Assembly: GCA_002407925.1 (NCBI GenBank)
Contig: DHPN01000030.1
Span: 3,209-67,208, forward strand
Direction of reading: 5' to 3'
Length of the DNA: 64,000 nt
Source of the DNA: Atopobiaceae bacterium UBA5363
Lineage (GTDB): Bacteria; Actinomycetota; Coriobacteriia; Coriobacteriales; Atopobiaceae
The notes under the pieces were generated by a model. It made no database searches. It saw nothing but the letters and a program-made list of their open reading frames with translations, and was not told the DNA's origin. Both the position numbers and the translations under genes were made by a program. This document shows positions 1-64,000 of this stretch, piece after piece. The stretch's first letter is position 1. Every line of letters starts with the position of its first letter.

Positions 1-1
1 T

Positions 2-646
2 AAGTACTACAAGACGGACCAAGACCTCATCGACGACATCGCCGTGGCCTACCGTGTAGTTATCGACGAGCTGTACCAGGCGGGTTGCCGCAACCTGCAG
101 TTTGATGACTGCACCTGGCCTATGACCGTGGACAAAAGCGCCCCTGAGATGTGGGATACCGACGAGGCGGGTCTTAGAAAGGTCCGCGAGAAGCTGCTGT
201 GCGCCAACAACCTCGTCCTTGAGGGGCTGCCGGCAGACCTCACGGTCAACACCCACATCTGCCGGGGCAACTTCCACTCCACCTACGCCTGCTCAGGGCC
301 CTACGACGATGTGGCAGACTACGTTTTGGCGCGCGAGCACGTCCATGCGTTTTTCCTTGAGTTTGACGACGAGCGCTCAGGAGGCTTCGCCCCCCTTGCC
401 AAGGTGCCTGAGGACAAGCTGGTGGTGCTGGGGCTCATCACGACGAAGTCAGCGGCCCTTGAGGACAAGGACGCCGTGATAGCGCGCATCTCCCAGGCAA
501 AGGCCTATGTACCCCTTAGGCGCCTGTGCTTAAGCCCTCAGTGCGGCTTTGCCTCCTGTGAGATCGGCAACAAGCTCACAGAAGACCAGCAGTGGGCGAA
601 GGTGCGCCTGGTGCGTGACATTGCCAAAGAGGTGTGGGGGGAATAA
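2..646 (+). CDS. Cobalamin-independent methionine synthase II family protein (C-terminal part; runs off the left edge)
   Basis: Frame is open from base 2 (KYYKTDQDLIDDIAVAYR). Contains LQFDD, the Zn-ligand motifs HICRGN and LSPQCGFAS, and ends ...EVWGE. Confidence 0.9.
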   Translation, partial: KYYKTDQDLIDDIAVAYRVVIDELYQAGCRNLQFDDCTWPMTVDKSAPEMWDTDEAGLRKVREKLLCANNLVLEGLPADLTVNTHICRGNFHSTYACSGPYDDVADYVLAREHVHAFFLEFDDERSGGFAPLAKVPEDKLVVLGLITTKSAALEDKDAVIARISQAKAYVPLRRLCLSPQCGFASCEIGNKLTEDQQWAKVRLVRDIAKEVWGE

Positions 647-700
647 CGCTTTGCAGGCAGGGAAGAAAGTCCTAGGTAGATAAGGCTAAGTGAACAAGCG

Positions 701-733
701 GGAGGCTCTGCCAGCGAGCGTGGCAGAGCCTCC
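701..733. terminator. Hairpin between convergent genes (probable terminator)
   Basis: Perfect 13-bp stem GGAGGCTCTGCCA/TGGCAGAGCCTCC with a 7-nt loop. Confidence 0.7.
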
Positions 734-758
734 TTGTGTCTAAAGGCCAATGCTGTAT

Positions 759-1955
759 CTAAAGACCAATAGCCTTGAGCGCTTGGTCAAGATCGGCAAT
801 GATGTCATCAGGGTCTTCAAGGCCGACGCTGAAGCGGATGAACCCCTTGCGGAATTTCTCTGGATAGAGGTCGATACGCTCGTCGTAGCTGGGCTGAGGG
901 AAAATGAGGCTCTCGTCATGGCCGAGAGACACGGCAAAGGTCACAACTTTCAGCTGCGCGCAGAATTGCTCAACAGCCTTGTCATTGGCTTTGAGCCCAA
1001 ACGAGATGACACCGCCGTAGCCGCCAGGCATCTGCTTTGCTGCGAGCGTATGGCCTGAGTTACTCGGAAGGCCGGGATATGAGACGAAGGTGACATTGTC
1101 GCGGCTCTCCAGCCATTCGGCTATCTTTTGCGAGGACTTGTTGATTCGCTCCATACGGAGAGGGAATGTGACTGCCCCGCGAAAGATCTGCCACGCATTG
1201 AAAGGGCTTATGACGGCACCGACATTTACTTGGGCCTCATAGCGTATGCGGTCCATCGTCTTGAGGTCGTTGGAAACTATGGCACCGCCTTGAGCATCGC
1301 CGTGCCCGTTGATGAACTTCGTAAGGGCGTCTATGACAAAATCTGCGCCGAGCTCTAGCGGGTTTTGGTTCAAAGGAGAGGCGAAGGTGTTGTCCACGGA
1401 CAAAAGGGCGCCGTTTTCGTGCGCGATGCGTGCCACCTCTGCGATGTCAGTAATGCCGATCGTCGGGTTGTCTGGCGTTTCGACATGGACGAGCTTGGTG
1501 CCGGGAGTGATCGCCTTCTTTACTGCCTCTAGGTCCGTCATGTCGACCATATGGGTGTCAACCTTGAACTTGCGGTTGAAAAGCTCATGGAAGAGACGGT
1601 AGACCGCCATGTAACTCACCTTGGGATAGACGACGCGGTCGCCTGACTCGAGCAGGGTCCAAAACAAGGCGTGGAGGGAGCCAACGCCGCTTGCTAGTAC
1701 AATCGCGTCATCTGCCCTGTACAAGGAGGCGATCTTTTCTTCAAGCCAATGCTGGTTTGGGTTTCCGTTTCTCACATACATGAGCAGGTCTGTCGAGGAA
1801 TAGTTGACTTTGGAGAGGTCGTTTGGCAGCTTGTAGCTGTTTGCCATATGGAGCGGACGTCTGACGGCCCCGGTCTCCTTGTCATAGTCTGTCCCCGTAT
1901 GTATTGCGCGTGTGCTGATGTCATAGTCGCGGAATCGATCTTTCTTTTTTGCCAT
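759..1955 (-). CDS. PLP-dependent trans-sulfuration enzyme (cystathionine gamma-synthase/lyase family)
   Basis: TRAIH, YVRNGNP, ETPDNPT, VDNTFASP, LTKFINGHGD (PLP lysine), VSLG, IRFSVGLE. Confidence 0.9.
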   Translation of the reverse strand: MAKKKDRFRDYDISTRAIHTGTDYDKETGAVRRPLHMANSYKLPNDLSKVNYSSTDLLMYVRNGNPNQHWLEEKIASLYRADDAIVLASGVGSLHALFWTLLESGDRVVYPKVSYMAVYRLFHELFNRKFKVDTHMVDMTDLEAVKKAITPGTKLVHVETPDNPTIGITDIAEVARIAHENGALLSVDNTFASPLNQNPLELGADFVIDALTKFINGHGDAQGGAIVSNDLKTMDRIRYEAQVNVGAVISPFNAWQIFRGAVTFPLRMERINKSSQKIAEWLESRDNVTFVSYPGLPSNSGHTLAAKQMPGGYGGVISFGLKANDKAVEQFCAQLKVVTFAVSLGHDESLIFPQPSYDERIDLYPEKFRKGFIRFSVGLEDPDDIIADLDQALKAIGL

Positions 1956-2108
1956 TGCTCTGCTCCAATCGGTGAGACGACAAAGGTTGCTGAAAAGCTC
2001 TCATTCCTATCGTTCTGGTATGATTATAGAAAACAAATCGTTAAATATGGCATTAAGGGAAAGATTTACCTAACAACGACATGCCAGAGGGCTGCCCCGG
2101 CGCCTTTG

Positions 2109-2291
2109 CTATGTGCTTTTTCCTTTTGGCTTCTTGGGGCCTTTTGGCAGGCGGCCAGATTGTCGTAGTGCTTCACGCAGGATGAACTCTACCTGTGCGT
2201 TTGTGCTGCGCATGTCATCTGCCGCCCATTTCTCCACAGCATCCCATATGCCAGGATCGATTCTCAGCGGATATTGCTTTTTTGCTGCCAT
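2109..2291 (-). CDS. Arc/ribbon-helix-helix DNA-binding protein
   Basis: KKQYPLRIDP...WAADDMRSTNAQVEFILREAL pattern; sits directly downstream of the SPFH gene, a common pairing. Confidence 0.85.
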   Translation of the reverse strand: MAAKKQYPLRIDPGIWDAVEKWAADDMRSTNAQVEFILREALRQSGRLPKGPKKPKGKST

Positions 2292-2303
2292 TCCTGCCTC
2301 TCG

Positions 2304-3320
2304 CTATCCCTGGTACAAGGTCCCCGTGTTCACAACAGGCTTTGCGTCTGACTCACCACAAAGTATTACCATGAGATTAGAGGCCATGGAGGCTTTCTTA
2401 TCCTCGTCAAGCTCGATGGTGCCCTCAGAGGAGAGCTGCTCGATTGCCATATCTACCATAGACACAGCGCCTTCTACGATTTTCTTGCGAGCGGCAATGA
2501 TAGCCTCTGCCTGTTGGCGGCGTAGCATGGCCTGGGCAATTTCCGGCGAATAGGCCAAGTGCGTAAGGCGCGCGTCATCCACAGCCACGCCAGCGGGTGC
2601 AAGCCTCCTTCCGAGCTCTGCTCTCAGCGCGGCAGAGACCTCCTCGATGTTCGAGCGTAACGTAATGGTCTCTGTGCTGTTGTCCGAGGTATCTTCCATA
2701 TGATCATAGGCGTAGGCGCTTGCGACATGGCGCAACGCCGTCTCGGCCTGCATGTCCACGAACTGTTCATAATCGTCTACATCGAACACCGCCTTGGCGG
2801 TGTCTGCCACATGCCATACAACGACATTGGCGATTTCAATGGGGTTTCCCATCTTGTCGTTCACCTTCAGGTGCTCGCCGTTGAGCGTGCGTGCTCGCAC
2901 AGAGATCTTGCTGGCGTCTGCACGCCTTGATCGACTCGAAGGGCCTCTCTTTTCGGCTGGGGTAGAGTTGTCTGTGGAGGCCAGCGCACCTCCAAGGTTT
3001 TTTGAGTAAAACGGGTTCGACCATCGTAGGCCCTCGCTGCGAACGGTTCCCTCATATTTTCCGAAAAGCACACAGACACGCGCTTGACCTGGTTGCAGGG
3101 TGAAAAAACCTCCCGTGAGAATGCTCGCAAGGATCAAAAGGACAAAGAAGGCAACCATGCCGATGATGGCTGTCATCGGATAGGGGAGCCCCCACTCGTC
3201 ACAACGAGAAAATGTCATAACGGAGCCGACGAAAAGGGCGGCGGAGAGCGCATACATCACGATTACGGCAAAAAGCATGGCCCAACCGCTTAGAGAGTAA
3301 CCTTTCTTCTCGATGCTCAT
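2304..3320 (-). CDS. SPFH (band 7) domain membrane protein
   Basis: Two N-terminal hydrophobic segments, KVNDKMGNPIEIA, HLAYSPEIAQAMLRRQQAEAIIAAR. Start moved to ATG 3320 behind AAGGA. Confidence 0.9.
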   Translation of the reverse strand: MSIEKKGYSLSGWAMLFAVIVMYALSAALFVGSVMTFSRCDEWGLPYPMTAIIGMVAFFVLLILASILTGGFFTLQPGQARVCVLFGKYEGTVRSEGLRWSNPFYSKNLGGALASTDNSTPAEKRGPSSRSRRADASKISVRARTLNGEHLKVNDKMGNPIEIANVVVWHVADTAKAVFDVDDYEQFVDMQAETALRHVASAYAYDHMEDTSDNSTETITLRSNIEEVSAALRAELGRRLAPAGVAVDDARLTHLAYSPEIAQAMLRRQQAEAIIAARKKIVEGAVSMVDMAIEQLSSEGTIELDEDKKASMASNLMVILCGESDAKPVVNTGTLYQG

Positions 3321-3388
3321 CGAGATCCTTTCTCTCAAGAATCGATACACTAGATACTACGGGGGATCCGCAGCGTCTCACATCTCAG

Positions 3389-3417
3389 ATTGTGATATCA
3401 CAATGATATATTGTCAA
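3389..3417 (-). promoter_or_regulatory. SPFH-Arc operon promoter with palindromic operator
   Basis: TTGACA (3417-3412), N17, CACAAT (3394-3389). A perfect 16-bp palindrome ATTGTGATATCACAAT (3389-3404) overlaps the -10. Confidence 0.65.
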
Positions 3418-3564
3418 ATGCAACCACGTTTGCAGCAATAATTTGCCTTGTTGGATCAATCATCTGTCTTGTGTATGAAGTGAACATAAGATAGCTAACC
3501 AGGAGTTTTAGACCTCAGGAACCAGATCAAACGAAAAAGCAAAGAGAGATGAAAAGAGGAAAAC

Positions 3565-4425
3565 ATGGCATTTAAGAGCTCACTTAGCCTCAATGATGGC
3601 AGGAAGATGCCACGCCTTGGCATGGGTACTTGGTATTTGGGGCAAGGGCTACATCCCCATGACCAAGAGCTCGCTGCACTGCGGACAGGCCTTGATGCGG
3701 GGATCCGCCTCATCGACACTGCGGAGATGTATGGAGACGGCGCTGCAGAGAGCCTTGTGGGCGAGGCTATCTCAAATTGTCGCCGCGAGGACCTGTTCAT
3801 CGTGTCCAAAGTCTATCCACACAACGCCGGCATATCCCACATCTTCGACAGCGTCGATGCCACGCTTTCGCGCCTGGGAACTGACTATCTGGACATGTAC
3901 CTTCTCCATTGGCGTGGAACGATTCCTCTTGCAGAGACTGTTGAATGCATGGAGGAGCTTGTTAGGCAGGGCAAGATTTGCGGTTGGGGGGTGTCGAACT
4001 TCGACACGTCTGACATGAGGGAGCTCTGGGACATACCAGGCGGCAACCACTGCGCCGTGAACCAAGACCTCTATCACTTGGGCTCTCGTGGTGTGGAGTG
4101 GGACCTCCTGCCCTGGATGCGTCAGAAAAACCTGCCACTTATGGCATACTGTCCGCTCGCGCAGGCCGGCACGCTTCGCAAAGGACTCCTTGAAAGCGAG
4201 GCGGTGCGCGAGGTTGCCTCAGCACATGGCATAAGTCCCACACAAGTCCTGCTCGCATTTGTGCTCAGAGACGAGAATGTGATCGCCATTCCTCGAAGTG
4301 CCAGCCCAAGGCACGTGCTAGAAAATGCCGCCACAAGGGAAGTCGAGCTGACAGCGGAGGACTTGTCACTTCTCGATTCGGCATTTCCCGCGCCTACGGA
4401 AAAAGTTCCCCTAGAGATGGAATAG
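3565..4425 (+). CDS. Aldo/keto reductase (YeaE-like)
   Basis: LGMGTW, IDTAEMYGDG, SKVYP, DYLDMYLLHW, WGVSNF, AYCPLAQAG. Confidence 0.92.
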   Translation: MAFKSSLSLNDGRKMPRLGMGTWYLGQGLHPHDQELAALRTGLDAGIRLIDTAEMYGDGAAESLVGEAISNCRREDLFIVSKVYPHNAGISHIFDSVDATLSRLGTDYLDMYLLHWRGTIPLAETVECMEELVRQGKICGWGVSNFDTSDMRELWDIPGGNHCAVNQDLYHLGSRGVEWDLLPWMRQKNLPLMAYCPLAQAGTLRKGLLESEAVREVASAHGISPTQVLLAFVLRDENVIAIPRSASPRHVLENAATREVELTAEDLSLLDSAFPAPTEKVPLEME

Positions 4426-4488
4426 CTCGACGCATCCTCACGGATGGTACGGATCTTGCTGCTTTCATATATGCGGGTGACTCGCTAG

Positions 4489-4790
4489 CCAAGTCTTTTG
4501 GTTTTAGATGAGGCGACAGCCGGCCTGGATCCTCTTGCCCGTGACGAGGTGCTTGAGGTCCTCAAAGGCTAGTTGGGTCTTCTCTGCGTTGGCGGAGCTG
4601 CCTTGTTGAAAGACGCAGGTATAGGTATTCTTTCTGAAGGGGCGCCTGTACTGGCAGATTTGCTTGGACTGTTCATATCAGCTCTTGCGGGGGGCGCCAT
4701 AACGATCCTTATGATGGCCTTCGTGCTGCCTTTTGTGGCAAAAATGGAACTTTGCTTGCGTTCTCCCTCGGCATATATGCAGCCTCAGCT
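4489..4790 (+). pseudogene. Remnant of ABC transporter ATPase (Walker B/D-loop fragment) followed by a permease-like fragment
   Basis: 4489-4572 translates PSLLVLDEATAGLDPLARDEVLEVLKG between two stops. A hydrophobic in-frame stretch follows (LLGLFISALAGGAITILMMAFVLPFVAK). Right boundary approximate. Confidence 0.7.
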
Positions 4791-4867
4791 CAGGTGGCAA
4801 AGCGGCTTTACGCACGACGTGAGCTTTAGCTGCTCCAAGTTTGTGTGCAAATCTGGAGTAACGATAG

Positions 4868-5968
4868 CTATCTTGTCGAATACGTGGGAGGTACAAGAGC
4901 CCCTGCAACAGCATTGCCGACTTCAGCAGTTGATGAGGACCCGCCAAGATCGACAGTCAGGATCTTTCCACGCACAACAGTTTTGATTGCGTCGATGACA
5001 GCTTGCGACCAGAGAGGAATGCCGAGAAAATCAAGCATCTGGGCTACTGACCAAATCGATGCAAGGGGGTTCGCAATGCCCTTTCCTGCGATGTCTGGGG
5101 CGGACCCGTGGATTGGCTCGAACATGGAGGGATGTGTCCTTTCAGGATTGAGGTTCGCGCCTGCTGCTAGGCCCATGCCCCCCACGATTGCAGCTCCTAA
5201 GTCTGTAAGGATGTCCCCGAAGAGGTTGGACGTGACAACAACCTGAAAACGACTTGGGTTCTTGACGAAGTTCATCGCTGCCGCATCGACTAGCAGCGAT
5301 GAGGTCTTGACGTCTGGAAATTCTTTGCCAACCTCATCGAAGATCTGATCCCAGAATACCATCGAGTAGTTCAGGGCGTTTCCCTTACTGATGCTAGTGA
5401 GTGTCTTGTGTTGCTTTTGCGCTAGCGTATAGGCATAGCGAATGATGCGCTCACAGCCAGTTCGCGAAAAGACGCCCGTCTGCAAGACGACTTCGTTTGG
5501 CTTATTCTTATACAGCCATGCTCCAGCACCAGCGTATTCCCCTTCACTGTTTTCACGTATGACGGTCATATCAATGTCTCCACTCTGTATGCCTTTGAGA
5601 GGGGTGATTGGCCCATGAGCGCCTTCGAGGAGTTTGACAGGTCGTACATTGACGTATTCGTCGAACTCTTTTCTGATCTTGAGCAGCAGACCCCAGAGAG
5701 AGATGTGATCGGGAACACTCGGCGCGCCGACAGCACCAAGGTAAATAGTATCAAAGCCCTCGAGCTGCTCTATGCCGTCATCCGCCATCATTTTGCCCGT
5801 CTTTAGGTAATACTCACAGCCCCACGGAAAATCATTAAATTCAAAATGAATTGACCCATCGAGCTCTTCTACTTTTTTGAGAATCTTAATTCCTTCTGAG
5901 GTCACTTCTGGGCCGATTCCATCTCCAGGAATCACTGCAATTTTAAAAGTGCTCGTATCTGTGTTCAT
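4868..5968 (-). CDS. Tartrate/D-malate dehydrogenase (isocitrate/isopropylmalate dehydrogenase family)
   Basis: IAVIPGDGIGPEV, VPDHISLWGLLL, RENSEGEY, NLFGDILTD, MFEPIHGSAPDIAGKGIANP. Confidence 0.88.
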   Translation of the reverse strand: MNTDTSTFKIAVIPGDGIGPEVTSEGIKILKKVEELDGSIHFEFNDFPWGCEYYLKTGKMMADDGIEQLEGFDTIYLGAVGAPSVPDHISLWGLLLKIRKEFDEYVNVRPVKLLEGAHGPITPLKGIQSGDIDMTVIRENSEGEYAGAGAWLYKNKPNEVVLQTGVFSRTGCERIIRYAYTLAQKQHKTLTSISKGNALNYSMVFWDQIFDEVGKEFPDVKTSSLLVDAAAMNFVKNPSRFQVVVTSNLFGDILTDLGAAIVGGMGLAAGANLNPERTHPSMFEPIHGSAPDIAGKGIANPLASIWSVAQMLDFLGIPLWSQAVIDAIKTVVRGKILTVDLGGSSSTAEVGNAVAGALVPPTYSTR

Positions 5969-6181
5969 ATCAGTTCCTTCCGTGATGTTGCTGTAGGTAC
6001 CTATTTCTACGTGCCAAACTTAACTACAGCAGAGACATATCACTGTTATGTTATAAGCTACTATGCATAGCAGCATTACGGTGTGCTGGCTATTTGTTTT
6101 GTTTAATGGGGTTGCGAGATGCAATATTGACAGACTTTACTGTAGGAAATGTGCTTGGCATACCCTATGAATTGAAACCGT

Positions 6182-7096
6182 TTAGAGTGCGCCGTCTGAT
6201 AAGTTTTTTGTGATGACAACATTACGCTTTTGCTTAGCTTGATAGAGCAACTTGTCTGCAGCAGGAATAAGGGCAGGCGCTGTACCAAGTGAGTGGATGC
6301 CTCCACAGCTGATAGTTATATGTAATTCTGGATGGACTTTGAATCTAAGGTTTTCTACGGCGGTGCGCATATCCTCAAGTCTTTTGGTAAAGGTTTCTGT
6401 TGGTATTGAAGGGAATACAACAATAAACTCGTCCCCTCCATAGCGCGCTACTATGTCGGTAGGTCTTACATTTTTCATGAGCGTCTCCGCGACGTCGGTA
6501 AGTATAGCATCTCCGTATGGATGACCGTAGGAATCGTTCACACGTTTAAAGTCATCGATATCAATCATTGCAACGCCTTGAACAGGAATATACGCGAGCT
6601 GCTCGTCATAATAGCGGCGGTTGTACGTTCCTGTTAAAGAGTCTGTATACAGCTCTTCGTTGCTGAGCTCAACGAGCTCGATAAGGTTCTCATTATCCCG
6701 GACGTCGACCCGTACGCCACTGTACACTTCTGAGATAGCCTCGATAGCATGGGGGCTGCCCTCTACTTCCACATATGAGGCCATAACATAGTATATGTCG
6801 TCGCTAATTAGTTCGAACTTTGAAGCACGTTCCTTGGTTTTCATCACCCGTCGTGATATGCAGTTTGAGCATCGGTGATCTTTGCCCCATATCTCATAGC
6901 AAGCTCCGCCTTTGATGGGATAAAGCCCAAATTTTCCTGCATGCAACTCACATGTCTCTATTGGGTTAACAAGTCTCACTACATCGAAAAAGGTTGACAG
7001 TTCGCGAAGGCGAATCTTGAGACCTTCGAAAGTTAGAACATGAGGATCAGTACTATCATTTTTGTCTGTGAACGTATCCATGGGCATTTGCACCAT
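6182..7096 (-). CDS. Diguanylate cyclase (GGDEF) with Cys-containing N-terminal domain
   Basis: DSLTGTYNRR, DIDDFKRVNDSYGH, RPTD I-site five residues before GGDEF. Start could be 7096, 7087 or 7081. Confidence 0.9.
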   Translation of the reverse strand: MVQMPMDTFTDKNDSTDPHVLTFEGLKIRLRELSTFFDVVRLVNPIETCELHAGKFGLYPIKGGACYEIWGKDHRCSNCISRRVMKTKERASKFELISDDIYYVMASYVEVEGSPHAIEAISEVYSGVRVDVRDNENLIELVELSNEELYTDSLTGTYNRRYYDEQLAYIPVQGVAMIDIDDFKRVNDSYGHPYGDAILTDVAETLMKNVRPTDIVARYGGDEFIVVFPSIPTETFTKRLEDMRTAVENLRFKVHPELHITISCGGIHSLGTAPALIPAADKLLYQAKQKRNVVITKNLSDGAL

Positions 7097-7132
7097 CGGT
7101 ATCTTTTGGACTTTGAGTCCTATGTTGGCAAA

Positions 7133-7498
7133 TTACTCGGGTAAAATCTCAATCCAGCAGCCATCTGGGTCTGCAATGAAGTAAAGACCCATAGCTGGGT
7201 TTTCGTACACGATACAGTCCATCTGCTTGTGAAGTCGATGAAAGGCCTCATAGTCATCGACGCGGAATGCAATGTGCGTGTCTTCGCCGCCGTTGTTGTA
7301 GGGTTTGGTCCTTCCTCGATTCCATGTCAGCTCAAGCTCAAAATCAGAGTCAGATCCTGCCAAAAAAGCAATGACCCAGCTGCCGTCTTCGGGTCCCTTG
7401 CGCCGAACCTCATGCATGCCAAGCGCTTTTTTGTAAAAGTCGATCGTTTTGTCGAGATCGAGGACGTGCGTATTCCTATGGACGATGCGTGCTTTCAT
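7133..7498 (-). CDS. VOC family protein / lactoylglutathione lyase
   Basis: HRNTHVLDLDKTIDFY, ELELTWN, HIAFRVDD, YFIADPDGCWIEI. Confidence 0.85.
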   Translation of the reverse strand: MKARIVHRNTHVLDLDKTIDFYKKALGMHEVRRKGPEDGSWVIAFLAGSDSDFELELTWNRGRTKPYNNGGEDTHIAFRVDDYEAFHRLHKQMDCIVYENPAMGLYFIADPDGCWIEILPE

Positions 7499-7666
7499 AG
7501 CAAGCTCCCTGCAAACAAATTGCTATGCCTTCTGTTGCAAACACAAGCATATAGTACATGTACCCGATCTTGACATGTGTTTCTTATCGGTAGTCGCAGG
7601 CTTATTTCATGGTTATGGCGGTAGAATAAGCGCTGCTGTACACGAATCGATCAGGAGGAGCCTTTC

Positions 7667-8905
7667 ATGAAGAGCTTCGATGCCACGCTTCAAAGCGAGC
7701 AGCTCAATGAAGAACTTGACATCATTGTTTATGGCAATGTCGGGGTTCCTCTTGTCGTGTTTCCGACGTTTGACTTTTCTGCTGGCAGTTGGGAGACAGG
7801 CGGCATGGTTGATCGCCTTTCTGAGCTCATTGATGCTGGAAAAATACAGCTGTTTTGTACTGATTCGGTTGATGGAGAAAGCTGGTATGCACGTAATTCG
7901 GCCCTTGACTATCGTTCCGAACGGCAGGAAGCCTACTTTTCCTATGTTATTGACGTTCTTGTTCCCTACATTGCCAGACACAGCACCTCAAGTACAAAGC
8001 CTGTGGCAGTGGGCTGCGGAATAGGAGCAACCAATGCCACAATAGCTGTTTTGAGACGGCCCGAGCTCTTTGGTGGCCTGTTAGCCCTTTCAGGAATCTT
8101 TGATGCGCGTTTCTTCTCCGCAGGGGCCACGAATGACCTGTGGTTGGCCAACTCTCCGCTTGACCTCACCTACCAGCTCGATGACAAGCAGCTTGAGCTG
8201 CTAAAGCATCTTCCATTGGCATTGCTGTGCGGCCAAGGGCGCGGCGAAGATGCCGTGGATACTATGAGGGCTTTCGAATCTCGATTTCATGATCTTGCGA
8301 TAGATGCAACCTTTGAATACTGGGGCTATGATGTAACCCATGATTGGTCATGGTGGCAGGAGATGGTCAGTCAACTTTTGCCAGAGCTGATCAGGCCAGC
8401 GGGGCTGGCCCATCGGCGCTACCTAGCTGTCAAGAGCTCCTATGATGCTGAGCTGCAGAACCTCAAAGAGGCCGAGAAGCAGGCAGAGCAAAGCAAGCTC
8501 AAGGAAAGCCGGGCAAAGAAGCGTTTGGACAAGGAGACTGAAAACATCTCCCAAAAGTCTGAATTGGCACAGGAGGCGGCAAAAGCTGCGAATGCGGCTT
8601 GGAAAAAGCGCAATACAGTTGCAGCTCGCCTTGCCGCTCTTGATAAAGAGGCAGGAGCTTTGCAGGCTGCAGCCGATGCGGCGGCGAAGGCACATGCGGA
8701 TGCCAAATGGTTTGCAGGAGAGGCACGCAGCGAATATGAAGACGCTCACTTGGCTTTCATAGATGCTACTGAGCATACAAAAAGCGTCCGCAGCTCCGTT
8801 CAGGCTATCGAAAAAAAGTGTAAGGATTTAGAGACTGCCGTACACGCAGCTGAGTCAACTGCTGAGGCTCACCATAAGGCAGTCCGTAAGAGAACAGGTA
8901 TATAG
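7667..8905 (+). CDS. Esterase-family alpha/beta hydrolase fold (nucleophile Ser apparently absent) fused to an Ala/Lys/Glu coiled coil
   Basis: VYGNVGVPLVVFPT, IQLFCTDSVDGESW, GCGIG elbow, LALSG, VTHDWSWW; the last ~160 aa are heptad-like. Confidence 0.8.
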   Translation: MKSFDATLQSEQLNEELDIIVYGNVGVPLVVFPTFDFSAGSWETGGMVDRLSELIDAGKIQLFCTDSVDGESWYARNSALDYRSERQEAYFSYVIDVLVPYIARHSTSSTKPVAVGCGIGATNATIAVLRRPELFGGLLALSGIFDARFFSAGATNDLWLANSPLDLTYQLDDKQLELLKHLPLALLCGQGRGEDAVDTMRAFESRFHDLAIDATFEYWGYDVTHDWSWWQEMVSQLLPELIRPAGLAHRRYLAVKSSYDAELQNLKEAEKQAEQSKLKESRAKKRLDKETENISQKSELAQEAAKAANAAWKKRNTVAARLAALDKEAGALQAAADAAAKAHADAKWFAGEARSEYEDAHLAFIDATEHTKSVRSSVQAIEKKCKDLETAVHAAESTAEAHHKAVRKRTGI

Positions 8906-8996
8906 ACTGCTCTTAAGACCTGTTGGCTGTCGCACAAGCCAGGGGTGATAGTATACGGGCGGTGTTTTATCCAAACGACCGAAGGGCAACACGTCT

Positions 8997-9779
8997 TTGA
9001 GTAATGCTTCGCACCTACGAGGGGACAACTTCAAAACGCGCGTCAAAACGCGCGTCGATCCTGACGCCGCACGCGCGCAGGCCGAGGGGGAAGCTCTTGC
9101 TCCCCGAGGAACGCCGAGCAATCCTTCCAGCCAGGTTTTCACTGTTGCAAATGTCATTACCTTCTTTCGCTTTGCTTTGACGGTTGCTTTTCTCTGCTTT
9201 TTTGTGAACGGAGAGCATCGCGTCCTCGCTCTGATTTGCTATGGGGTTGCAGCATCAACTGACTTCCTCGATGGACAAATTGCTAGGCGTACACAGACAG
9301 TTAGCTGGCTTGGCAAGCTCATGGATCCTATCATGGACCGCATCCTCCTTTTTACGGGGGTGCTAGGGCTGATGATTACTGGTGAGTTGCCGATTTGGAT
9401 TGCTGTTTTCATAATCGGTCGAGATACCTATCTCGCAATTGGTGCCATGGTGCTTCAGAAGTACCGTCGTCGTCCCGTTGATGTCGTTTTTATCGGCAAG
9501 GTGACCACGGCGCTTTTGATGACAGGCTTTTGCGACTTGCTTCTCGGCGTACCGAAGGTGCCCGGGTTAGGGCTCATTGACGTCTCCTGGCTTCCAGGTT
9601 TTGGGTCTTCAGTGGCCATTTTGGGAGTTTGGTTTGTCTATGCCGGAGTGATTTGCTCAGCTATAACCGCTGTCATCTATACCAAAGAGGGGTTTTTTTT
9701 CAAAAGGGAGCGGCTCGCAGGCCATGATGTGGAAAGCTCTGAATCTAATGAGCGTGCGCGAGAGGCCATCAAGCAATGA
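8997..9779 (+). CDS. CDP-alcohol phosphatidyltransferase (PgsA2/cardiolipin-synthase-like)
   Basis: TVANVITFFR and TDFLDGQIARR...LGKLMDPIMDR signature. Start uncertain. Confidence 0.88.
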   Translation: MSNASHLRGDNFKTRVKTRVDPDAARAQAEGEALAPRGTPSNPSSQVFTVANVITFFRFALTVAFLCFFVNGEHRVLALICYGVAASTDFLDGQIARRTQTVSWLGKLMDPIMDRILLFTGVLGLMITGELPIWIAVFIIGRDTYLAIGAMVLQKYRRRPVDVVFIGKVTTALLMTGFCDLLLGVPKVPGLGLIDVSWLPGFGSSVAILGVWFVYAGVICSAITAVIYTKEGFFFKRERLAGHDVESSESNERAREAIKQ

Positions 9780-10645
9780 GTGACCCCATGCCACAAACAC
9801 TTAGCGAACTCTGTGAGGTACTTCGTCCAGAGCATGAATTGCTCGGCGCGAGATTTGGGCACCTCGACAAGATCGCCGCAATGATTCCCTTGTCATATGT
9901 CTGCCCGGAAGAAGAGGAAGGGGCCTTCAACAAGAAGGCTGCGCTCGTTGACCTGTCAGGTTTGCCAACTATTTTACAGTCCGGGAAGACTGCGGTTCCT
10001 TTTACGGAGATGACCTATGCAGGAAACAAGCTCGCGGTAGGGCAGTGTGCCTTTGAGGCACTGCTTTTAGGTGACGGAACACTGGCAAGCATCTCCCTTC
10101 TTGCTCGCAGCGGAGACAAGGAGTTCGTCAGCTGGTGCGTTCCTGTGCGCGCAGCTGTGACCTTCGCTTGGCTGCAATTCTTGCTGCGTTCTGCTGGAAA
10201 GACAGGCCAGCCATTCCAGGGGCTTGAAATACACGACGTCTCTTCCAAGTTGCTGCCTCTTTTGCTTGCTGGCCCTTCCTCATCCAACGTGCTTTCTGAC
10301 TATTTGGGAGAGCAGCAGCTGCCCACATCAGGGCAGACTGCTAATCTGTACCTCGATAAGATACTTTGTCTTGTTGTAGCTCTTCCTGCGGCTCTGGCAC
10401 CGTCATACCTTTTGCTCGTGCCTCCAGTTGCTGCCCGGGTGTTGTGGCGAAGCCTGCTTTCCTTCCAAGAAGTGGTGCCAGTGGGAAGGCTTGCTGCAAA
10501 AGCATGGGCAGAAGATGCGTTGCCATGGCTGACTTGGGTCTCAACAAAAGATCAGGTTATAAAATCGATGTCAGAGCTTCACGATGCGCAGGTTTTACGT
10601 TCCGGGCATGACTTTATAGGTGCCCGAGGTCTTTTGTCACGCTGA
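9776..10645 (+). CDS. Divergent aminomethyltransferase (GcvT)-like folate-binding-domain protein
   Basis: HELLGARF, AALVDLS, GQCAFEALL-GDGTL, IHDVS...LLAGPSSSNVL and DFIGARGL follow the GcvT layout; no C-terminal barrel. Confidence 0.65.
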   Translation: MSDPMPQTLSELCEVLRPEHELLGARFGHLDKIAAMIPLSYVCPEEEEGAFNKKAALVDLSGLPTILQSGKTAVPFTEMTYAGNKLAVGQCAFEALLLGDGTLASISLLARSGDKEFVSWCVPVRAAVTFAWLQFLLRSAGKTGQPFQGLEIHDVSSKLLPLLLAGPSSSNVLSDYLGEQQLPTSGQTANLYLDKILCLVVALPAALAPSYLLLVPPVAARVLWRSLLSFQEVVPVGRLAAKAWAEDALPWLTWVSTKDQVIKSMSELHDAQVLRSGHDFIGARGLLSR

Positions 10646-10671
10646 ATGCTTCATGACAGGGGGACTGAGCT

Positions 10672-11052
10672 TTGAAATACTCTATTACTGCAGCGGCAGC
10701 GCCAGAAACTATCGGCCCTTACTCGCAGGGGACAACGGCCGGCAGGCTTGTCTTCACGTCAGGGCAACTTCCAATCGATCCTGATGACCCTCACAGCCTT
10801 GTGGAGGGAGGCATGCGTGAGCAGGCAGAGCGTATACTAGAGATTACCTCCATATTGCTTTCAGAAGCTGGCTGTATGCTGTCTGATGTGGCGAAGACGA
10901 CCGTCTATCTTGTCAATTTTGAGGATCTTGACACTTTTGATGAGGTGTATGAGCGTTATTTTACGACGCCTTTTCCAGCCCGAAGTATAGTGAAAATCTC
11001 TGAGTTGCCTTTAGGCTCTTTGGTTGAGATGGACTGTATTGCCTGCCGCTAG
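10672..11052 (+). CDS. RidA family enamine/imine deaminase
   Basis: APETIGPYSQG, FTSGQLPIDP, FPARS (catalytic Arg), LVEMDCIA. Confidence 0.9.
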   Translation: MKYSITAAAAPETIGPYSQGTTAGRLVFTSGQLPIDPDDPHSLVEGGMREQAERILEITSILLSEAGCMLSDVAKTTVYLVNFEDLDTFDEVYERYFTTPFPARSIVKISELPLGSLVEMDCIACR

Positions 11053-11114
11053 TTAAGGCACAGGTTGAGCTACAATAAGAAGGCAATTCCACATAATTCA
11101 TGAGGGGAGCCTAC

Positions 11115-11546
11115 ATGCAACCCACAGCCAACAATGACATGGGGGCAACAGAGATTTTCCGCATGCCGTCACCGGATTCTACTGTTCCTGACCTTACCAG
11201 TGCTGGAGCACGCAATCGTCCGACGCTTGCCATTGTCAAGGGGCCGGAGACAGGTGCTCTGTTTGTCTTGAAAGATGACATTACGACGCTTGGTCGGGAT
11301 CCGAGCAACGATGTCTTCCTGAATGACATGACAGTTTCACGGCATCATGCAAAGATCGATCTGCGGGGCATGTCTTCTGGGTTGGCGACGATTGAAGACC
11401 TCGGCTCGCTCAATGGCACATGGGTGAATGGCGCAATTGTGAACAAAGCAAGCCTAAAGGATGGGTCAACAGTCCAAATTGGCACGTTCCGGATGGTTTT
11501 TCATATCAATTCTTCACGTCCTGCAAGGATTGAGACTGGGGCGTAG
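11115..11546 (+). CDS. FHA domain protein (GarA/OdhI-like)
   Basis: LGRDPSNDVFLNDMTVSRHHA, DLGSLNGTWVNG, VQIGTF. N-terminal ATEIFR resembles GarA TTSVFR. ATG 11115 lies after GAGGGGAG. Confidence 0.88.
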   Translation: MQPTANNDMGATEIFRMPSPDSTVPDLTSAGARNRPTLAIVKGPETGALFVLKDDITTLGRDPSNDVFLNDMTVSRHHAKIDLRGMSSGLATIEDLGSLNGTWVNGAIVNKASLKDGSTVQIGTFRMVFHINSSRPARIETGA

Positions 11547-11550
11547 CCTT

Positions 11551-12321
11551 ATGTCAGAGGCAGGATATCTCACAATCGGCAAGGTAGTTAAGCGCTTGCA
11601 GGATCGTTACCCGGACCTTTCTGTTTCCAAGGTGCGCTACCTAGAAGACGAGGGGCTGCTTGCTCCCGCGCGTACGCCAGGTGGCTATCGCCTGTACTCT
11701 CAGCATGACGTCCGCCGCTTAGAGACCATCTTGTATTTGCAAAAAAATCGTTTCTTGCCCCTTTCAGTTATAAAGGAGCGGCTCGAGCAGCACCAAAGCG
11801 AGACGCTTCCTGCTGGAGCCCCACGTTCTACCGATGAGCTTGATGAGTTCAGGACTCTGGAAGCCACCGATGACGCCCAGACGCGCGAGAAGCTTCATCC
11901 CATTGACACTATGCCAGAAACTCTTGGCGTCTCTGTCGGGTTTGTCCAACAGCTCGCTGAAGTCGGCGCCATTGATCTTTCGCGCTCTCCGCACGGGCGT
12001 GATCTGGTCGATGGGCATGATTTTCCCCTTATACGCATCTGTGACGAGCTTCGCCACTACGGTATTGGCCCGAAGAACCTTCGTCAGTACGTACAGGCTG
12101 CTAGACGTGAGAGTGGCCTTTTTGATCAAGCTCTTGTGCCCTATGCCCATAAGGGAAGTACCGTGTCTGCACCTACTGATGAGACGCGGGAACAGTTTAA
12201 TCTGGCATTCACCCATATGCTTAAGCTTACCAATCAGGTGCGCGATTTCCTTATTCGCAAACAAATACGTCAGGAATACAAGGAGATGGAGCCCTCTGAA
12301 GATGGCCCCACCACCGCGTAG
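11551..12321 (+). CDS. MerR family regulator (Rv1828/FtsR-like)
   Basis: YLTIGKVVKRLQDRYPDLSVSKVRYLEDEGLLAPARTPGGYRLYS...FLPLSVIKERL; lies directly after the FHA gene. Confidence 0.88.
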   Translation: MSEAGYLTIGKVVKRLQDRYPDLSVSKVRYLEDEGLLAPARTPGGYRLYSQHDVRRLETILYLQKNRFLPLSVIKERLEQHQSETLPAGAPRSTDELDEFRTLEATDDAQTREKLHPIDTMPETLGVSVGFVQQLAEVGAIDLSRSPHGRDLVDGHDFPLIRICDELRHYGIGPKNLRQYVQAARRESGLFDQALVPYAHKGSTVSAPTDETREQFNLAFTHMLKLTNQVRDFLIRKQIRQEYKEMEPSEDGPTTA

Positions 12322-12350
12322 ATACAAAACAACAACGAAAGGACCTATCC

Positions 12351-12884
12351 GTGCCTGACACTGACCTTGAGAGTCTCATCATAGACATACCTGACTATCC
12401 TGAGCCAGGAGTGATTTTTAAGGACATCACACCTTTGATGGCAGACCCCGCAGGCCTAGCCACTTCAATTGACGACATAGCGGATCATTTCATGCATAAG
12501 GGGATAACAAAGGTCGTTGGCGCGGAAGCGCGCGGCTTTCTTGTGGGAGCTCCTGTTGCATATCGCCTTGGTGCAGGATTCGTCCCTGCTCGCAAGCCGG
12601 GCAAGCTGCCGCGTGAGGTTTACTCACAGCAGTATGCGCTCGAGTATGGTACAGATGAGTTACAGATTCATAAGGATGCCCTCAAGTCTGAGGATAAGGT
12701 TCTTATAGTTGATGACCTTGTTGCCACAGGAGGAACAGCTGTGGCAACCGCAAAGCTTGTCGAGCAGTCAGGCGCCGAGGTGGAAGGATTCTCATTCATT
12801 CTTGAGCTTTCTTATCTAAATCCTCGTGAGACCATTGCAAAACAGTATAACGAAGAAGTCTATACACTGATTAAGGTCAAGTAG
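12351..12884 (+). CDS. apt: Adenine phosphoribosyltransferase
   Basis: DYPEPGVIFKDITPL, EARGF, RKPGKLP, LEYG, VLIVDDLVATGGT. Confidence 0.97.
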   Translation: MPDTDLESLIIDIPDYPEPGVIFKDITPLMADPAGLATSIDDIADHFMHKGITKVVGAEARGFLVGAPVAYRLGAGFVPARKPGKLPREVYSQQYALEYGTDELQIHKDALKSEDKVLIVDDLVATGGTAVATAKLVEQSGAEVEGFSFILELSYLNPRETIAKQYNEEVYTLIKVK

Positions 12885-13029
12885 GCTAGGACACACCTAT
12901 CTGTTGCTCATTCCTTAAGGTCGATGTGGGCTTTATGGCAGTCGTGAAAGGCCGCTATACTACGGTACTGTACCTTCCAATCGAGTAGGAGTATCTGCCA
13001 GCGCATATATCTGCAACGAAGAGGTTTTT

Positions 13030-14196
13030 ATGCATATAGGTAAAAAAGCAATCGCAGCAGGGCTTGCTATCGCGCTTAGTATGGGAATTTGCATATCACC
13101 AGCGTTTGCGGTGACGCAGTCGGATCTTGACGCAGCGCAGGCCAAGCTATCATCTCTCGCAGATGGTCTTGAGCCACTTGAGCAGCAGCTCACAGACCAA
13201 GAAGCCTCGCTTAACGAGACTGCTTCGGCCATAAGTGACAAGCAAGCTGAAATCGATGATACGACGCAAAAGCTCTCTGCCGCACGCGATACGCTGAGCG
13301 CCCGCATGCGTGCGAATTATAAAAGTGGCGGCACATCGCTACTCTCAGTGATTTTCGGCTCTTCAAGCGCCGAGGACCTTGTCTCAAATATCTATTATGC
13401 CGACAAGATCTCTGATCAAGACGCCCAGACCATAGAGACGGTAAAAGATCTTGAGGACCAGCTAAATTCTGAAAAAAATGAGCTTGAACAACAACAAGAT
13501 GAGCAACAGCAGACATTGTCTGATACCCAGTCCCAGGCTCAAGAGTATCAAGCAAAGGTGGCTGAGGCGCAGGCTTATTACGATTCTCTCGACTCAGAAT
13601 TACAACAAGAAATTGCAGTGCAGGCAGCAGATAATGCCTCAAGTTCTGCAGCTACTGTTACCCAGGCTATACAAACGGTAGCGCCTTCGACGACGGCTAC
13701 CGCAACTGATGATACAGACGATGACACAAGCACCGGTGGTGGCACGAGTAACTCTTATACCGGCTCGTCTTCTTCTACAAACTCTAGCTCCAACTCTAAT
13801 TCAAGCTCTAGCGAAAGCTCTTCCGGCTCATCCAGCTCCAGCAGCAGCGGTGGCAATGCCATAGAAGGTGGCGGCCTGAGTGCTGCATATGCTGCGAGAG
13901 GGTCGCGCTATGTCTGGGGTGCGACTGGCCCTGACACCTTTGATTGCTCCGGCCTCGTGTGTTACTGCTATGGCTATGCTCGAGGTCGCACGACCTACGA
14001 AATGATTGCATCGCTGCAGGCCTCAGGTGACTGGAAGACCAGTCGCAGTGAGCTTTCGGTCGGAGATCTTGTATTTCCAAGTTCGGGACATGTTGGCATC
14101 TATATTGGCAATGGTCAAATGATTCATGCGCCTCATCCTGGAGCCAAAGTATGTATTGGTTCTGTCTACTCCTTCATCGGTGGCGGTACCTATTAA
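13030..14196 (+). CDS. Secreted NlpC/P60 peptidoglycan endopeptidase with coiled coil (CwlO/RipA-like)
   Basis: Signal peptide (…SPAFA), coiled coil, Ser/Thr linker, YVWGATGPDTFDCSGL, HVGIY, MIHAP. Confidence 0.92.
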   Translation: MHIGKKAIAAGLAIALSMGICISPAFAVTQSDLDAAQAKLSSLADGLEPLEQQLTDQEASLNETASAISDKQAEIDDTTQKLSAARDTLSARMRANYKSGGTSLLSVIFGSSSAEDLVSNIYYADKISDQDAQTIETVKDLEDQLNSEKNELEQQQDEQQQTLSDTQSQAQEYQAKVAEAQAYYDSLDSELQQEIAVQAADNASSSAATVTQAIQTVAPSTTATATDDTDDDTSTGGGTSNSYTGSSSSTNSSSNSNSSSSESSSGSSSSSSSGGNAIEGGGLSAAYAARGSRYVWGATGPDTFDCSGLVCYCYGYARGRTTYEMIASLQASGDWKTSRSELSVGDLVFPSSGHVGIYIGNGQMIHAPHPGAKVCIGSVYSFIGGGTY

Positions 14197-14197
14197 G

Positions 14198-15808
14198 ATG
14201 CCGGAGTCTGAGGCATCTCAATCGTTAAAAAAAAGGTTTTCTTCGCGTTACCAGCTTGTCTTGGTTGGTGAAGGTCTGCTGGTAGGGATATTCGGCGGTG
14301 CGGCTGTAACGCTGTATCGCATGTCCCTTTCAGCTGCCGAGAGGTTCTTGCGCTTTATCACAGGTCTTGCTGTGGGGCATCCTCTGGCGGTTGTCGGCTG
14401 GTTTGCAGTACTTGCTGTTCTCTGTTTTATCGTCTGCCGCTTGATGCTGTGGGAGCCCTATACGCAGGGATCAGGCATTCCCCAGACGGATGCCGAAGTG
14501 ATGGGCCGCATCAACATGCCATGGCATCGTGTCATGGTAGCGAAGTTTGTTGAGGGCACGCTCTGTGCATTTGGTGGGCTTTCGCTCGGTCGCGAGGGAC
14601 CAGCGGTGCAGCTTGGAGCAGTGTCAGGCAAGGCAGTCTCACGAGGCTTCAAGCGTGGAAGGGGAGAAGAGCGCCTTTTGATGACCTGCGGCGCTGCAGC
14701 AGGTATGTCAGCTGCATTCAGCGCTCCTTTGACGGGTGTTCTTTTTGCCTTGGAGGAGATCCACAAGGAATTTACAGCTCCTTTGATTTTGACGGTTATG
14801 GCCAGCTCAGTTGCTTCAGATTTTCTTGTGTCTCAAGTGCTTGGTGTAAGCCCTGTCCTCAAGCTTGTTTTTTTGAGGGATCTCCCTCACGCAGATTACT
14901 TAACCGTATGTGCCCTCGGTGTCGTTTGTGGCTTTCTCGGAGCTCTTCACAATAAAGGTATGTTCGATTGTCAGGATAAATTGTACGGTCGCATTAAGAA
15001 ATATCTGCCTTATTCACGGATTGCAATACCTTTTGCTATAGCTGGCGTGGCGGCGTTTGCATTTCCCCAGCTTATGTGTGGCGGCGATGCCATTATCGAG
15101 CTGATGACTTCGCATTACAACCAGCCACTTCTCTTACTTGTGGGATTGTTGGTGGGAAAATATTTGTTTACAACTGTGAGTTTTGCTTCAGGTGCGCCAG
15201 GAGGAACGCTGTTCCCTCTAGTTGTGATGGGTGTCTTGATTGGCGCTATCTTTGGCACGTGCGTCATAGACCTGACAGGCATGCCACAGGAATATATTGC
15301 GAACTTTGTCGTTATGGGCGTAGCAGGGTTGTTTGCAGGGGTTGTACGTGCTCCAGTAACGGCTGTCGTACTTGCGTTCGAGCTGACGGGAAGCCTTGAT
15401 GCGTTGCTTTCCGTGACCATCGTTTCTATTATTGCTTTTCTTGTGGCCAATTTGCTTGAGATAGATCCTTTCTATGAGCATTTGCTTGCCAACCTTCTTG
15501 GCTCTACGCCCCATGATCCCCAGTCAAACGGCAAAGCTGGTGAGAAGGTTCTGCACAGCTGCTGGGTTGGCGCTGGTAGTCAACTTGAGGGCAAGCTCAT
15601 CCGAGATATCGATTGGCCTCGCGATGTACGTGTCGTTACCGTTGATCGCGCAGGGCAAGAAATCGTGCCTACAGGCTCAACGCGACTTTTGGCACTCGAT
15701 GAAATCTTGCTGATCATGAACACCGACACAGAGGACGAAAGCCAAGAGTGGGTCTGGAATGTTTCACGAGGGTCCATTACGAGTCAGAACTTTCCTCGTT
15801 CTACATGA
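14198..15808 (+). CDS. ClC H+/Cl- antiporter with C-terminal TrkA-C-like domain
   Basis: GSGIP, GREGP (gating Glu), LEE (internal Glu), APGG; C-terminal GSQLEGKLIRDIDWP...VPTGSTRL. ATG 14198 chosen as start. Confidence 0.9.
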   Translation: MPESEASQSLKKRFSSRYQLVLVGEGLLVGIFGGAAVTLYRMSLSAAERFLRFITGLAVGHPLAVVGWFAVLAVLCFIVCRLMLWEPYTQGSGIPQTDAEVMGRINMPWHRVMVAKFVEGTLCAFGGLSLGREGPAVQLGAVSGKAVSRGFKRGRGEERLLMTCGAAAGMSAAFSAPLTGVLFALEEIHKEFTAPLILTVMASSVASDFLVSQVLGVSPVLKLVFLRDLPHADYLTVCALGVVCGFLGALHNKGMFDCQDKLYGRIKKYLPYSRIAIPFAIAGVAAFAFPQLMCGGDAIIELMTSHYNQPLLLLVGLLVGKYLFTTVSFASGAPGGTLFPLVVMGVLIGAIFGTCVIDLTGMPQEYIANFVVMGVAGLFAGVVRAPVTAVVLAFELTGSLDALLSVTIVSIIAFLVANLLEIDPFYEHLLANLLGSTPHDPQSNGKAGEKVLHSCWVGAGSQLEGKLIRDIDWPRDVRVVTVDRAGQEIVPTGSTRLLALDEILLIMNTDTEDESQEWVWNVSRGSITSQNFPRST

Positions 15809-15843
15809 TTGATTAATCAAAAGGGTGAGTGGACGCAGAAGAA

Positions 15844-15876
15844 AAAAGGGGAAGGTGTTAAAATCCTTCTCCTTTT
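15844..15876 (+). terminator. Hairpin after ClC gene
   Basis: AAAAGGGGAAGG / CCTTCTCCTTTT stem with one G-U pair. Confidence 0.5.
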
Positions 15877-15892
15877 CCCAGTAATATGTATT

Positions 15893-15920
15893 ACTTTACA
15901 TAATATATATTATCGTAGTT
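15893..15920 (-). other. dif: dif site (XerC/XerD chromosome dimer resolution site)
   Basis: Minus strand reads AACTACGATAA-TATATA-TTATGTAAAGT in 11-6-11 layout, with a near-canonical XerD arm. It is intergenic and sits at the gene-orientation switch. Confidence 0.9.
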
Positions 15921-15967
15921 TTAAAATGAGTGATACGACGAGCCTTGCAGCAGGCTCTATTTCAGAT

Positions 15968-16906
15968 TTACCCTTCAACTGGCTGTCCGAGATATGCCGC
16001 AACCGAATTTGCCGCACAAGCGCCGTCTGCCGTAGCTGTTACGATTTGTCTCAATGGTTTTTGACGGACATCGCCTGCAGCGAACAGGCCAGCCACATTG
16101 GTCTCCATACGATCGTTAGTAATCACATAGCCACGCTCATCGAGCTTGACAAAATTTTTTACAAGGTCTGTGGCTGGGACTCTGCCGACAAAAACGAACA
16201 CGCCGAATGACCCTTCTTCATAAGTCTCTGTTGTCTCTTTGTCGGAGGCATTATCGCGAAAGGTCACGGTGCGCAGAAGCTTGTCCCCCTCTACCTTTAC
16301 GATACTAGTTAGGTACCTAATTAATATCTTAGGATTCTCTTTCAGCTTCTTTGCTATGGAAGCTTGAGCGCGCAGATGGTCTTTTCTGACGACAATCGTG
16401 ACGCTGTTGGCAAAACGCGTCAGGAAAAGCGCTTCCTCACAGGCCGAATTGCCACCACCAATGACGAAGACCTGCTTGTTGCGATAGAACATCCCGTCGC
16501 AGGTCGCGCAATATGAGATACCTCGACCCGCATAATCTTTTTCGCCTATGAAGCCCGCCTGCCGTGGTGTTGCACCGGTTGCGAGAATGATAGCTTTCGC
16601 ATTATAGGTCTCATCAGCGCTTCGAACAGAAAAACGCCCGTCTGGCAATTTCTTGATACTGTTGACGTCACTCATTGAGATCTTTGCGCCGAGATCGAGT
16701 GCCTGCTTCTGCATGAGATCTGACAAAGTGAAGCCATCTGTATGAGGAACACCAGGATAATTGTCGATCTCGTTTGTGAGAACCACTTGCCCGCCTATGG
16801 CTTCTTGCTCAACCAGCACAGCGTCTAGCAGAGCCCTTTGAGCATATATTGAAGCCGTGAGTCCGGCTGGACCTCCACCGACAATTACCAGGTCCTTGTC
16901 ACTCAT
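15968..16906 (-). CDS. trxB: Thioredoxin reductase
   Basis: GGGPAGL, GISYCATCDG, GGGNSA, GLFAAGDV. Confidence 0.93.
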   Translation of the reverse strand: MSDKDLVIVGGGPAGLTASIYAQRALLDAVLVEQEAIGGQVVLTNEIDNYPGVPHTDGFTLSDLMQKQALDLGAKISMSDVNSIKKLPDGRFSVRSADETYNAKAIILATGATPRQAGFIGEKDYAGRGISYCATCDGMFYRNKQVFVIGGGNSACEEALFLTRFANSVTIVVRKDHLRAQASIAKKLKENPKILIRYLTSIVKVEGDKLLRTVTFRDNASDKETTETYEEGSFGVFVFVGRVPATDLVKNFVKLDERGYVITNDRMETNVAGLFAAGDVRQKPLRQIVTATADGACAANSVAAYLGQPVEG

Positions 16907-16984
16907 GTATCGTTCTCCCTTCGTCTATACGAAATTATCTATGTAGTACCCGTTTGTAGATGCCATGAGTCTCAAAAGGCCATG

Positions 16985-17017
16985 GAACCCCACTGTTTCA
17001 ATAAAACAGTGGGGTTC
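16985..17017. terminator. 14-bp inverted repeat downstream of uracil permease
   Basis: GAACCCCACTGTTT/AAACAGTGGGGTTC with a 5-nt loop. Confidence 0.6.
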
Positions 17018-17093
17018 ATGCTAATGCGCGCCCTTGCGAACGAGTCACATCCCAAAAAAGAGTGGACGTCATGAGATGAGTGAGTCGAAGCTG

Positions 17094-18374
17094 TCAGGCG
17101 TCTTCATTATCGGATGCGTTTGCAGAGGCATTTGCCTGCGGCAGTATGAGATTTAACAGGATGCCGATGAGAGCTGAAGTCGCCATGCCAGGCAATGTGT
17201 AGTTCGCAATGGGGATGGATATGCCGGACGTTTCCATTCCCACACCGACGATGATGACGACAGACGCGATCATCAGATTGCGGTTTTCGTCGAAGTTAAC
17301 TTGGTTGGAAACGAGCATGCGCAAGCCGTTGCTTGCAATGAGGCCAAACAGAAGCAGACTCACTCCGCCCATGACAGGAGTCGGAATTGAGTTGATGAAC
17401 GCTGCGAGCTTTGGGCAAAATCCTCCAACGACAAGGGCGAAGCCTGCGGCATACCAAAAGACCTGCGTAGAATAAACACGTGTGACGCTCATGACGCCAA
17501 TGTTTTCTGCGTAGGTGGTGGTTGGTGGGCCTCCGAGAAAGCCTGAGATAACAGTTGCAATGCCATCACCGGCAAGTGAGCGCGGGAGCATAGGCCGGTA
17601 GTCCTTGCCGACGATCTCCCCCACTGCAAGAAGATGGCCTATGTGTTCGATGACAACGACGAGCGCCACTGGAGCGATCAGCGCAACCGCCCCGAGGTCA
17701 AAGGTGGGAGTCTGTATTGGTGGCAACCCGATCCATGCTGCACTGACAACAGGAGCGAGATCCACCAGGCCCAAAAGACATGCCACAAGATAGCCGACAA
17801 TGATCGCTAGCAAAACGGGTATCGTCCCAAAGAGTCCACCCATGCTTGAGAACACAACTGCCGCAAAAAGCGCGATGGTGGCCACGGCGGCGCCTATAGG
17901 CTGAAAGCTCTCTGTGGAGGAATTAAGCGCCATCTTGACCGCCGTTGCTGAGAGGCCAACGCCGATGACGATCATGACGGCCGCGACAAGTACAGGGGGC
18001 AGCAAGCGGTCAAGCCACTCAGTTCCTGCAAGTTTGATGATACCTGCAACAACAAGAAAAACAAGACCAGCTACAACAACTCCCGAAAGCGCAGTATGCA
18101 GATTGCCGGTAGCGGCTGTAGCGGCTAGGATGGGACTGATGAAGGCAAAGGAACTGCCAAGGTAGCTCGGTATTTTGTTGCGGGTCACAAGCAAATAGCA
18201 AATCGTTCCTATGCCTGAGCACATGATCGCAACATTGGGATTGAGCCCCGTAAGAGCCGGTACCAATACGGTGGAACCAAACATGCTCATCATGTGCTGA
18301 ATACCCAGCGGAATTGCCCGCGCCGTAGATATGCGCTCATCGACGCCAATGACCTGCCTTTGTCTATGTGCCAT
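17094..18374 (-). CDS. NCS2 uracil permease (UraA/PyrP-like)
   Basis: GIQHMMSMFGSTVLVP, YLGSSFAFI, IEHIGH, PTTTYAENIG. Start at ATG 18374. Confidence 0.9.
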   Translation of the reverse strand: MAHRQRQVIGVDERISTARAIPLGIQHMMSMFGSTVLVPALTGLNPNVAIMCSGIGTICYLLVTRNKIPSYLGSSFAFISPILAATAATGNLHTALSGVVVAGLVFLVVAGIIKLAGTEWLDRLLPPVLVAAVMIVIGVGLSATAVKMALNSSTESFQPIGAAVATIALFAAVVFSSMGGLFGTIPVLLAIIVGYLVACLLGLVDLAPVVSAAWIGLPPIQTPTFDLGAVALIAPVALVVVIEHIGHLLAVGEIVGKDYRPMLPRSLAGDGIATVISGFLGGPPTTTYAENIGVMSVTRVYSTQVFWYAAGFALVVGGFCPKLAAFINSIPTPVMGGVSLLLFGLIASNGLRMLVSNQVNFDENRNLMIASVVIIVGVGMETSGISIPIANYTLPGMATSALIGILLNLILPQANASANASDNEDA

Positions 18375-18411
18375 AGGCTCTTTCCTTTTCTTTCTATCGC
18401 GAATCTTGCTC

Positions 18412-18440
18412 AAAAAAAGGGCCCGGTTGCCCGGGCCCTT
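18412..18440 (-). terminator. Rho-independent terminator
   Basis: Minus strand GGGCCCGG-GCAA-CCGGGCCC followed by T7. Confidence 0.85.
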
Positions 18441-18458
18441 AACTCTTAAGACTACCGT

Positions 18459-19772
18459 CTAGACAATGATGAAATAGATAACAAAGGCGATAGTTGCAAC
18501 CCACATAAGCGGCTTGACCTTTTTGATCTGGCCGGTGACTGCCGCGATAAGGACATAGGCGATGAAGCCCAAGCCGATGCCGTTGGAAATCGAATAGGTG
18601 AAAGGTATGCCAGCGACGATCATGAATGCAGGGAAGCCCTCAAGAATGTCGGACCAATCAATGTCAGCCACATCGGTCATCATAAGAAATCCGACAACGA
18701 CAAGGGCACCGCAGGTTGCAGCTGAACTTACAATGGCGATCAAAGGAGAGAAAAACGCGGCAAGGATGAAAAGAATGCCTGTTGCGATTGAGGTTAAGCC
18801 AGTGCGACCGCCATCAGCTGCTCCTGATGTGGACTCAACGAACGTCGTAATTGAAGATGCGCCAAGGAGGCCACCAACTGCTGCCGCAGCAGAGTCAACC
18901 GTGAGGATTTCCCTGATGTTTTCGACGGAGCCGTCCTCATTGAGGAAGTCTCCCTGCTTGGCAACTGCCATTGCCGTGCCCATTGTGTCGAAGAAGTCGG
19001 ACATCATGAGTGAGAAGGCGAAGACTAGCAGGACAGGCGTAGTAAGAGCTTTGGTGATGCCCATGACTCCTGCAGCATCAGTTTGAAACGGCGCGCCAAA
19101 CGAAGAGAAATCAAGGCCCGATACGATGCCTGTCGGCAACGTTGTGACCCCGAAAGGAATGCCAACAAGAACAGCGATCAAAATGCCCCACAGAAGCGAG
19201 CCGGGGACCTTTTTAGCATACAGAATTATCGAAATGATGATGGAGACTATGCCAATGATGAAAGTCGGCTCCGTCACGGTGCCGAGGGCAACCATGGTCG
19301 ATTCGTCAGCGACAATGATGCCGCCGTCCTTGAGGCCGATCATTGCGATGAAGAGGCCAAGGCCGACGGATATGGCATGGCGGAGCGACACGGGTATGGC
19401 ATCCATGATGGCCTTGCGCAAGCCACACAGCACCAAGACCAAGATGGCAATGCCCTCAATGAAGATGACAGCCATCGAAGCATGCCAATCACCGCCAGCA
19501 ATGGCAGTCAAAGAATAGGCGACGATTGCGTTGATGCCCATGCCCGAGGCGCAGGCAAGTGGCCGGTTAGAAAACACGCCCATAAGGATTGTCATGATGC
19601 CGGCGCCGAGGCAGGTAGACGTCACTGCGGCGGTGATAGGAACACCTGCTTCAGATAGCAGCGCTGGGTTCACCGCAATGATGTAAGCCATGGCCAGAAA
19701 CGTCGTAAGGCCAGCACGTAGCTCTTGCCCTGTCGACGATCCTCTCTCTAGGGTCTTAAAATGCTCATCCAT
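18459..19772 (-). CDS. AzgA/PbuG-like purine permease (NCS2)
   Basis: ELRAGLTTFLAMAYIIAVNP, GMGINA, DFFDTMGT, TFVESTSG..DGGRTGL. Confidence 0.92.
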   Translation of the reverse strand: MDEHFKTLERGSSTGQELRAGLTTFLAMAYIIAVNPALLSEAGVPITAAVTSTCLGAGIMTILMGVFSNRPLACASGMGINAIVAYSLTAIAGGDWHASMAVIFIEGIAILVLVLCGLRKAIMDAIPVSLRHAISVGLGLFIAMIGLKDGGIIVADESTMVALGTVTEPTFIIGIVSIIISIILYAKKVPGSLLWGILIAVLVGIPFGVTTLPTGIVSGLDFSSFGAPFQTDAAGVMGITKALTTPVLLVFAFSLMMSDFFDTMGTAMAVAKQGDFLNEDGSVENIREILTVDSAAAAVGGLLGASSITTFVESTSGAADGGRTGLTSIATGILFILAAFFSPLIAIVSSAATCGALVVVGFLMMTDVADIDWSDILEGFPAFMIVAGIPFTYSISNGIGLGFIAYVLIAAVTGQIKKVKPLMWVATIAFVIYFIIV

Positions 19773-19864
19773 AGGCTTCCCTTCCCTCTCTTATAAACTA
19801 ACTAAACGACGTAAAGCTTCTCGGTCTTCCTTCTGTCTGCCGAGAGAGCTATTTCAACAGTGCG

Positions 19865-20311
19865 TTATGCACCGCTGGAACCAAATCCTCCGGCCCCTCG
19901 GTCGGTCTCATCAAGCTCATCTACCTCAACAAGCTCGACGACAGGCACACGCTGAATGACGAGTTGGGCGATCCGCTCGCCGCGCTCGATGTGGATAGGC
20001 TGCTTTGAATCGAGGTTGATCGCGACGATTTTGAGCTCGCCACGATAGTGAGAATCCACAAGACCAGGAGTATTGGCCATTGATAGGCCCAAGCGCAGAG
20101 AAAGCCCGCTGCGAGGTTGTACGAAGCCCGCATAGCCCTCAGGGATGGCAATGGCAAGTCCTGTCGGCACGAGCTTGCGCTCCAGTGGCAGCAGCGTCAT
20201 CTCTTCGCTGGACCTAAGGTCCAATCCTGCATCTCCTGAATACGCATATGCTGGTAGTTCCACGGTTGGATCAAGGCGTTTAATGGGCAGTTGGATGTAC
20301 TCAGGACTCAT
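19865..20311 (-). CDS. dut: dUTP diphosphatase
   Basis: GDAGLDL, PRSGL, NTPGLVDSHYRGE, ERIAQL, RGAGGFGSSG. Confidence 0.97.
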   Translation of the reverse strand: MSPEYIQLPIKRLDPTVELPAYAYSGDAGLDLRSSEEMTLLPLERKLVPTGLAIAIPEGYAGFVQPRSGLSLRLGLSMANTPGLVDSHYRGELKIVAINLDSKQPIHIERGERIAQLVIQRVPVVELVEVDELDETDRGAGGFGSSGA

Positions 20312-20757
20312 TTGGAAAGACTCCTTAGCTCCTCGTTGAATTCATCGATATCCTTGAAATCACGATAAACTGAGGCGAAGCGCACATAAGCCACCTTATC
20401 GATATCGCGAAGACGCACAAGCACCATGCGGCCGAGCTCTTTTGAGCTAACCTCGCTCACACCGTCGTCGCGTAGCGTGTTCTCAATGTCACCAATCAGA
20501 CTGTCAAGCGTCTGCAACGGAATGTTGCGCTTTACAGTTGCCGTCAAAAGTCCATGCATAAGTTTCTGGCGATCGAACGTCTCTTTTGAGCCATCCTTTT
20601 TTATGACGATGAGCGGTGTTTCCTCACGCCGCTCATACGTCGTGAATCGATAGCCGCACCGGACACATTCACGGCGACGGCGGATTGCATCAGTGCTCTC
20701 GGACGGTCTGGAGTCAACAACCTTTGACTCTTCACATCCACACTTGGGACAGCGCAT
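20308..20757 (-). CDS. nrdR: Ribonucleotide reductase repressor NrdR
   Basis: MRCPKC...VVDSR...RRRRECVRCGYRFTTYE, ATP cone, VAYVRFASVY. Confidence 0.97.
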   Translation of the reverse strand: MRCPKCGCEESKVVDSRPSESTDAIRRRRECVRCGYRFTTYERREETPLIVIKKDGSKETFDRQKLMHGLLTATVKRNIPLQTLDSLIGDIENTLRDDGVSEVSSKELGRMVLVRLRDIDKVAYVRFASVYRDFKDIDEFNEELRSLSK

Positions 20758-20898
20758 CCTACTCCCCTGGTAGTATCTCTGTGTCTTAAAACAAAGACTA
20801 GCCTACAAGAAAAATAAAGAGACTGCACAGAAAATATCAAAATGGAAATACACTAGGTTGTAGTTATGAAATAAACCAGCTACAGAGCATGGTTATCC

Positions 20899-21306
20899 TC
20901 AGCTCCTATGGTATGTGTCTGGCACCCATAGCTTCTGCCCTGCTGATATGAGAGCTCCCTGCAAATGATTGCGCTTTTGTATGAGCCGAACCTCTTCTGT
21001 TGTGGTGAGGCCATCTATGGCACGCTCAGATGCGAGCGCCCACAGGGAGTCGCCATATGAAACGGTTATCTCTTCAAAGCTCAGGTTGGTCGCCAGCTGA
21101 CTTTCTCGTGAGAAGATCAAATGGTCTGATACGGCTGCTACCAACAAAAGCAGCACAATGGTCAGTATCGCAAAAATAGCTCCAACTGCTATACGACTGC
21201 GCCTCAAACGAGACTCTTCGCATGTGTGATCAGGAATCGCTTCAGCGGCTCCTCCTTCAACCAGCTGGAGGTAGGGAAATTCTGCTTGATAGCTCTTCGC
21301 TAACAT
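20899..21306 (-). CDS. Membrane LysM protein, YneA/ChiZ-like SOS division inhibitor
   Basis: One TM helix followed by VSYGDSLWALA...ISAGQKLWVP LysM; divergent from lexA. Confidence 0.78.
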   Translation of the reverse strand: MLAKSYQAEFPYLQLVEGGAAEAIPDHTCEESRLRRSRIAVGAIFAILTIVLLLLVAAVSDHLIFSRESQLATNLSFEEITVSYGDSLWALASERAIDGLTTTEEVRLIQKRNHLQGALISAGQKLWVPDTYHRS

Positions 21307-21395
21307 GCCGCCTTCGCAGGAGCACCTACATGGGCTATTCAAAGGCCTCTCCAATCCCTCGCATACCTCGGTGACCTGTCAGCAGGGCCAAAGAG

Positions 21396-21474
21396 GAACA
21401 CTTGTACGAAGAACGTCTGTATCCTATTATGAAGTTAGTCAGCCAAGCGTCAAGCAAATTGGGAACATTTGTTC
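21396..21474. promoter_or_regulatory. LexA (Cheo/SOS) boxes
   Basis: GAAC-ATTT-GTTC at 21463-21474 (perfect); GAAC-ACTT-GTAC at 21396-21407; GAAC-GTCT-GTAT at 21411-21422. Confidence 0.85.
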
Positions 21475-21526
21475 GTAAGCGATCTCCTTGATTGCCGCTG
21501 GGGTTTCAAAGACAAGAGGAGGTACT

Positions 21527-22192
21527 ATGTCAGGTAAGACGCTCAGCAAGCGCCAACAGGCTATTTATGACTATATCTGCTCCTACACGCAAGCCCATAG
21601 CTATCCCCCTTCGGTCAGAGAGATAGGCGCAGCTGTTGGGTTGGCCTCGCCGTCAACCGTACATATGCATTTACGAGTACTTGAGCAGCGTGGTTATATC
21701 AAGCATGATTCAAACAAGCCACGCACCATCGAGGTTGTTTCCTCCCATGACTCCTCTTCAGTTGCGCCTTCTTCTGAGGAAGAGCTTGCAGGGGTTTCTC
21801 AAGATCTTAACGCCAATACGATCTCGTTGCCCCTTGTTGGGCGCGTGGCTGCGGGCGCGCCGATTCTTGCTGAACAAAATGTTGAGGATACGCTTACGCT
21901 GCCTACGAGCATTGTGGGGGACTCCAGTTCCTTCGTCCTGCGGGTTCATGGGCGCTCCATGATCAATGCAGGCATCTTTGACGGAGATTTCATCGTCGTG
22001 CAAGAGCAACCGGATGCTCATGATGGGGAGATCGTCGTTGCGCTTATTGATGACTCTGCGACAGTGAAGACGTTCTATCGCGAGAAGGACTGCATCCGCT
22101 TGCAGCCGGAAAACGACTCGATGGATCCCATCTATGTCAAAAATCCCAAGATTCTTGGACGGGTTACGGCGCTTATCCGCTCGCTTTTCTAG
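21527..22192 (+). CDS. lexA: SOS repressor LexA
   Basis: YPPSVREIG, GRVAAG cleavage site, GRSMI (Ser), ATVKTF (Lys). ATG follows GAGGAGG. Confidence 0.97.
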   Translation: MSGKTLSKRQQAIYDYICSYTQAHSYPPSVREIGAAVGLASPSTVHMHLRVLEQRGYIKHDSNKPRTIEVVSSHDSSSVAPSSEEELAGVSQDLNANTISLPLVGRVAAGAPILAEQNVEDTLTLPTSIVGDSSSFVLRVHGRSMINAGIFDGDFIVVQEQPDAHDGEIVVALIDDSATVKTFYREKDCIRLQPENDSMDPIYVKNPKILGRVTALIRSLF

Positions 22193-22203
22193 GTTCTGAA
22201 GCC

Positions 22204-22956
22204 ATGGATACCACAAAAAGAAGTCAGCGCTTGCGCTTGTTTGATGCCGTGAGAGGCTTTTCCGTCATCTCAATGGTGCTCTTTCATCTGAGCTATGACC
22301 TTTATTTTCTTTGGGGGTTGCAGCTGCACTATTTTGAGCCCCCATTTCGTGACATTTGGCGGGCGTCAATTTCGTGGTCGTTTTTGTTCATTGCAGGCCT
22401 TATGTGCAATTTTTCTCATAACAATTTGCGACGTGCTTTGAAATATGGACTTGTTGCCCTGCTCATTTATGTTGTTACCACCATAGCTGCAGTGGACACC
22501 GCGATAAGCTATGGCATCATTTTTTGCATGGCTGCATCGACATTGATCGCATGGTGTCTCGAAAGGCTGCAGAGGTCTCGCCGCGCCCACCTGCTTCTCG
22601 GAATCCTTTTGTTTTCATTATTTTTACTAACATTGCATTTGCAGGAGGGTTTTTGGGGGATTTTAGGTATCGAGGTGCGCATCCCTGCAGCTCTCTTTTC
22701 AACGCCGTGGCTTTCTTGGCTCGGCTTCCCTGGACCGCACTTTGCTTCAGGAGACTACTATCCTATTCTGCCCTATACGCTGCTCTTCCTAGGCGCCGCC
22801 CATATAGGCGCTTTCATACGTGGCCATGGTGGCTTCCCGCAGTGGTGCAAAAAATGTGGCTGTCGTCCCCTTGAGTTCATTGGCAGGCATGCGCTTGCCG
22901 TCTATATTTTTCATCAGCCGCTGCTGTTGCTATGTTGTCAGCTTCTAATCGCTTAG
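22204..22956 (+). CDS. DUF1624 / heparan-alpha-glucosaminide N-acetyltransferase-like membrane protein
   Basis: FDAVRG..ISMVLFH..YDL, SGDYYPILP, IGRHALAVYIFHQP. Confidence 0.85.
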   Translation: MDTTKRSQRLRLFDAVRGFSVISMVLFHLSYDLYFLWGLQLHYFEPPFRDIWRASISWSFLFIAGLMCNFSHNNLRRALKYGLVALLIYVVTTIAAVDTAISYGIIFCMAASTLIAWCLERLQRSRRAHLLLGILLFSLFLLTLHLQEGFWGILGIEVRIPAALFSTPWLSWLGFPGPHFASGDYYPILPYTLLFLGAAHIGAFIRGHGGFPQWCKKCGCRPLEFIGRHALAVYIFHQPLLLLCCQLLIA

Positions 22957-24260
22957 CTGTCCTCATTCCCATGTTCAACGGCATAGGATTTGAGGAGGGT
23001 GGCCATGCGTGAAGAGGCTTTGATGGTCGCGAACACACCCTTCTGCTCGTAGCGCTCGTTTAAGACTTGGCAGCTTTCATGAACCATGTTTATGAGCATG
23101 CCGTTTTCATAGGGTATGAGAACGCTTATCGTCGTATCGCCTGCGGAAGCTTCTTGGGAGATGCGATAAAGCAGGCCACGCAAGCCCTTTCCTGTTAGGG
23201 CCGAGATAGCGACCGCATCTGGGTCATTCATCAAAAGCGTGTCGATAGCCTTCTGGTCGATCGTGTCACATTTGTTGTAGACGGTGATAGTCTTAATATG
23301 ATCTGCGCCAATTTGCTTAAGGACGTCATCTGTGGCGACGATCTCTCTGCTTGCATTTGGATCGCTGGCATCGACGACACGTAAAATCAGATCGGCTGAG
23401 CTCGCCTCGGCAAGCGTCGACTTAAAAGACTCAACAAGCGTCGTCGGCAGCTTTTGAATGAATCCGACCGTGTCGGTAATTGTGATTTTGCGGCCTTCTT
23501 CAAGCTCAAGAGCGCGTGTGGTCGGATCAAGCGTGGCAAAAAGCTCGTCTTTGACGTATACCTCAGAACCTGTAAGCTTGTTGAGAAGCGTTGATTTTCC
23601 AGCATTTGTGTAGCCAACAAGTGCTACACGGTAAACGCCGGAGTTCCAACGCAGCTTGTTTTGCGTTCCCCTGCGTGTATCGAGATCCTTCAGCTCTTGT
23701 CGCAACGTCGAAATGCGGCCGCGTACGAGACGCCTGTCCACTTCCAGCTGGCTTTCACCCATGCCAAATCTGCTGCCGATCCCACCGCGCGTTTGGTTGC
23801 CTGCCAGATGCGCCCACATCCCGCGCAGGCGCGGATAGAGGTATTGGAGCTGAGCAAGTTGGACTTGCAATCGGCCTTCATGGGTGTGGGCGTGCTGACC
23901 GAAGATGTCAAGGATGAGAGCAGTCCGATCAATGACTTTTGTGTCTCCCCCCACAATATGCTCGAGGTTCGCTTGCTGCGAGGGGCTGAGCTCATCGTCG
24001 AATATCACGATGTCTGCCTCGAGATTTGTCACATAGCCAACAAGCTCACTGGCTTTACCAGAGCCAATGAACGTACGTGGGACAGGTGCATCAAGGCGTT
24101 GTGTGATGCGCATCACGACATTCGCCCCGTCTGTCTCGGCAAGACGCGAGAGCTCATCGAGGGACTCCTTAACCGGCCACTGCTCACGGCCCAGATCCAC
24201 CCCAACCAATATGGCTCTTTCTGGTACGAACGCTGTTGATCTATATTTGAATCGTCCCAC
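22953..24260 (-). CDS. hflX: Ribosome rescue GTPase HflX
   Basis: LILDIF, GESQLEVDRR, GYTNAGKS, LFATLD, DTVGFI, NKCD. Confidence 0.97.
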   Translation of the reverse strand: MGRFKYRSTAFVPERAILVGVDLGREQWPVKESLDELSRLAETDGANVVMRITQRLDAPVPRTFIGSGKASELVGYVTNLEADIVIFDDELSPSQQANLEHIVGGDTKVIDRTALILDIFGQHAHTHEGRLQVQLAQLQYLYPRLRGMWAHLAGNQTRGGIGSRFGMGESQLEVDRRLVRGRISTLRQELKDLDTRRGTQNKLRWNSGVYRVALVGYTNAGKSTLLNKLTGSEVYVKDELFATLDPTTRALELEEGRKITITDTVGFIQKLPTTLVESFKSTLAEASSADLILRVVDASDPNASREIVATDDVLKQIGADHIKTITVYNKCDTIDQKAIDTLLMNDPDAVAISALTGKGLRGLLYRISQEASAGDTTISVLIPYENGMLINMVHESCQVLNERYEQKGVFATIKASSRMATLLKSYAVEHGNEDS

Positions 24261-25195
24261 TAATTGCTGCTCTCCTTGAGATTTGCAAGTATGAGTTGCA
24301 CAGCTTGCTTTTCGTCTACCCTATTGTAGTCGAGCCATTGTATGCGCCCATCACGACGCAGCCACGTGAGCTGCCGCTTCGCATAGTGTTTGGTGTTACG
24401 CTTTACAGCCAGCTTGGCATCTTCTAATGTGCAACGGCCTTCAAGGTAGTTGAGGACTTCTTTGTAGCCTATCGCTTGTCGAGCCGTCTGAGAGCTTTCA
24501 AGGCCTTGCGATCGTAGGCGCTTAACTTCTTCAACAAAGCCTACATCAAACATCTTGTCAACTCGACGCTCGATTCGATCATATAGCCTCATGCGATTCA
24601 TGGATATGCCCCAAATTCTGCAATCATAGTGAGGCGTGTGCTCATGCAATCTCTTGTTACCCTCAGCATATGAGAGGCCTTGGTCGTGCATCTCGAGCGC
24701 GCGTATCACGCGACGCACATTATGGGGATGAATCAGCTGTGCGCTCTGCAGGTCGCGCTTCACCAAAAGCGCGTAAAGTTTGTCAGGACCATACTTCTCA
24801 GCGAGCTGCTCATATCGCTTACGCGCGCTGTCGCCTGCTTTTCCAGAGGGGAAGCGCAGCTCGTCAATGGCCGCGTCAAGATAGAGGCCTGTTCCGCCAC
24901 AGAGCACAGGGACGCGCCTTTGTTTAAGAAAAGCGTTGATATAGCTTCGAGCCTGCTTTTGGAAAAGCTCTGCTGAGTAGCTTTGGGAGATGTCGGCGAC
25001 ATCTACCATTAAAAGGTGGGCGCGTCTTTTATCAGCTGGCGTCTTGGCAGTGCCAATATTCATGCCACGATATATTTGCATTGCGTCGACAGAAATGACC
25101 GCCGAAGAGAGGCATACGGCAAGCTGCTCAGCCAATGAGCTTTTGCCAGATGCCGTTGGGCCTACGACTGCGATAACGGGGCCTGCAAGACTCAA
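24260..25195 (-). CDS. miaA: tRNA dimethylallyltransferase
   Basis: GPTASGKS, DAMQIYRGMNIGTAK, GGTGLY, YAKRQLTW. Confidence 0.97.
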   Translation of the reverse strand: MSLAGPVIAVVGPTASGKSSLAEQLAVCLSSAVISVDAMQIYRGMNIGTAKTPADKRRAHLLMVDVADISQSYSAELFQKQARSYINAFLKQRRVPVLCGGTGLYLDAAIDELRFPSGKAGDSARKRYEQLAEKYGPDKLYALLVKRDLQSAQLIHPHNVRRVIRALEMHDQGLSYAEGNKRLHEHTPHYDCRIWGISMNRMRLYDRIERRVDKMFDVGFVEEVKRLRSQGLESSQTARQAIGYKEVLNYLEGRCTLEDAKLAVKRNTKHYAKRQLTWLRRDGRIQWLDYNRVDEKQAVQLILANLKESSN

Positions 25196-26562
25196 TGAGG
25201 CTCACCTTCAAGCTCGCCACGTAAATACCACGTACGTGCCTCATCGACTTTCACATTGCAAAATCTGCCAATGAATTCTTCCGCGCTATACTTAGCTGGA
25301 AGTGGGAAAAGGACGGTCTGGTTGCGCTGGCTGTGGCCGACCAACATGTGTTTATTCTTCTTCGAGACGTCTTCGACAAGCGACTCGACGATACGGCCAT
25401 TAAAAGGCCTGTTGGCCTCATAGGCTAGATCCTCCACGAGCTTCGCCAACCTGTCAAAGCGCTCTTGGATGACCTCATGAGGCGTATTGTCAATCATTTT
25501 TGCTGCAGGCGTGCCCGGACGCTTGGAAAAGATGAAGGTAAATGCTGAGGCGAATCGGACTTCTTTCACCAAAGAGAGCGTTTCCTCGAAATCTTCTTCC
25601 GTTTCTCCGGGGAAGCCCACTATCAAATCTGTCGACAAGGCAATGTCAGGCATCGCCTGACGGATCCTCCTAATGAGTCCAAGATATCCCTCACGCGTAT
25701 AGCTGCGGTTCATAGCATGCAAAATCCGTGTAGAGCCGCTCTGAACTGCAAGATGAAGCTCTGGCATCACGTTTTTCGTCTCCGCCATCGCAGCTATGGT
25801 GTCATCAGAGAGGTCCTTGGGGTTCGAAGAAGTGAAGCGTATTCGCTCTACACCCGTTGCTCCAACTGCGCGGAGAAGCTCTGCGAAGCGCGGTTTGCCA
25901 TAGAGATCGCGTCCATAGGAATTTACATTTTGTCCGAGAAGGCAGATCTCCTTTACCCCGTCTTCAACCAGCGACTCGCACTCTCGAATGATGTCGACCA
26001 TCTCACGACTTTTTTCACGACCCCGTACATAGGGAACTATGCAATAGGTGCAAAAGTTATTACAACCAGACATGATGGGAACCCATGCATGAAAGCGGCG
26101 AGCACGATGGCTTGGCAGCTCCGTTGCAAACCCCCTGCCCTGCTCGACAGTATCGACCTCTAAGCTGCCCTTTGTATCCGTATAGGCCCTCTCTATCAAG
26201 CTGGGAAGCTGTGCGAGCGCGCTCGTGCCGAACACGACATTGATGCCAGGGATATGCTTGCTGAGCTCAGCGCCGTCCCGTTGAGCTATGCAGCCGCCAA
26301 TTGCGACAATGCGCCTTCCAGAAGGGGGATCTGGCACGCTTACCATTGAAGAGGCCTGGCCATACAGTCGTGTGTCTGCCTTCTCGCGTACGCAGCAGGT
26401 CATAAAAACCACGATGTCTGCTTGGCTGAAAGAGTCAACTGCAATACAGCCGCACGAATCGAGCAAACCTGCGACACGTTCTGCGTCATGGAGATTCATC
26501 TGGCAGCCGAATGTTTTTACGAGATAGGTCTTGCCAACCAAACAATGATGATTATCGCTCAT
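25192..26562 (-). CDS. miaB: tRNA i6A37 methylthiotransferase
   Basis: TFGCQMN, CNNFCTYC, GQNVNSYG, C-terminal TRAM domain; adjacent to miaA. Confidence 0.95.
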   Translation of the reverse strand: MSDNHHCLVGKTYLVKTFGCQMNLHDAERVAGLLDSCGCIAVDSFSQADIVVFMTCCVREKADTRLYGQASSMVSVPDPPSGRRIVAIGGCIAQRDGAELSKHIPGINVVFGTSALAQLPSLIERAYTDTKGSLEVDTVEQGRGFATELPSHRARRFHAWVPIMSGCNNFCTYCIVPYVRGREKSREMVDIIRECESLVEDGVKEICLLGQNVNSYGRDLYGKPRFAELLRAVGATGVERIRFTSSNPKDLSDDTIAAMAETKNVMPELHLAVQSGSTRILHAMNRSYTREGYLGLIRRIRQAMPDIALSTDLIVGFPGETEEDFEETLSLVKEVRFASAFTFIFSKRPGTPAAKMIDNTPHEVIQERFDRLAKLVEDLAYEANRPFNGRIVESLVEDVSKKNKHMLVGHSQRNQTVLFPLPAKYSAEEFIGRFCNVKVDEARTWYLRGELEGEPH

Positions 26563-26918
26563 GCATCTCTCCGTATAGAGTGCGAATGGTCAGAATGAGA
26601 ATGATCAGGCCTCGGTGCTGAGACGGCAGTGCCCATTGTCGAGGATTCGCAAGAAATCTGGTGCACAAGGATTGATATGCGAACGGCGGTGCGAGCTTCC
26701 CCACCAATTTCTATGTCGGCAAAAGAAGGGGTGCAACTGATGTCAACACCGGTTGGAATCAAAAAGCCCCGCGCTATGGCTACGGCTTTTATAGCTTGGT
26801 TGACAGCGCCGGCACCGACCGCTTGCAGCATGCATGGAGCGCCATCCTTGACCATTCCTGCTATTGCTCCGGCAACTGAAGCCGGAGAAGACTTGCTGGA
26901 GACCTTGAGAAAATCCAT
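26559..26918 (-). CDS. spoVS: SpoVS-family (Alba-like fold) protein with His-rich tail
   Basis: LKVSSKSSPASVAGAIAG...QAVGAGAVNQAIKAVAIARGF. ATG 26918 follows AGGAG. Confidence 0.9.
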   Translation of the reverse strand: MDFLKVSSKSSPASVAGAIAGMVKDGAPCMLQAVGAGAVNQAIKAVAIARGFLIPTGVDISCTPSFADIEIGGEARTAVRISILVHQISCESSTMGTAVSAPRPDHSHSDHSHSIRRDA

Positions 26919-27037
26919 TTGTTGCTCCTGGTACGACAAAATTGCAATGGTAATGTGTTGTTAGTCCGTTGGCAGCCTGGTCATAGTGTAACGCAAAGCT
27001 TGAAACTGGCATTCGCGACCGCATGTGCGAGCATACG

Positions 27038-28126
27038 TTAACCCTCACTTGAGACTTTAAAGCTTACCGTTATACGCCCATGGCCAACGTTTAGCTTCGG
27101 ACCTTCGGCTAAATCAAGATAGTAGCGTTTTGAGAGAAAAGCGAAATCGCGCTCCATCATACGCAAGAATTCTTCTCGATCATTGCGTGCAATCCTCAGC
27201 CCACGCCTGTCAACTAGGAGATTTACTGCGCGCTCATCATTGCCAAAATCTGAGCTTTTATGAGCCAAGCGTGCATAGGCATTACGTAGTGGCTTTATTT
27301 GTCCGGAAAGAATCCGATGGATGGTGCGCTCTGAGAGCTCGAGGCCTATGCCCTGCGCAACAGACCTTAGCTCGCGAGCATCTGCTGCAACCCGCAAGCG
27401 TTCTAGTAAGGGCAAGCTAGAGAGATCGTCAAGGAAAAGAAGATCAGCCGCAGAGACGCTAGGACGAACGCGATGCCTCGCTGTGGCGACGACCTCTGCC
27501 GGCGAGCCTACGTAGACTTCGCAACTGTCATGCTCCTCAAGGGCGAATTCGCAACAGGAGCGGATAATGTTGTGAGGGCCTCGTGTGACGCTCTGCTCTC
27601 CGTCGTCATCGCAGCCAAGGGTTGGCCAGCTCGATTGATCTGTTCGCTCTGGTAAAGCATTTGCATCCGTTACGAGTTGGATTGCCGTTCCCTTTTCAGG
27701 AGCTGAGTCAACGACTTTTGCCGACAGTGAGTTTTCTCTTACAGAATAAAGTGCCATCCCCCGGCCATGCACACCCCATCGATCCATATGTGCTGAGTCA
27801 AGCTTTGAAGTCACTCGTGCTTCAAAGATGTGCTCCTTCATGTCATCTGGAATGCCTGAGCCATCATCGATAATTGTTGTCGTTCGCAGATTTGCCTCGC
27901 GGGAGGTGGCTACATAGATGTGATGTGCCCCTGCATCACGAGAATTGCGCAAGAGTTCAATCACAGCATCCTCTACGCAGCGTATGTCATGTTTCGCTTG
28001 ACGGCGTTCAGCCTCATCAACGCGCAGCCTCACATAGCCTTCACCGAGGTTTTGCTCAACGCGCATCTTGGTTCCTGCTACATCAGCGACAAACTCTACG
28101 AGATCGCTCACTTGTGACGTTGACAT
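27038..28126 (-). CDS. Stand-alone GHKL (MutL-like) ATPase of unknown function
   Basis: ELLRNSRDAGA, DDGSGI, VTSK, GVHGRGMALYS, KGT. Confidence 0.8.
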   Translation of the reverse strand: MSTSQVSDLVEFVADVAGTKMRVEQNLGEGYVRLRVDEAERRQAKHDIRCVEDAVIELLRNSRDAGAHHIYVATSREANLRTTTIIDDGSGIPDDMKEHIFEARVTSKLDSAHMDRWGVHGRGMALYSVRENSLSAKVVDSAPEKGTAIQLVTDANALPERTDQSSWPTLGCDDDGEQSVTRGPHNIIRSCCEFALEEHDSCEVYVGSPAEVVATARHRVRPSVSAADLLFLDDLSSLPLLERLRVAADARELRSVAQGIGLELSERTIHRILSGQIKPLRNAYARLAHKSSDFGNDERAVNLLVDRRGLRIARNDREEFLRMMERDFAFLSKRYYLDLAEGPKLNVGHGRITVSFKVSSEG

Positions 28127-28139
28127 TTGGATCACCTAG

Positions 28140-29696
28140 CTACTTAGCAACATCCACAGCACGCGACTCTCGGATGACAACCACTCTGACTTGGCCGGGA
28201 TACTCCATCTCATTTTCAATTTGTTGGGCGATATCATGTGCTAAGACAGTTGCTTGAGCATCGCTTATGTCCTCAGGCTTGACCATAACATGCAACTCGC
28301 GACCTGCTTGCATAGCATACGTGCGGTCGACACCGTCGTGGGCGTTGGCGATCTCCTCGAGGCGTTCGAGGCGCTTGATGTAGTTTTCAGCGGACTCGCG
28401 ACGAGCGCCAGGTCTCGCAGCAGAAATTGCGTCGGCAGCCTGCACCAACACGTCCAAGACCGTGTTGGGCTCTACGTCAGCGTGATGTGCCTCCACAGCA
28501 TGGACTATCTCTGGCTTTTCCCCATAGCGACGGCAAAGGTCGGCGCCGATTACGGCATGGGGGCCTTCAACCTCATGATCGATGGCCTTGCCGATATCAT
28601 GAAGCAGACCTGCGCGCTTTGCAGGGGCAGGATCAAGCCCAAGCTCGCTTGCCATAATCCCGCATAGCTCAGAGACTTGGATTGAGTGGTTCAGGACATT
28701 TTGGCCGTATGAGGTGCGATAGCGCAAGGCGCCGAGCGTCTTTATAAGCTCAGGGTGAAGGTCATGGATGCCGGCATCGAAGGCTGCTTGCTCGCCAGCT
28801 TCCTGCACGCGTTCATTAACGAGTTTTTCTGCTTTTTTATACATCTCCTCAATGCGTGCCGGGTGAATTCGGCCATCAGCAATCAGATTCTCGAGAGCGA
28901 CCCGCGCCGTTTCGCGACGAACTGGGTTAAAGCTTGAGAGCACAACAGTTTCAGGTGTGTCGTCAATGACAAGTGAGACGCCCGAGATCTGTTCGAAAGC
29001 GCGAATGTTGCGGCCTTCACGGCCGATGATGCGTCCTTTGAGATCATCCGAAGGTATGTGCACAGAAGTTACGGTGATCTCGCTTGCTTGGTCGGCTGCA
29101 CACCTTTGAACAGCCGTTGAGACGATCTCACGTGCGGTCTTGTCAGCAGAGGCCTTGACCCGCTGCTCAGAGTCACGCAATATCTGAGCCTCCTGCTTGA
29201 CGGTGTCGTCACGGACACGGTCAAGCAGCTCTTGCTTGGCGTCATCTTTGGTAAGAGTAGAGATACGCTCAAGCTCGGCAGTCTGCTTCTCGTAAAGGCC
29301 CTCTACTTCGCTGCTTCGGCTCTCAAGCTGGCTTTGAAGACGAGAAAGCTCGCTTTCTTTGTTGTCGAGCACGTCGCTGCGGTGGTCAAGCGATTCCTCA
29401 CGTTGCAATATGCGCTGTTCCATGGCAGAGAGCTCACCCTTGCGCTTTTTTTCTTCTGTTTCAGATTTCTGCCGCAGCTGCAATATTTCTTCGCGCGTCT
29501 CTACCAGTGCAGCCTTTTTGGCGTTTTCTGTTTCGAGCTTTGCGTTCGAGGCAATGCGATCTGCTTCGGACTGTGCGTCCTTGAGCCTTTGGTCGGCTTG
29601 GCGCACTTTGGAATTAGATGAATGAGTAACCGTGACATAGGCAATACCTATGCCGATTAGCAGGCATATAATGCCCACTAAGAAAATCATGCTCAT
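28140..29696 (-). CDS. rny: Ribonuclease Y
   Basis: N-terminal TM, coiled coil, KH (KGRIIGREGRNIR), HD (LLHDIGK). Confidence 0.98.
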   Translation of the reverse strand: MSMIFLVGIICLLIGIGIAYVTVTHSSNSKVRQADQRLKDAQSEADRIASNAKLETENAKKAALVETREEILQLRQKSETEEKKRKGELSAMEQRILQREESLDHRSDVLDNKESELSRLQSQLESRSSEVEGLYEKQTAELERISTLTKDDAKQELLDRVRDDTVKQEAQILRDSEQRVKASADKTAREIVSTAVQRCAADQASEITVTSVHIPSDDLKGRIIGREGRNIRAFEQISGVSLVIDDTPETVVLSSFNPVRRETARVALENLIADGRIHPARIEEMYKKAEKLVNERVQEAGEQAAFDAGIHDLHPELIKTLGALRYRTSYGQNVLNHSIQVSELCGIMASELGLDPAPAKRAGLLHDIGKAIDHEVEGPHAVIGADLCRRYGEKPEIVHAVEAHHADVEPNTVLDVLVQAADAISAARPGARRESAENYIKRLERLEEIANAHDGVDRTYAMQAGRELHVMVKPEDISDAQATVLAHDIAQQIENEMEYPGQVRVVVIRESRAVDVAK

Positions 29697-29881
29697 AATT
29701 TCTCCTTATAAAGTGCATTTTCGTGTAGTTAAGGAGACCGGAGGTAACGCCCACCTACGGAACCCGCCGCCTGAGCTAGGCTCTTACCTGCAAAAAACTC
29801 ATAAAGCAGTCTTTTGTAAAGAAAAAAAACTATATGATGTCGACAAAAGCCGACAGTAAAAGCAACTCAGAAGACCATTCT

Positions 29882-29910
29882 ACTGTATGACGGAGGCTGC
29901 TAGCTGTCAA
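29882..29910 (-). promoter_or_regulatory. Sigma-A-type promoter for rny
   Basis: TTGACA (29910-29905), N17, TACAGT (29887-29882). Confidence 0.65.
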
Positions 29911-29950
29911 TGAAGCTGGTGCTCTCCATATGAGGCATACGCAATAAGCG

Positions 29951-30658
29951 TTAAATCAATGAGGTATCTGTCGAAGCGGTGCTTTCCCGTAATCGTTGAG
30001 CTGCCGCAACCTTTGCGTCATGTAATGAGAAGCCTTTTCCGACAAGGAATCGCACAAGCTTGGCATAATCGTTCTTGCCAGAAAGCCGTCGATGTTCTAC
30101 CAGCCTAAAAGCACGATCTGGCTCAGCCTCCGCATCGATAAAAGCTTCTGGCCAGCCAGGCACGTCCTTAAGCTCAATTCCTCGTCTGCTGAGCTCTCTC
30201 TCAATGCGGTAGGTGCCCCACCCAGCGCCGAGCTTCGATCGTATAAAAACACTTGCAAAACGCATATCATCTAATACGTGGCCTCGTTTGGCGCTGCCGA
30301 TGACTGCCTCGATGGTCATCTGTCCATACCCATCTTGAGACAGTTTCCTACGGATCTCCTCAACAGAGTAATCGCGACGATTCACGAGGCCTTCAACACG
30401 TCTGATGGCACATTTAAGGGCAGACGCATCTATAGCCTTGAGTACGTCATCCCGCGAAGTTAGAGGGAAGTCAGACGAAGCCTGCTTTTTCTCTAGCCAC
30501 TTAGCGACTGCGACAGGCACGGGAATGCGCTCTTCCCTCTCTGTGCCCGCCGCAAGGATGATAGTCCCCCGAGTTCTTTGGCTTCTTATTAACGCAGACC
30601 GGCGAGAGGGAACTACGATTTTTAAGGGCTCTATGTCATCACGATTGGTGTTAGTCAT
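29951..30658 (-). CDS. recX: Regulatory protein RecX
   Basis: RRDYSVEEIRRKL, LDDMRFA, GWGTYRIERELSRRGI, FLVGKGF; directly after recA. Confidence 0.88.
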   Translation of the reverse strand: MTNTNRDDIEPLKIVVPSRRSALIRSQRTRGTIILAAGTEREERIPVPVAVAKWLEKKQASSDFPLTSRDDVLKAIDASALKCAIRRVEGLVNRRDYSVEEIRRKLSQDGYGQMTIEAVIGSAKRGHVLDDMRFASVFIRSKLGAGWGTYRIERELSRRGIELKDVPGWPEAFIDAEAEPDRAFRLVEHRRLSGKNDYAKLVRFLVGKGFSLHDAKVAAAQRLRESTASTDTSLI

Positions 30659-30666
30659 CGTTAGCG

Positions 30667-31785
30667 TTAACCATTGTTTGCAGCTGATGGCTGGTCTTCC
30701 TTATCGTTGGCAGCGATGGGCTGCCCCACTGGCTTGTCGTCTTCTATTACGAGTCCACAGGCAACACGGACTTTGTGATCTAGCTCTTCCATGAGATCGG
30801 GATGTTCCGTCAGGAAAGCCTTCGCTGCCTCATGTCCTTGGCCCAGGCGCTCTTCGCCATAGGTATACCAAGCACCTGACTTATCAACAATGCCATAGTC
30901 GACCGCCATGTCCAAGATGGAGCCTTCTTTTGAGATTCCAGTGCCATACATGATGTCGAATTCTGCCTGGCGAAATGGCGGAGCGACTTTGTTCTTGACA
31001 ACCTTCACACGAACACGGTTACCGATTATCTCTCCGTTTTGCTTGATGGAGTCAATGCGGCGAATGTCCAAGCGCACACTCGAGAAGAACTTCAAGGCAC
31101 GTCCCCCAGGCGTTGTCTCGGGGTTACCGAACATCACGCCAATTTTCTCTCTTAGCTGGTTGATGAATATGCAGGTTGTGTTTGACTTCGAAAGAGAGCC
31201 GGCTAGCTTGCGTAAAGCCTGGCTCATCAGTCGTGCCTGAAGGCCGACGGTAGTGTCACCAATCTCACCTTCAATCTCAGCTTTAGGTACAAGGGCAGCA
31301 ACGGAATCTATGACGACGGCATCTATTGCTCCTGAGCGCACAAGCATGTCACATATCTCAAGGGCTTGCTCGCCTGTATCGGGCTGTGATATAAGGACTT
31401 CGTCAATGTCTACACCAATGCGCGCCGCGTATCCTGGATCAAGCGCGTGCTCGGCATCGATGAATGCGACAACGCCTCCCATCGCCTGCGCTTCTGCAAG
31501 TATCTGCAAAGAAAGTGTTGTCTTGCCAGAGGACTCGGGCCCGAAGATTTCGACGATGCGACCACGTGGCACCCCGCCAATGCCAAGGGCAACGTCAAGG
31601 GCTAGAGATCCCGTTGGGATGGCCTCGATTTCCATGTTGTGACCATCGTCGCCATAGCGCATGATCGAGCCTTTGCCAAAGCGCTTTTCTATAGCGCCAG
31701 TAGTCTCTTCTAGGACCTTATCGCGCTCGGCACCGTAAGTCTTTTCGTGCACTTCATATGTCGTCGCTCCCCTGTTCTTTGCCAT
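30667..31785 (-). CDS. recA: Recombinase RecA
   Basis: [34 protein letters not shown]. Confidence 0.99.
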
Positions 31786-31823
31786 TGCGTCTCCTTGTCC
31801 TGTGATCGAAATTTATACTAATC

Positions 31824-31835
31824 GAACATGCGTTC
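31824..31835. promoter_or_regulatory. LexA box upstream of recA
   Basis: GAAC-ATGC-GTTC. Confidence 0.88.
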
Positions 31836-32081
31836 TTAGTCAATTATTGCTATAACTTTAAATAAGAGCATCTAAAAGGGCAAACGACAATCATGTCTCG
31901 TAGCTGGTACGCAGCTTGGCATATGCAGTTGAATGCCTCCTCATGCATGTTAGGCTCACATGCTTCAAGCAAGCATAGGCACACAGGTCGAAATATGCGA
32001 TATAGGAGGCAGGGCTGGTTAATTTGGAGGCTAGCCTTCTCATGATTCCGTGTGATTTGGAGCCTTTTTTCGTCTTTTCGC

Positions 32082-32609
32082 CTAGCCAAGCGCTTGTTGC
32101 AGCATTCTAAGGGCAGTAAGAACCGATTTTGTGCGAACAGTGTCACGATTCCCCGTAAAGTGATGCAGTTGCGTGTGCGTTCCGCTGGGACTATGCACCC
32201 CGAACCAGACTGTTCCCACCGGCTTGCCCGGCTCAGCTCCTCCAGGACCGGCAATGCCAGTAATTGAAACCGCTAGGTCACAGTTGAGCGCTCGGCATGC
32301 GCCTTCGGCCATCTCGGCAGCACACGGGCCAGACACGACGCCAACCCTCGGGTCATCAATGATGGATGCGTCCACGTTGAGAAGATGATGCTTTACAAGC
32401 GGAGAGTAACTTACGACACCTCCGAGGAAAGCGGCTGAAGAGCCTGGTACTGCCGTAAGAGAGCTTGCGACTAAGCCCCCCGTGCATGACTCAGCGGTCC
32501 CAAGCGTGAGCTTGTTCTGCACTGCCGTGTTGATAACCTGTTGTGCAGCCACACGAAGCTGCTCGTTGTCAGGTTCTGCAACGTCTCCTTCGTAAACCGT
32601 GGCAGGCAT
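32082..32609 (-). CDS. CinA C-terminal domain / NMN deamidase PncC
   Basis: TAESCTGGL, VPGSS, SITGIAGPGG, KPVGTV. Confidence 0.9.
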   Translation of the reverse strand: MPATVYEGDVAEPDNEQLRVAAQQVINTAVQNKLTLGTAESCTGGLVASSLTAVPGSSAAFLGGVVSYSPLVKHHLLNVDASIIDDPRVGVVSGPCAAEMAEGACRALNCDLAVSITGIAGPGGAEPGKPVGTVWFGVHSPSGTHTQLHHFTGNRDTVRTKSVLTALRMLQQALG

Positions 32610-32611
32610 CT

Positions 32612-33232
32612 CTATGCATCCTCCATAACATAAGGCCAGCACTTGATGAAGTAATCAATGCCAGACCATGCGGTAAACACAATAGCTATTAACAAAAGCA
32701 CTTCGGAAAGTGTTGTGAGGCCAAGGGAAAAAGAGCCTGCAGGAAGGCAGCGTGTCAGCAAAAGGCCACATATCGCGATCATAGTCGTTGCCGTTTTCCA
32801 CTTTCCGAGGTTGCTTGCGGCTATGACTACGCCTTTGGAGGCAACAACCATTCGCAGCCCCGACACGAGGAATTCGCGAGCAATGACAATGAACAGTACC
32901 CAGCTCGAGGTCATGCCGCTTTCCAAAAGGAAACACAGCGCTGTAACGACAGAGAGCTTGTCAGCTATGGGGTCGAGAAACTTGCCGAATGTCGTTATCT
33001 CATGGCGGCTGCGCGCGAGGTAGCCATCGAGCTTGTCAGTGAGCGATATTGCCACAAATAACAGTGCAACGCCGAACGCTCCTGCCGAAAAAGCGGAGCC
33101 GTCCGAAGGTGCGACCGCCTCGGCCGCCGCAAGCCATACTGGTACGAGAGCGATACGGATGCATGTCACGATATTTGCAGAGGTCCATAGTGCCTTTGGA
33201 GAATCTGCCGTAGCGTCCTTATCGGTGTCCAT
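32612..33232 (-). CDS. pgsA: Phosphatidylglycerophosphate synthase
   Basis: TDKLDGYLARS...FGKFLDPIADK, REFLVSGLR, GKWKT. Confidence 0.93.
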   Translation of the reverse strand: MDTDKDATADSPKALWTSANIVTCIRIALVPVWLAAAEAVAPSDGSAFSAGAFGVALLFVAISLTDKLDGYLARSRHEITTFGKFLDPIADKLSVVTALCFLLESGMTSSWVLFIVIAREFLVSGLRMVVASKGVVIAASNLGKWKTATTMIAICGLLLTRCLPAGSFSLGLTTLSEVLLLIAIVFTAWSGIDYFIKCWPYVMEDA

Positions 33233-33238
33233 CTATGC

Positions 33239-34612
33239 TCATCTCACCTTGTCTGCGTTTTCGTCTGCCGTGATGCTCCCATACAACTCATAGCATACCG
33301 AATCCGTGAGCTCGCAGTTAACAATGTCGCCAACGGCTGCCTCGCCATAGGCTATATGTACCGCTCCGTCACAATCCGGTGCTTGAAACCAAGTGTGGCC
33401 TATGAGCTCTGGACCCCTCTCCCCCTCTTCAATCCCATCAATTATGACAGAAGCCCTCTCTCCAACGTGGCGCGCTGTTGCGGCAAAGCCTGAAAGCTCC
33501 GCGATGTCATGAAGTCGTTGCGTTCGTGCACGCTTTACCTCCTCAGGTATCTGCCCTGGCATCTTGGCTGCACGCGTTCCCTCCTCGGCAGAATAGGAAA
33601 AGACGGAAATATAGTCGAACTCCTCTTGTTGAAGGAATTCTGCCAGCTCGTCCGCCTCAGCATCTGTTTCGCCGGGAAAGCCTGTCATGCCCGTAGTGCG
33701 TAGGACCATGCCAGGTATTTCTTTGCGAAGGCGCGCGAAGAGCTCAGTAAGCTGCTTGCGGGAGCCAGAGCGTCCCATGCTCGCCAAAACTCGCTCATTA
33801 CAATGCTGGATGGGAATGTCAATGTAAGGAAGAACCTCAGGTATGTCACGGATGGCGGCGATGAGCTCGTCGGTCATGCCTTCTGGTTGCAAATACAGCA
33901 CTCGTATCCAACCGCCATAGGGGCGCACAACCTTGGACACCTGGCGCAGCAAGGAAGCCAAGCTGTCGCCTTGCTCGAGATCACAACCCCAGATTCCCGT
34001 GTCTTGGCCAATGAGGACCATCTCGCGGACGCCGCCTTTCATGAGGGCATCCACCTCATTGCAAATCTCCTCTGCTGGCCGTGAGTGATAGTGGCCTCGT
34101 ATGTAGGGTATTGCGCAAAATGCGCAGTATCGGTCGCAGCCCTCAGAGATCTTCACAAATGCGCTCGCACCTTCTATTGTGCGGAGCCCAAAAGGGCTTT
34201 CAGTGTGTGGGCTGGCAAGCTTCTGCCTGCCGAGAACTTTATCTACTACATCCATGATGCTATCTTCTTCGTCGGCTTTCACGAAAGCGCTCACCTCAGG
34301 CAGCTGGGGTGCCAAGCTCCCGCCGTAGCGCGAAGGCACGCAACCGCACATGATAATAGGAGCCTTGTTTACTGGCTTTACGTCTGCCAGCTCAAAGGTG
34401 GTCTCTAGAGACTCGCTTGTCGCCGCGCTCAAAAAAGAGCAGGTATTGATCAGTACTACGTCCGCCTTTGCAATGTCTTTGGTCTCCTTAAGCCCGTCTC
34501 TGAGAAGCAGGGCGCGCATACGGTCGCTATCAACTTCGTTTTTTGCGCAGCCTAGCGTCACGATCAAAAAATTTGGCTGTGACTTCGCCTCTTCTTCCAA
34601 AGGTATTGTCAT
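33239..34612 (-). CDS. rimO: Ribosomal protein S12 methylthiotransferase
   Basis: LGCAKNEVDS, KISEGCDRYCAFCAIP, QAPDCDG; lies between rodZ and pgsA. Confidence 0.93.
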   Translation of the reverse strand: MTIPLEEEAKSQPNFLIVTLGCAKNEVDSDRMRALLLRDGLKETKDIAKADVVLINTCSFLSAATSESLETTFELADVKPVNKAPIIMCGCVPSRYGGSLAPQLPEVSAFVKADEEDSIMDVVDKVLGRQKLASPHTESPFGLRTIEGASAFVKISEGCDRYCAFCAIPYIRGHYHSRPAEEICNEVDALMKGGVREMVLIGQDTGIWGCDLEQGDSLASLLRQVSKVVRPYGGWIRVLYLQPEGMTDELIAAIRDIPEVLPYIDIPIQHCNERVLASMGRSGSRKQLTELFARLRKEIPGMVLRTTGMTGFPGETDAEADELAEFLQQEEFDYISVFSYSAEEGTRAAKMPGQIPEEVKRARTQRLHDIAELSGFAATARHVGERASVIIDGIEEGERGPELIGHTWFQAPDCDGAVHIAYGEAAVGDIVNCELTDSVCYELYGSITADENADKVR

Positions 34613-34619
34613 CCTCTCT

Positions 34620-36278
34620 TTATTCGCTGTCGTCGGTAGCGCTGCTAGCGGAATCGCTGTCTGTGCTTACATCGGTTGATGCGGTTGCCGAGCTATCTCC
34701 ACTTGTCGTGCCAGAGCCTTTGATTGTGATCGTTCCGACACCCGAAGCCTTTTTATCGAAATCCTTCTGCTCCCCGTTTTCTGTGACGGTAACCGCAGAC
34801 GGATCCGAAGCCTCTATCTTGATGGAATCTGTCACGGTATAGGTGTCTGACCAAGGGCCAGTCTTGGTTTCTGCCATAACGCTTTTACCGTCAAGGGTAA
34901 TTTCTACCCATGACACTTCGGTGTCAGCTACAGAGACACTAACCTGCACTTGAGTAGCTGTTGTAGCGGAATTATCCGCATCAGTTTGCGAGCTACCCTC
35001 TGCAGTCTCTGAATTGCTATCAGAGCTATCTGCAGAATCTTCACTATCTGTATCTGAAGCTGAGCTTGAGGATGAGGTACTAGACCCTGCAGAGTCTGAG
35101 GAAGTGTCCGTTTGTGTCTCCGAGACAGAGACTTTGTTACTGCGACTATCTCCTGAAAAATTCGAGACGCAGGTTTTGACGGAGCTGATTATAAGAATCG
35201 TCAGCGCAATCGATAGCACGACGATTACAAATATAAGCGCGCGGCGACTATCAGAAAAGAAGTCTACGATTGAACCGATGAGCCCCTCTCGCTTCGATTG
35301 CTGCTGTTCTCTTCTGCGCAGGTCTGCACGCGTTGAAGGGCTCTGGCGCCTCCGTACGTTTGGCCGACGTGTGCTCGCGATGTCACGCGAAGACATGCGA
35401 CCCTGTCGAGTCGATGCCGCCTCATAAGGATTTGCCTGGTCATCATATCGAAGGTCATCAACATATTGGCTCGGCGCAACGCGACGAGTCGTAACGTAGT
35501 CCCGCTTGACACGACTTTCTTCTTGCGCGGCCGGCAAGGGCTCATCTTCGCGTATGGGTACGCGAGGCCGGTATGTGTTGCGAGGACGTGCAGCTTGCCT
35601 CGCTGCCTCTCGCCTTGCCTCGCCTGATGCGCCATATCCATCGACGCGCACATGGTCACGCGTGCGGTTGCTCCGGTCACGCGTGCGTGCAGAGCGTGGG
35701 TCATTGGATGCCTGCGGCTGGCGTGCGGTGTAGGGATGCCCCGTGTCAGCACCTGTGCTGCCACGAAAGGCAGGACTAGCTGGATTGAACGTTCCAAAAG
35801 GGTTTTGATAGCCTTGGCGGGAATGGACATCAGACACCGCAGAGAAGTTTCCCAGATCTCCGGCGTAGCCCCCAGAAGTTGGCAGCAGGCCGTGCGCGCC
35901 TGAGTTTATGCGCTCTTGCGCCGCGCGCACCTGTGCGCCGCGCGGAACTTCATAGCTGCCATCCTCAGGATGGGAGGAGCGGCGATCTGCGGTTTTCCGT
36001 CGGAGCACCGAGCTCACTCCGCCTTGATAAGCTGCCAAGTCCTGTGTGAACTGGCTGACGACAAGGCGAGGGTTCAGCTCGAGATAGCGAGCGTAAGAAG
36101 ACAGCATTCCCTGTGCGTAGCCGCTTTTGGGCATATGGTCGAAGTCGCCTTGCTCAAAAGCCACCAATATTTCTTCTTTGAGACGCAGAACGCGAGATGC
36201 TTGAGCGGTGGTATAGCCCAGCTCTCGGCGACGCTCATAGAGCATCTTGCTAAAGGGCGGTCGTGTCACACGCATCAC
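34620..36278 (-). CDS. RodZ-like protein (HTH, long Arg-rich linker, TM, Ser/Asp linker, DUF4115-like domain)
   Basis: RRELGYT...GYAQGMLSSYARYLEL HTH, one TM helix, SWVEITLDGK C-terminal domain; ftsK-rodZ-rimO synteny. Confidence 0.82.
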   Translation of the reverse strand: MMRVTRPPFSKMLYERRRELGYTTAQASRVLRLKEEILVAFEQGDFDHMPKSGYAQGMLSSYARYLELNPRLVVSQFTQDLAAYQGGVSSVLRRKTADRRSSHPEDGSYEVPRGAQVRAAQERINSGAHGLLPTSGGYAGDLGNFSAVSDVHSRQGYQNPFGTFNPASPAFRGSTGADTGHPYTARQPQASNDPRSARTRDRSNRTRDHVRVDGYGASGEARREAARQAARPRNTYRPRVPIREDEPLPAAQEESRVKRDYVTTRRVAPSQYVDDLRYDDQANPYEAASTRQGRMSSRDIASTRRPNVRRRQSPSTRADLRRREQQQSKREGLIGSIVDFFSDSRRALIFVIVVLSIALTILIISSVKTCVSNFSGDSRSNKVSVSETQTDTSSDSAGSSTSSSSSASDTDSEDSADSSDSNSETAEGSSQTDADNSATTATQVQVSVSVADTEVSWVEITLDGKSVMAETKTGPWSDTYTVTDSIKIEASDPSAVTVTENGEQKDFDKKASGVGTITIKGSGTTSGDSSATASTDVSTDSDSASSATDDSE

Positions 36279-38806
36279 ACCTCCCGATATTTCTCTTCTG
36301 CAGACCTCAACTGCTCAAGGCCGCTCTCATCAAGTAGAACTTCTCGCGGCTTCGAACCGTCTGGCGGGCCAACGATGCCCTTTGCTTCAAGCATGTCCAT
36401 AATACGTCCCGCTCGAGCATAGCCTACCTTCAAGCGTCGCTGCAGGCTGCTCGTTGAGCCAAGGCGAGACTCTACAACAATTTGTGCTGCTTCCCAGACG
36501 AGCGGATCGTCGTCTTCTGCGCCGGCTTGCTTGCCATCGGGCGCGTTTGGCGTGACCTGCGTTAGTATTTCCTCATGATAATCGGGCTTTCCCTGAGATC
36601 TGACGAAGTCGACGACAGACTCTATCTCTTCATCAGACACATAGCAACCAAGCACGCGCCTTGTCCGGTGCCCGCGATATTTAAAAAGCATATCACCATT
36701 GCCGAGAAGCCTTTGCGCGCCGGTCTGATCGATGATGACGCGCGAATCAGTGCTCGAAGCGACTGACAAAGCGATCCTCGTTTCGATGTTCGATTTGATG
36801 AGACCGGTTACGACGTCTGCCGAGGGACGTTGCGTGGCGAGCACGAGATGTATGCCAGCTGCGCGCGCGAGCTGAGCGATACGCACAATGGAAGCCTCAA
36901 CATCTTTGCCAGCGACCATCATGAGATCAGACAACTCATCGATGATGATCACCATGAAAGGCATGGGTTCTGGCGGATTGTCCATCTTTGACAGTTTGCC
37001 AGAGACGCACATCTCATTATATGCACCGATGTTGCGCGCTCCGGCGCGTTCGAAGACCTTAAGTCGCCGCTCCATTTCTGAGACCGCCCACTGCAATGCG
37101 CTTGCGGCTTGGCGAGGCTCAGTGACGACTGGCACATAAAGGTGCGGCAACCCATTGTAGCCAGAGAACTCAACCCGTTTCGGATCGACGAGGATGAGTC
37201 GCACCTGCTTTGGCGTATCCCGCATAAGAATGGACATGATAAGAGAGTTGATCATCACCGATTTGCCGGAGCCTGTCGCGCCGGCAACGAGCATGTGCGG
37301 CATTTTTGCGAGGTCCGCGATCACTGGGCGCCCCTCTGAGTCACGACCAACAGCAAATTCGAGTGGGCCGCCCTTCGCATAAGGCAAGACGTCACCCAAA
37401 TGCACGTTCTCGCGCCGTTTGTTGGGAATTTCTATGCCTACCCGCGAAGTGCCAGGTATTGGCGCGAAGATGCGTACAGATTCGGCAGCCAACGTCAATG
37501 CAATGTCATCTTCGAGGTTAACGATTTTATTGACTCTCTCCCCTTCCCCCATTTCAACTTGAAATGTCGTGACAAGAGGACCAGCCACATAATTTACCAC
37601 CTTGCTCGTCAGGCCAAACTCTTCAAGCGTAGCCTGCAGACGACGCATCGTGGAAGCCAGCTCCTCGTCACTTGAGGCAGTCTTCGAGCTATGGGGATTC
37701 GAGGACAGCATGGAAAACGGCGGCAGCTCATAGCCTTCCACTGCATCCCCTGGCCGCCGGGGGGCAAAGGAGGCCTTTATGGCTGGCTTTGCCTTCTTTT
37801 TTGGCAAAGCCCCAGACTCATGCGTAGATGCGGGCTCTGCTTTTGGCTGAGCGGGAGCCTGCTCTTTTTGCCCTTTCAAAAAATCAGGGATTGTTACCGA
37901 TGGCTTTAAGCACGCCTCATCTTGCTTGACACCCTTCGCATCACTGTGCAAAAGCATCGTGGGCATTTCAGTGGCGGAGGAAACGTCTTGGCCAGCCTTA
38001 GCGGGCTCAGCCAGCTTATCCCTTCTCAGAAGCTCTGTTGGGGCATTTTGTGACGCGGCATCCGTGCTGCCCCTGCGCAACACAGACGTCTTGCGAGCTC
38101 CGAGAAAAGTTGTAGCTGCCGCCGCGGCATCCCTGGGTACCTCTGCTGTGATTTCATCATCTTCATTTTGGAGCTGCTCAGCTTGAAGCCCCTCAGCTCG
38201 CTTTTGAGCTTCTGTCGCAATGCGGTGCCGCTTCATCTTGGCTACAACCCCTGAGATCGAGAAGCCACAGACAACAAGGCCGACGACGACCATGCATACG
38301 AGCAGGACCGCCCCAACGCCAAACCCCACCGATTTAAGAAGGATCCATGCAATGCCACCACCAACATAACCGCCTCGTACCGCTGCGATCGCAGGAGCCA
38401 AAATGATATCAGGGGAAGCTTCGGCACCTGGCCATATGAGTGACAGAAGGCTTAGCATGGCCAAAACGATAAGAGCGAGACCAGCTGCCACATGGCCAGA
38501 GATCAAACTGTCATCATCGACAAAAAACGTCACCGCAAAAACTAAAAGGGCAAGTGGACACAGAAGCGCGCCAGCTCCAAAGCAAAGGCGGAGGAATTCG
38601 CCCGTCGCCTGGGTGACAGGCGCCTGCGAGACTCCCGTAAGCGCGATTATCATCGCAACAGACAGTGCGATGAGAACGACGCCAATGATGTCATTCACCT
38701 GCGCGCTATGCGCACAAGGAGAATTGAGTGGCTCATTGCCTCGTAGAGACCTTCCTTGTTTGCCAGCCCGTGCGTTTGCTACGTTTGATCTGCGTTTTGA
38801 GGGCAT
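36275..38806 (-). CDS. ftsK: DNA translocase FtsK
   Basis: N-terminal TMs, AGATGSGKS, IIDELSDLMM, ATQRPS, gamma domain LQRRLKVGYARAGR. Confidence 0.97.
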   Translation of the reverse strand: MPSKRRSNVANARAGKQGRSLRGNEPLNSPCAHSAQVNDIIGVVLIALSVAMIIALTGVSQAPVTQATGEFLRLCFGAGALLCPLALLVFAVTFFVDDDSLISGHVAAGLALIVLAMLSLLSLIWPGAEASPDIILAPAIAAVRGGYVGGGIAWILLKSVGFGVGAVLLVCMVVVGLVVCGFSISGVVAKMKRHRIATEAQKRAEGLQAEQLQNEDDEITAEVPRDAAAAATTFLGARKTSVLRRGSTDAASQNAPTELLRRDKLAEPAKAGQDVSSATEMPTMLLHSDAKGVKQDEACLKPSVTIPDFLKGQKEQAPAQPKAEPASTHESGALPKKKAKPAIKASFAPRRPGDAVEGYELPPFSMLSSNPHSSKTASSDEELASTMRRLQATLEEFGLTSKVVNYVAGPLVTTFQVEMGEGERVNKIVNLEDDIALTLAAESVRIFAPIPGTSRVGIEIPNKRRENVHLGDVLPYAKGGPLEFAVGRDSEGRPVIADLAKMPHMLVAGATGSGKSVMINSLIMSILMRDTPKQVRLILVDPKRVEFSGYNGLPHLYVPVVTEPRQAASALQWAVSEMERRLKVFERAGARNIGAYNEMCVSGKLSKMDNPPEPMPFMVIIIDELSDLMMVAGKDVEASIVRIAQLARAAGIHLVLATQRPSADVVTGLIKSNIETRIALSVASSTDSRVIIDQTGAQRLLGNGDMLFKYRGHRTRRVLGCYVSDEEIESVVDFVRSQGKPDYHEEILTQVTPNAPDGKQAGAEDDDPLVWEAAQIVVESRLGSTSSLQRRLKVGYARAGRIMDMLEAKGIVGPPDGSKPREVLLDESGLEQLRSAEEKYREV

Positions 38807-40471
38807 CTAGACCTCCATGACCACCGGTATGACCATTGGGCGGGTATGCGTCTTAGACCAAAGGAAGTTTGAGAGCCCACCGCGCACGCTACGGCGCAGC
38901 TGCTCCATGTTGGCACCTTCTGATTTCAAGTTTCTGTCAACCTGTGTCCTGACGCTATCCTGCGCCTCACTCAGCAGCTTATCATCTTGGGCATAGGAGA
39001 CGCCACGAGCAGACATCTCCACAGACGCTGCGCGGCGGTTGCGCTTTGAGATAGCGACCACGCAAGTGACAATGCCATCTTCGCCAAGCTTTTGCCTGTC
39101 ACGCAACACCACTGGGTCGGCATCAGTGACATTAAGTCCATCAACGTAGACGACGCCTGACTCGACAGGCGTGCCCCAACTGACTTTTCCGTCGATCATC
39201 TGCAGGGTATCACCATTGTTCGCGATGAAGATATGGTCCTTCGGTATGCCCATTTGCTCCGCAAGCTTCGCATGGGCGCGCAGATGAACGGCTTCGCCGT
39301 GGATGGGCATGAAGAAGTGCGGCTTGCACATTGCAATCATAAGCTTGAGCTCTTCTTGCCTGCCGTGGCCAGAGACATGGACCATGGCATTGTTTTTGTC
39401 ATAAATTGCGCAGCCTATCTTGGAAAGGGCGTTGATGACGCCTTGCACGCTCTTCTCATTGCCGGGTACCGGTGTGGCAGAAATGATCACCGTGTCGTCA
39501 GGGGTGATCTGCAACGACTTGTGCTCGCCGTTAGCCATGCGCGCCAAGGCGCTCATAGGCTCTCCCTGGCTTCCGGTGCAAAGCACGACAATCTTGTCGT
39601 CCGGTATCTCTTCCACCTCATAGGCATCAATGATGTCTTTGTCATCGATGTGCAGGTAACCAAGCTCACGGGCAACCCGCGTGTTGGTTACCATTGAGCG
39701 GCCTGTGACGACAACCTTGCGGCCCACCGCCGTGGCGGCGTCGCAAACTTGTTGGAGGCGGTGGATGTGGCTCGAAAAGCAAGCCACGAACACGCGGCCA
39801 GGAGCATTTTTGATCACATGCCGCAAGACGGGTCCTACTGCAGCCTCGCTTGGCGTGAACCCTGGCAGATTCGCGTTGGTGGAATCTGACATCAACAGGT
39901 CAATCCCCATCGTCGAAAAGCGGCTAATCGCCTGGTAATTAGGCGTAATACCGTCTATGGGCGTTTGGTCTAGCTTGAAGTCGCAGGTATGCAGCACAGA
40001 GCCTGCTGGGGTCCTGAGATAGATGCCGAGCGCACCGGGTATGGAGTGGGTGACTGCAAAAAAGTCAATCGAAAAAGACCCAAGGTTCAAATGCGTGCCG
40101 TTTTGCACCTCGCGAAATCGGGGCGAGTTTATCTTATGCTCAGACAGCTTCCCCTCAATGATGCCCAACGTGAGCTTGCTTGCATAGATGGGCACCTTGC
40201 GCCTGAGGTCTGCCAAAAGATAGGGAAGCGCACCTGTATGGTCCTCGTGACCATGCGTGACGAGGATGCCTCGCAGCTTGTCCTCGTGCTCTAGCACGTA
40301 GGTGTAATCTGGCAAGACAAGATCAATTCCTGGCTGGTCGTCATCTGGGAACATAAGTCCTGCGTCAATGAGCACCATGTCGTTTCCGTACTCGAAAACG
40401 GTCATATTCTTTCCAATGCCGTCAAGGCCACCTAAAGGAATGACCTTGAGCGGGATTTGTTTCTTTGCCAT
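38807..40471 (-). CDS. rnj: Ribonuclease J
   Basis: PLGGLDGIGKNM, THGHEDHTG, TGSQGEP, HVSGHG, PIHGE. Confidence 0.97.
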   Translation of the reverse strand: MAKKQIPLKVIPLGGLDGIGKNMTVFEYGNDMVLIDAGLMFPDDDQPGIDLVLPDYTYVLEHEDKLRGILVTHGHEDHTGALPYLLADLRRKVPIYASKLTLGIIEGKLSEHKINSPRFREVQNGTHLNLGSFSIDFFAVTHSIPGALGIYLRTPAGSVLHTCDFKLDQTPIDGITPNYQAISRFSTMGIDLLMSDSTNANLPGFTPSEAAVGPVLRHVIKNAPGRVFVACFSSHIHRLQQVCDAATAVGRKVVVTGRSMVTNTRVARELGYLHIDDKDIIDAYEVEEIPDDKIVVLCTGSQGEPMSALARMANGEHKSLQITPDDTVIISATPVPGNEKSVQGVINALSKIGCAIYDKNNAMVHVSGHGRQEELKLMIAMCKPHFFMPIHGEAVHLRAHAKLAEQMGIPKDHIFIANNGDTLQMIDGKVSWGTPVESGVVYVDGLNVTDADPVVLRDRQKLGEDGIVTCVVAISKRNRRAASVEMSARGVSYAQDDKLLSEAQDSVRTQVDRNLKSEGANMEQLRRSVRGGLSNFLWSKTHTRPMVIPVVMEV

Positions 40472-40731
40472 AAGCGTTTAATTTCCTTTCGTAATACATC
40501 GTCTACATTATTTCCACGGCCTTGGCGACCGTCACATTTTTCTCTTCCATTCCATTGTAGGCATCGCCACGGTTCTGCGCATGAGCCGTCCATAAGCTTA
40601 AAATTGCCGTTTGCCGAGCAATTTCTTATCCACGCATAGCCATATGCGAATCGGGTATTCAATAATTACACAAAGTCTTCGAGTGCTTTTTCAGAGATGG
40701 GGGCGATTCCGATGGGCATATCACAGCTAGA

Positions 40732-41077
40732 GGCTGCTGAGGAAGGTGAGAAGTCTGCTTCCCTTCTCAATGCGATGGCTTTCGTCGTGATCTCCGCTTC
40801 TTTGAGACTATGCTAAGAGCAGTCTAGTTAGGGGAATACTGTATCCCACAGCGGAAAGTTATCGATGTTAAAGTCAAGTCGACCTTCTCAGCAGCCCTTA
40901 TTTGTACAGGCAGCCGAGGCGACGATCAGAAAGGGAAAGCTTCACTAAGGATCAGAGCTTTTATTCTTGCCTAAAAGAAGCAGCATCAAAAGAGTCAGAT
41001 GTGCAATAAGTAGGCTGATTCCAAGGGGAAAGTAGAAACGAAGACGCTTCGTCCAAAGCGGCGAGGCGTCTTTTTTT
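40732..41077 (+). ncRNA. Candidate structured non-coding RNA (6S-like rod 40732-40896 plus 3' domain and terminator)
   Basis: End pairing 40732-40747 with 40882-40896, and inner helix 40773-40783 with 40854-40864. G-U pairs work only on +. A + oriented terminator is present although no + CDS lies here. Confidence 0.55.
41041..41077 (+). terminator. Rho-independent terminator on + strand
   Basis: AAGACGCTTCGTC-CAAAGC-GGCGAGGCGTCTT then TTTTT. Two G-U pairs become A-C mismatches on the minus strand. Confidence 0.8.
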
Positions 41078-41121
41078 GTCTAGCTCATCTCTCACGCCAT
41101 CTGCCCGAAAAAGCTGCGGAG

Positions 41122-43386
41122 CTATCCCTCATGATGACGACGTGGCGTGTGCTGGCCATTGCCTCCAAGAGCGCCTTGATCTCCTGGATGGCGATGAAAG
41201 CCATGATTTGCATGACGCTCGCGAGGCTCGTGGTCACGGTGATCATGACGCTCGCCGTGAGTGTCATGATGGTGGTTCGTATCTGCTGCAGGAGCATCAG
41301 GCTTGTCAAGGCGATCAAGGCTGATCTTGCCCTTTTCGTCTACATCAAGCACCTTTACCTTGACTTCATCACCTATCGAGAGCACATCCTCAACTTTGTT
41401 GACATGGCCCTTTGCAACGCGGGACACATGCAGCAAGCCATCTTTGCCCGGCAGGAGCTCAACAAAGGCACCAAAGGGCTGGATGCCGACAACGCGGCCT
41501 GTATACTCTTCGCCCACCTCAGGGACCTTCACGATTTGCTTGATGCGCTCAGCGGCCTCTTTCCCAGCCGCAGCGGTGCCAGAGATAAAGACGGATCCGT
41601 CCTCTTGGATGTCGATCGCCGCACCCGTGTCCTCTTGTATGCCGCGAATGACCTTGCCGCCTGAGCCGATGACGTCACGAATCTTATCAGTCGCGATATG
41701 AAGGCTGATGATCTGAGGAGCTGATGCCTTTGTATGCTCACGCGGCTTAGGGACAGCATCGAGCATCGCATCAAGAATGAACATGCGACCCTCGTGAGCC
41801 TGTTGGAGCGCCTGACGGAAAATTTCGGGTGTCAGGCCCGTGGCCTTGTTATCCATCTGCATGGCGGTGATTCCCTTGGTGGTGCCTGTCACCTTGAAGT
41901 CCATGTCGCCAAGGAAGTCCTCAAGACCTTGGATATCGGTCAAAACAACCGTTTTGCCCTCTTCTTGGATCAATCCCATGGCCACGCCGGACACCGGTCT
42001 TTTGATGGGTACACCAGCATCCATAAGAGCAAGCGTTGATCCGCAGGTAGAAGCCATAGAGCTTGAGCCGTTTGACTCCATCACCTCAGAGACCACCCGT
42101 ATCGTATAGGGGAACTCCTCCTCTGAAGGAATAACTGGCAGCAGAGCACGCTCCGCCAATGCCCCGTGTCCAATCTCGCGCCGCTTGGGCGATCCTATGC
42201 GGCCGGTCTCGCCGGTGCAATAAGGCGGGAAGTTGTAATGGTGTATGTAGCGCTTACCATCAACCGGCTCGATGGTATCAAGGCGCTGCCACTCATTGAG
42301 CATGCCAAGGGTGCACACTGAGAGAACCTGCGTCTGCCCACGCTGGAACAGGCCGGAGCCATGGACGAGCGGCAGGTAGTTGCCCTTGATGTAGAGCGGC
42401 CGAACCTCGTTTGCCTTACGCCCATCGACGCGCTCGCCCGTCTCGACGACCATGCGTCTCATCGCGTGCTTCTCAAGGCTCTTGAGCTCGACTGGGATGG
42501 CGCGATTCCACTCCTGCTGCTCCTCCTCGCTAAACTCAGCTTGGATCGACTCCTTGAGCGCCTCAATCTTATCGATGCGAGAGAGCTTGTCGGTGTCTTT
42601 AAGAGCTGTGCTCATTTCATCATAATGGGCAAACACACGCTCGTGAACCTCAGGGACAGGCTCGTCAAGCACATATTCGCGGTGCGGGAACTCGCCGTTT
42701 GTCGCACGCACCTTGTCGAAGAACTTCTTCTCCTCCTCGCAGAAGGCAGCAATGGCCTCTTGGCCAAAAGACATTGCGGCAAGCATGTCTTCTTCTGGAA
42801 TCTCCTTGGCCCCTGCCTCAAGCATAGAGATGTATGACGCTGAACCAGCGAGCTCAAGGTCAAGATCAGAGGTCTTGCGCTCCTCATAGGTGGGGTTTAC
42901 TAAAAACTCGTCTGTATCTGTGTTGCGGCCAATGCGCACGCACGCCAGCGGCCCTTCAAAAGGCACTCCGCCAACCGTAAGCGCCGCTGATGCACCCATC
43001 ACTGAGATTGTGTCAACTGAATTGACCTGGTCGGCAACGAGTGGCATTGCAACGACTTGCACCTCGTTGCGAAAGCCCTCAGGAAATGACGGGCGCAACG
43101 GACGGTCGATCATGCGCGCCGTCAAGGTCGCCTTTTCGGAAGGGCGTGCCTCCCGCTTCAGGTAGCCCCCGGGTATGCGGCCAACCGCATACATCTTTTC
43201 AATGAAATCAACTGTCAGTGGGAAGAAGTCGTAATCCTTGCGCTCTTTGGAGACAACCACCGTAACGTTAACGGTTGAGTCGCCGCACTTAACGAGGCAC
43301 TCCCCTGTCGCCTGCTTGGCAAGCTCCCCTGTTTCGAGGGAATAATGTTTGCCATAGAGATCGAATTCGTGTGTAACTTTCGCCAT
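41122..43386 (-). CDS. pnp: Polyribonucleotide nucleotidyltransferase
   Basis: FFPLTVD, RRE-GHG, SNGSSSMAS, GDMDFKV, KH and S1 domains; His-rich tail. Confidence 0.98.
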   Translation of the reverse strand: MAKVTHEFDLYGKHYSLETGELAKQATGECLVKCGDSTVNVTVVVSKERKDYDFFPLTVDFIEKMYAVGRIPGGYLKREARPSEKATLTARMIDRPLRPSFPEGFRNEVQVVAMPLVADQVNSVDTISVMGASAALTVGGVPFEGPLACVRIGRNTDTDEFLVNPTYEERKTSDLDLELAGSASYISMLEAGAKEIPEEDMLAAMSFGQEAIAAFCEEEKKFFDKVRATNGEFPHREYVLDEPVPEVHERVFAHYDEMSTALKDTDKLSRIDKIEALKESIQAEFSEEEQQEWNRAIPVELKSLEKHAMRRMVVETGERVDGRKANEVRPLYIKGNYLPLVHGSGLFQRGQTQVLSVCTLGMLNEWQRLDTIEPVDGKRYIHHYNFPPYCTGETGRIGSPKRREIGHGALAERALLPVIPSEEEFPYTIRVVSEVMESNGSSSMASTCGSTLALMDAGVPIKRPVSGVAMGLIQEEGKTVVLTDIQGLEDFLGDMDFKVTGTTKGITAMQMDNKATGLTPEIFRQALQQAHEGRMFILDAMLDAVPKPREHTKASAPQIISLHIATDKIRDVIGSGGKVIRGIQEDTGAAIDIQEDGSVFISGTAAAGKEAAERIKQIVKVPEVGEEYTGRVVGIQPFGAFVELLPGKDGLLHVSRVAKGHVNKVEDVLSIGDEVKVKVLDVDEKGKISLDRLDKPDAPAADTNHHHDTHGERHDHRDHEPRERHANHGFHRHPGDQGALGGNGQHTPRRHHEG

Positions 43387-43481
43387 TCTTTTCCCTTATC
43401 TCCACCTACCCCAATGTAGGTGGGCCGCCTTGCGGACATCTTGTCCGCTGCGATCTTTATCTGAAGGATCGCACCTTATAG

Positions 43482-43510
43482 CAAAAAGAGCGCCTTGCGG
43501 CGCCCTTTTG
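43482..43510 (-). terminator. rpsO terminator
   Basis: AAAAGGGCGCC-GCAA-GGCGCTCTTTT on the minus strand. Confidence 0.8.
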
Positions 43511-43516
43511 TATCCG

Positions 43517-43795
43517 CTACTGAATGTTGTCTCGGATACCGAGGCTCTTGATGAGCGAACGATACCCTTCCACGTCTCGAGCCTTGATGTAGCCGAGGAG
43601 TCGACGACGCTTGCCAACTAGCATGAGCAGCCCTCGACGACTGTGATAATCCTTTTTATGGGACTTCATATGCTCTGTGAGCCCCTGAATGCGCTCAGTC
43701 AGAAGAGCAACCTGCACTTCTGCAGAGCCACTGTCATGCTCATTCTTTCCATATTGAGCAACGAGCTCAGCCTTGCGCTCCTTGGTAACTGCCAT
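43517..43795 (-). CDS. rpsO: 30S ribosomal protein S15
   Basis: [33 protein letters not shown]. Confidence 0.99.
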
Positions 43796-43809
43796 ATTGC
43801 ATGCACCTT

Positions 43810-43888
43810 TCCTGCGGACAGGGTCCGCCTCGTATTCGCCTCAAACCGAGCTAGCCGTCGGTGGAACAAACTGCTAGGTCTGAGGTAC
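43810..43888 (-). promoter_or_regulatory. Probable S15 autoregulatory leader
   Basis: Minus-strand helices CCTCAGACC/GGTTTGAGG and CTAGC/GCTAG, plus hairpin GCGGAC-CCT-GTCCGC just before the RBS. Confidence 0.5.
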
Positions 43889-43965
43889 AACCTTTGTGAC
43901 TTTACCACAAACTGCTCAAGCGTACAAAAACAATCGACAGCAACGAGAAGTTCGAGATGTTCGCA

Positions 43966-44493
43966 TCAGCCGAGCTGCTCATAGGCAGCATATTCGCTTG
44001 CTCGGAAACAGCAGAGGTATATCTGCAGCTGTGCCGCCTTATGAGCGGAAAGCCACTTTTCTGTGGCCTGCAAAGCAATATGCGCCGCCTCTGAAAGCGG
44101 ATACCCATAGACGCCGCATGAGATGCAGGGAAAGGCCACTGACGAGCAATCTGCTTGGGATGCGAGATCTAACGAAGAAGCATAGCAACTTGCCAGCTGC
44201 GAGGCCTCTCGAGGACTTCCATGGTAAACAGGACCTACCGTATGAATTATGTGCTTGGCGTAGGTGATGTCATATGCCTTGGTAATTTTTGCCGATCCAA
44301 CAGGACAGCCGCCAAGGGTCCGGCACTCGGCAAGAAGCCTGGGCCCTGCCGCCCGGTGTATTGCGCCGTCGACGCCTCCGCCGCCAAGCAGGGTAGAATT
44401 GGCTGCGTTAACAATCGCGTCGACCGGTATGTCGAGCACGCTCCCTTTGAAAAGCCAGATGGATGACGTGCCTATCTCCCTCAGCTTCTTCAT
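43966..44493 (-). CDS. Macrodomain O-acetyl-ADP-ribose deacetylase
   Basis: AIVNAANSTLLGGGGVDGAIHRAAGP, IIHTVGP, FPCISCGVYGYP. Confidence 0.93.
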   Translation of the reverse strand: MKKLREIGTSSIWLFKGSVLDIPVDAIVNAANSTLLGGGGVDGAIHRAAGPRLLAECRTLGGCPVGSAKITKAYDITYAKHIIHTVGPVYHGSPREASQLASCYASSLDLASQADCSSVAFPCISCGVYGYPLSEAAHIALQATEKWLSAHKAAQLQIYLCCFRASEYAAYEQLG

Positions 44494-44592
44494 GGCGCTG
44501 TTCCTCCCTTTTGACTATCATGCATCACTCGTCTGTCTTGTATGGTAGGTATTAGGCAACCGTCGATCAGGCGACTTAACCACAAACTTAGC

Positions 44593-45342
44593 TCAGAGAG
44601 ACAGCAAGAACTCAAATGCCTTCAAGCGCATGTCAAGCTGCGTAGTCGCCCAACGGTAAGCAAGCGTAAGAAGCAAGTTGGCTTCCCCTTCGCGTATGTT
44701 AGCGCAAAGCAGCTCATCGAAGGTATTGGTGATCAAAGACCTCAGCTGCGCCGTCTCAGAGCTTGACAGTCGCTCTGCGCCAGCTGTCTCCCTTGCGCAA
44801 CTCGCGCATAGCATGCCACCTGATGTAGGGGAAAACCACTCCACTGCCGGATCCCCGCAGGCGACACAGCTATCGAGCTGTGGCTTCCAGCCACTGTGCG
44901 CAAGCACCTTAAAGGCGTAAGCGGCCACGACAAGATTAAGATGAACTTGGTCGCAAGCCTGCTCGCAAGCTCTTAGCGCTCTCGAGCAAATAGCATACAG
45001 ATACGCGTCAGTTGCATCTTCGAGGCTCGTGAGGCGGGCGAGCTCGCAGATCGCCGATGCTGCGCTCACGCGCTCCAATTTTCCGCGTAGGCCGACGTGC
45101 GCGCATACAATGGAGGCTTCCGTCACGATGTCGAGCGAACGTCCGCGCGCTATGAGGAAGTCGTCTTCATAAAAAAGATCGCAGCGTGCTGCGAAGCGGC
45201 TGCCGGGTTTGCGGGCTCCCTTAGCCACAGCGCGCAGCTGTGAGCCATCTGCGGACAGCATTGTCAAGATCAGGTCCTGCTCGGCCAGCTTCGTTAAGCC
45301 CAGCACGATCGCCTTGGTATGAAAAGATCTGCGACTGCCCAT
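44593..45342 (-). CDS. recO: DNA repair protein RecO
   Basis: EQDLILT, AVAKGARKPGSR, CVACG...CASC Zn finger; lies after era. Confidence 0.93.
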   Translation of the reverse strand: MGSRRSFHTKAIVLGLTKLAEQDLILTMLSADGSQLRAVAKGARKPGSRFAARCDLFYEDDFLIARGRSLDIVTEASIVCAHVGLRGKLERVSAASAICELARLTSLEDATDAYLYAICSRALRACEQACDQVHLNLVVAAYAFKVLAHSGWKPQLDSCVACGDPAVEWFSPTSGGMLCASCARETAGAERLSSSETAQLRSLITNTFDELLCANIREGEANLLLTLAYRWATTQLDMRLKAFEFLLSL

Positions 45343-45349
45343 GGCTTAC

Positions 45350-46267
45350 CTACTCATCAGCTGCAAGTCCAAGGCGTCTGATCTCTCCCTTGTCGCGACG
45401 CCAAGCTGGCTGCACTTGTACGCGTAGCTCCAAATAGGCGTGCGCATCAAGCAAGTGCTCGATGTCCCGACGCGCCTCGGTTCCTATCTTTTTCAGCATT
45501 TGGGCGTTGCGTCCTATCACAATGCCCTTTTGCCCTTCGCGCTCTACCAAGATAGTCGCCCTTATCGAGGCGTGACCATCACCTTTCCATGCGATCTCAT
45601 CGCAGCGGACGGCAAGGGAATGGGGGATTTCCTGCCTGAGATTGCGGAATGCCTTCTCACGCACGAACTCCGCCACGAGCTCCTCATCGCTCATATCAGT
45701 TGTGACGCCAGCAGGAAACCAGCGTGGCCCCTCGGGCATATGCGCTGAGACGCAGCTGATGAATGCATTGAGGTTGAAGCTCTCCTTTGCGGACACGACA
45801 ATGGCGTCATCGAAGTGAGTAAGTCCTCGGGCAGCTTCAAGTTGGTCTTGGGCGCGCTTTGGATCCACCAGATCCGCCTTGGTGATGACCAGCAGTTTGT
45901 ATGGCGCCGAACTCTCCTGCACGTGTGCCGCCACCCATGCGTCCCCCCTGCCGACGTTCGAGTCGGCAGCGATGAGCATCGCGATGGCGTCAGCATCGTC
46001 GAGCTCGCTAAGTGCTGCGCGGTTGAGTTCCTTGCCAAGCTCGTCTTTGGGCTTATGCAGGCCAGGAGTGTCAATGATCACAAGCTGTGAGCGTTCGGTG
46101 TCGACAACAGCACGCATGCGGCGCCGCGTCGTCTGCGCCACAGGGCTCGTAATGGCTAGCTTACGACCCACGAGTGCATTGAGCAGCGTCGACTTCCCCG
46201 CGTTCGGTCGACCGACAAGTGCGACGAAGCCACTTGTAAATCTTTCTGCGCAAGCCTGCTTGTCCAT
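45350..46267 (-). CDS. era: GTPase Era
   Basis: GRPNAGKS, QTTR, DTPG, TKAD, KH domain QKGIVIG. Start moved to ATG 46267. Confidence 0.96.
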   Translation of the reverse strand: MDKQACAERFTSGFVALVGRPNAGKSTLLNALVGRKLAITSPVAQTTRRRMRAVVDTERSQLVIIDTPGLHKPKDELGKELNRAALSELDDADAIAMLIAADSNVGRGDAWVAAHVQESSAPYKLLVITKADLVDPKRAQDQLEAARGLTHFDDAIVVSAKESFNLNAFISCVSAHMPEGPRWFPAGVTTDMSDEELVAEFVREKAFRNLRQEIPHSLAVRCDEIAWKGDGHASIRATILVEREGQKGIVIGRNAQMLKKIGTEARRDIEHLLDAHAYLELRVQVQPAWRRDKGEIRRLGLAADE

Positions 46268-46275
46268 AAGGCCCC

Positions 46276-46650
46276 CTAAAAAAAGAGCGCAGTGGCAAAA
46301 ACTATGATTCCTACGACGCCGACGGCAGCGCACAGTACAAGCTCAGAGGCAGCAGCGATGTCCTTCGCTCGGCCAGCGAGAGGGTGAAACTCAGGAGAAA
46401 CAAGGTCCACGACGGTCTCTATGGAGGTGTTCACAAGCTCTGAGGCGATAACTGCGCCGCAGCAAAGCACTATGATCGCCCAGCTCGTCGCATCAAGGCC
46501 GACGATAATTCCCGCGACGATCGTGATCCCCCCGCCCACCAACATCGCCTTGATATTTCTCTCCTGCGAAATGGCTGTCCGCAAGCCTTGGAGAGCGAAC
46601 AGGAAGCTACGGCGAAAGGTGGGGTGTGTCGGACGTCTGCCAGGAATCAT
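46276..46650 (-). CDS. dgkA: Diacylglycerol/undecaprenol kinase
   Basis: ELVNTSIETVVDL...AKDIAAA. Confidence 0.9.
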   Translation of the reverse strand: MIPGRRPTHPTFRRSFLFALQGLRTAISQERNIKAMLVGGGITIVAGIIVGLDATSWAIIVLCCGAVIASELVNTSIETVVDLVSPEFHPLAGRAKDIAAASELVLCAAVGVVGIIVFATALFF

Positions 46651-47168
46651 GTCAGTTCACTCCGATGCCTCGTAAGTGCAACGTGCCCTTTGCCCTTGTG
46701 AGGGGAAACAAGTTCCAGCAGCTTGTCTTCGCGCGCTTCCATACGCGCGGCCTCCTCATCCTCAAGATGATCATAGCCGAGCAAATGAAGAAGGCCGTGC
46801 ACAAAAAGCAGGCGGCACTCGTCTTGGGGGGTCCAGCCAAAGCTCTGCGCCTGCCGTGTTATATATGCCGTTGCGAGCACAATGTCGCCGAGCTCGCAGG
46901 GCTCACCCTCAAAGAGGTCCGGATCGTTCGGTCGCTCGCATTCGACAGACAAGACATCAGTAGGACGGTCCTGGTCACGAAACTGCCTGTTAAGCTGGCG
47001 CATGTGCTCGTCTGAGACGAAGCTGATCGACACGAGGCAGGGCCTTGTTATGCCTTCTTCTTCCAATACGGTGTTGCCAACCAGCTGCAGCTCCTTCTCA
47101 GAGAGAATCAGCTGCGCGTCGTCATCGCACGATATGTCAAACTGATGGGAATTGATTGTGTCTTTCAC
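46647..47168 (-). CDS. ybeY: rRNA maturation RNase YbeY
   Basis: LNRQFR..DRPTDVLS, LGDIV, HGLLHLLGYDH. GTG 47168 start. Confidence 0.95.
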   Translation of the reverse strand: MKDTINSHQFDISCDDDAQLILSEKELQLVGNTVLEEEGITRPCLVSISFVSDEHMRQLNRQFRDQDRPTDVLSVECERPNDPDLFEGEPCELGDIVLATAYITRQAQSFGWTPQDECRLLFVHGLLHLLGYDHLEDEEAARMEAREDKLLELVSPHKGKGHVALTRHRSELT

Positions 47169-47169
47169 G

Positions 47170-48129
47170 CTAGTTCCTTTTGGACGGAGCCTCAGCCATC
47201 GCATACGCGTCGACAATCTTCGCAACGAGCGAATGCCGCACAATATCACTCATCTCAAGGTCGACAAAGGATATCTCACTGATATGAGAGAGCACCTCGC
47301 GGGCGGAGTCAAGCCCGCTTTCGCCGAGAAGGTCACGTTGGCTTGCGTCGCCGGCAATGACGAAGGTTGAAGACAGGCCCAAGCGAGTGAGAAACATCTT
47401 CATCTGCTCTGGGGTAGTGTTTTGAGCCTCATCAAGAATAACGAAGGAGTCGTTGAAGGTACGCCCGCGCATAAAAGCCAGCGGGGAGATCTCGACGGTG
47501 CCTTGCTCAATCAGCGTTGTCGCGCGCTGGGCGTCGAGCATGTCAAAAAGCGCGTCATAAAGGGGGCGAACATAGGGATCGAGCTTCTCCTGCAGCGTAC
47601 CAGGCAAATAGCCCAAAGACTCGCCAGCCTCCACGACAGGGCGAACGAGCACGATGCGCCCAACCTCATGCTGCTTGAGGGCTGCTACGGCCATCGCCAT
47701 CGCAAGGTAGGTCTTCCCCGTTCCGGCGGGTCCGACGCAGAAGGTGATCTTATGCGAGCGTATTGCCTCCACGTAACGCCGCTGCCCTTTGGTCTTAGGT
47801 CGAATTACGCGGCCGCGATCCGTCAGCAGTATGTCATCTGAGGAGCGCGAGGTATTCGGCGTTCCATGGTTGATCTGCCCTATGATGCGATCCACGTCGC
47901 CAACGGCAAGGGGGCGCTTCGCCTCCGCATAGGTGATAAGACGGGAGAAAACCGCTGTGACCTCTTCAACGACCTCCGCTGACCCCTCAATGGAAATTTG
48001 ATTGCCACGCACGCTCACCATGGAGTCAAAGGCGGCATCGATTCGGCGCAACAGCGAGTCACGTGGCCCAGTCAAGACAACCGGGTCAACTGAGTCAGGT
48101 ATGGTCAAGCGCACACGGATCGGTTGCAT
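47170..48129 (-). CDS. PhoH family ATPase
   Basis: GPAGTGKT, RPVVEAGESLGYLPG, AFMRGRT, LDEAQN. Confidence 0.95.
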   Translation of the reverse strand: MQPIRVRLTIPDSVDPVVLTGPRDSLLRRIDAAFDSMVSVRGNQISIEGSAEVVEEVTAVFSRLITYAEAKRPLAVGDVDRIIGQINHGTPNTSRSSDDILLTDRGRVIRPKTKGQRRYVEAIRSHKITFCVGPAGTGKTYLAMAMAVAALKQHEVGRIVLVRPVVEAGESLGYLPGTLQEKLDPYVRPLYDALFDMLDAQRATTLIEQGTVEISPLAFMRGRTFNDSFVILDEAQNTTPEQMKMFLTRLGLSSTFVIAGDASQRDLLGESGLDSAREVLSHISEISFVDLEMSDIVRHSLVAKIVDAYAMAEAPSKRN

Positions 48130-48210
48130 AAGTCTCCCACTCAGATATGGGCTTCAGGGACGCCAAGTCCTCCTAAGCGTCAATGTAGCACGTCTATGGC
48201 TAGCAAAGGA

Positions 48211-49518
48211 TCAGCGCACATCAGGCGTGCCTGGGCAAGCATCGAGGATAGCTGGGCGAACCACCCTGTGTGGAACGACATGCACCAACGTGTCAACAGG
48301 AAGTGACCGGTCGAGCAAGATGTCAAAAAGGCCTCCTGTCACTCCACGCCCCGGTGCTTGCACAAGCACTGACTCGACCTGACCAATATGGGCATTAGCT
48401 GCAGAAACACGCATATCTCGTGCCAATGCGCGCATGCGCTTGGAGCGATCGGCTGAGACCTCAGGCGGCACTTGGCCTGCCATCGTCGCCGCCGGCGTTC
48501 CTGGCCTGCGAGAAAAGCGAAAGACATGCATGCGGGCAAATCCCATCTCTTTGCAAAATGAGAGAGATTCCTCAAAATCTTTATCTGTTTCACCGGGAAA
48601 GCCAACGATGACATCGCAGCCGACAGACAAGACTTGTACAGCTGAGCGCGCTTGAGCGATGACATGGCGATACTGATCTGTCGTATATATGCGTCCCATA
48701 CGCCGCAAGGTCTCATCGCAGCCTGATTGCAGGCAAGCGTGCAAGAAGGGAGCCACACGCTCACCGGAGGAAGCCATGACGGACAGGAGCTGGTCGCTTA
48801 TGTCAAGTGGCTCGATCGAAGAAAGACGCAGCCGCCCAACGTCTGTCTGTCTCAAGATGAGCTCAATGAGCTCAGGGAGCCGAAGATGGCCTTTGCTGCC
48901 TACCCAATCATAACTGCCCAAATTGATGCCAGAGAGCACGATCTCCCGCGAGCCATGTGCGACAGCCTTCTGGACTGACAAGACAACTCTGGCGGGGTCA
49001 ATCGAGTGGGCAGCTCCGCGAGCCTTCCAAACGATGCAATAAGTGCAGCGATTGTTGCACCCGTCTTGGATCTTGATGCCACGGCGCATGCGGCCAGTCG
49101 GCGTAGGCGTGCGCCAGAGCCCCTCCTCAGGAGCTGCGGCCGACCAGCCAAGCTCGTCGAACAAGTGGCCTGCCACCCTTGCCTTATTGGCCTCCACCTT
49201 GACGTTTTCTGCCAATGCGGTGAGCTCATCGGCAAAAAGGCTGGCAACGCAGCCTGTTGCGATCACGAGAGGCCTTTGGGGCAGGCTTGCCGCATGACGA
49301 ATCGCCTTGCGAGTCTTTGCCTCAGCCTCAGCCGTCACGGCGCAGGTATTGACTACAATCGCGTCAGCTGAGACCTCTTCAACCAGCTCGCAGCCTGCGT
49401 CTAAGATATCTTCCGCAATAAGATCTATCTCTACGCGGTTGAGCCGGCAGCCCAAATTCAAAACGGCGATGCGCGGAGCCACATGCGTCTTCGGCACAGG
49501 GTAGCTTGGTCCGCTCAC
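48211..49518 (-). CDS. mtaB: MtaB-like tRNA t6A methylthiotransferase
   Basis: LGCRLN, VNTCAVT, KIQDGCNNRCTYC, RLSSIEP, HVFRFS; lies after dnaJ. Confidence 0.85.
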   Translation of the reverse strand: MSGPSYPVPKTHVAPRIAVLNLGCRLNRVEIDLIAEDILDAGCELVEEVSADAIVVNTCAVTAEAEAKTRKAIRHAASLPQRPLVIATGCVASLFADELTALAENVKVEANKARVAGHLFDELGWSAAAPEEGLWRTPTPTGRMRRGIKIQDGCNNRCTYCIVWKARGAAHSIDPARVVLSVQKAVAHGSREIVLSGINLGSYDWVGSKGHLRLPELIELILRQTDVGRLRLSSIEPLDISDQLLSVMASSGERVAPFLHACLQSGCDETLRRMGRIYTTDQYRHVIAQARSAVQVLSVGCDVIVGFPGETDKDFEESLSFCKEMGFARMHVFRFSRRPGTPAATMAGQVPPEVSADRSKRMRALARDMRVSAANAHIGQVESVLVQAPGRGVTGGLFDILLDRSLPVDTLVHVVPHRVVRPAILDACPGTPDVR

Positions 49519-50717
49519 TATTTACGACCCTTGCGTTGGCGCCGCGGGTGCCTGTGAGTTGAGGCAGCCTCATGCTCAGCCCGTCTCTCATATGCTGGAT
49601 CAGCGTCGCGGCTTTCTCTTTGCTCGCGTTCCGTTGTAAGTCCGCCGCGCTCTGCAACGATCTCTTGAACGCGCTGCTGCTGGGTTTCACTTAGGTCCTC
49701 AGGGACATGCACCTGAGCCACGGCGACGAGGTCGCCGCGTGCATGACTTCCGAAGCGAGGCATGCCATAGCGCGGGATGTGAATCTGCTGGCCGAATTGG
49801 CAGCCTGCGGGGATGTTGACCACAACCTTTTCGTCGGGAAGTATGCCATCAATGGTGCAAGTCGTGCCAATCATGGCCTCAAGCGCATCTACCTTGACTT
49901 GGCAATAGAGGTCATCGCCTTGGCGGTCAAAGCGTTTGTCTTCAGCTATCTCAACGCGTACGACAAGGTCTCCCGAGCGCGCACCTCTTAACCCTGCCTC
50001 GCCCTTGCCGCTAATCTTTATCGACTGCCCAGAGTGGATGCCAGCAGGAATCTCAACCTGGGCTGTCTCGTGAGAAGGTGTCCTCCCCTGTCCTGCGCAG
50101 GTCTCACAAGGTTTGTCGACCACCTTGCCCGTTCCATGGCAAGCTGGGCAGGTAGATTGTGTCTGCATCTGGCCAAAGATAGTCCGCTGCACCTCCACAA
50201 TGCGGCCCGTGCCGTGACAACGCGTGCATGTTGTCTCCTTACCGCCTGGGGCAAACCCTGTCCCGCCACAGTCGTCGCAGGGGGCAAGGCGCTCGTATGA
50301 TATTGTCTTCGTGCATCCGGAAGCTGCATCTGCAAGAGATATCCGCAAATTGATGGCCATATCTCTGCCGTATGTTCGTGTGCTGTGGCCACCTTTGGAG
50401 TTGCCCCCTCCAAAGAAGGAGTCAAAGATGTCATCGATTCCAAAGCCACCGCCAAAGATATCTGACATGTCAACGTAATCAGAGCCAAAGCCGCCAGGTC
50501 CATCAGCGGTGCCATAGCGGTCATAGTTGGCGCGCTTACGCTCGTCCGAAAGAACGGCATAAGCCTCATTCACCTGCTTAAACTTTTCCTCCGCATCAGG
50601 AGCCTTGTTGACGTCGGGGTGTAATACGCGGGCCTTCTTGAGAAATGCACGCTTGATCGTCTTGGCATCAGCGTTGCGATCCACACCTAATATTTCGTAA
50701 TAGTCCTTGTCTGCCAC
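49518..50717 (-). CDS. dnaJ: Chaperone DnaJ
   Basis: J domain with HPD, G/F region, four CxxCxGxG repeats, complete C-terminal domains. Confidence 0.95.
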
Positions 50718-50840
50718 GTTCTCACTCCCACGAGTCCTCAGTTTTGCTTCAGCTACAGTCGAAAACAGTTATGCCCAGACGATGCCTTGAGCTATACGTA
50801 TTCTCCCAACACAAGACCAACCCATCGCCTCATGCGGCGG

Positions 50841-51956
50841 TTACCCATACATGTAGCCACTCGTCCCATACATCGTTGAACCTACCGTTGGCGTGCAAGA
50901 AAACATGAGGAACAGCAAGGCGAACAAAGTGCCTGTCGACATGCCATTACCGATGGCCCGACTAGCGCTTCCCCACCACCGCCTACCATGCCTGACGCCC
51001 CCGCTCATCGCAATCAACAAGCCCACTACGCCTAATATCGCAAATAGAATAAGCAGTGCGCCAGAGCCGCCGAGCAGCCAAAGCACAAGAAACGGCAAGG
51101 CGAAGCCAATGGTCTGAAAACCTGTAGCCTGCTTAGGCGTGAGCTGCTCAGCAGGAACTGCGACTCGGCAAACGAAATCACCCGAAGAGGAGCCGTTCGT
51201 GCCCGCGTTGCCCATGCCCGGCACGCGCACCTCGTCGCCATCATGGCTGTTCGGGGGGATCTGCACGACAACTTCGCTTGCCGTCAAAACGCGGCCTGCT
51301 CCGCCACATGCGCTGCACGGATCAACGACAACACGACCTGACCCCTCGCATTCGGGGCACACCATCTCCACGACACCAAAACCGAACAAGTCAGTTAGGT
51401 TGACAGAGATGCGCCCTGTGCCTTTGCAGGTTGGGCAGGTCTCCGGATGCTCGGCATGCACTGAGCCCGATCCATGGCAGGCGGCGCAACTGGTGTAACG
51501 CTGATAGGTGACGCCTCGCCTGACGCCCTCCCTTGCAGCTTTCTCGTCGAGACTGACCTGATAGATGACATCTGCCCCAGCCTTGGGATTATAAGAACGC
51601 GCTCGTGTTGTTTGCCGCTGTTGGCGGCGATAGCCATAGCCGCCAAAAGGAAAGCCCCATCCAAAAGGAGATTCGTTGGCATAGGGGCTGCTTTGCGGTG
51701 CAGTATAGTCGCCAGATGAGGCAAAAGGCGTACTGCCTGATCTCATGGCATCATAACGACGACGCTTGTCAGAATCGGAAAGCACAGCATATGCCTCAGA
51801 GGCCTCTTTGAACTTCGCCTCGGCATCGGGCGCCTTATTGACATCAGGATGCAGCTTGCGCGCCTTGTTTTGGAAAGCCTTGCGTATCTCATCAGTTGTG
51901 GCATGCTCATCCACGCCGAGGATCGCATAGTAGTCTTTCTCGTTCATCGCTGACAT
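50841..51956 (-). CDS. DnaJ paralog with Zn finger and C-terminal transmembrane helices
   Basis: HPD, four CxxCxGxG repeats, one CTD module, then hydrophobic segments. Confidence 0.85.
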   Translation of the reverse strand: MSAMNEKDYYAILGVDEHATTDEIRKAFQNKARKLHPDVNKAPDAEAKFKEASEAYAVLSDSDKRRRYDAMRSGSTPFASSGDYTAPQSSPYANESPFGWGFPFGGYGYRRQQRQTTRARSYNPKAGADVIYQVSLDEKAAREGVRRGVTYQRYTSCAACHGSGSVHAEHPETCPTCKGTGRISVNLTDLFGFGVVEMVCPECEGSGRVVVDPCSACGGAGRVLTASEVVVQIPPNSHDGDEVRVPGMGNAGTNGSSSGDFVCRVAVPAEQLTPKQATGFQTIGFALPFLVLWLLGGSGALLILFAILGVVGLLIAMSGGVRHGRRWWGSASRAIGNGMSTGTLFALLFLMFSCTPTVGSTMYGTSGYMYG

Positions 51957-52254
51957 GAGCTGAAACCTGCCGATCTGTCATAGCCATAGACGTCTTTTAT
52001 GCCCTCATCCATACAAGCATAAAAGTATACTCGTCAGAGCCTTTAGGTGTGCATCGGGGAAAACGTTTAAGCTCTCCTTTAGCTTCGTTGCTCGTCACCT
52101 ATTCAAGAGAGCGCACGTTCACAAAACCTGTGCGCCGTATGCCCATTTTGAAGTATGGATATTCATTCAAGTGAAATACTGCTTCAATATAAAAGAAAAT
52201 GTAAAGAAAAGATCTCTTGAACTATCCTCTGCAGCATATTTCATAGGGGCCGCC

Positions 52255-53016
52255 ATGAGCGAAGGTGTACGTCTGGTAAATCGTGTGTTCGACATCATCG
52301 AAGTGCTGGCCACTCACAAACACGGCATAACGCTCTCGCAGATCGCTGACATGACATTGATGAGCAAAAGCACTGTGCACCGGCTTCTTTCTACAATGTG
52401 TGCGCGTCAATACGTCGAGCGCAACGAAGACGGAAGCTATACCTTAGGCTATAAGTTCATCGAGACCGCAAGCAACCACATCAACAACCTCGAGCTCATT
52501 ACCGAGGCCAAGCCTTTGCTCTCGCGCATGCTTTGGGACCTTAACCTCACTACGCACCTTGGTGTGCTAGAGGGCCCAAACGTTGTCTATATGGAGAAGA
52601 TGGACGTGTATCCCAACACGCGTCTTTATACCCAGGTTGGATATCGTTCGCCGGCCTTTTGCTCATCCATGGGGAAATGCCTTTTGGCGTGTCTTTCAGG
52701 AGAAGAGCTCGACAAGGTTTTGGACTGCTGCGATTTCAAGAAGTACACTCCTCACACCATCATTGACCGAGACGAGCTCAAAGAGCACCTGAAAAAAATA
52801 CGCGTGTCAGGTTGGGCGATGGATAATGAAGAATATCAGCTTGGGCATCGCTGCATCGGCGCTCCGGTCTTTGACTACCGTGGATGTGCCGTAGCTGCCA
52901 TCAGTGCCAGCGGACCGACAACGCAACTTACGGATGACAAAATAGAAACTGTCAGGCGCGAGGTTAAAAGCGCTGCGCGGCGGCTTTCGCGACGCATGGG
53001 CTTTGCAGAGAGCTAA
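52255..53016 (+). CDS. IclR family transcriptional regulator
   Basis: MSKSTVHRLL HTH, AFCSSMGKCLLA, MDNEEY..GHRCIGAPVFD, AAISASGP. Confidence 0.95.
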   Translation: MSEGVRLVNRVFDIIEVLATHKHGITLSQIADMTLMSKSTVHRLLSTMCARQYVERNEDGSYTLGYKFIETASNHINNLELITEAKPLLSRMLWDLNLTTHLGVLEGPNVVYMEKMDVYPNTRLYTQVGYRSPAFCSSMGKCLLACLSGEELDKVLDCCDFKKYTPHTIIDRDELKEHLKKIRVSGWAMDNEEYQLGHRCIGAPVFDYRGCAVAAISASGPTTQLTDDKIETVRREVKSAARRLSRRMGFAES

Positions 53017-53115
53017 GCGAGCTGGCGCCCCACTCCCACCAACGAAGCGAGGCGCTGGGCACCGTTCTTGCTGTCTCGTCACAGGGAAGTGCTTGATTTC
53101 TCTGGACCCAAAAAG

Positions 53116-54549
53116 CTAGCAGATGTTTTTGAGGACGACGGTCTTTGTATGTGTCACCTCATCGAACGTTGACATCACGCCCTCGGTGCCTATCCCGGAA
53201 TATTTGTATCCGCCAAAGGGCATCTCGAAGCTGCGGAAGAAGCTCGCGCCGTTGATGACCACGCCCCCGCACTCCAATGCTGCTCCGACGCTGACCGCAT
53301 CCTTCATATTTGCAGTAAACACACAGCCGCACAGGCCGAATTTCGAGCTGTTGGCTATCTTTATTGCCTCTTCTTTCGTGTCAAAGCTGATGATGGGAAC
53401 TACTGGGGCGAAGATCTCCATGTCGCGCGCCACATCCGCTGTCGGCGGTACGTCCTTTATAACCGTAGGCTCAAGGAAGGCGCCATTGCGATGGCCTCCG
53501 AAGACAACTTTTCCTCCTTGCTGCACAGTCAGCTCTATTTGCTTCTCAGCCTTGATAGCTGCCTTTTCAGAGATGAGGCACCCAAGCTGCGTGTCATCGG
53601 CCGTCGGGTCTCCTTGCTTGAGGGATGAGATGCGCTTTATGGCTTTCTCCGTGAACTCCTCGACGCGACTGCGCTGAATGAGGAAGCGCTTCGAGGCGCA
53701 GCACACCTGGCCAGTGTTGTACATGCGGCCCCAGACGAGCTCATCGACGGCAAGATCTACGTCCCCATCAGCCAAGAGAATGAATGCGTCGTTTCCGCCA
53801 AGCTCCAAAGCGGCATGCGCAAGATGATCTGCGGCATGGCGGGCAGTTTCAATCCCTACCTCAGTTGAGCCGGTGAGCGTGATGGCGTCTACGTCTGGGT
53901 CAGTGCAGAGCCAGTTGCCTACGGTTGAGCCGCGACCGGTGACGATTTGGCAGGCACCTGGGATAACCCCTGCTTCGTTAAGATAGGCTGTGAGGCGGCA
54001 AAGCGTTAAGGGATTGTCGGTTGAGGGCTTGACAATGACAGCGTTGCCTGCCAAGAGAGCCGGCGCAACCTTCTGGTCAAAAAGATCACAGGGAAAGTTG
54101 AAGGGAATCACCGCAACAATCACGCCGAGCGGCTCACGACGCGTGATGAGGACATGATGCTCTTGCCCTGCTTCCATGCCTGCTGGAATTGTCTGCCCAT
54201 ATAAATGCTTGGCACGCTCGCAAAAAGCCCTGAATGCAATTGAGATATTCGAGATCTCCGCGCGTGCCTCCGTGATGGGCTTTCCGGTTTCAGCACAGAG
54301 AGTTTGAGCGAGAGACTCATGGTTTTGTTCAACGAGGCTCAAGAACTTGAGGAGAATGTCGACCTTTTCGTGCACGGGAATCGCAGCCCATACGGGTTGT
54401 GCCTGATGCGCATACGAAATTGCACTCTTCACGTCACCTTGCGTAGCAGCAGGCACAGTATCTATGCGCTTTGCGGTAGCAGGGTTTATGATATCAATCG
54501 TTGCGCCGTCTGAGGCGCCAACGGCCTTGCCGTTAATGAGCATCTGCAT
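53116..54549 (-). CDS. NAD(P)-dependent aldehyde dehydrogenase
   Basis: PFNFP, TGSTEVG, ELGGND, GQVCC, PFGGYKYSGIG. Confidence 0.95.
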   Translation of the reverse strand: MQMLINGKAVGASDGATIDIINPATAKRIDTVPAATQGDVKSAISYAHQAQPVWAAIPVHEKVDILLKFLSLVEQNHESLAQTLCAETGKPITEARAEISNISIAFRAFCERAKHLYGQTIPAGMEAGQEHHVLITRREPLGVIVAVIPFNFPCDLFDQKVAPALLAGNAVIVKPSTDNPLTLCRLTAYLNEAGVIPGACQIVTGRGSTVGNWLCTDPDVDAITLTGSTEVGIETARHAADHLAHAALELGGNDAFILLADGDVDLAVDELVWGRMYNTGQVCCASKRFLIQRSRVEEFTEKAIKRISSLKQGDPTADDTQLGCLISEKAAIKAEKQIELTVQQGGKVVFGGHRNGAFLEPTVIKDVPPTADVARDMEIFAPVVPIISFDTKEEAIKIANSSKFGLCGCVFTANMKDAVSVGAALECGGVVINGASFFRSFEMPFGGYKYSGIGTEGVMSTFDEVTHTKTVVLKNIC

Positions 54550-54595
54550 GATGTCTCCCTCTTTCGAGTTATGTTCGTAGGGTCTGCCTCATGGC

Positions 54596-55774
54596 CTATT
54601 TCGAAAATCCAGTAAATGAGAGCATAAGGCCGCCACAGGTATTTCGGTCGTCTTCGACCTGTCCGTACTCGCCGAAGGTGAATTCCGTCAAGAATGGCAC
54701 ACCAGCGGCCGCGTCTTTAAGCTGGCTGGTCACCTCTCCGATGCGCTCCCCTATGCCTGCGCGGCGTCCTCCGCAGTGAACTAGGAGGTATGCCCCGGGC
54801 TTGTCAATATGAGAGCGCAGCTCCTTCAACGTTGAGCCGGTGGAATCAATGAGCTCGTCTACGCTTGCCTCCATGCGAATAACGGCAGTTCCGGGTACCA
54901 CCTTGTTTCCCAAACCGATCGAGTTGTCATCATTGCCGCTCATGGGATGACGAATGGCCGTTAGGTCTCCCAGACGGTCTTTTACTCCAAGCGGCGAGAC
55001 AACAGACTGGGCAAGCAAGGCTTGTCCTTTGAGGTCGTTGACGTTCAAATGGCGCCACGACGCATATTTCTCGAGAGCGGGAACCCCGTCTATCTCTGCA
55101 AGCGCCCGGTCGCCGATAACCTTTGTGACCAAGCCCATGTCCTTGGTCTCACGGTAAGCCCCGGTATAGACGTTATACATGGGCTTGTCCGTATAAAAGA
55201 AAGCAACAGCCACGCCATCTGCGAAGACGTTGCCTGAGGTGTAGAGCTTCCAACCTCCAGCAATTGCATCGTCTGCAGCGCTGCCGCCAAAAAATGGAAC
55301 ACGTCCTATTATGTGGGTTATTCCTTTCACATAGTATTCCTCTTCTGCAGGGGATGCGGCCATAAAGTAATAAGCCGGAGGCTCGGTCTTTCCAGCTTGC
55401 TGCATGGCAAGGTGCGCCACCTGCTCTCCCAAGCTCACGGCATCCTGTTTTTTGTCTGTCTTGGCAACAGATGCCACGCCGACTGTGAGGTCTGGGTCAC
55501 AAATGACCATGGTTCCAAGAAAGCCATCACCACCTACAAATCCCTCAGCTGTAATGACTCCTGTGTGCGATGTGTTTCCAATGACAGGAATGGCAGGTAG
55601 CTCCGCGGAGAACTCATCGAGCATGTCCTCATGGGAATAAGAGCAGCTTGAAAATGCGAAAATCATCTTTGCGTCTGAAAGGCCAGAACCAGCTTGCCTC
55701 ATCTTGGCAATACTCTCCTTAACAGCTTCTTTTGGATCTGTTTTATCGCTTGCCCCTATGCTTGCTTTGAACAT
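54596..55774 (-). CDS. Stand-alone FIST (FIST_N + FIST_C) domain protein
   Basis: IGNTSHTG, PFFGGSAAD, LAEIDGVPAL, HCGGRR, FTFGEYG. ATG 55774 follows GGGAGGAG. Confidence 0.85.
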   Translation of the reverse strand: MFKASIGASDKTDPKEAVKESIAKMRQAGSGLSDAKMIFAFSSCSYSHEDMLDEFSAELPAIPVIGNTSHTGVITAEGFVGGDGFLGTMVICDPDLTVGVASVAKTDKKQDAVSLGEQVAHLAMQQAGKTEPPAYYFMAASPAEEEYYVKGITHIIGRVPFFGGSAADDAIAGGWKLYTSGNVFADGVAVAFFYTDKPMYNVYTGAYRETKDMGLVTKVIGDRALAEIDGVPALEKYASWRHLNVNDLKGQALLAQSVVSPLGVKDRLGDLTAIRHPMSGNDDNSIGLGNKVVPGTAVIRMEASVDELIDSTGSTLKELRSHIDKPGAYLLVHCGGRRAGIGERIGEVTSQLKDAAAGVPFLTEFTFGEYGQVEDDRNTCGGLMLSFTGFSK

Positions 55775-56168
55775 AGCTGTCTCCTCCCTGTTGGATTGCG
55801 ACTTTCCCTCTTTAACCAGATGATATAGGGATGCAAAAACAAAAGGTCTCAAGCCGTTTCATAGATTGGAATGGCAGTTTTACCTAGTGAAAAATAGCAG
55901 GTAAAGAGTATCAAAATTAAAAAAGTGGATGCCGTTGAGAGAGCTAAAGCAACCTTTGGGCTGTAAGGGCCCTTTGAGCTCTGCTGATGCAAAACAAGCG
56001 TCTGCAGAGGCCGCAATGCATAAAAGAATTATTGCACGACAATTGTTTTATGTACATGATATAAGGATGAATTGCCATCAAGACATAACCATAATCAAGC
56101 AAGGATTGCTGTGCAAAATGACTGCAGAAAAGCATCATGACGCCGAGCGATCAGCATAAGGAGGCCCT

Positions 56169-56894
56169 ATGGAACTGGTAAAACTGCTAGGTATTTTAAT
56201 TGTCATTATCGGATTCGCCCTTAAATGGGATTCCATCTTGACCATCATGCTTGCAGCTGTTGTAACTGCAGTCATCGCCGGCATGGACCCTATCCTCTTT
56301 CTTCAAACGCTCGGCAAGAGCTTCGTCTCAAACCGCAATATGCTTATCAGCGTGGTCATATTTCTGCTAACGGGAACGCTTGAGCGAAATGGCCTCAAAG
56401 ACGCGGCAAAGTCTCTCATGGAGCGCATGAAGAATGCGTCTGCAGGCTTGATATTGGGAGTTTACGGCATCTTTCGTGTCATCTTTGCTGCCTTCAACGT
56501 AAGCTTCGGTGGCGTGGCCGGCTTTGTAAAGCCGGTTGTCCTGCCAATGGCTGAGGCCGCTGATGAGGCGGCTGGGCACTCCCTATCAGCAAAGCATCAT
56601 GACGAGCTCAAGGGCATGGCAGCGGGCATGGAAAATGTGGCGTGGTTTTTTGGGCAGGTGCTATTCGTTGGAACGTCTGGCATGCTCCTCGTTCAAGGAA
56701 CCATGTCTGACCTTGGCTACACGGTTGCCCTTCCGCAGCTAGCTGCCATACAAATTCCTGTAGCCATCGTCGCCGTAGCAGTCACCACAATTTATTACTT
56801 CTTGCTCGATCGAAAGCTCTGCCGCCATGATGACCTTAAGGGCTTCCCAAAAGGAGCTGTAGCCGAAGGCTCTACTGCGAAGGAGGCAAAATAG
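56169..56894 (+). CDS. DUF969 membrane protein (putative 5-oxoproline transporter subunit)
   Basis: LGKSFVSNR, LERNGLK, FVKPVVLPMA, ENVAWFFGQ; synteny with DUF979 and pcp. Confidence 0.85.
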   Translation: MELVKLLGILIVIIGFALKWDSILTIMLAAVVTAVIAGMDPILFLQTLGKSFVSNRNMLISVVIFLLTGTLERNGLKDAAKSLMERMKNASAGLILGVYGIFRVIFAAFNVSFGGVAGFVKPVVLPMAEAADEAAGHSLSAKHHDELKGMAAGMENVAWFFGQVLFVGTSGMLLVQGTMSDLGYTVALPQLAAIQIPVAIVAVAVTTIYYFLLDRKLCRHDDLKGFPKGAVAEGSTAKEAK

Positions 56895-57860
56895 ATGAGC
56901 ATCCTAGAATTTATTCAAAGCTCGAACATAACGCTCTCAGAGAAGTTGCTCGAGATCGTGTATGTCATCATCGGCCTTGTCTGCATCTATGCCGCCATGC
57001 GCAACCTTCGTGACCAGACCAATGAAAAACGCATAGGCACAGCCATATTTTGGGGGGTGCTTGGCCTGCTGTTCATCATCGGCCGGTGGATTCCTTCCGA
57101 GGTCGCAGGCGGACTTGTCATTGTTATGGTCTTGCCCCCCATCTTCAAGCAGGTGGGTGCCGGGAAAGACACAATGAAGCCTAGCGAGCACAAGATGCAT
57201 GAAGGCTTTCAGGCACTTGGCTCAAGGATCTTCATCCCAGCGTTTTCAATTGGCGTGGTGGCGCTTCTCTTTGCCTTGTTTACCAGCATCAGCTCACTTG
57301 TAGGCATTACCGTCGGTGTATTCATCGGTATGATAATCTTAGCCATGATGCGGCCCAAGGCTAACGGCCCACGCGTCTTCCTTGAGGATTCGCGTCGCAT
57401 GCTTGACATAGTCGGACCTCTTGTCATGCTGCCCACGCTCCTTGCAATTCTAGGTGCGACATTTACGGCCGCCGGCGTCGGAGATGTAATCTCAGATCTC
57501 GTGGGCGCTGTCATCCCCCAGGGCAATCTCGTCATCGGCATTGTCGTCTACTGCGTTGGCATGGCGCTGTTCACGATGATCATGGGCAACGCCTTCGCCG
57601 CTATCACCGTCATGACCGTGGGCATTGGCGCCCCATTTGTACTTTCGTTGGGAGCAGATCCCACGATTGTCGGATCTCTGGCCCTCACCTGCGGCTACTG
57701 TGGCACGCTCATGACTCCTATGGCAGCGAACTTCAACATTGTCCCTGTGGCGATACTGGAGATGGACGACGAGTACGGCGTTATCAAAAAGCAGATTGTG
57801 CCAGCGCTCATCATGCTCGCATTCCAGATTGCCCTGATGATCTCACTTGTAGTCCTTTAG
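56895..57860 (+). CDS. DUF979 membrane protein (putative 5-oxoproline transporter subunit)
   Basis: GMALFTMIMGNAFAA, GYCGTLMTPMAANFNIVP. Confidence 0.88.
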   Translation: MSILEFIQSSNITLSEKLLEIVYVIIGLVCIYAAMRNLRDQTNEKRIGTAIFWGVLGLLFIIGRWIPSEVAGGLVIVMVLPPIFKQVGAGKDTMKPSEHKMHEGFQALGSRIFIPAFSIGVVALLFALFTSISSLVGITVGVFIGMIILAMMRPKANGPRVFLEDSRRMLDIVGPLVMLPTLLAILGATFTAAGVGDVISDLVGAVIPQGNLVIGIVVYCVGMALFTMIMGNAFAAITVMTVGIGAPFVLSLGADPTIVGSLALTCGYCGTLMTPMAANFNIVPVAILEMDDEYGVIKKQIVPALIMLAFQIALMISLVVL

Positions 57861-57902
57861 TGCACCTGTACGTATTTTCTCGTTAAGAGCAAGGAGAAAG
57901 CA

Positions 57903-58550
57903 ATGGAAAAGATTCTTGTGACAGGCTTCCAGCCTTTTGGTGGAGAGTCGATCAATCCTGCATGGGAAGCCGTGAGGCAGCTTCCGGACAGCATTGCAGG
58001 GGCCAATGTGGCAAAGGTGGAAATACCCGTCGTCTTCGGTCGAGCTCCGCAGGCAGTAGAGGCGGCCATCAAGAGGGAAAGCCCCACGCTTGTGCTGTGC
58101 GTAGGCCAAGCAGGAGGACGAGCCAAGATCACACCAGAGTTCGTAGGCATCAACTACGCTGATGCCCGCATCCCCGACAATGACGGCAAGCAGCCAAGGG
58201 CAGAAAAGATTATTGCAGATGGCCCTGCGGCCTACTTTGCTACGCTGCCCGTCAAGGCGATGGCAAAGGCCATGAATGACGCGGGAATACCGGCCGAGGT
58301 GTCATATACAGCGGGGACTTATGTGTGCAATGACGTGATGTATGGTCTCTTGCATACGTTGGCCACGAAATACCCGAAGGTCCGCGGCACCTTTTTGCAT
58401 GTGCCCTTCGCAACGGAGCAGGCGACGCACATGCCATCAGGAACGCCGAGCATGTCCATCTCAACCATGACAGAGGGTCTAAAGAGGGCCCTTGAAGCAG
58501 CACTTGAGCATACGACGGGCATCGACGCTACAGGTGGTACCACTCATTGA
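57903..58550 (+). CDS. pcp: Pyroglutamyl-peptidase I
   Basis: LVTGFQPFGGESINP, GQAGGR, AGTYVCN (Cys), FLHVP (His). Confidence 0.96.
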   Translation: MEKILVTGFQPFGGESINPAWEAVRQLPDSIAGANVAKVEIPVVFGRAPQAVEAAIKRESPTLVLCVGQAGGRAKITPEFVGINYADARIPDNDGKQPRAEKIIADGPAAYFATLPVKAMAKAMNDAGIPAEVSYTAGTYVCNDVMYGLLHTLATKYPKVRGTFLHVPFATEQATHMPSGTPSMSISTMTEGLKRALEAALEHTTGIDATGGTTH

Positions 58551-58629
58551 GGAGCGCATCCATTGCAGCCCTTCCCCACAGAGCCCGCCCCAGGGCAGGA
58601 CAGTGTGAGCGAGGGCTGCACCAATGGGG

Positions 58630-60288
58630 CTACGACCAAAGGAAGGCAAGCGTCTCGTAAGGTCGCATGAGCAAGCTTTCGTGGTCAGTTGCCACATCTG
58701 AGTAGTTTCCTATGAGGAGCTTTCCGCCAGCAATGCTTGCGGTCCCAAGCGGCCGTGTCATATCAGAGGAGAACGAGCAGAGCACAAGCATCCTTTCGTC
58801 GCGATAGAGCCGCTCATAAGCTATCACTTCCTCAGAAAACGTTCCGACGAAGTGGATGCGGCCCTCGGAGATAAGCGACATGCTCTTGCGCAGCTTAATG
58901 AGACGCTGATAGTACGACCAGATCGAGTCGGGATCCGAGAGCTCTGCGGCAGCGTTTATCGTAGTGTGGTTGTCTGCGATTTGAATCCATGGCTTTCCCG
59001 TTGTGAAGCCTGCTCCGCTTTCTGCTGTCCACTGCATGGGGGTGCGCGCATTGTCACGCGAGCGTGCAGCCAAGATGTGAAGCGCCTCCTTCTTGCTTTT
59101 GCCTTGCTCAAGCAAGATGCGATAGTAGTTGAGGGACTCGACGTCACGGTATTGGCTGATGTCCGAAAAGCCTGGGTTGGTCATCCCCAGTTCCTCGCCT
59201 TGGTATATATAAGGCGTCCCCCGCATGAGATGGATGCAACTGGCAAGCATCTTGGCACACTGCTTTTCATACCTTTGGTCAGCACAAAAGCGTGAGACTG
59301 GTCGCGGCTGGTCATGGTTGCTCCAAAAAAGCGCATTCCATCCTCCGCCGGCCTGCATTTGCTCTTGCCAGGTCTGAAATAGCTTGCGCAGCTGGCCTAT
59401 GTCAGGCTTCTTGAGCTCCCATTTGTTGCCATTCTTATAGTCAACCTTAAGATGATGGAAGCTGAATGTCATCGATAGCTCATGATCATCAGGGCGCGAG
59501 TACCGTATGCAGTTTTCAATTGATGTGGACGACATTTCTCCGACAGTGATCATGCCGTCAATGCCACTGCGCTGCACGAGCTCCTGAATATACTCATGGA
59601 CATGCTGCCCGTCTGTATAGAAGCGCCTGCCGTCGCCGTCGTCATCATCAAAAAACTCATCAGGCTTGGAAATCAGGTTGACGACGTCGAAGCGAAATCC
59701 GTTGACGCCCTTTTCCTTCCAGAACTTGACGACGTCTGCAAGCTCACTTCGAACGGCAGGGTTGTCCCAGTTCAAATCTGCCTGTGATACGTCAAATAAG
59801 TGCAAATACCATTTGCCAAGAGAAGGGACCCACTGCCAAGCTGGCCCTCCGAACTTCGACTGCCAGTTGGTAGGAGGCCGACTTTCGTCCCCGCTGCGAA
59901 AAAAATAGTAATTTTGATACTTCTCATCACCGGCGAGCGCGCGGCGAAACCATTCATGAGACGTTGACGTATGGTTAAAAACCATGTCAAGCATGATGCC
60001 AATGCCACGCGCTCGCGCCTCTGACACCACTGACTCAAAATCTGACATGGTGCCAAAGGATGGATCCACAGATCGATAGTCAGTAACATCGTAACCGTTG
60101 TCATTTTGGGGAGACACAAAAAACGGAGTGAGCCAAAGGTAATCAACACCCAGGGTTGCTAGATAGTCAAGATGCGTGCGTATCCCCTGCAGATCCCCCA
60201 TGCCGTCTCCTGTCGAGTCACAAAACGACTTGGGATAGATCTGGTAGACGACCTTGCTGCCCAGCTGCCTCTGACGATTTTCTGTCAT
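58630..60288 (-). CDS. treC: Trehalose-6-phosphate hydrolase (GH13)
   Basis: YQIYPKSF, GFRFDVVNLISK, VGEM, NHDQPR; adjacent to PTS and TreR. Confidence 0.93.
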   Translation of the reverse strand: MTENRQRQLGSKVVYQIYPKSFCDSTGDGMGDLQGIRTHLDYLATLGVDYLWLTPFFVSPQNDNGYDVTDYRSVDPSFGTMSDFESVVSEARARGIGIMLDMVFNHTSTSHEWFRRALAGDEKYQNYYFFRSGDESRPPTNWQSKFGGPAWQWVPSLGKWYLHLFDVSQADLNWDNPAVRSELADVVKFWKEKGVNGFRFDVVNLISKPDEFFDDDDGDGRRFYTDGQHVHEYIQELVQRSGIDGMITVGEMSSTSIENCIRYSRPDDHELSMTFSFHHLKVDYKNGNKWELKKPDIGQLRKLFQTWQEQMQAGGGWNALFWSNHDQPRPVSRFCADQRYEKQCAKMLASCIHLMRGTPYIYQGEELGMTNPGFSDISQYRDVESLNYYRILLEQGKSKKEALHILAARSRDNARTPMQWTAESGAGFTTGKPWIQIADNHTTINAAAELSDPDSIWSYYQRLIKLRKSMSLISEGRIHFVGTFSEEVIAYERLYRDERMLVLCSFSSDMTRPLGTASIAGGKLLIGNYSDVATDHESLLMRPYETLAFLWS

Positions 60289-60337
60289 ATGATCACCCTC
60301 ATCTTTGCCCTATCCCCTTTTTCGGCAAGCTTGCAGC

Positions 60338-61828
60338 TCAATTGTTGCCAAAAATCTGATTCGCTGCGGCGCTCATATCAATTCCCGTCGCCTTTTCCTC
60401 GTCAGTCCCAATGCCCTTCTTCTTGCCGATGATACGAACCAGAGCGTACGGGACGATGATCGAGATCAGCATGCATATGGCGAAATAGCCCATATATTGA
60501 GGTTGAATGGAGAGGATGCCCGGAAGACCGCCAACGCCTATCGCGTTTGCCGTGGTTCCCGTCGCCGTGCAAAGCATGGCGGCGCAGGCAGACCCTATCA
60601 TTGCAGAGTAGAAGGGGAACATGTACTTAAGGTTGACGCCAAACATCGCCGGCTCAGTTACGCCAAGATAGCAGGAGATGTATGCGGGGATATTGACCTG
60701 CTGAGCCCTTTCGTTTTTCTTCTGCAGGTGGCTCATGGCCAAAACAGCCGAGCCTTGGGCGATATTGGAAAGCGCGATCATAGGCCAAAGCATGGTGCCA
60801 CCATAGTCCGCAATGAGCTGCAGGTCGATTGCATTGGTCATGTGGTGCAGGCCTGTTATGACGAGCGGCGCATAGAAGAAACCAAATATCGCGCCAAAGA
60901 TGACACGCGCCGGGCCCGTGATGCCCGCATACACAACAGCCGAGATGCCAGAACCGAGCCACCAGCCAATTGGGCCGAGCACGAAGTGAGCAGCAATGAC
61001 AGAGAGCACGAGGCTGCAGAATGGCACAACGATCATAGATACCACCTTGGGGCAGATCTTGCGGAAGAATCTCTCAAGGTAGCCAAGCGTAAGGGCTGCC
61101 AAGATGGCAGGGATGACCTGCGCTTGATAGCCAATCATGTTGATCTTGAAATAGCCGAAGTCCCAGACGGGGATCTGATCGGCCGGCGTTGTCGCGACGC
61201 TGTAGGCGTTGAGCAGCTGGCTTGAGACAAGCGTCAGGCCCAGCACGATGCCGAGCATCTGCGTGCCGCCCATCTTACGGGTGACCGACCAGCAAATGCC
61301 AACAGGAATGCCGAGCTGGAACACTGCTTCGCCTATGAGCCACAGGAAGCTGTCGACTCCTGACCAGAACTGGGAGATGTCCACAAGCGTCTGCGTCCCG
61401 TTGTTAAAGAAGTAAATGGAGTCGATGCAGTTACGAAAGCCTAAGATCAGGCCGCCGACGATGATGGCCGGGATGAGCGGTGCGAATATCTCGGCTATGG
61501 CTCCCATGATGCGCTGCAAGACGTTCTGGTTGGCGCGTGCGGCGCTCTTCACTTCTTCTTTGTTTGCATCCTCTATGCCTGATAGTGCAATGAATTCGTT
61601 GTAGAAATCAGCGACATCGTTGCCGATGATAACTTGGAACTGCCCCGCCTGCGTGAAGCTGCCTTTGACAACGTCAAGGGCCTCAATGCCTTTTATGTCT
61701 GCCTTTTCCGGATCCTTGAGCGCAAAACGCATGCGTGTCATGCAGTGGGACACTGCTGCAATATTTTGCCTTCCTCCCACGAGTTTGAGGAGTTTTTCTG
61801 CGTCGTCCTTGTACGCATTCACAACCAT
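60338..61828 (-). CDS. treP: PTS trehalose-specific EIIBC
   Basis: HCMTRMRF (phospho-Cys), GQFQVIIG, ITGLHH, GVTEPAMFG. Confidence 0.9.
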   Translation of the reverse strand: MVVNAYKDDAEKLLKLVGGRQNIAAVSHCMTRMRFALKDPEKADIKGIEALDVVKGSFTQAGQFQVIIGNDVADFYNEFIALSGIEDANKEEVKSAARANQNVLQRIMGAIAEIFAPLIPAIIVGGLILGFRNCIDSIYFFNNGTQTLVDISQFWSGVDSFLWLIGEAVFQLGIPVGICWSVTRKMGGTQMLGIVLGLTLVSSQLLNAYSVATTPADQIPVWDFGYFKINMIGYQAQVIPAILAALTLGYLERFFRKICPKVVSMIVVPFCSLVLSVIAAHFVLGPIGWWLGSGISAVVYAGITGPARVIFGAIFGFFYAPLVITGLHHMTNAIDLQLIADYGGTMLWPMIALSNIAQGSAVLAMSHLQKKNERAQQVNIPAYISCYLGVTEPAMFGVNLKYMFPFYSAMIGSACAAMLCTATGTTANAIGVGGLPGILSIQPQYMGYFAICMLISIIVPYALVRIIGKKKGIGTDEEKATGIDMSAAANQIFGNN

Positions 61829-61844
61829 CTACCTCCTTGTGTAG

Positions 61845-61896
61845 AACTTATTTAAATAAGCTACCTATGGCATTGTGCAACTTATTTGAATAAGCT
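61845..61896. promoter_or_regulatory. Two palindromic TreR operators
   Basis: AACTTATTTAAATAAGCT (61845-61862) and AACTTATTTGAATAAGCT (61879-61896). Confidence 0.75.
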
Positions 61897-62015
61897 ATGT
61901 AGCACTAGCTTCAATCTTCCGTAGACGGCATGTTTTCTTCGGTATAGGAGTATTCCCACCGGGATTTCTGGCAAGATAGACAAGAGAAATGAACTAACTT
62001 GAGAAAGACGTGGTC

Positions 62016-62738
62016 ATGGTACGGGCAATATATGACAGTATCTATCAGCGACTTCGGCAGGACATATTAAACGGAACATACCCCTACCAATCACTGCTCC
62101 CCTCAGAGAACACGCTCATCAAAACATTTAGCTGTGCGCATAATACCGTGCGCAAGGCGCTGGCGCTTCTCACTGCCCAAGGCTTTGTGCAGCCCATCCA
62201 CGGGAAGGGCGTGCGTGTCATCTATCAGCCGCCACAGAAGACCCTCTTTACCCTTGGTGGCATCGAGACCTTCAAGGAGACAGCGCGTCGCAATCATCTC
62301 AAGGCCCAAACGGATGTCGTGACCTTCAAAACTATTCGCTCTGATGACGCGATAGCCGAGCAGACGGGCTTCCCTGCGGGCACGGAGCTGTATTACATCG
62401 AGCGCATCCGCCGCCTTGACGGCAAGGCGCTGATTTTCGACAAGAACTATTTCCTCGCTTCGATAATACCGGGCCTCACCACAGCGATCGTAAAGAACTC
62501 CGTGTACGAGTACATCGAAAAGACGCTGGGGATGCGCATCACGACAAGCAAGCGAACGCTCACGGTCGAGCGGACGACGCCAAAGGACGAACGCTACCTA
62601 GACGTTGAAGGCTATGACTTTCTCGCGGTCGTATCGAGCCAAACGTTTAACAGCGATGGCATTATGTTCGAGTACACCCAGTCGCGCCATCGCCCGGACT
62701 ACTTCGCCTTCCACAGCACGGCCATACGTGGGAAATAG
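62016..62738 (+). CDS. treR: Trehalose repressor (GntR/UTRA)
   Basis: LPSENTL, TVRKAL, HGKG, FEYTQSRHRPDYF; divergent from the tre genes. Confidence 0.92.
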   Translation: MVRAIYDSIYQRLRQDILNGTYPYQSLLPSENTLIKTFSCAHNTVRKALALLTAQGFVQPIHGKGVRVIYQPPQKTLFTLGGIETFKETARRNHLKAQTDVVTFKTIRSDDAIAEQTGFPAGTELYYIERIRRLDGKALIFDKNYFLASIIPGLTTAIVKNSVYEYIEKTLGMRITTSKRTLTVERTTPKDERYLDVEGYDFLAVVSSQTFNSDGIMFEYTQSRHRPDYFAFHSTAIRGK

Positions 62739-62859
62739 CAAATTAGAAAAATCTATGTCCGGCGGCCCGCAGATGGCACAGAGGGTATAGTTTTTCTGCA
62801 GAGACACCTCCAGAGAAGCGTCTTGCTCTTTCTTCTTCAATATGTCGTTCGGAGGAATT

Positions 62860-64000
62860 TTGGATATTGACGCAGTAGCTGCAAAAAATCGCTCGGCCCT
62901 CATAGATATTATCAGCGCCCCTCCCTGTACAGGCCAAGCAGTGCCCTCCCCTAAGCTTGGCATCGAGCTCGAACGCTTTGTGATAGACCAAAGCTCCGGC
63001 CACACGGTTGCCTACGATGACGAACCTGGAATCCATGCGCTGCTCAAGCGCTGGAGTCGCTATTTCCGACCCGAGCAGCGCGTAATCATCGACAAGCGCC
63101 TGTTCGGCTATATAGGGCAGGTCACAGCAGGCGAGCACGAAGTCGGCATCAGCATCTCATTGGAGCCCGGCAGCCAGCTCGAAGTCGCCGTCGGCCCTGA
63201 CGTGTCAGTAACTGCCCTCCTTGGCGCCCTTCAAGCCTTCGACACACAATTCCAGACGCTGACCTCTGAGATGGGGGTTGACTGGAAGCTCATAGCCGAA
63301 GGGTTTAACCCACAGGTCATCGACCCAAGCTCCGTGCCTCTGATTGAGAAGAAGCGCTACCAGCTCATGGATGCCTACCTGTCCAAGACAGGCCGCTATG
63401 CGCGCGACATGATGCGCTGCTCCGCGTCCACGCAAGTCTCCGTTGACCTGTCATGCGGGAGGGGATTTGGGAGGCGCAAAACATGTCAGCTCTCAGTGGC
63501 ACTCGGCCCCATACTGTCTTTTCTCACTGACAACACAATAAGCTGGCGAGGCCTCTCATTCGAGGACACGCCGCGCATGGTTCGCAGCCGCATATGGGAG
63601 CAGGTCGACCCTGCGCGCTGCGGAACCGTGCCCGGCACGTTCTCTTACGACTTCGGGCCTGAAACCTATGTGGACTGGCTCTGCACGGTGCGCCCCATCC
63701 TCTTCACAGACCAGCAAGGCATCACCACCTCAACAGGTAAGGCAACTGTCAAGGACCTGCTCTCCAAGCGGCCGCTCGGGCCGGGCGAGCTACAGCATTT
63801 GCTGTCCATGGTGTTCCCGGATACGCGCCTCAAAGGGTTTGCCGAAATGAGGACCTGCGACTCGCTGCCACCGGCATCTGCCGCCTCACTTGCGGCCTTT
63901 GTAAAGGGGCTCTTCTATGCTCGAAGCGCCAACGAACAGGCCACGCACCTACTCGTGGACCACACGGGTGAGCGCGATGTGTCCAACGCTTGGAGGGCCT
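62860..64000 (+). CDS. Glutamate-cysteine ligase family 2 (GshA/EgtA-like), partial at right edge
   Basis: Read manually: TTG after GGAGG, LGIELE, SLEPGSQLE, KKRY..M, MMRCSASTQVSVD, VFPDTRLKGFAEMR. No stop before the window end. Confidence 0.9.
   Translation, partial: MDIDAVAAKNRSALIDIISAPPCTGQAVPSPKLGIELERFVIDQSSGHTVAYDDEPGIHALLKRWSRYFRPEQRVIIDKRLFGYIGQVTAGEHEVGISISLEPGSQLEVAVGPDVSVTALLGALQAFDTQFQTLTSEMGVDWKLIAEGFNPQVIDPSSVPLIEKKRYQLMDAYLSKTGRYARDMMRCSASTQVSVDLSCGRGFGRRKTCQLSVALGPILSFLTDNTISWRGLSFEDTPRMVRSRIWEQVDPARCGTVPGTFSYDFGPETYVDWLCTVRPILFTDQQGITTSTGKATVKDLLSKRPLGPGELQHLLSMVFPDTRLKGFAEMRTCDSLPPASAASLAAFVKGLFYARSANEQATHLLVDHTGERDVSNAWRA

Follow-up and report, generated by a model that had tools for sequence, protein, structure and literature searches.

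The locus considered here raises the question of what occupies the 650-nt gap (40472-41121) between two minus-strand RNase genes, rnj and pnp, in Atopobiaceae bacterium UBA5363. The window, i.e. the whole stretch of 64,000 nt that was analysed, corresponds to positions 3209-67208 of contig C34 of the source assembly (G000; 83% complete, 1.37 Mb). An earlier note on this DNA described the gap as devoid of any credible coding sequence, which is confirmed by the ORF listing and by the Pfam domains of both flanking genes (Table 1). The note placed in the gap an unannotated structured RNA with its own terminator on the plus strand, a proposal that is now supported by covariation and by RNA libraries. 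The element is probably an independent plus-strand gene whose product is a stable, structured non-coding RNA about 400 nt long that may act in trans; the gene would have originated in the ancestor of Olegusella, in the stretch from the pnp terminator to the rnj promoter. It is a previously undescribed sRNA family restricted to the genus Olegusella.

RNase J is present in 40 of the 41 related genomes, and the pairing of pnp and rnj is kept family-wide, the gap between them measuring just 200-300 nt in other genera. Nearly all Atopobiaceae members examined have the sequence ATTGTA at a distance of 80-115 nt upstream of rnj; its complement TACAAT is probably the -10 box of the rnj promoter, which would give rnj a leader of about 75-80 nt. 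As this putative box lies between the element and rnj, the element is placed upstream of the rnj promoter and outside the rnj leader. Three of the six species (G001, G004 and G005) have, between pnp and the element, an ORF of 160 codons without a Pfam domain (orf160), and there the terminator of the element faces orf160 rather than pnp; this ORF is absent in G000. Two further observations concern the neighbourhood. The PNPase C-terminus (encoded at 41122-41300) is a long low-complexity tail rich in His, Arg and Asp, whose last residues PRRHHEG/S are kept in distant family members and could form an interaction motif. In G036, a member of another genus, the pnp-rnj gap contains a near-perfect palindrome of about 75 nt, located about 215-290 nt upstream of rnj and unrelated to the element in sequence.

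Table 1. Features of the rnj-pnp locus, in window positions unless another locus is named.
Feature	Position	Strand	Details
rnj (RNase J)	38807-40471	-	Pfam RNase_J_b_CASP, RNase_J_C and metallo-beta-lactamase domains; divergent from the element
Probable rnj promoter -10 box, TACAAT	40554-40559	-	ATTGTA on the plus strand; predicted from family-wide conservation
Candidate promoter TAGCCA-18-AATAAT	40637-40666	+	Consensus scan and six-species alignment; weak
Most sequence-conserved block	40680-40722	+	Alignments A3 and A4
Left boundary of RNA contigs	40682-40702	+	Starts at 40682, 40686, 40701 and 40702 in four studies
5' hairpin, 5 bp	40698-40702 / 40707-40711	+	Helix 1; 96.7% paired
11-bp segment of the closing helix	40729-40739 / 40889-40899	+	
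4-bp segment of the closing helix	40744-40747 / 40883-40886	+	
Side hairpin, 7 bp	40748-40754 / 40762-40768	+	Helix 4
Inner helices	40776-40787 / 40863-40881	+	Enclose the apical hairpins; helices 5-9 span 40776-40881
Two apical hairpins, weaker	40810-40823 and 40839-40851	+	
Variable 3' domain	40900-41039	+	Alignment A5
Intrinsic terminator	41040-41080	+	14-bp stem at 41040-41073, then T7
pnp (PNPase)	41122-43386	-	Pfam RNase_PH, PNPase, KH and S1 domains; convergent with the element
orf160	L176:794-1276		In G005 (Olegusella massiliensis)

To gather homologues of the element, the sequence upstream of rnj was taken from the relatives. An alignable element of about 400-460 nt was found upstream of and divergent from rnj in all six Olegusella species genomes, which comprise, besides G000, O. 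massiliensis KHD7, Atopobium sp. oral taxon 810 F0209, two rumen MAGs and one Olegusella MAG. BLAST of the gap against 40 relatives returned one weak match only, the method being too insensitive. A covariance model of the 5' block and the folded domain (R1) detected a single copy in each of the six genomes (178-248 bits). With a threshold of E ≤ 0.01 it matched none of 145 Atopobiaceae genomes outside the genus (37 genera), and 150 genomes sampled across Coriobacteriia yielded only two chance-level matches. The R1 searches outside Olegusella thus covered about 295 Coriobacteriia genomes with no credible match, and the Coriobacteriia-wide scope first suggested for the RNA contracts to one genus. 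Pattern scans of genome and metagenome contigs recovered the same six species and none further. A 22-nt pattern allowing 2 mismatches gave mostly chance matches in coding DNA when run on 272 family genomes, and a hairpin-like pattern match in contig C10 of G001 proved unrelated to the element.

The core of the element (40725-40900, 176 nt) folds on the plus strand at -65.1 kcal/mol (z = -3.4), a value equalled by none of 200 shuffles, and at -57.3 on the minus strand. When the rnj-pnp regions of the relatives were aligned for covariation, as the earlier note had proposed, the structure proved conserved. The six-sequence alignment A4, covering the 5' block and the folded domain, yields a consensus of 51 pairs in nine helices, in which 91.1% of cells are paired, as compared with 37-50% in controls that shift the 3' partners by 1-3 columns. 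Both sides have changed in 18 of the 51 pairs (1-6 in the shifted controls), and none of 500 shuffles matches the observed pairing and compensation values, figures that are drawn from a small phylogenetic depth of six sequences and three lineages within one genus.

The closing helix of the original description, with 15 bp between 40729-40747 and 40883-40899, is found both in the fold and in the six-species consensus, where 94-96% of its cells are paired and 4 of its 15 pairs show compensatory changes. The small hairpin GAGAAG/CUUCUC on the 5' side (40748-40768) likewise stands, with compensatory replacements of G-C by A-U and of A-U by U-A, and its loop and 3' arm contain the invariant sequence GCUUCCC. 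The inner helix that had been drawn between 40773-40783 and 40854-40864 can form in the G000 sequence, but it is absent from both the minimum free energy fold and the consensus, which pairs 40776-40787 with 40863-40881 instead; both sides have changed in 8 of the 15 pairs of helices 5-7. The overall shape differs from the simple rod with a central bubble first envisaged, as the consensus is branched, with a three-way junction and an apex of two hairpins. Upstream of this domain, within the best conserved block, the 5' hairpin bears a Shine-Dalgarno-like GGAGGUG (GGGGGCG in G000).

The second domain described downstream of the closing helix is not conserved: its helices are specific to G000, the five relatives carrying a different hairpin. 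This common hairpin was lost from G000 through a 22-nt deletion that took its 3' arm (A5). The motif GAUUCC-R-A-N-GGG occurs twice in G000, near the 5' end (40705-40716) and before the terminator (41017-41028), and the second copy is also found in G001 and G005.

The terminator scan recovered the plus-strand terminator and its T-run. Stems followed by T-runs terminate the plus strand in all six species, with three different stem sequences; in G004 the stem has been wholly replaced while the plus-strand T-run is kept. The terminator of the element probably also ends the convergent pnp transcript. At 41070, the T-run has one extra T in one RNA contig (X16), either a length polymorphism or a homopolymer assembly slip. 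The reading of the strand from G-U pairs and the T-run gains support from the alignment, in which G-U pairs outnumber A-C mismatches by 39 to 8 on the plus strand. The consensus energies are -38.5 (plus) versus -31.5 (minus) for the core and -23.2 versus -16.7 for the 3' half, and the whole 411-nt RNA folds at -132.6 versus -111.6. When the core is folded one sequence at a time, the preferred strand varies from species to species, the minus strand being slightly better in G002 and G003. Taken as a whole, the RNA is very probably encoded on the plus strand. The candidate plus-strand promoter overlaps a genus-conserved GGTAT; it lacks a good -35 box, and its conserved -10 box of the GGTAT type lacks the usual final T.

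The presence of a transcript, which the earlier note had predicted, is borne out by metatranscriptomes from food fermentation, pit mud and fermentation, although these are blind to the strand. The sequence was found in six RNA runs, and the contigs of four of them, each from a different study, were examined and cover the element. Their left boundary (Table 1) is taken to lie close to where the RNA begins, with the qualification that assembled contigs reveal neither strand nor exact transcript ends. One contig (X18) spans only 40682 to about 41131, i.e. essentially the element alone, and one X20 contig spans only 40702-41035. The X16 contig has a depth of 52.6, and contigs on the rnj side reach about 3. 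Parts of the gap close to rnj (40405-40486) are without contig cover, which is not to be read as silence.

The same contigs bear on the alternative that survives best, namely a minus-strand transcript ending near 40682, which would be a long 3' UTR of pnp (of orf160 elsewhere) or an RNA derived from it, the fold then either stabilising the 3' end or marking where the RNA-decay operon is processed. The X15 and X16 contigs run on continuously from the element into pnp, and the X18 contig stops just within the 3' end of pnp, not at the T-run; the good minus-strand folds of G002 and G003, and the frequent lack of T-runs after the terminator hairpins that follow pnp in other genera, point in the same direction. 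Continuity with pnp is, however, uninformative, since two convergent transcripts with a common terminator, where they overlap, are joined when reads are assembled without strand information. Remnants of adapters occur at two contig ends (at 40686 in X16 and at about 41131 in X18). They would agree with a plus-strand RNA that meets a pnp mRNA from the minus strand, provided that both libraries had been dUTP-stranded, and they are given no weight here. T-runs follow the stems on the plus strand only in all six species, including G004 with its replaced stem, the excess of G-U pairs lies on the plus strand, and no minus-strand hairpin or T-run was found that would explain an end at 40682. A transcript of pnp or orf160 is accordingly an improbable source of the RNA.

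As an independent plus-strand gene, the element would be transcribed from a start at about 40670-40686, from a promoter back to back with that of rnj, to the intrinsic terminator facing the end of pnp. The RNA would consist of three parts, a 5' hairpin with GGAGGUG, a branched domain of about 170 nt with the GCUUCCC hairpin, and a fast-evolving 3' domain. It may have arisen or been inserted in the Olegusella ancestor between the pnp terminator and the rnj promoter, and would have stayed beside rnj since. We infer a trans-acting regulatory RNA, in which most likely an exposed C/U-rich loop would base-pair with ribosome-binding sites rich in purines, or a protein would be bound by the folded body. 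The GGAGGUG hairpin and the GCUUCCC loop and arm are the most conserved parts in sequence, which suggests either pairing with ribosome-binding sites or a protein-binding surface. RNAduplex comparisons of the RNA with the rnj leader of each species gave results no better than shuffles, and blastn-short of the RNA against its own genome returned nothing longer than 15 nt, which is chance level. The one sign of a regulatory link to rnj or pnp is the conserved adjacency to rnj, which suggests such a link. It is unlikely, though conceivable, that the RNA serves the RNA-decay or transcription machinery of this genus as a structured decoy or scaffold, binding RNase J (the product of its constant neighbour), PNPase or RNA polymerase and thereby adjusting overall RNA turnover; if true, this would constitute a new class of protein-titrating RNA in Coriobacteriia.

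The structural description in the earlier note proved largely correct. Its suggestion of an RNA of the 6S or Ms1 type that binds RNA polymerase found no support. In the Rfam comparison, no family reached its gathering score in the whole window, nor was any family matched at E ≤ 10 in the gap region (40450-41150) beyond noise (SNORA46 and RAGATH-19, both far below cut-off). A 6S-like locus that matches the 6S core lies elsewhere in G000 (G000:C18:68844-68958; L174:245-359), scoring 29 bits against the Rfam cut-off of 46.4 bits, and 37 of the 41 relatives have one such sub-threshold locus per genome. These single matches indicate that the Rfam model under-detects 6S RNA in this order, a deficiency which is relevant to annotation. 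The element resembles 6S RNA (SsrS, RF00013) in having its own gene, in its apparent abundance, and in the long helix that joins its 5' and 3' parts around an internally looped structure; 6S RNA, however, measures about 185 nt and forms a rod opened by a single large bubble at its centre, whereas the element is branched, about 400 nt long and confined to one genus.

Two 6S RNAs occur in some bacteria, and a second, divergent 6S-like or Ms1-like RNA could be envisaged here on account of the 170-nt domain with internal loops, whose ends are joined by the long closing helix, and of the apparent abundance in some metatranscriptomes. Such an identity is nonetheless very unlikely, as each genome already has a 6S-like locus elsewhere, the consensus lacks the single large bubble, and a restriction to one genus would be odd for a core transcription regulator. 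Ms1, an actinobacterial RNA that binds the RNA polymerase core, shares with the element a length of at least about 300 nt, a high degree of structure and an own terminator, but no sequence or model similarity was detected between them. The Ms1 neighbourhood consists of oxidoreductase and HAD-IB hydrolase (or phosphoserine phosphatase) genes (PMC9130861), unlike the RNase J and PNPase (or orf160) genes that flank the element, and Coriobacteriia are not mentioned in that account of Ms1 (PMC9130861).

Other known RNAs were also considered. In G000, G001 and G005, RNase P RNA, tmRNA and SRP RNA each gave an above-threshold match at a different locus from the element. A cis-regulatory leader or riboswitch is rejected, because no plus-strand gene follows the terminator, the next gene being the convergent pnp or orf160, and no riboswitch family was matched. 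A Y RNA acting with Rsr and PNPase (RYPER) would likewise be structured, its ends brought together by a long stem, and the element adjoins pnp; however, TROVE/Rsr (PF05731) was not found in the four Olegusella genomes examined (G000, G001, G002 and G005), and Rfam gave no YrlA match. RNAIII and RsaE of S. aureus and the actinobacterial 6C RNA, which we take to have C-rich or UCCC loops resembling those of the element, are similar to it as stand-alone genes with an intrinsic terminator, multiple hairpins and a C/U-rich loop motif (GCUUCCC here), and RNAIII also in the possible small ORF. Unlike these RNAs, the element has no target pairing found for it, and the Rfam scan showed no homology.

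That small ORF starts with an ATG at 40712, has a GGAGG-like box 8 nt upstream, and would encode a peptide of about 32-34 aa from an mRNA or a dual-function RNA. The box (GGAGG, or GGGGG in G000), the 8-nt spacer and the ATG are present in four of the six species, and in all six at least 24 codons can be read without a stop or an indel. On the other hand, ACG replaces the ATG in G002 and G003, and the C-termini and lengths vary. The synonymous fraction of this frame (0.11) is the lowest of the three, its variable columns are distributed 15/17/11 by codon position with no third-position bias, and the same bases also build helices with compensatory changes. A peptide-encoding role is thus very unlikely, though conceivable for a dual-function RNA, and no frame of the element shows signs of past coding in the six-species alignment, from which the element is read as non-coding. 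Least credible of all is a decayed gene or a non-functional insert folding by chance, as the occurrence in a single genus and the fast evolution of the 3' half with its large indels are countered by nine helices maintained by compensatory changes across three lineages, a terminator maintained or replaced in every species, transcription seen in metatranscriptome contigs, and the lack of past-coding signs in any frame.

The independent plus-strand gene is therefore a candidate well supported by covariation, terminator and expression, and it is fairly large and structurally complex for an sRNA. Its general importance is limited by the distribution in one genus and by the presumptive nature of its function. 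To our knowledge, almost nothing has been established about the regulatory RNAs of Coriobacteriia. Olegusella massiliensis KHD7, one of the host species, is cultured, which makes the candidate directly testable, and its constant position beside rnj provides a concrete hypothesis on the control of RNA decay.
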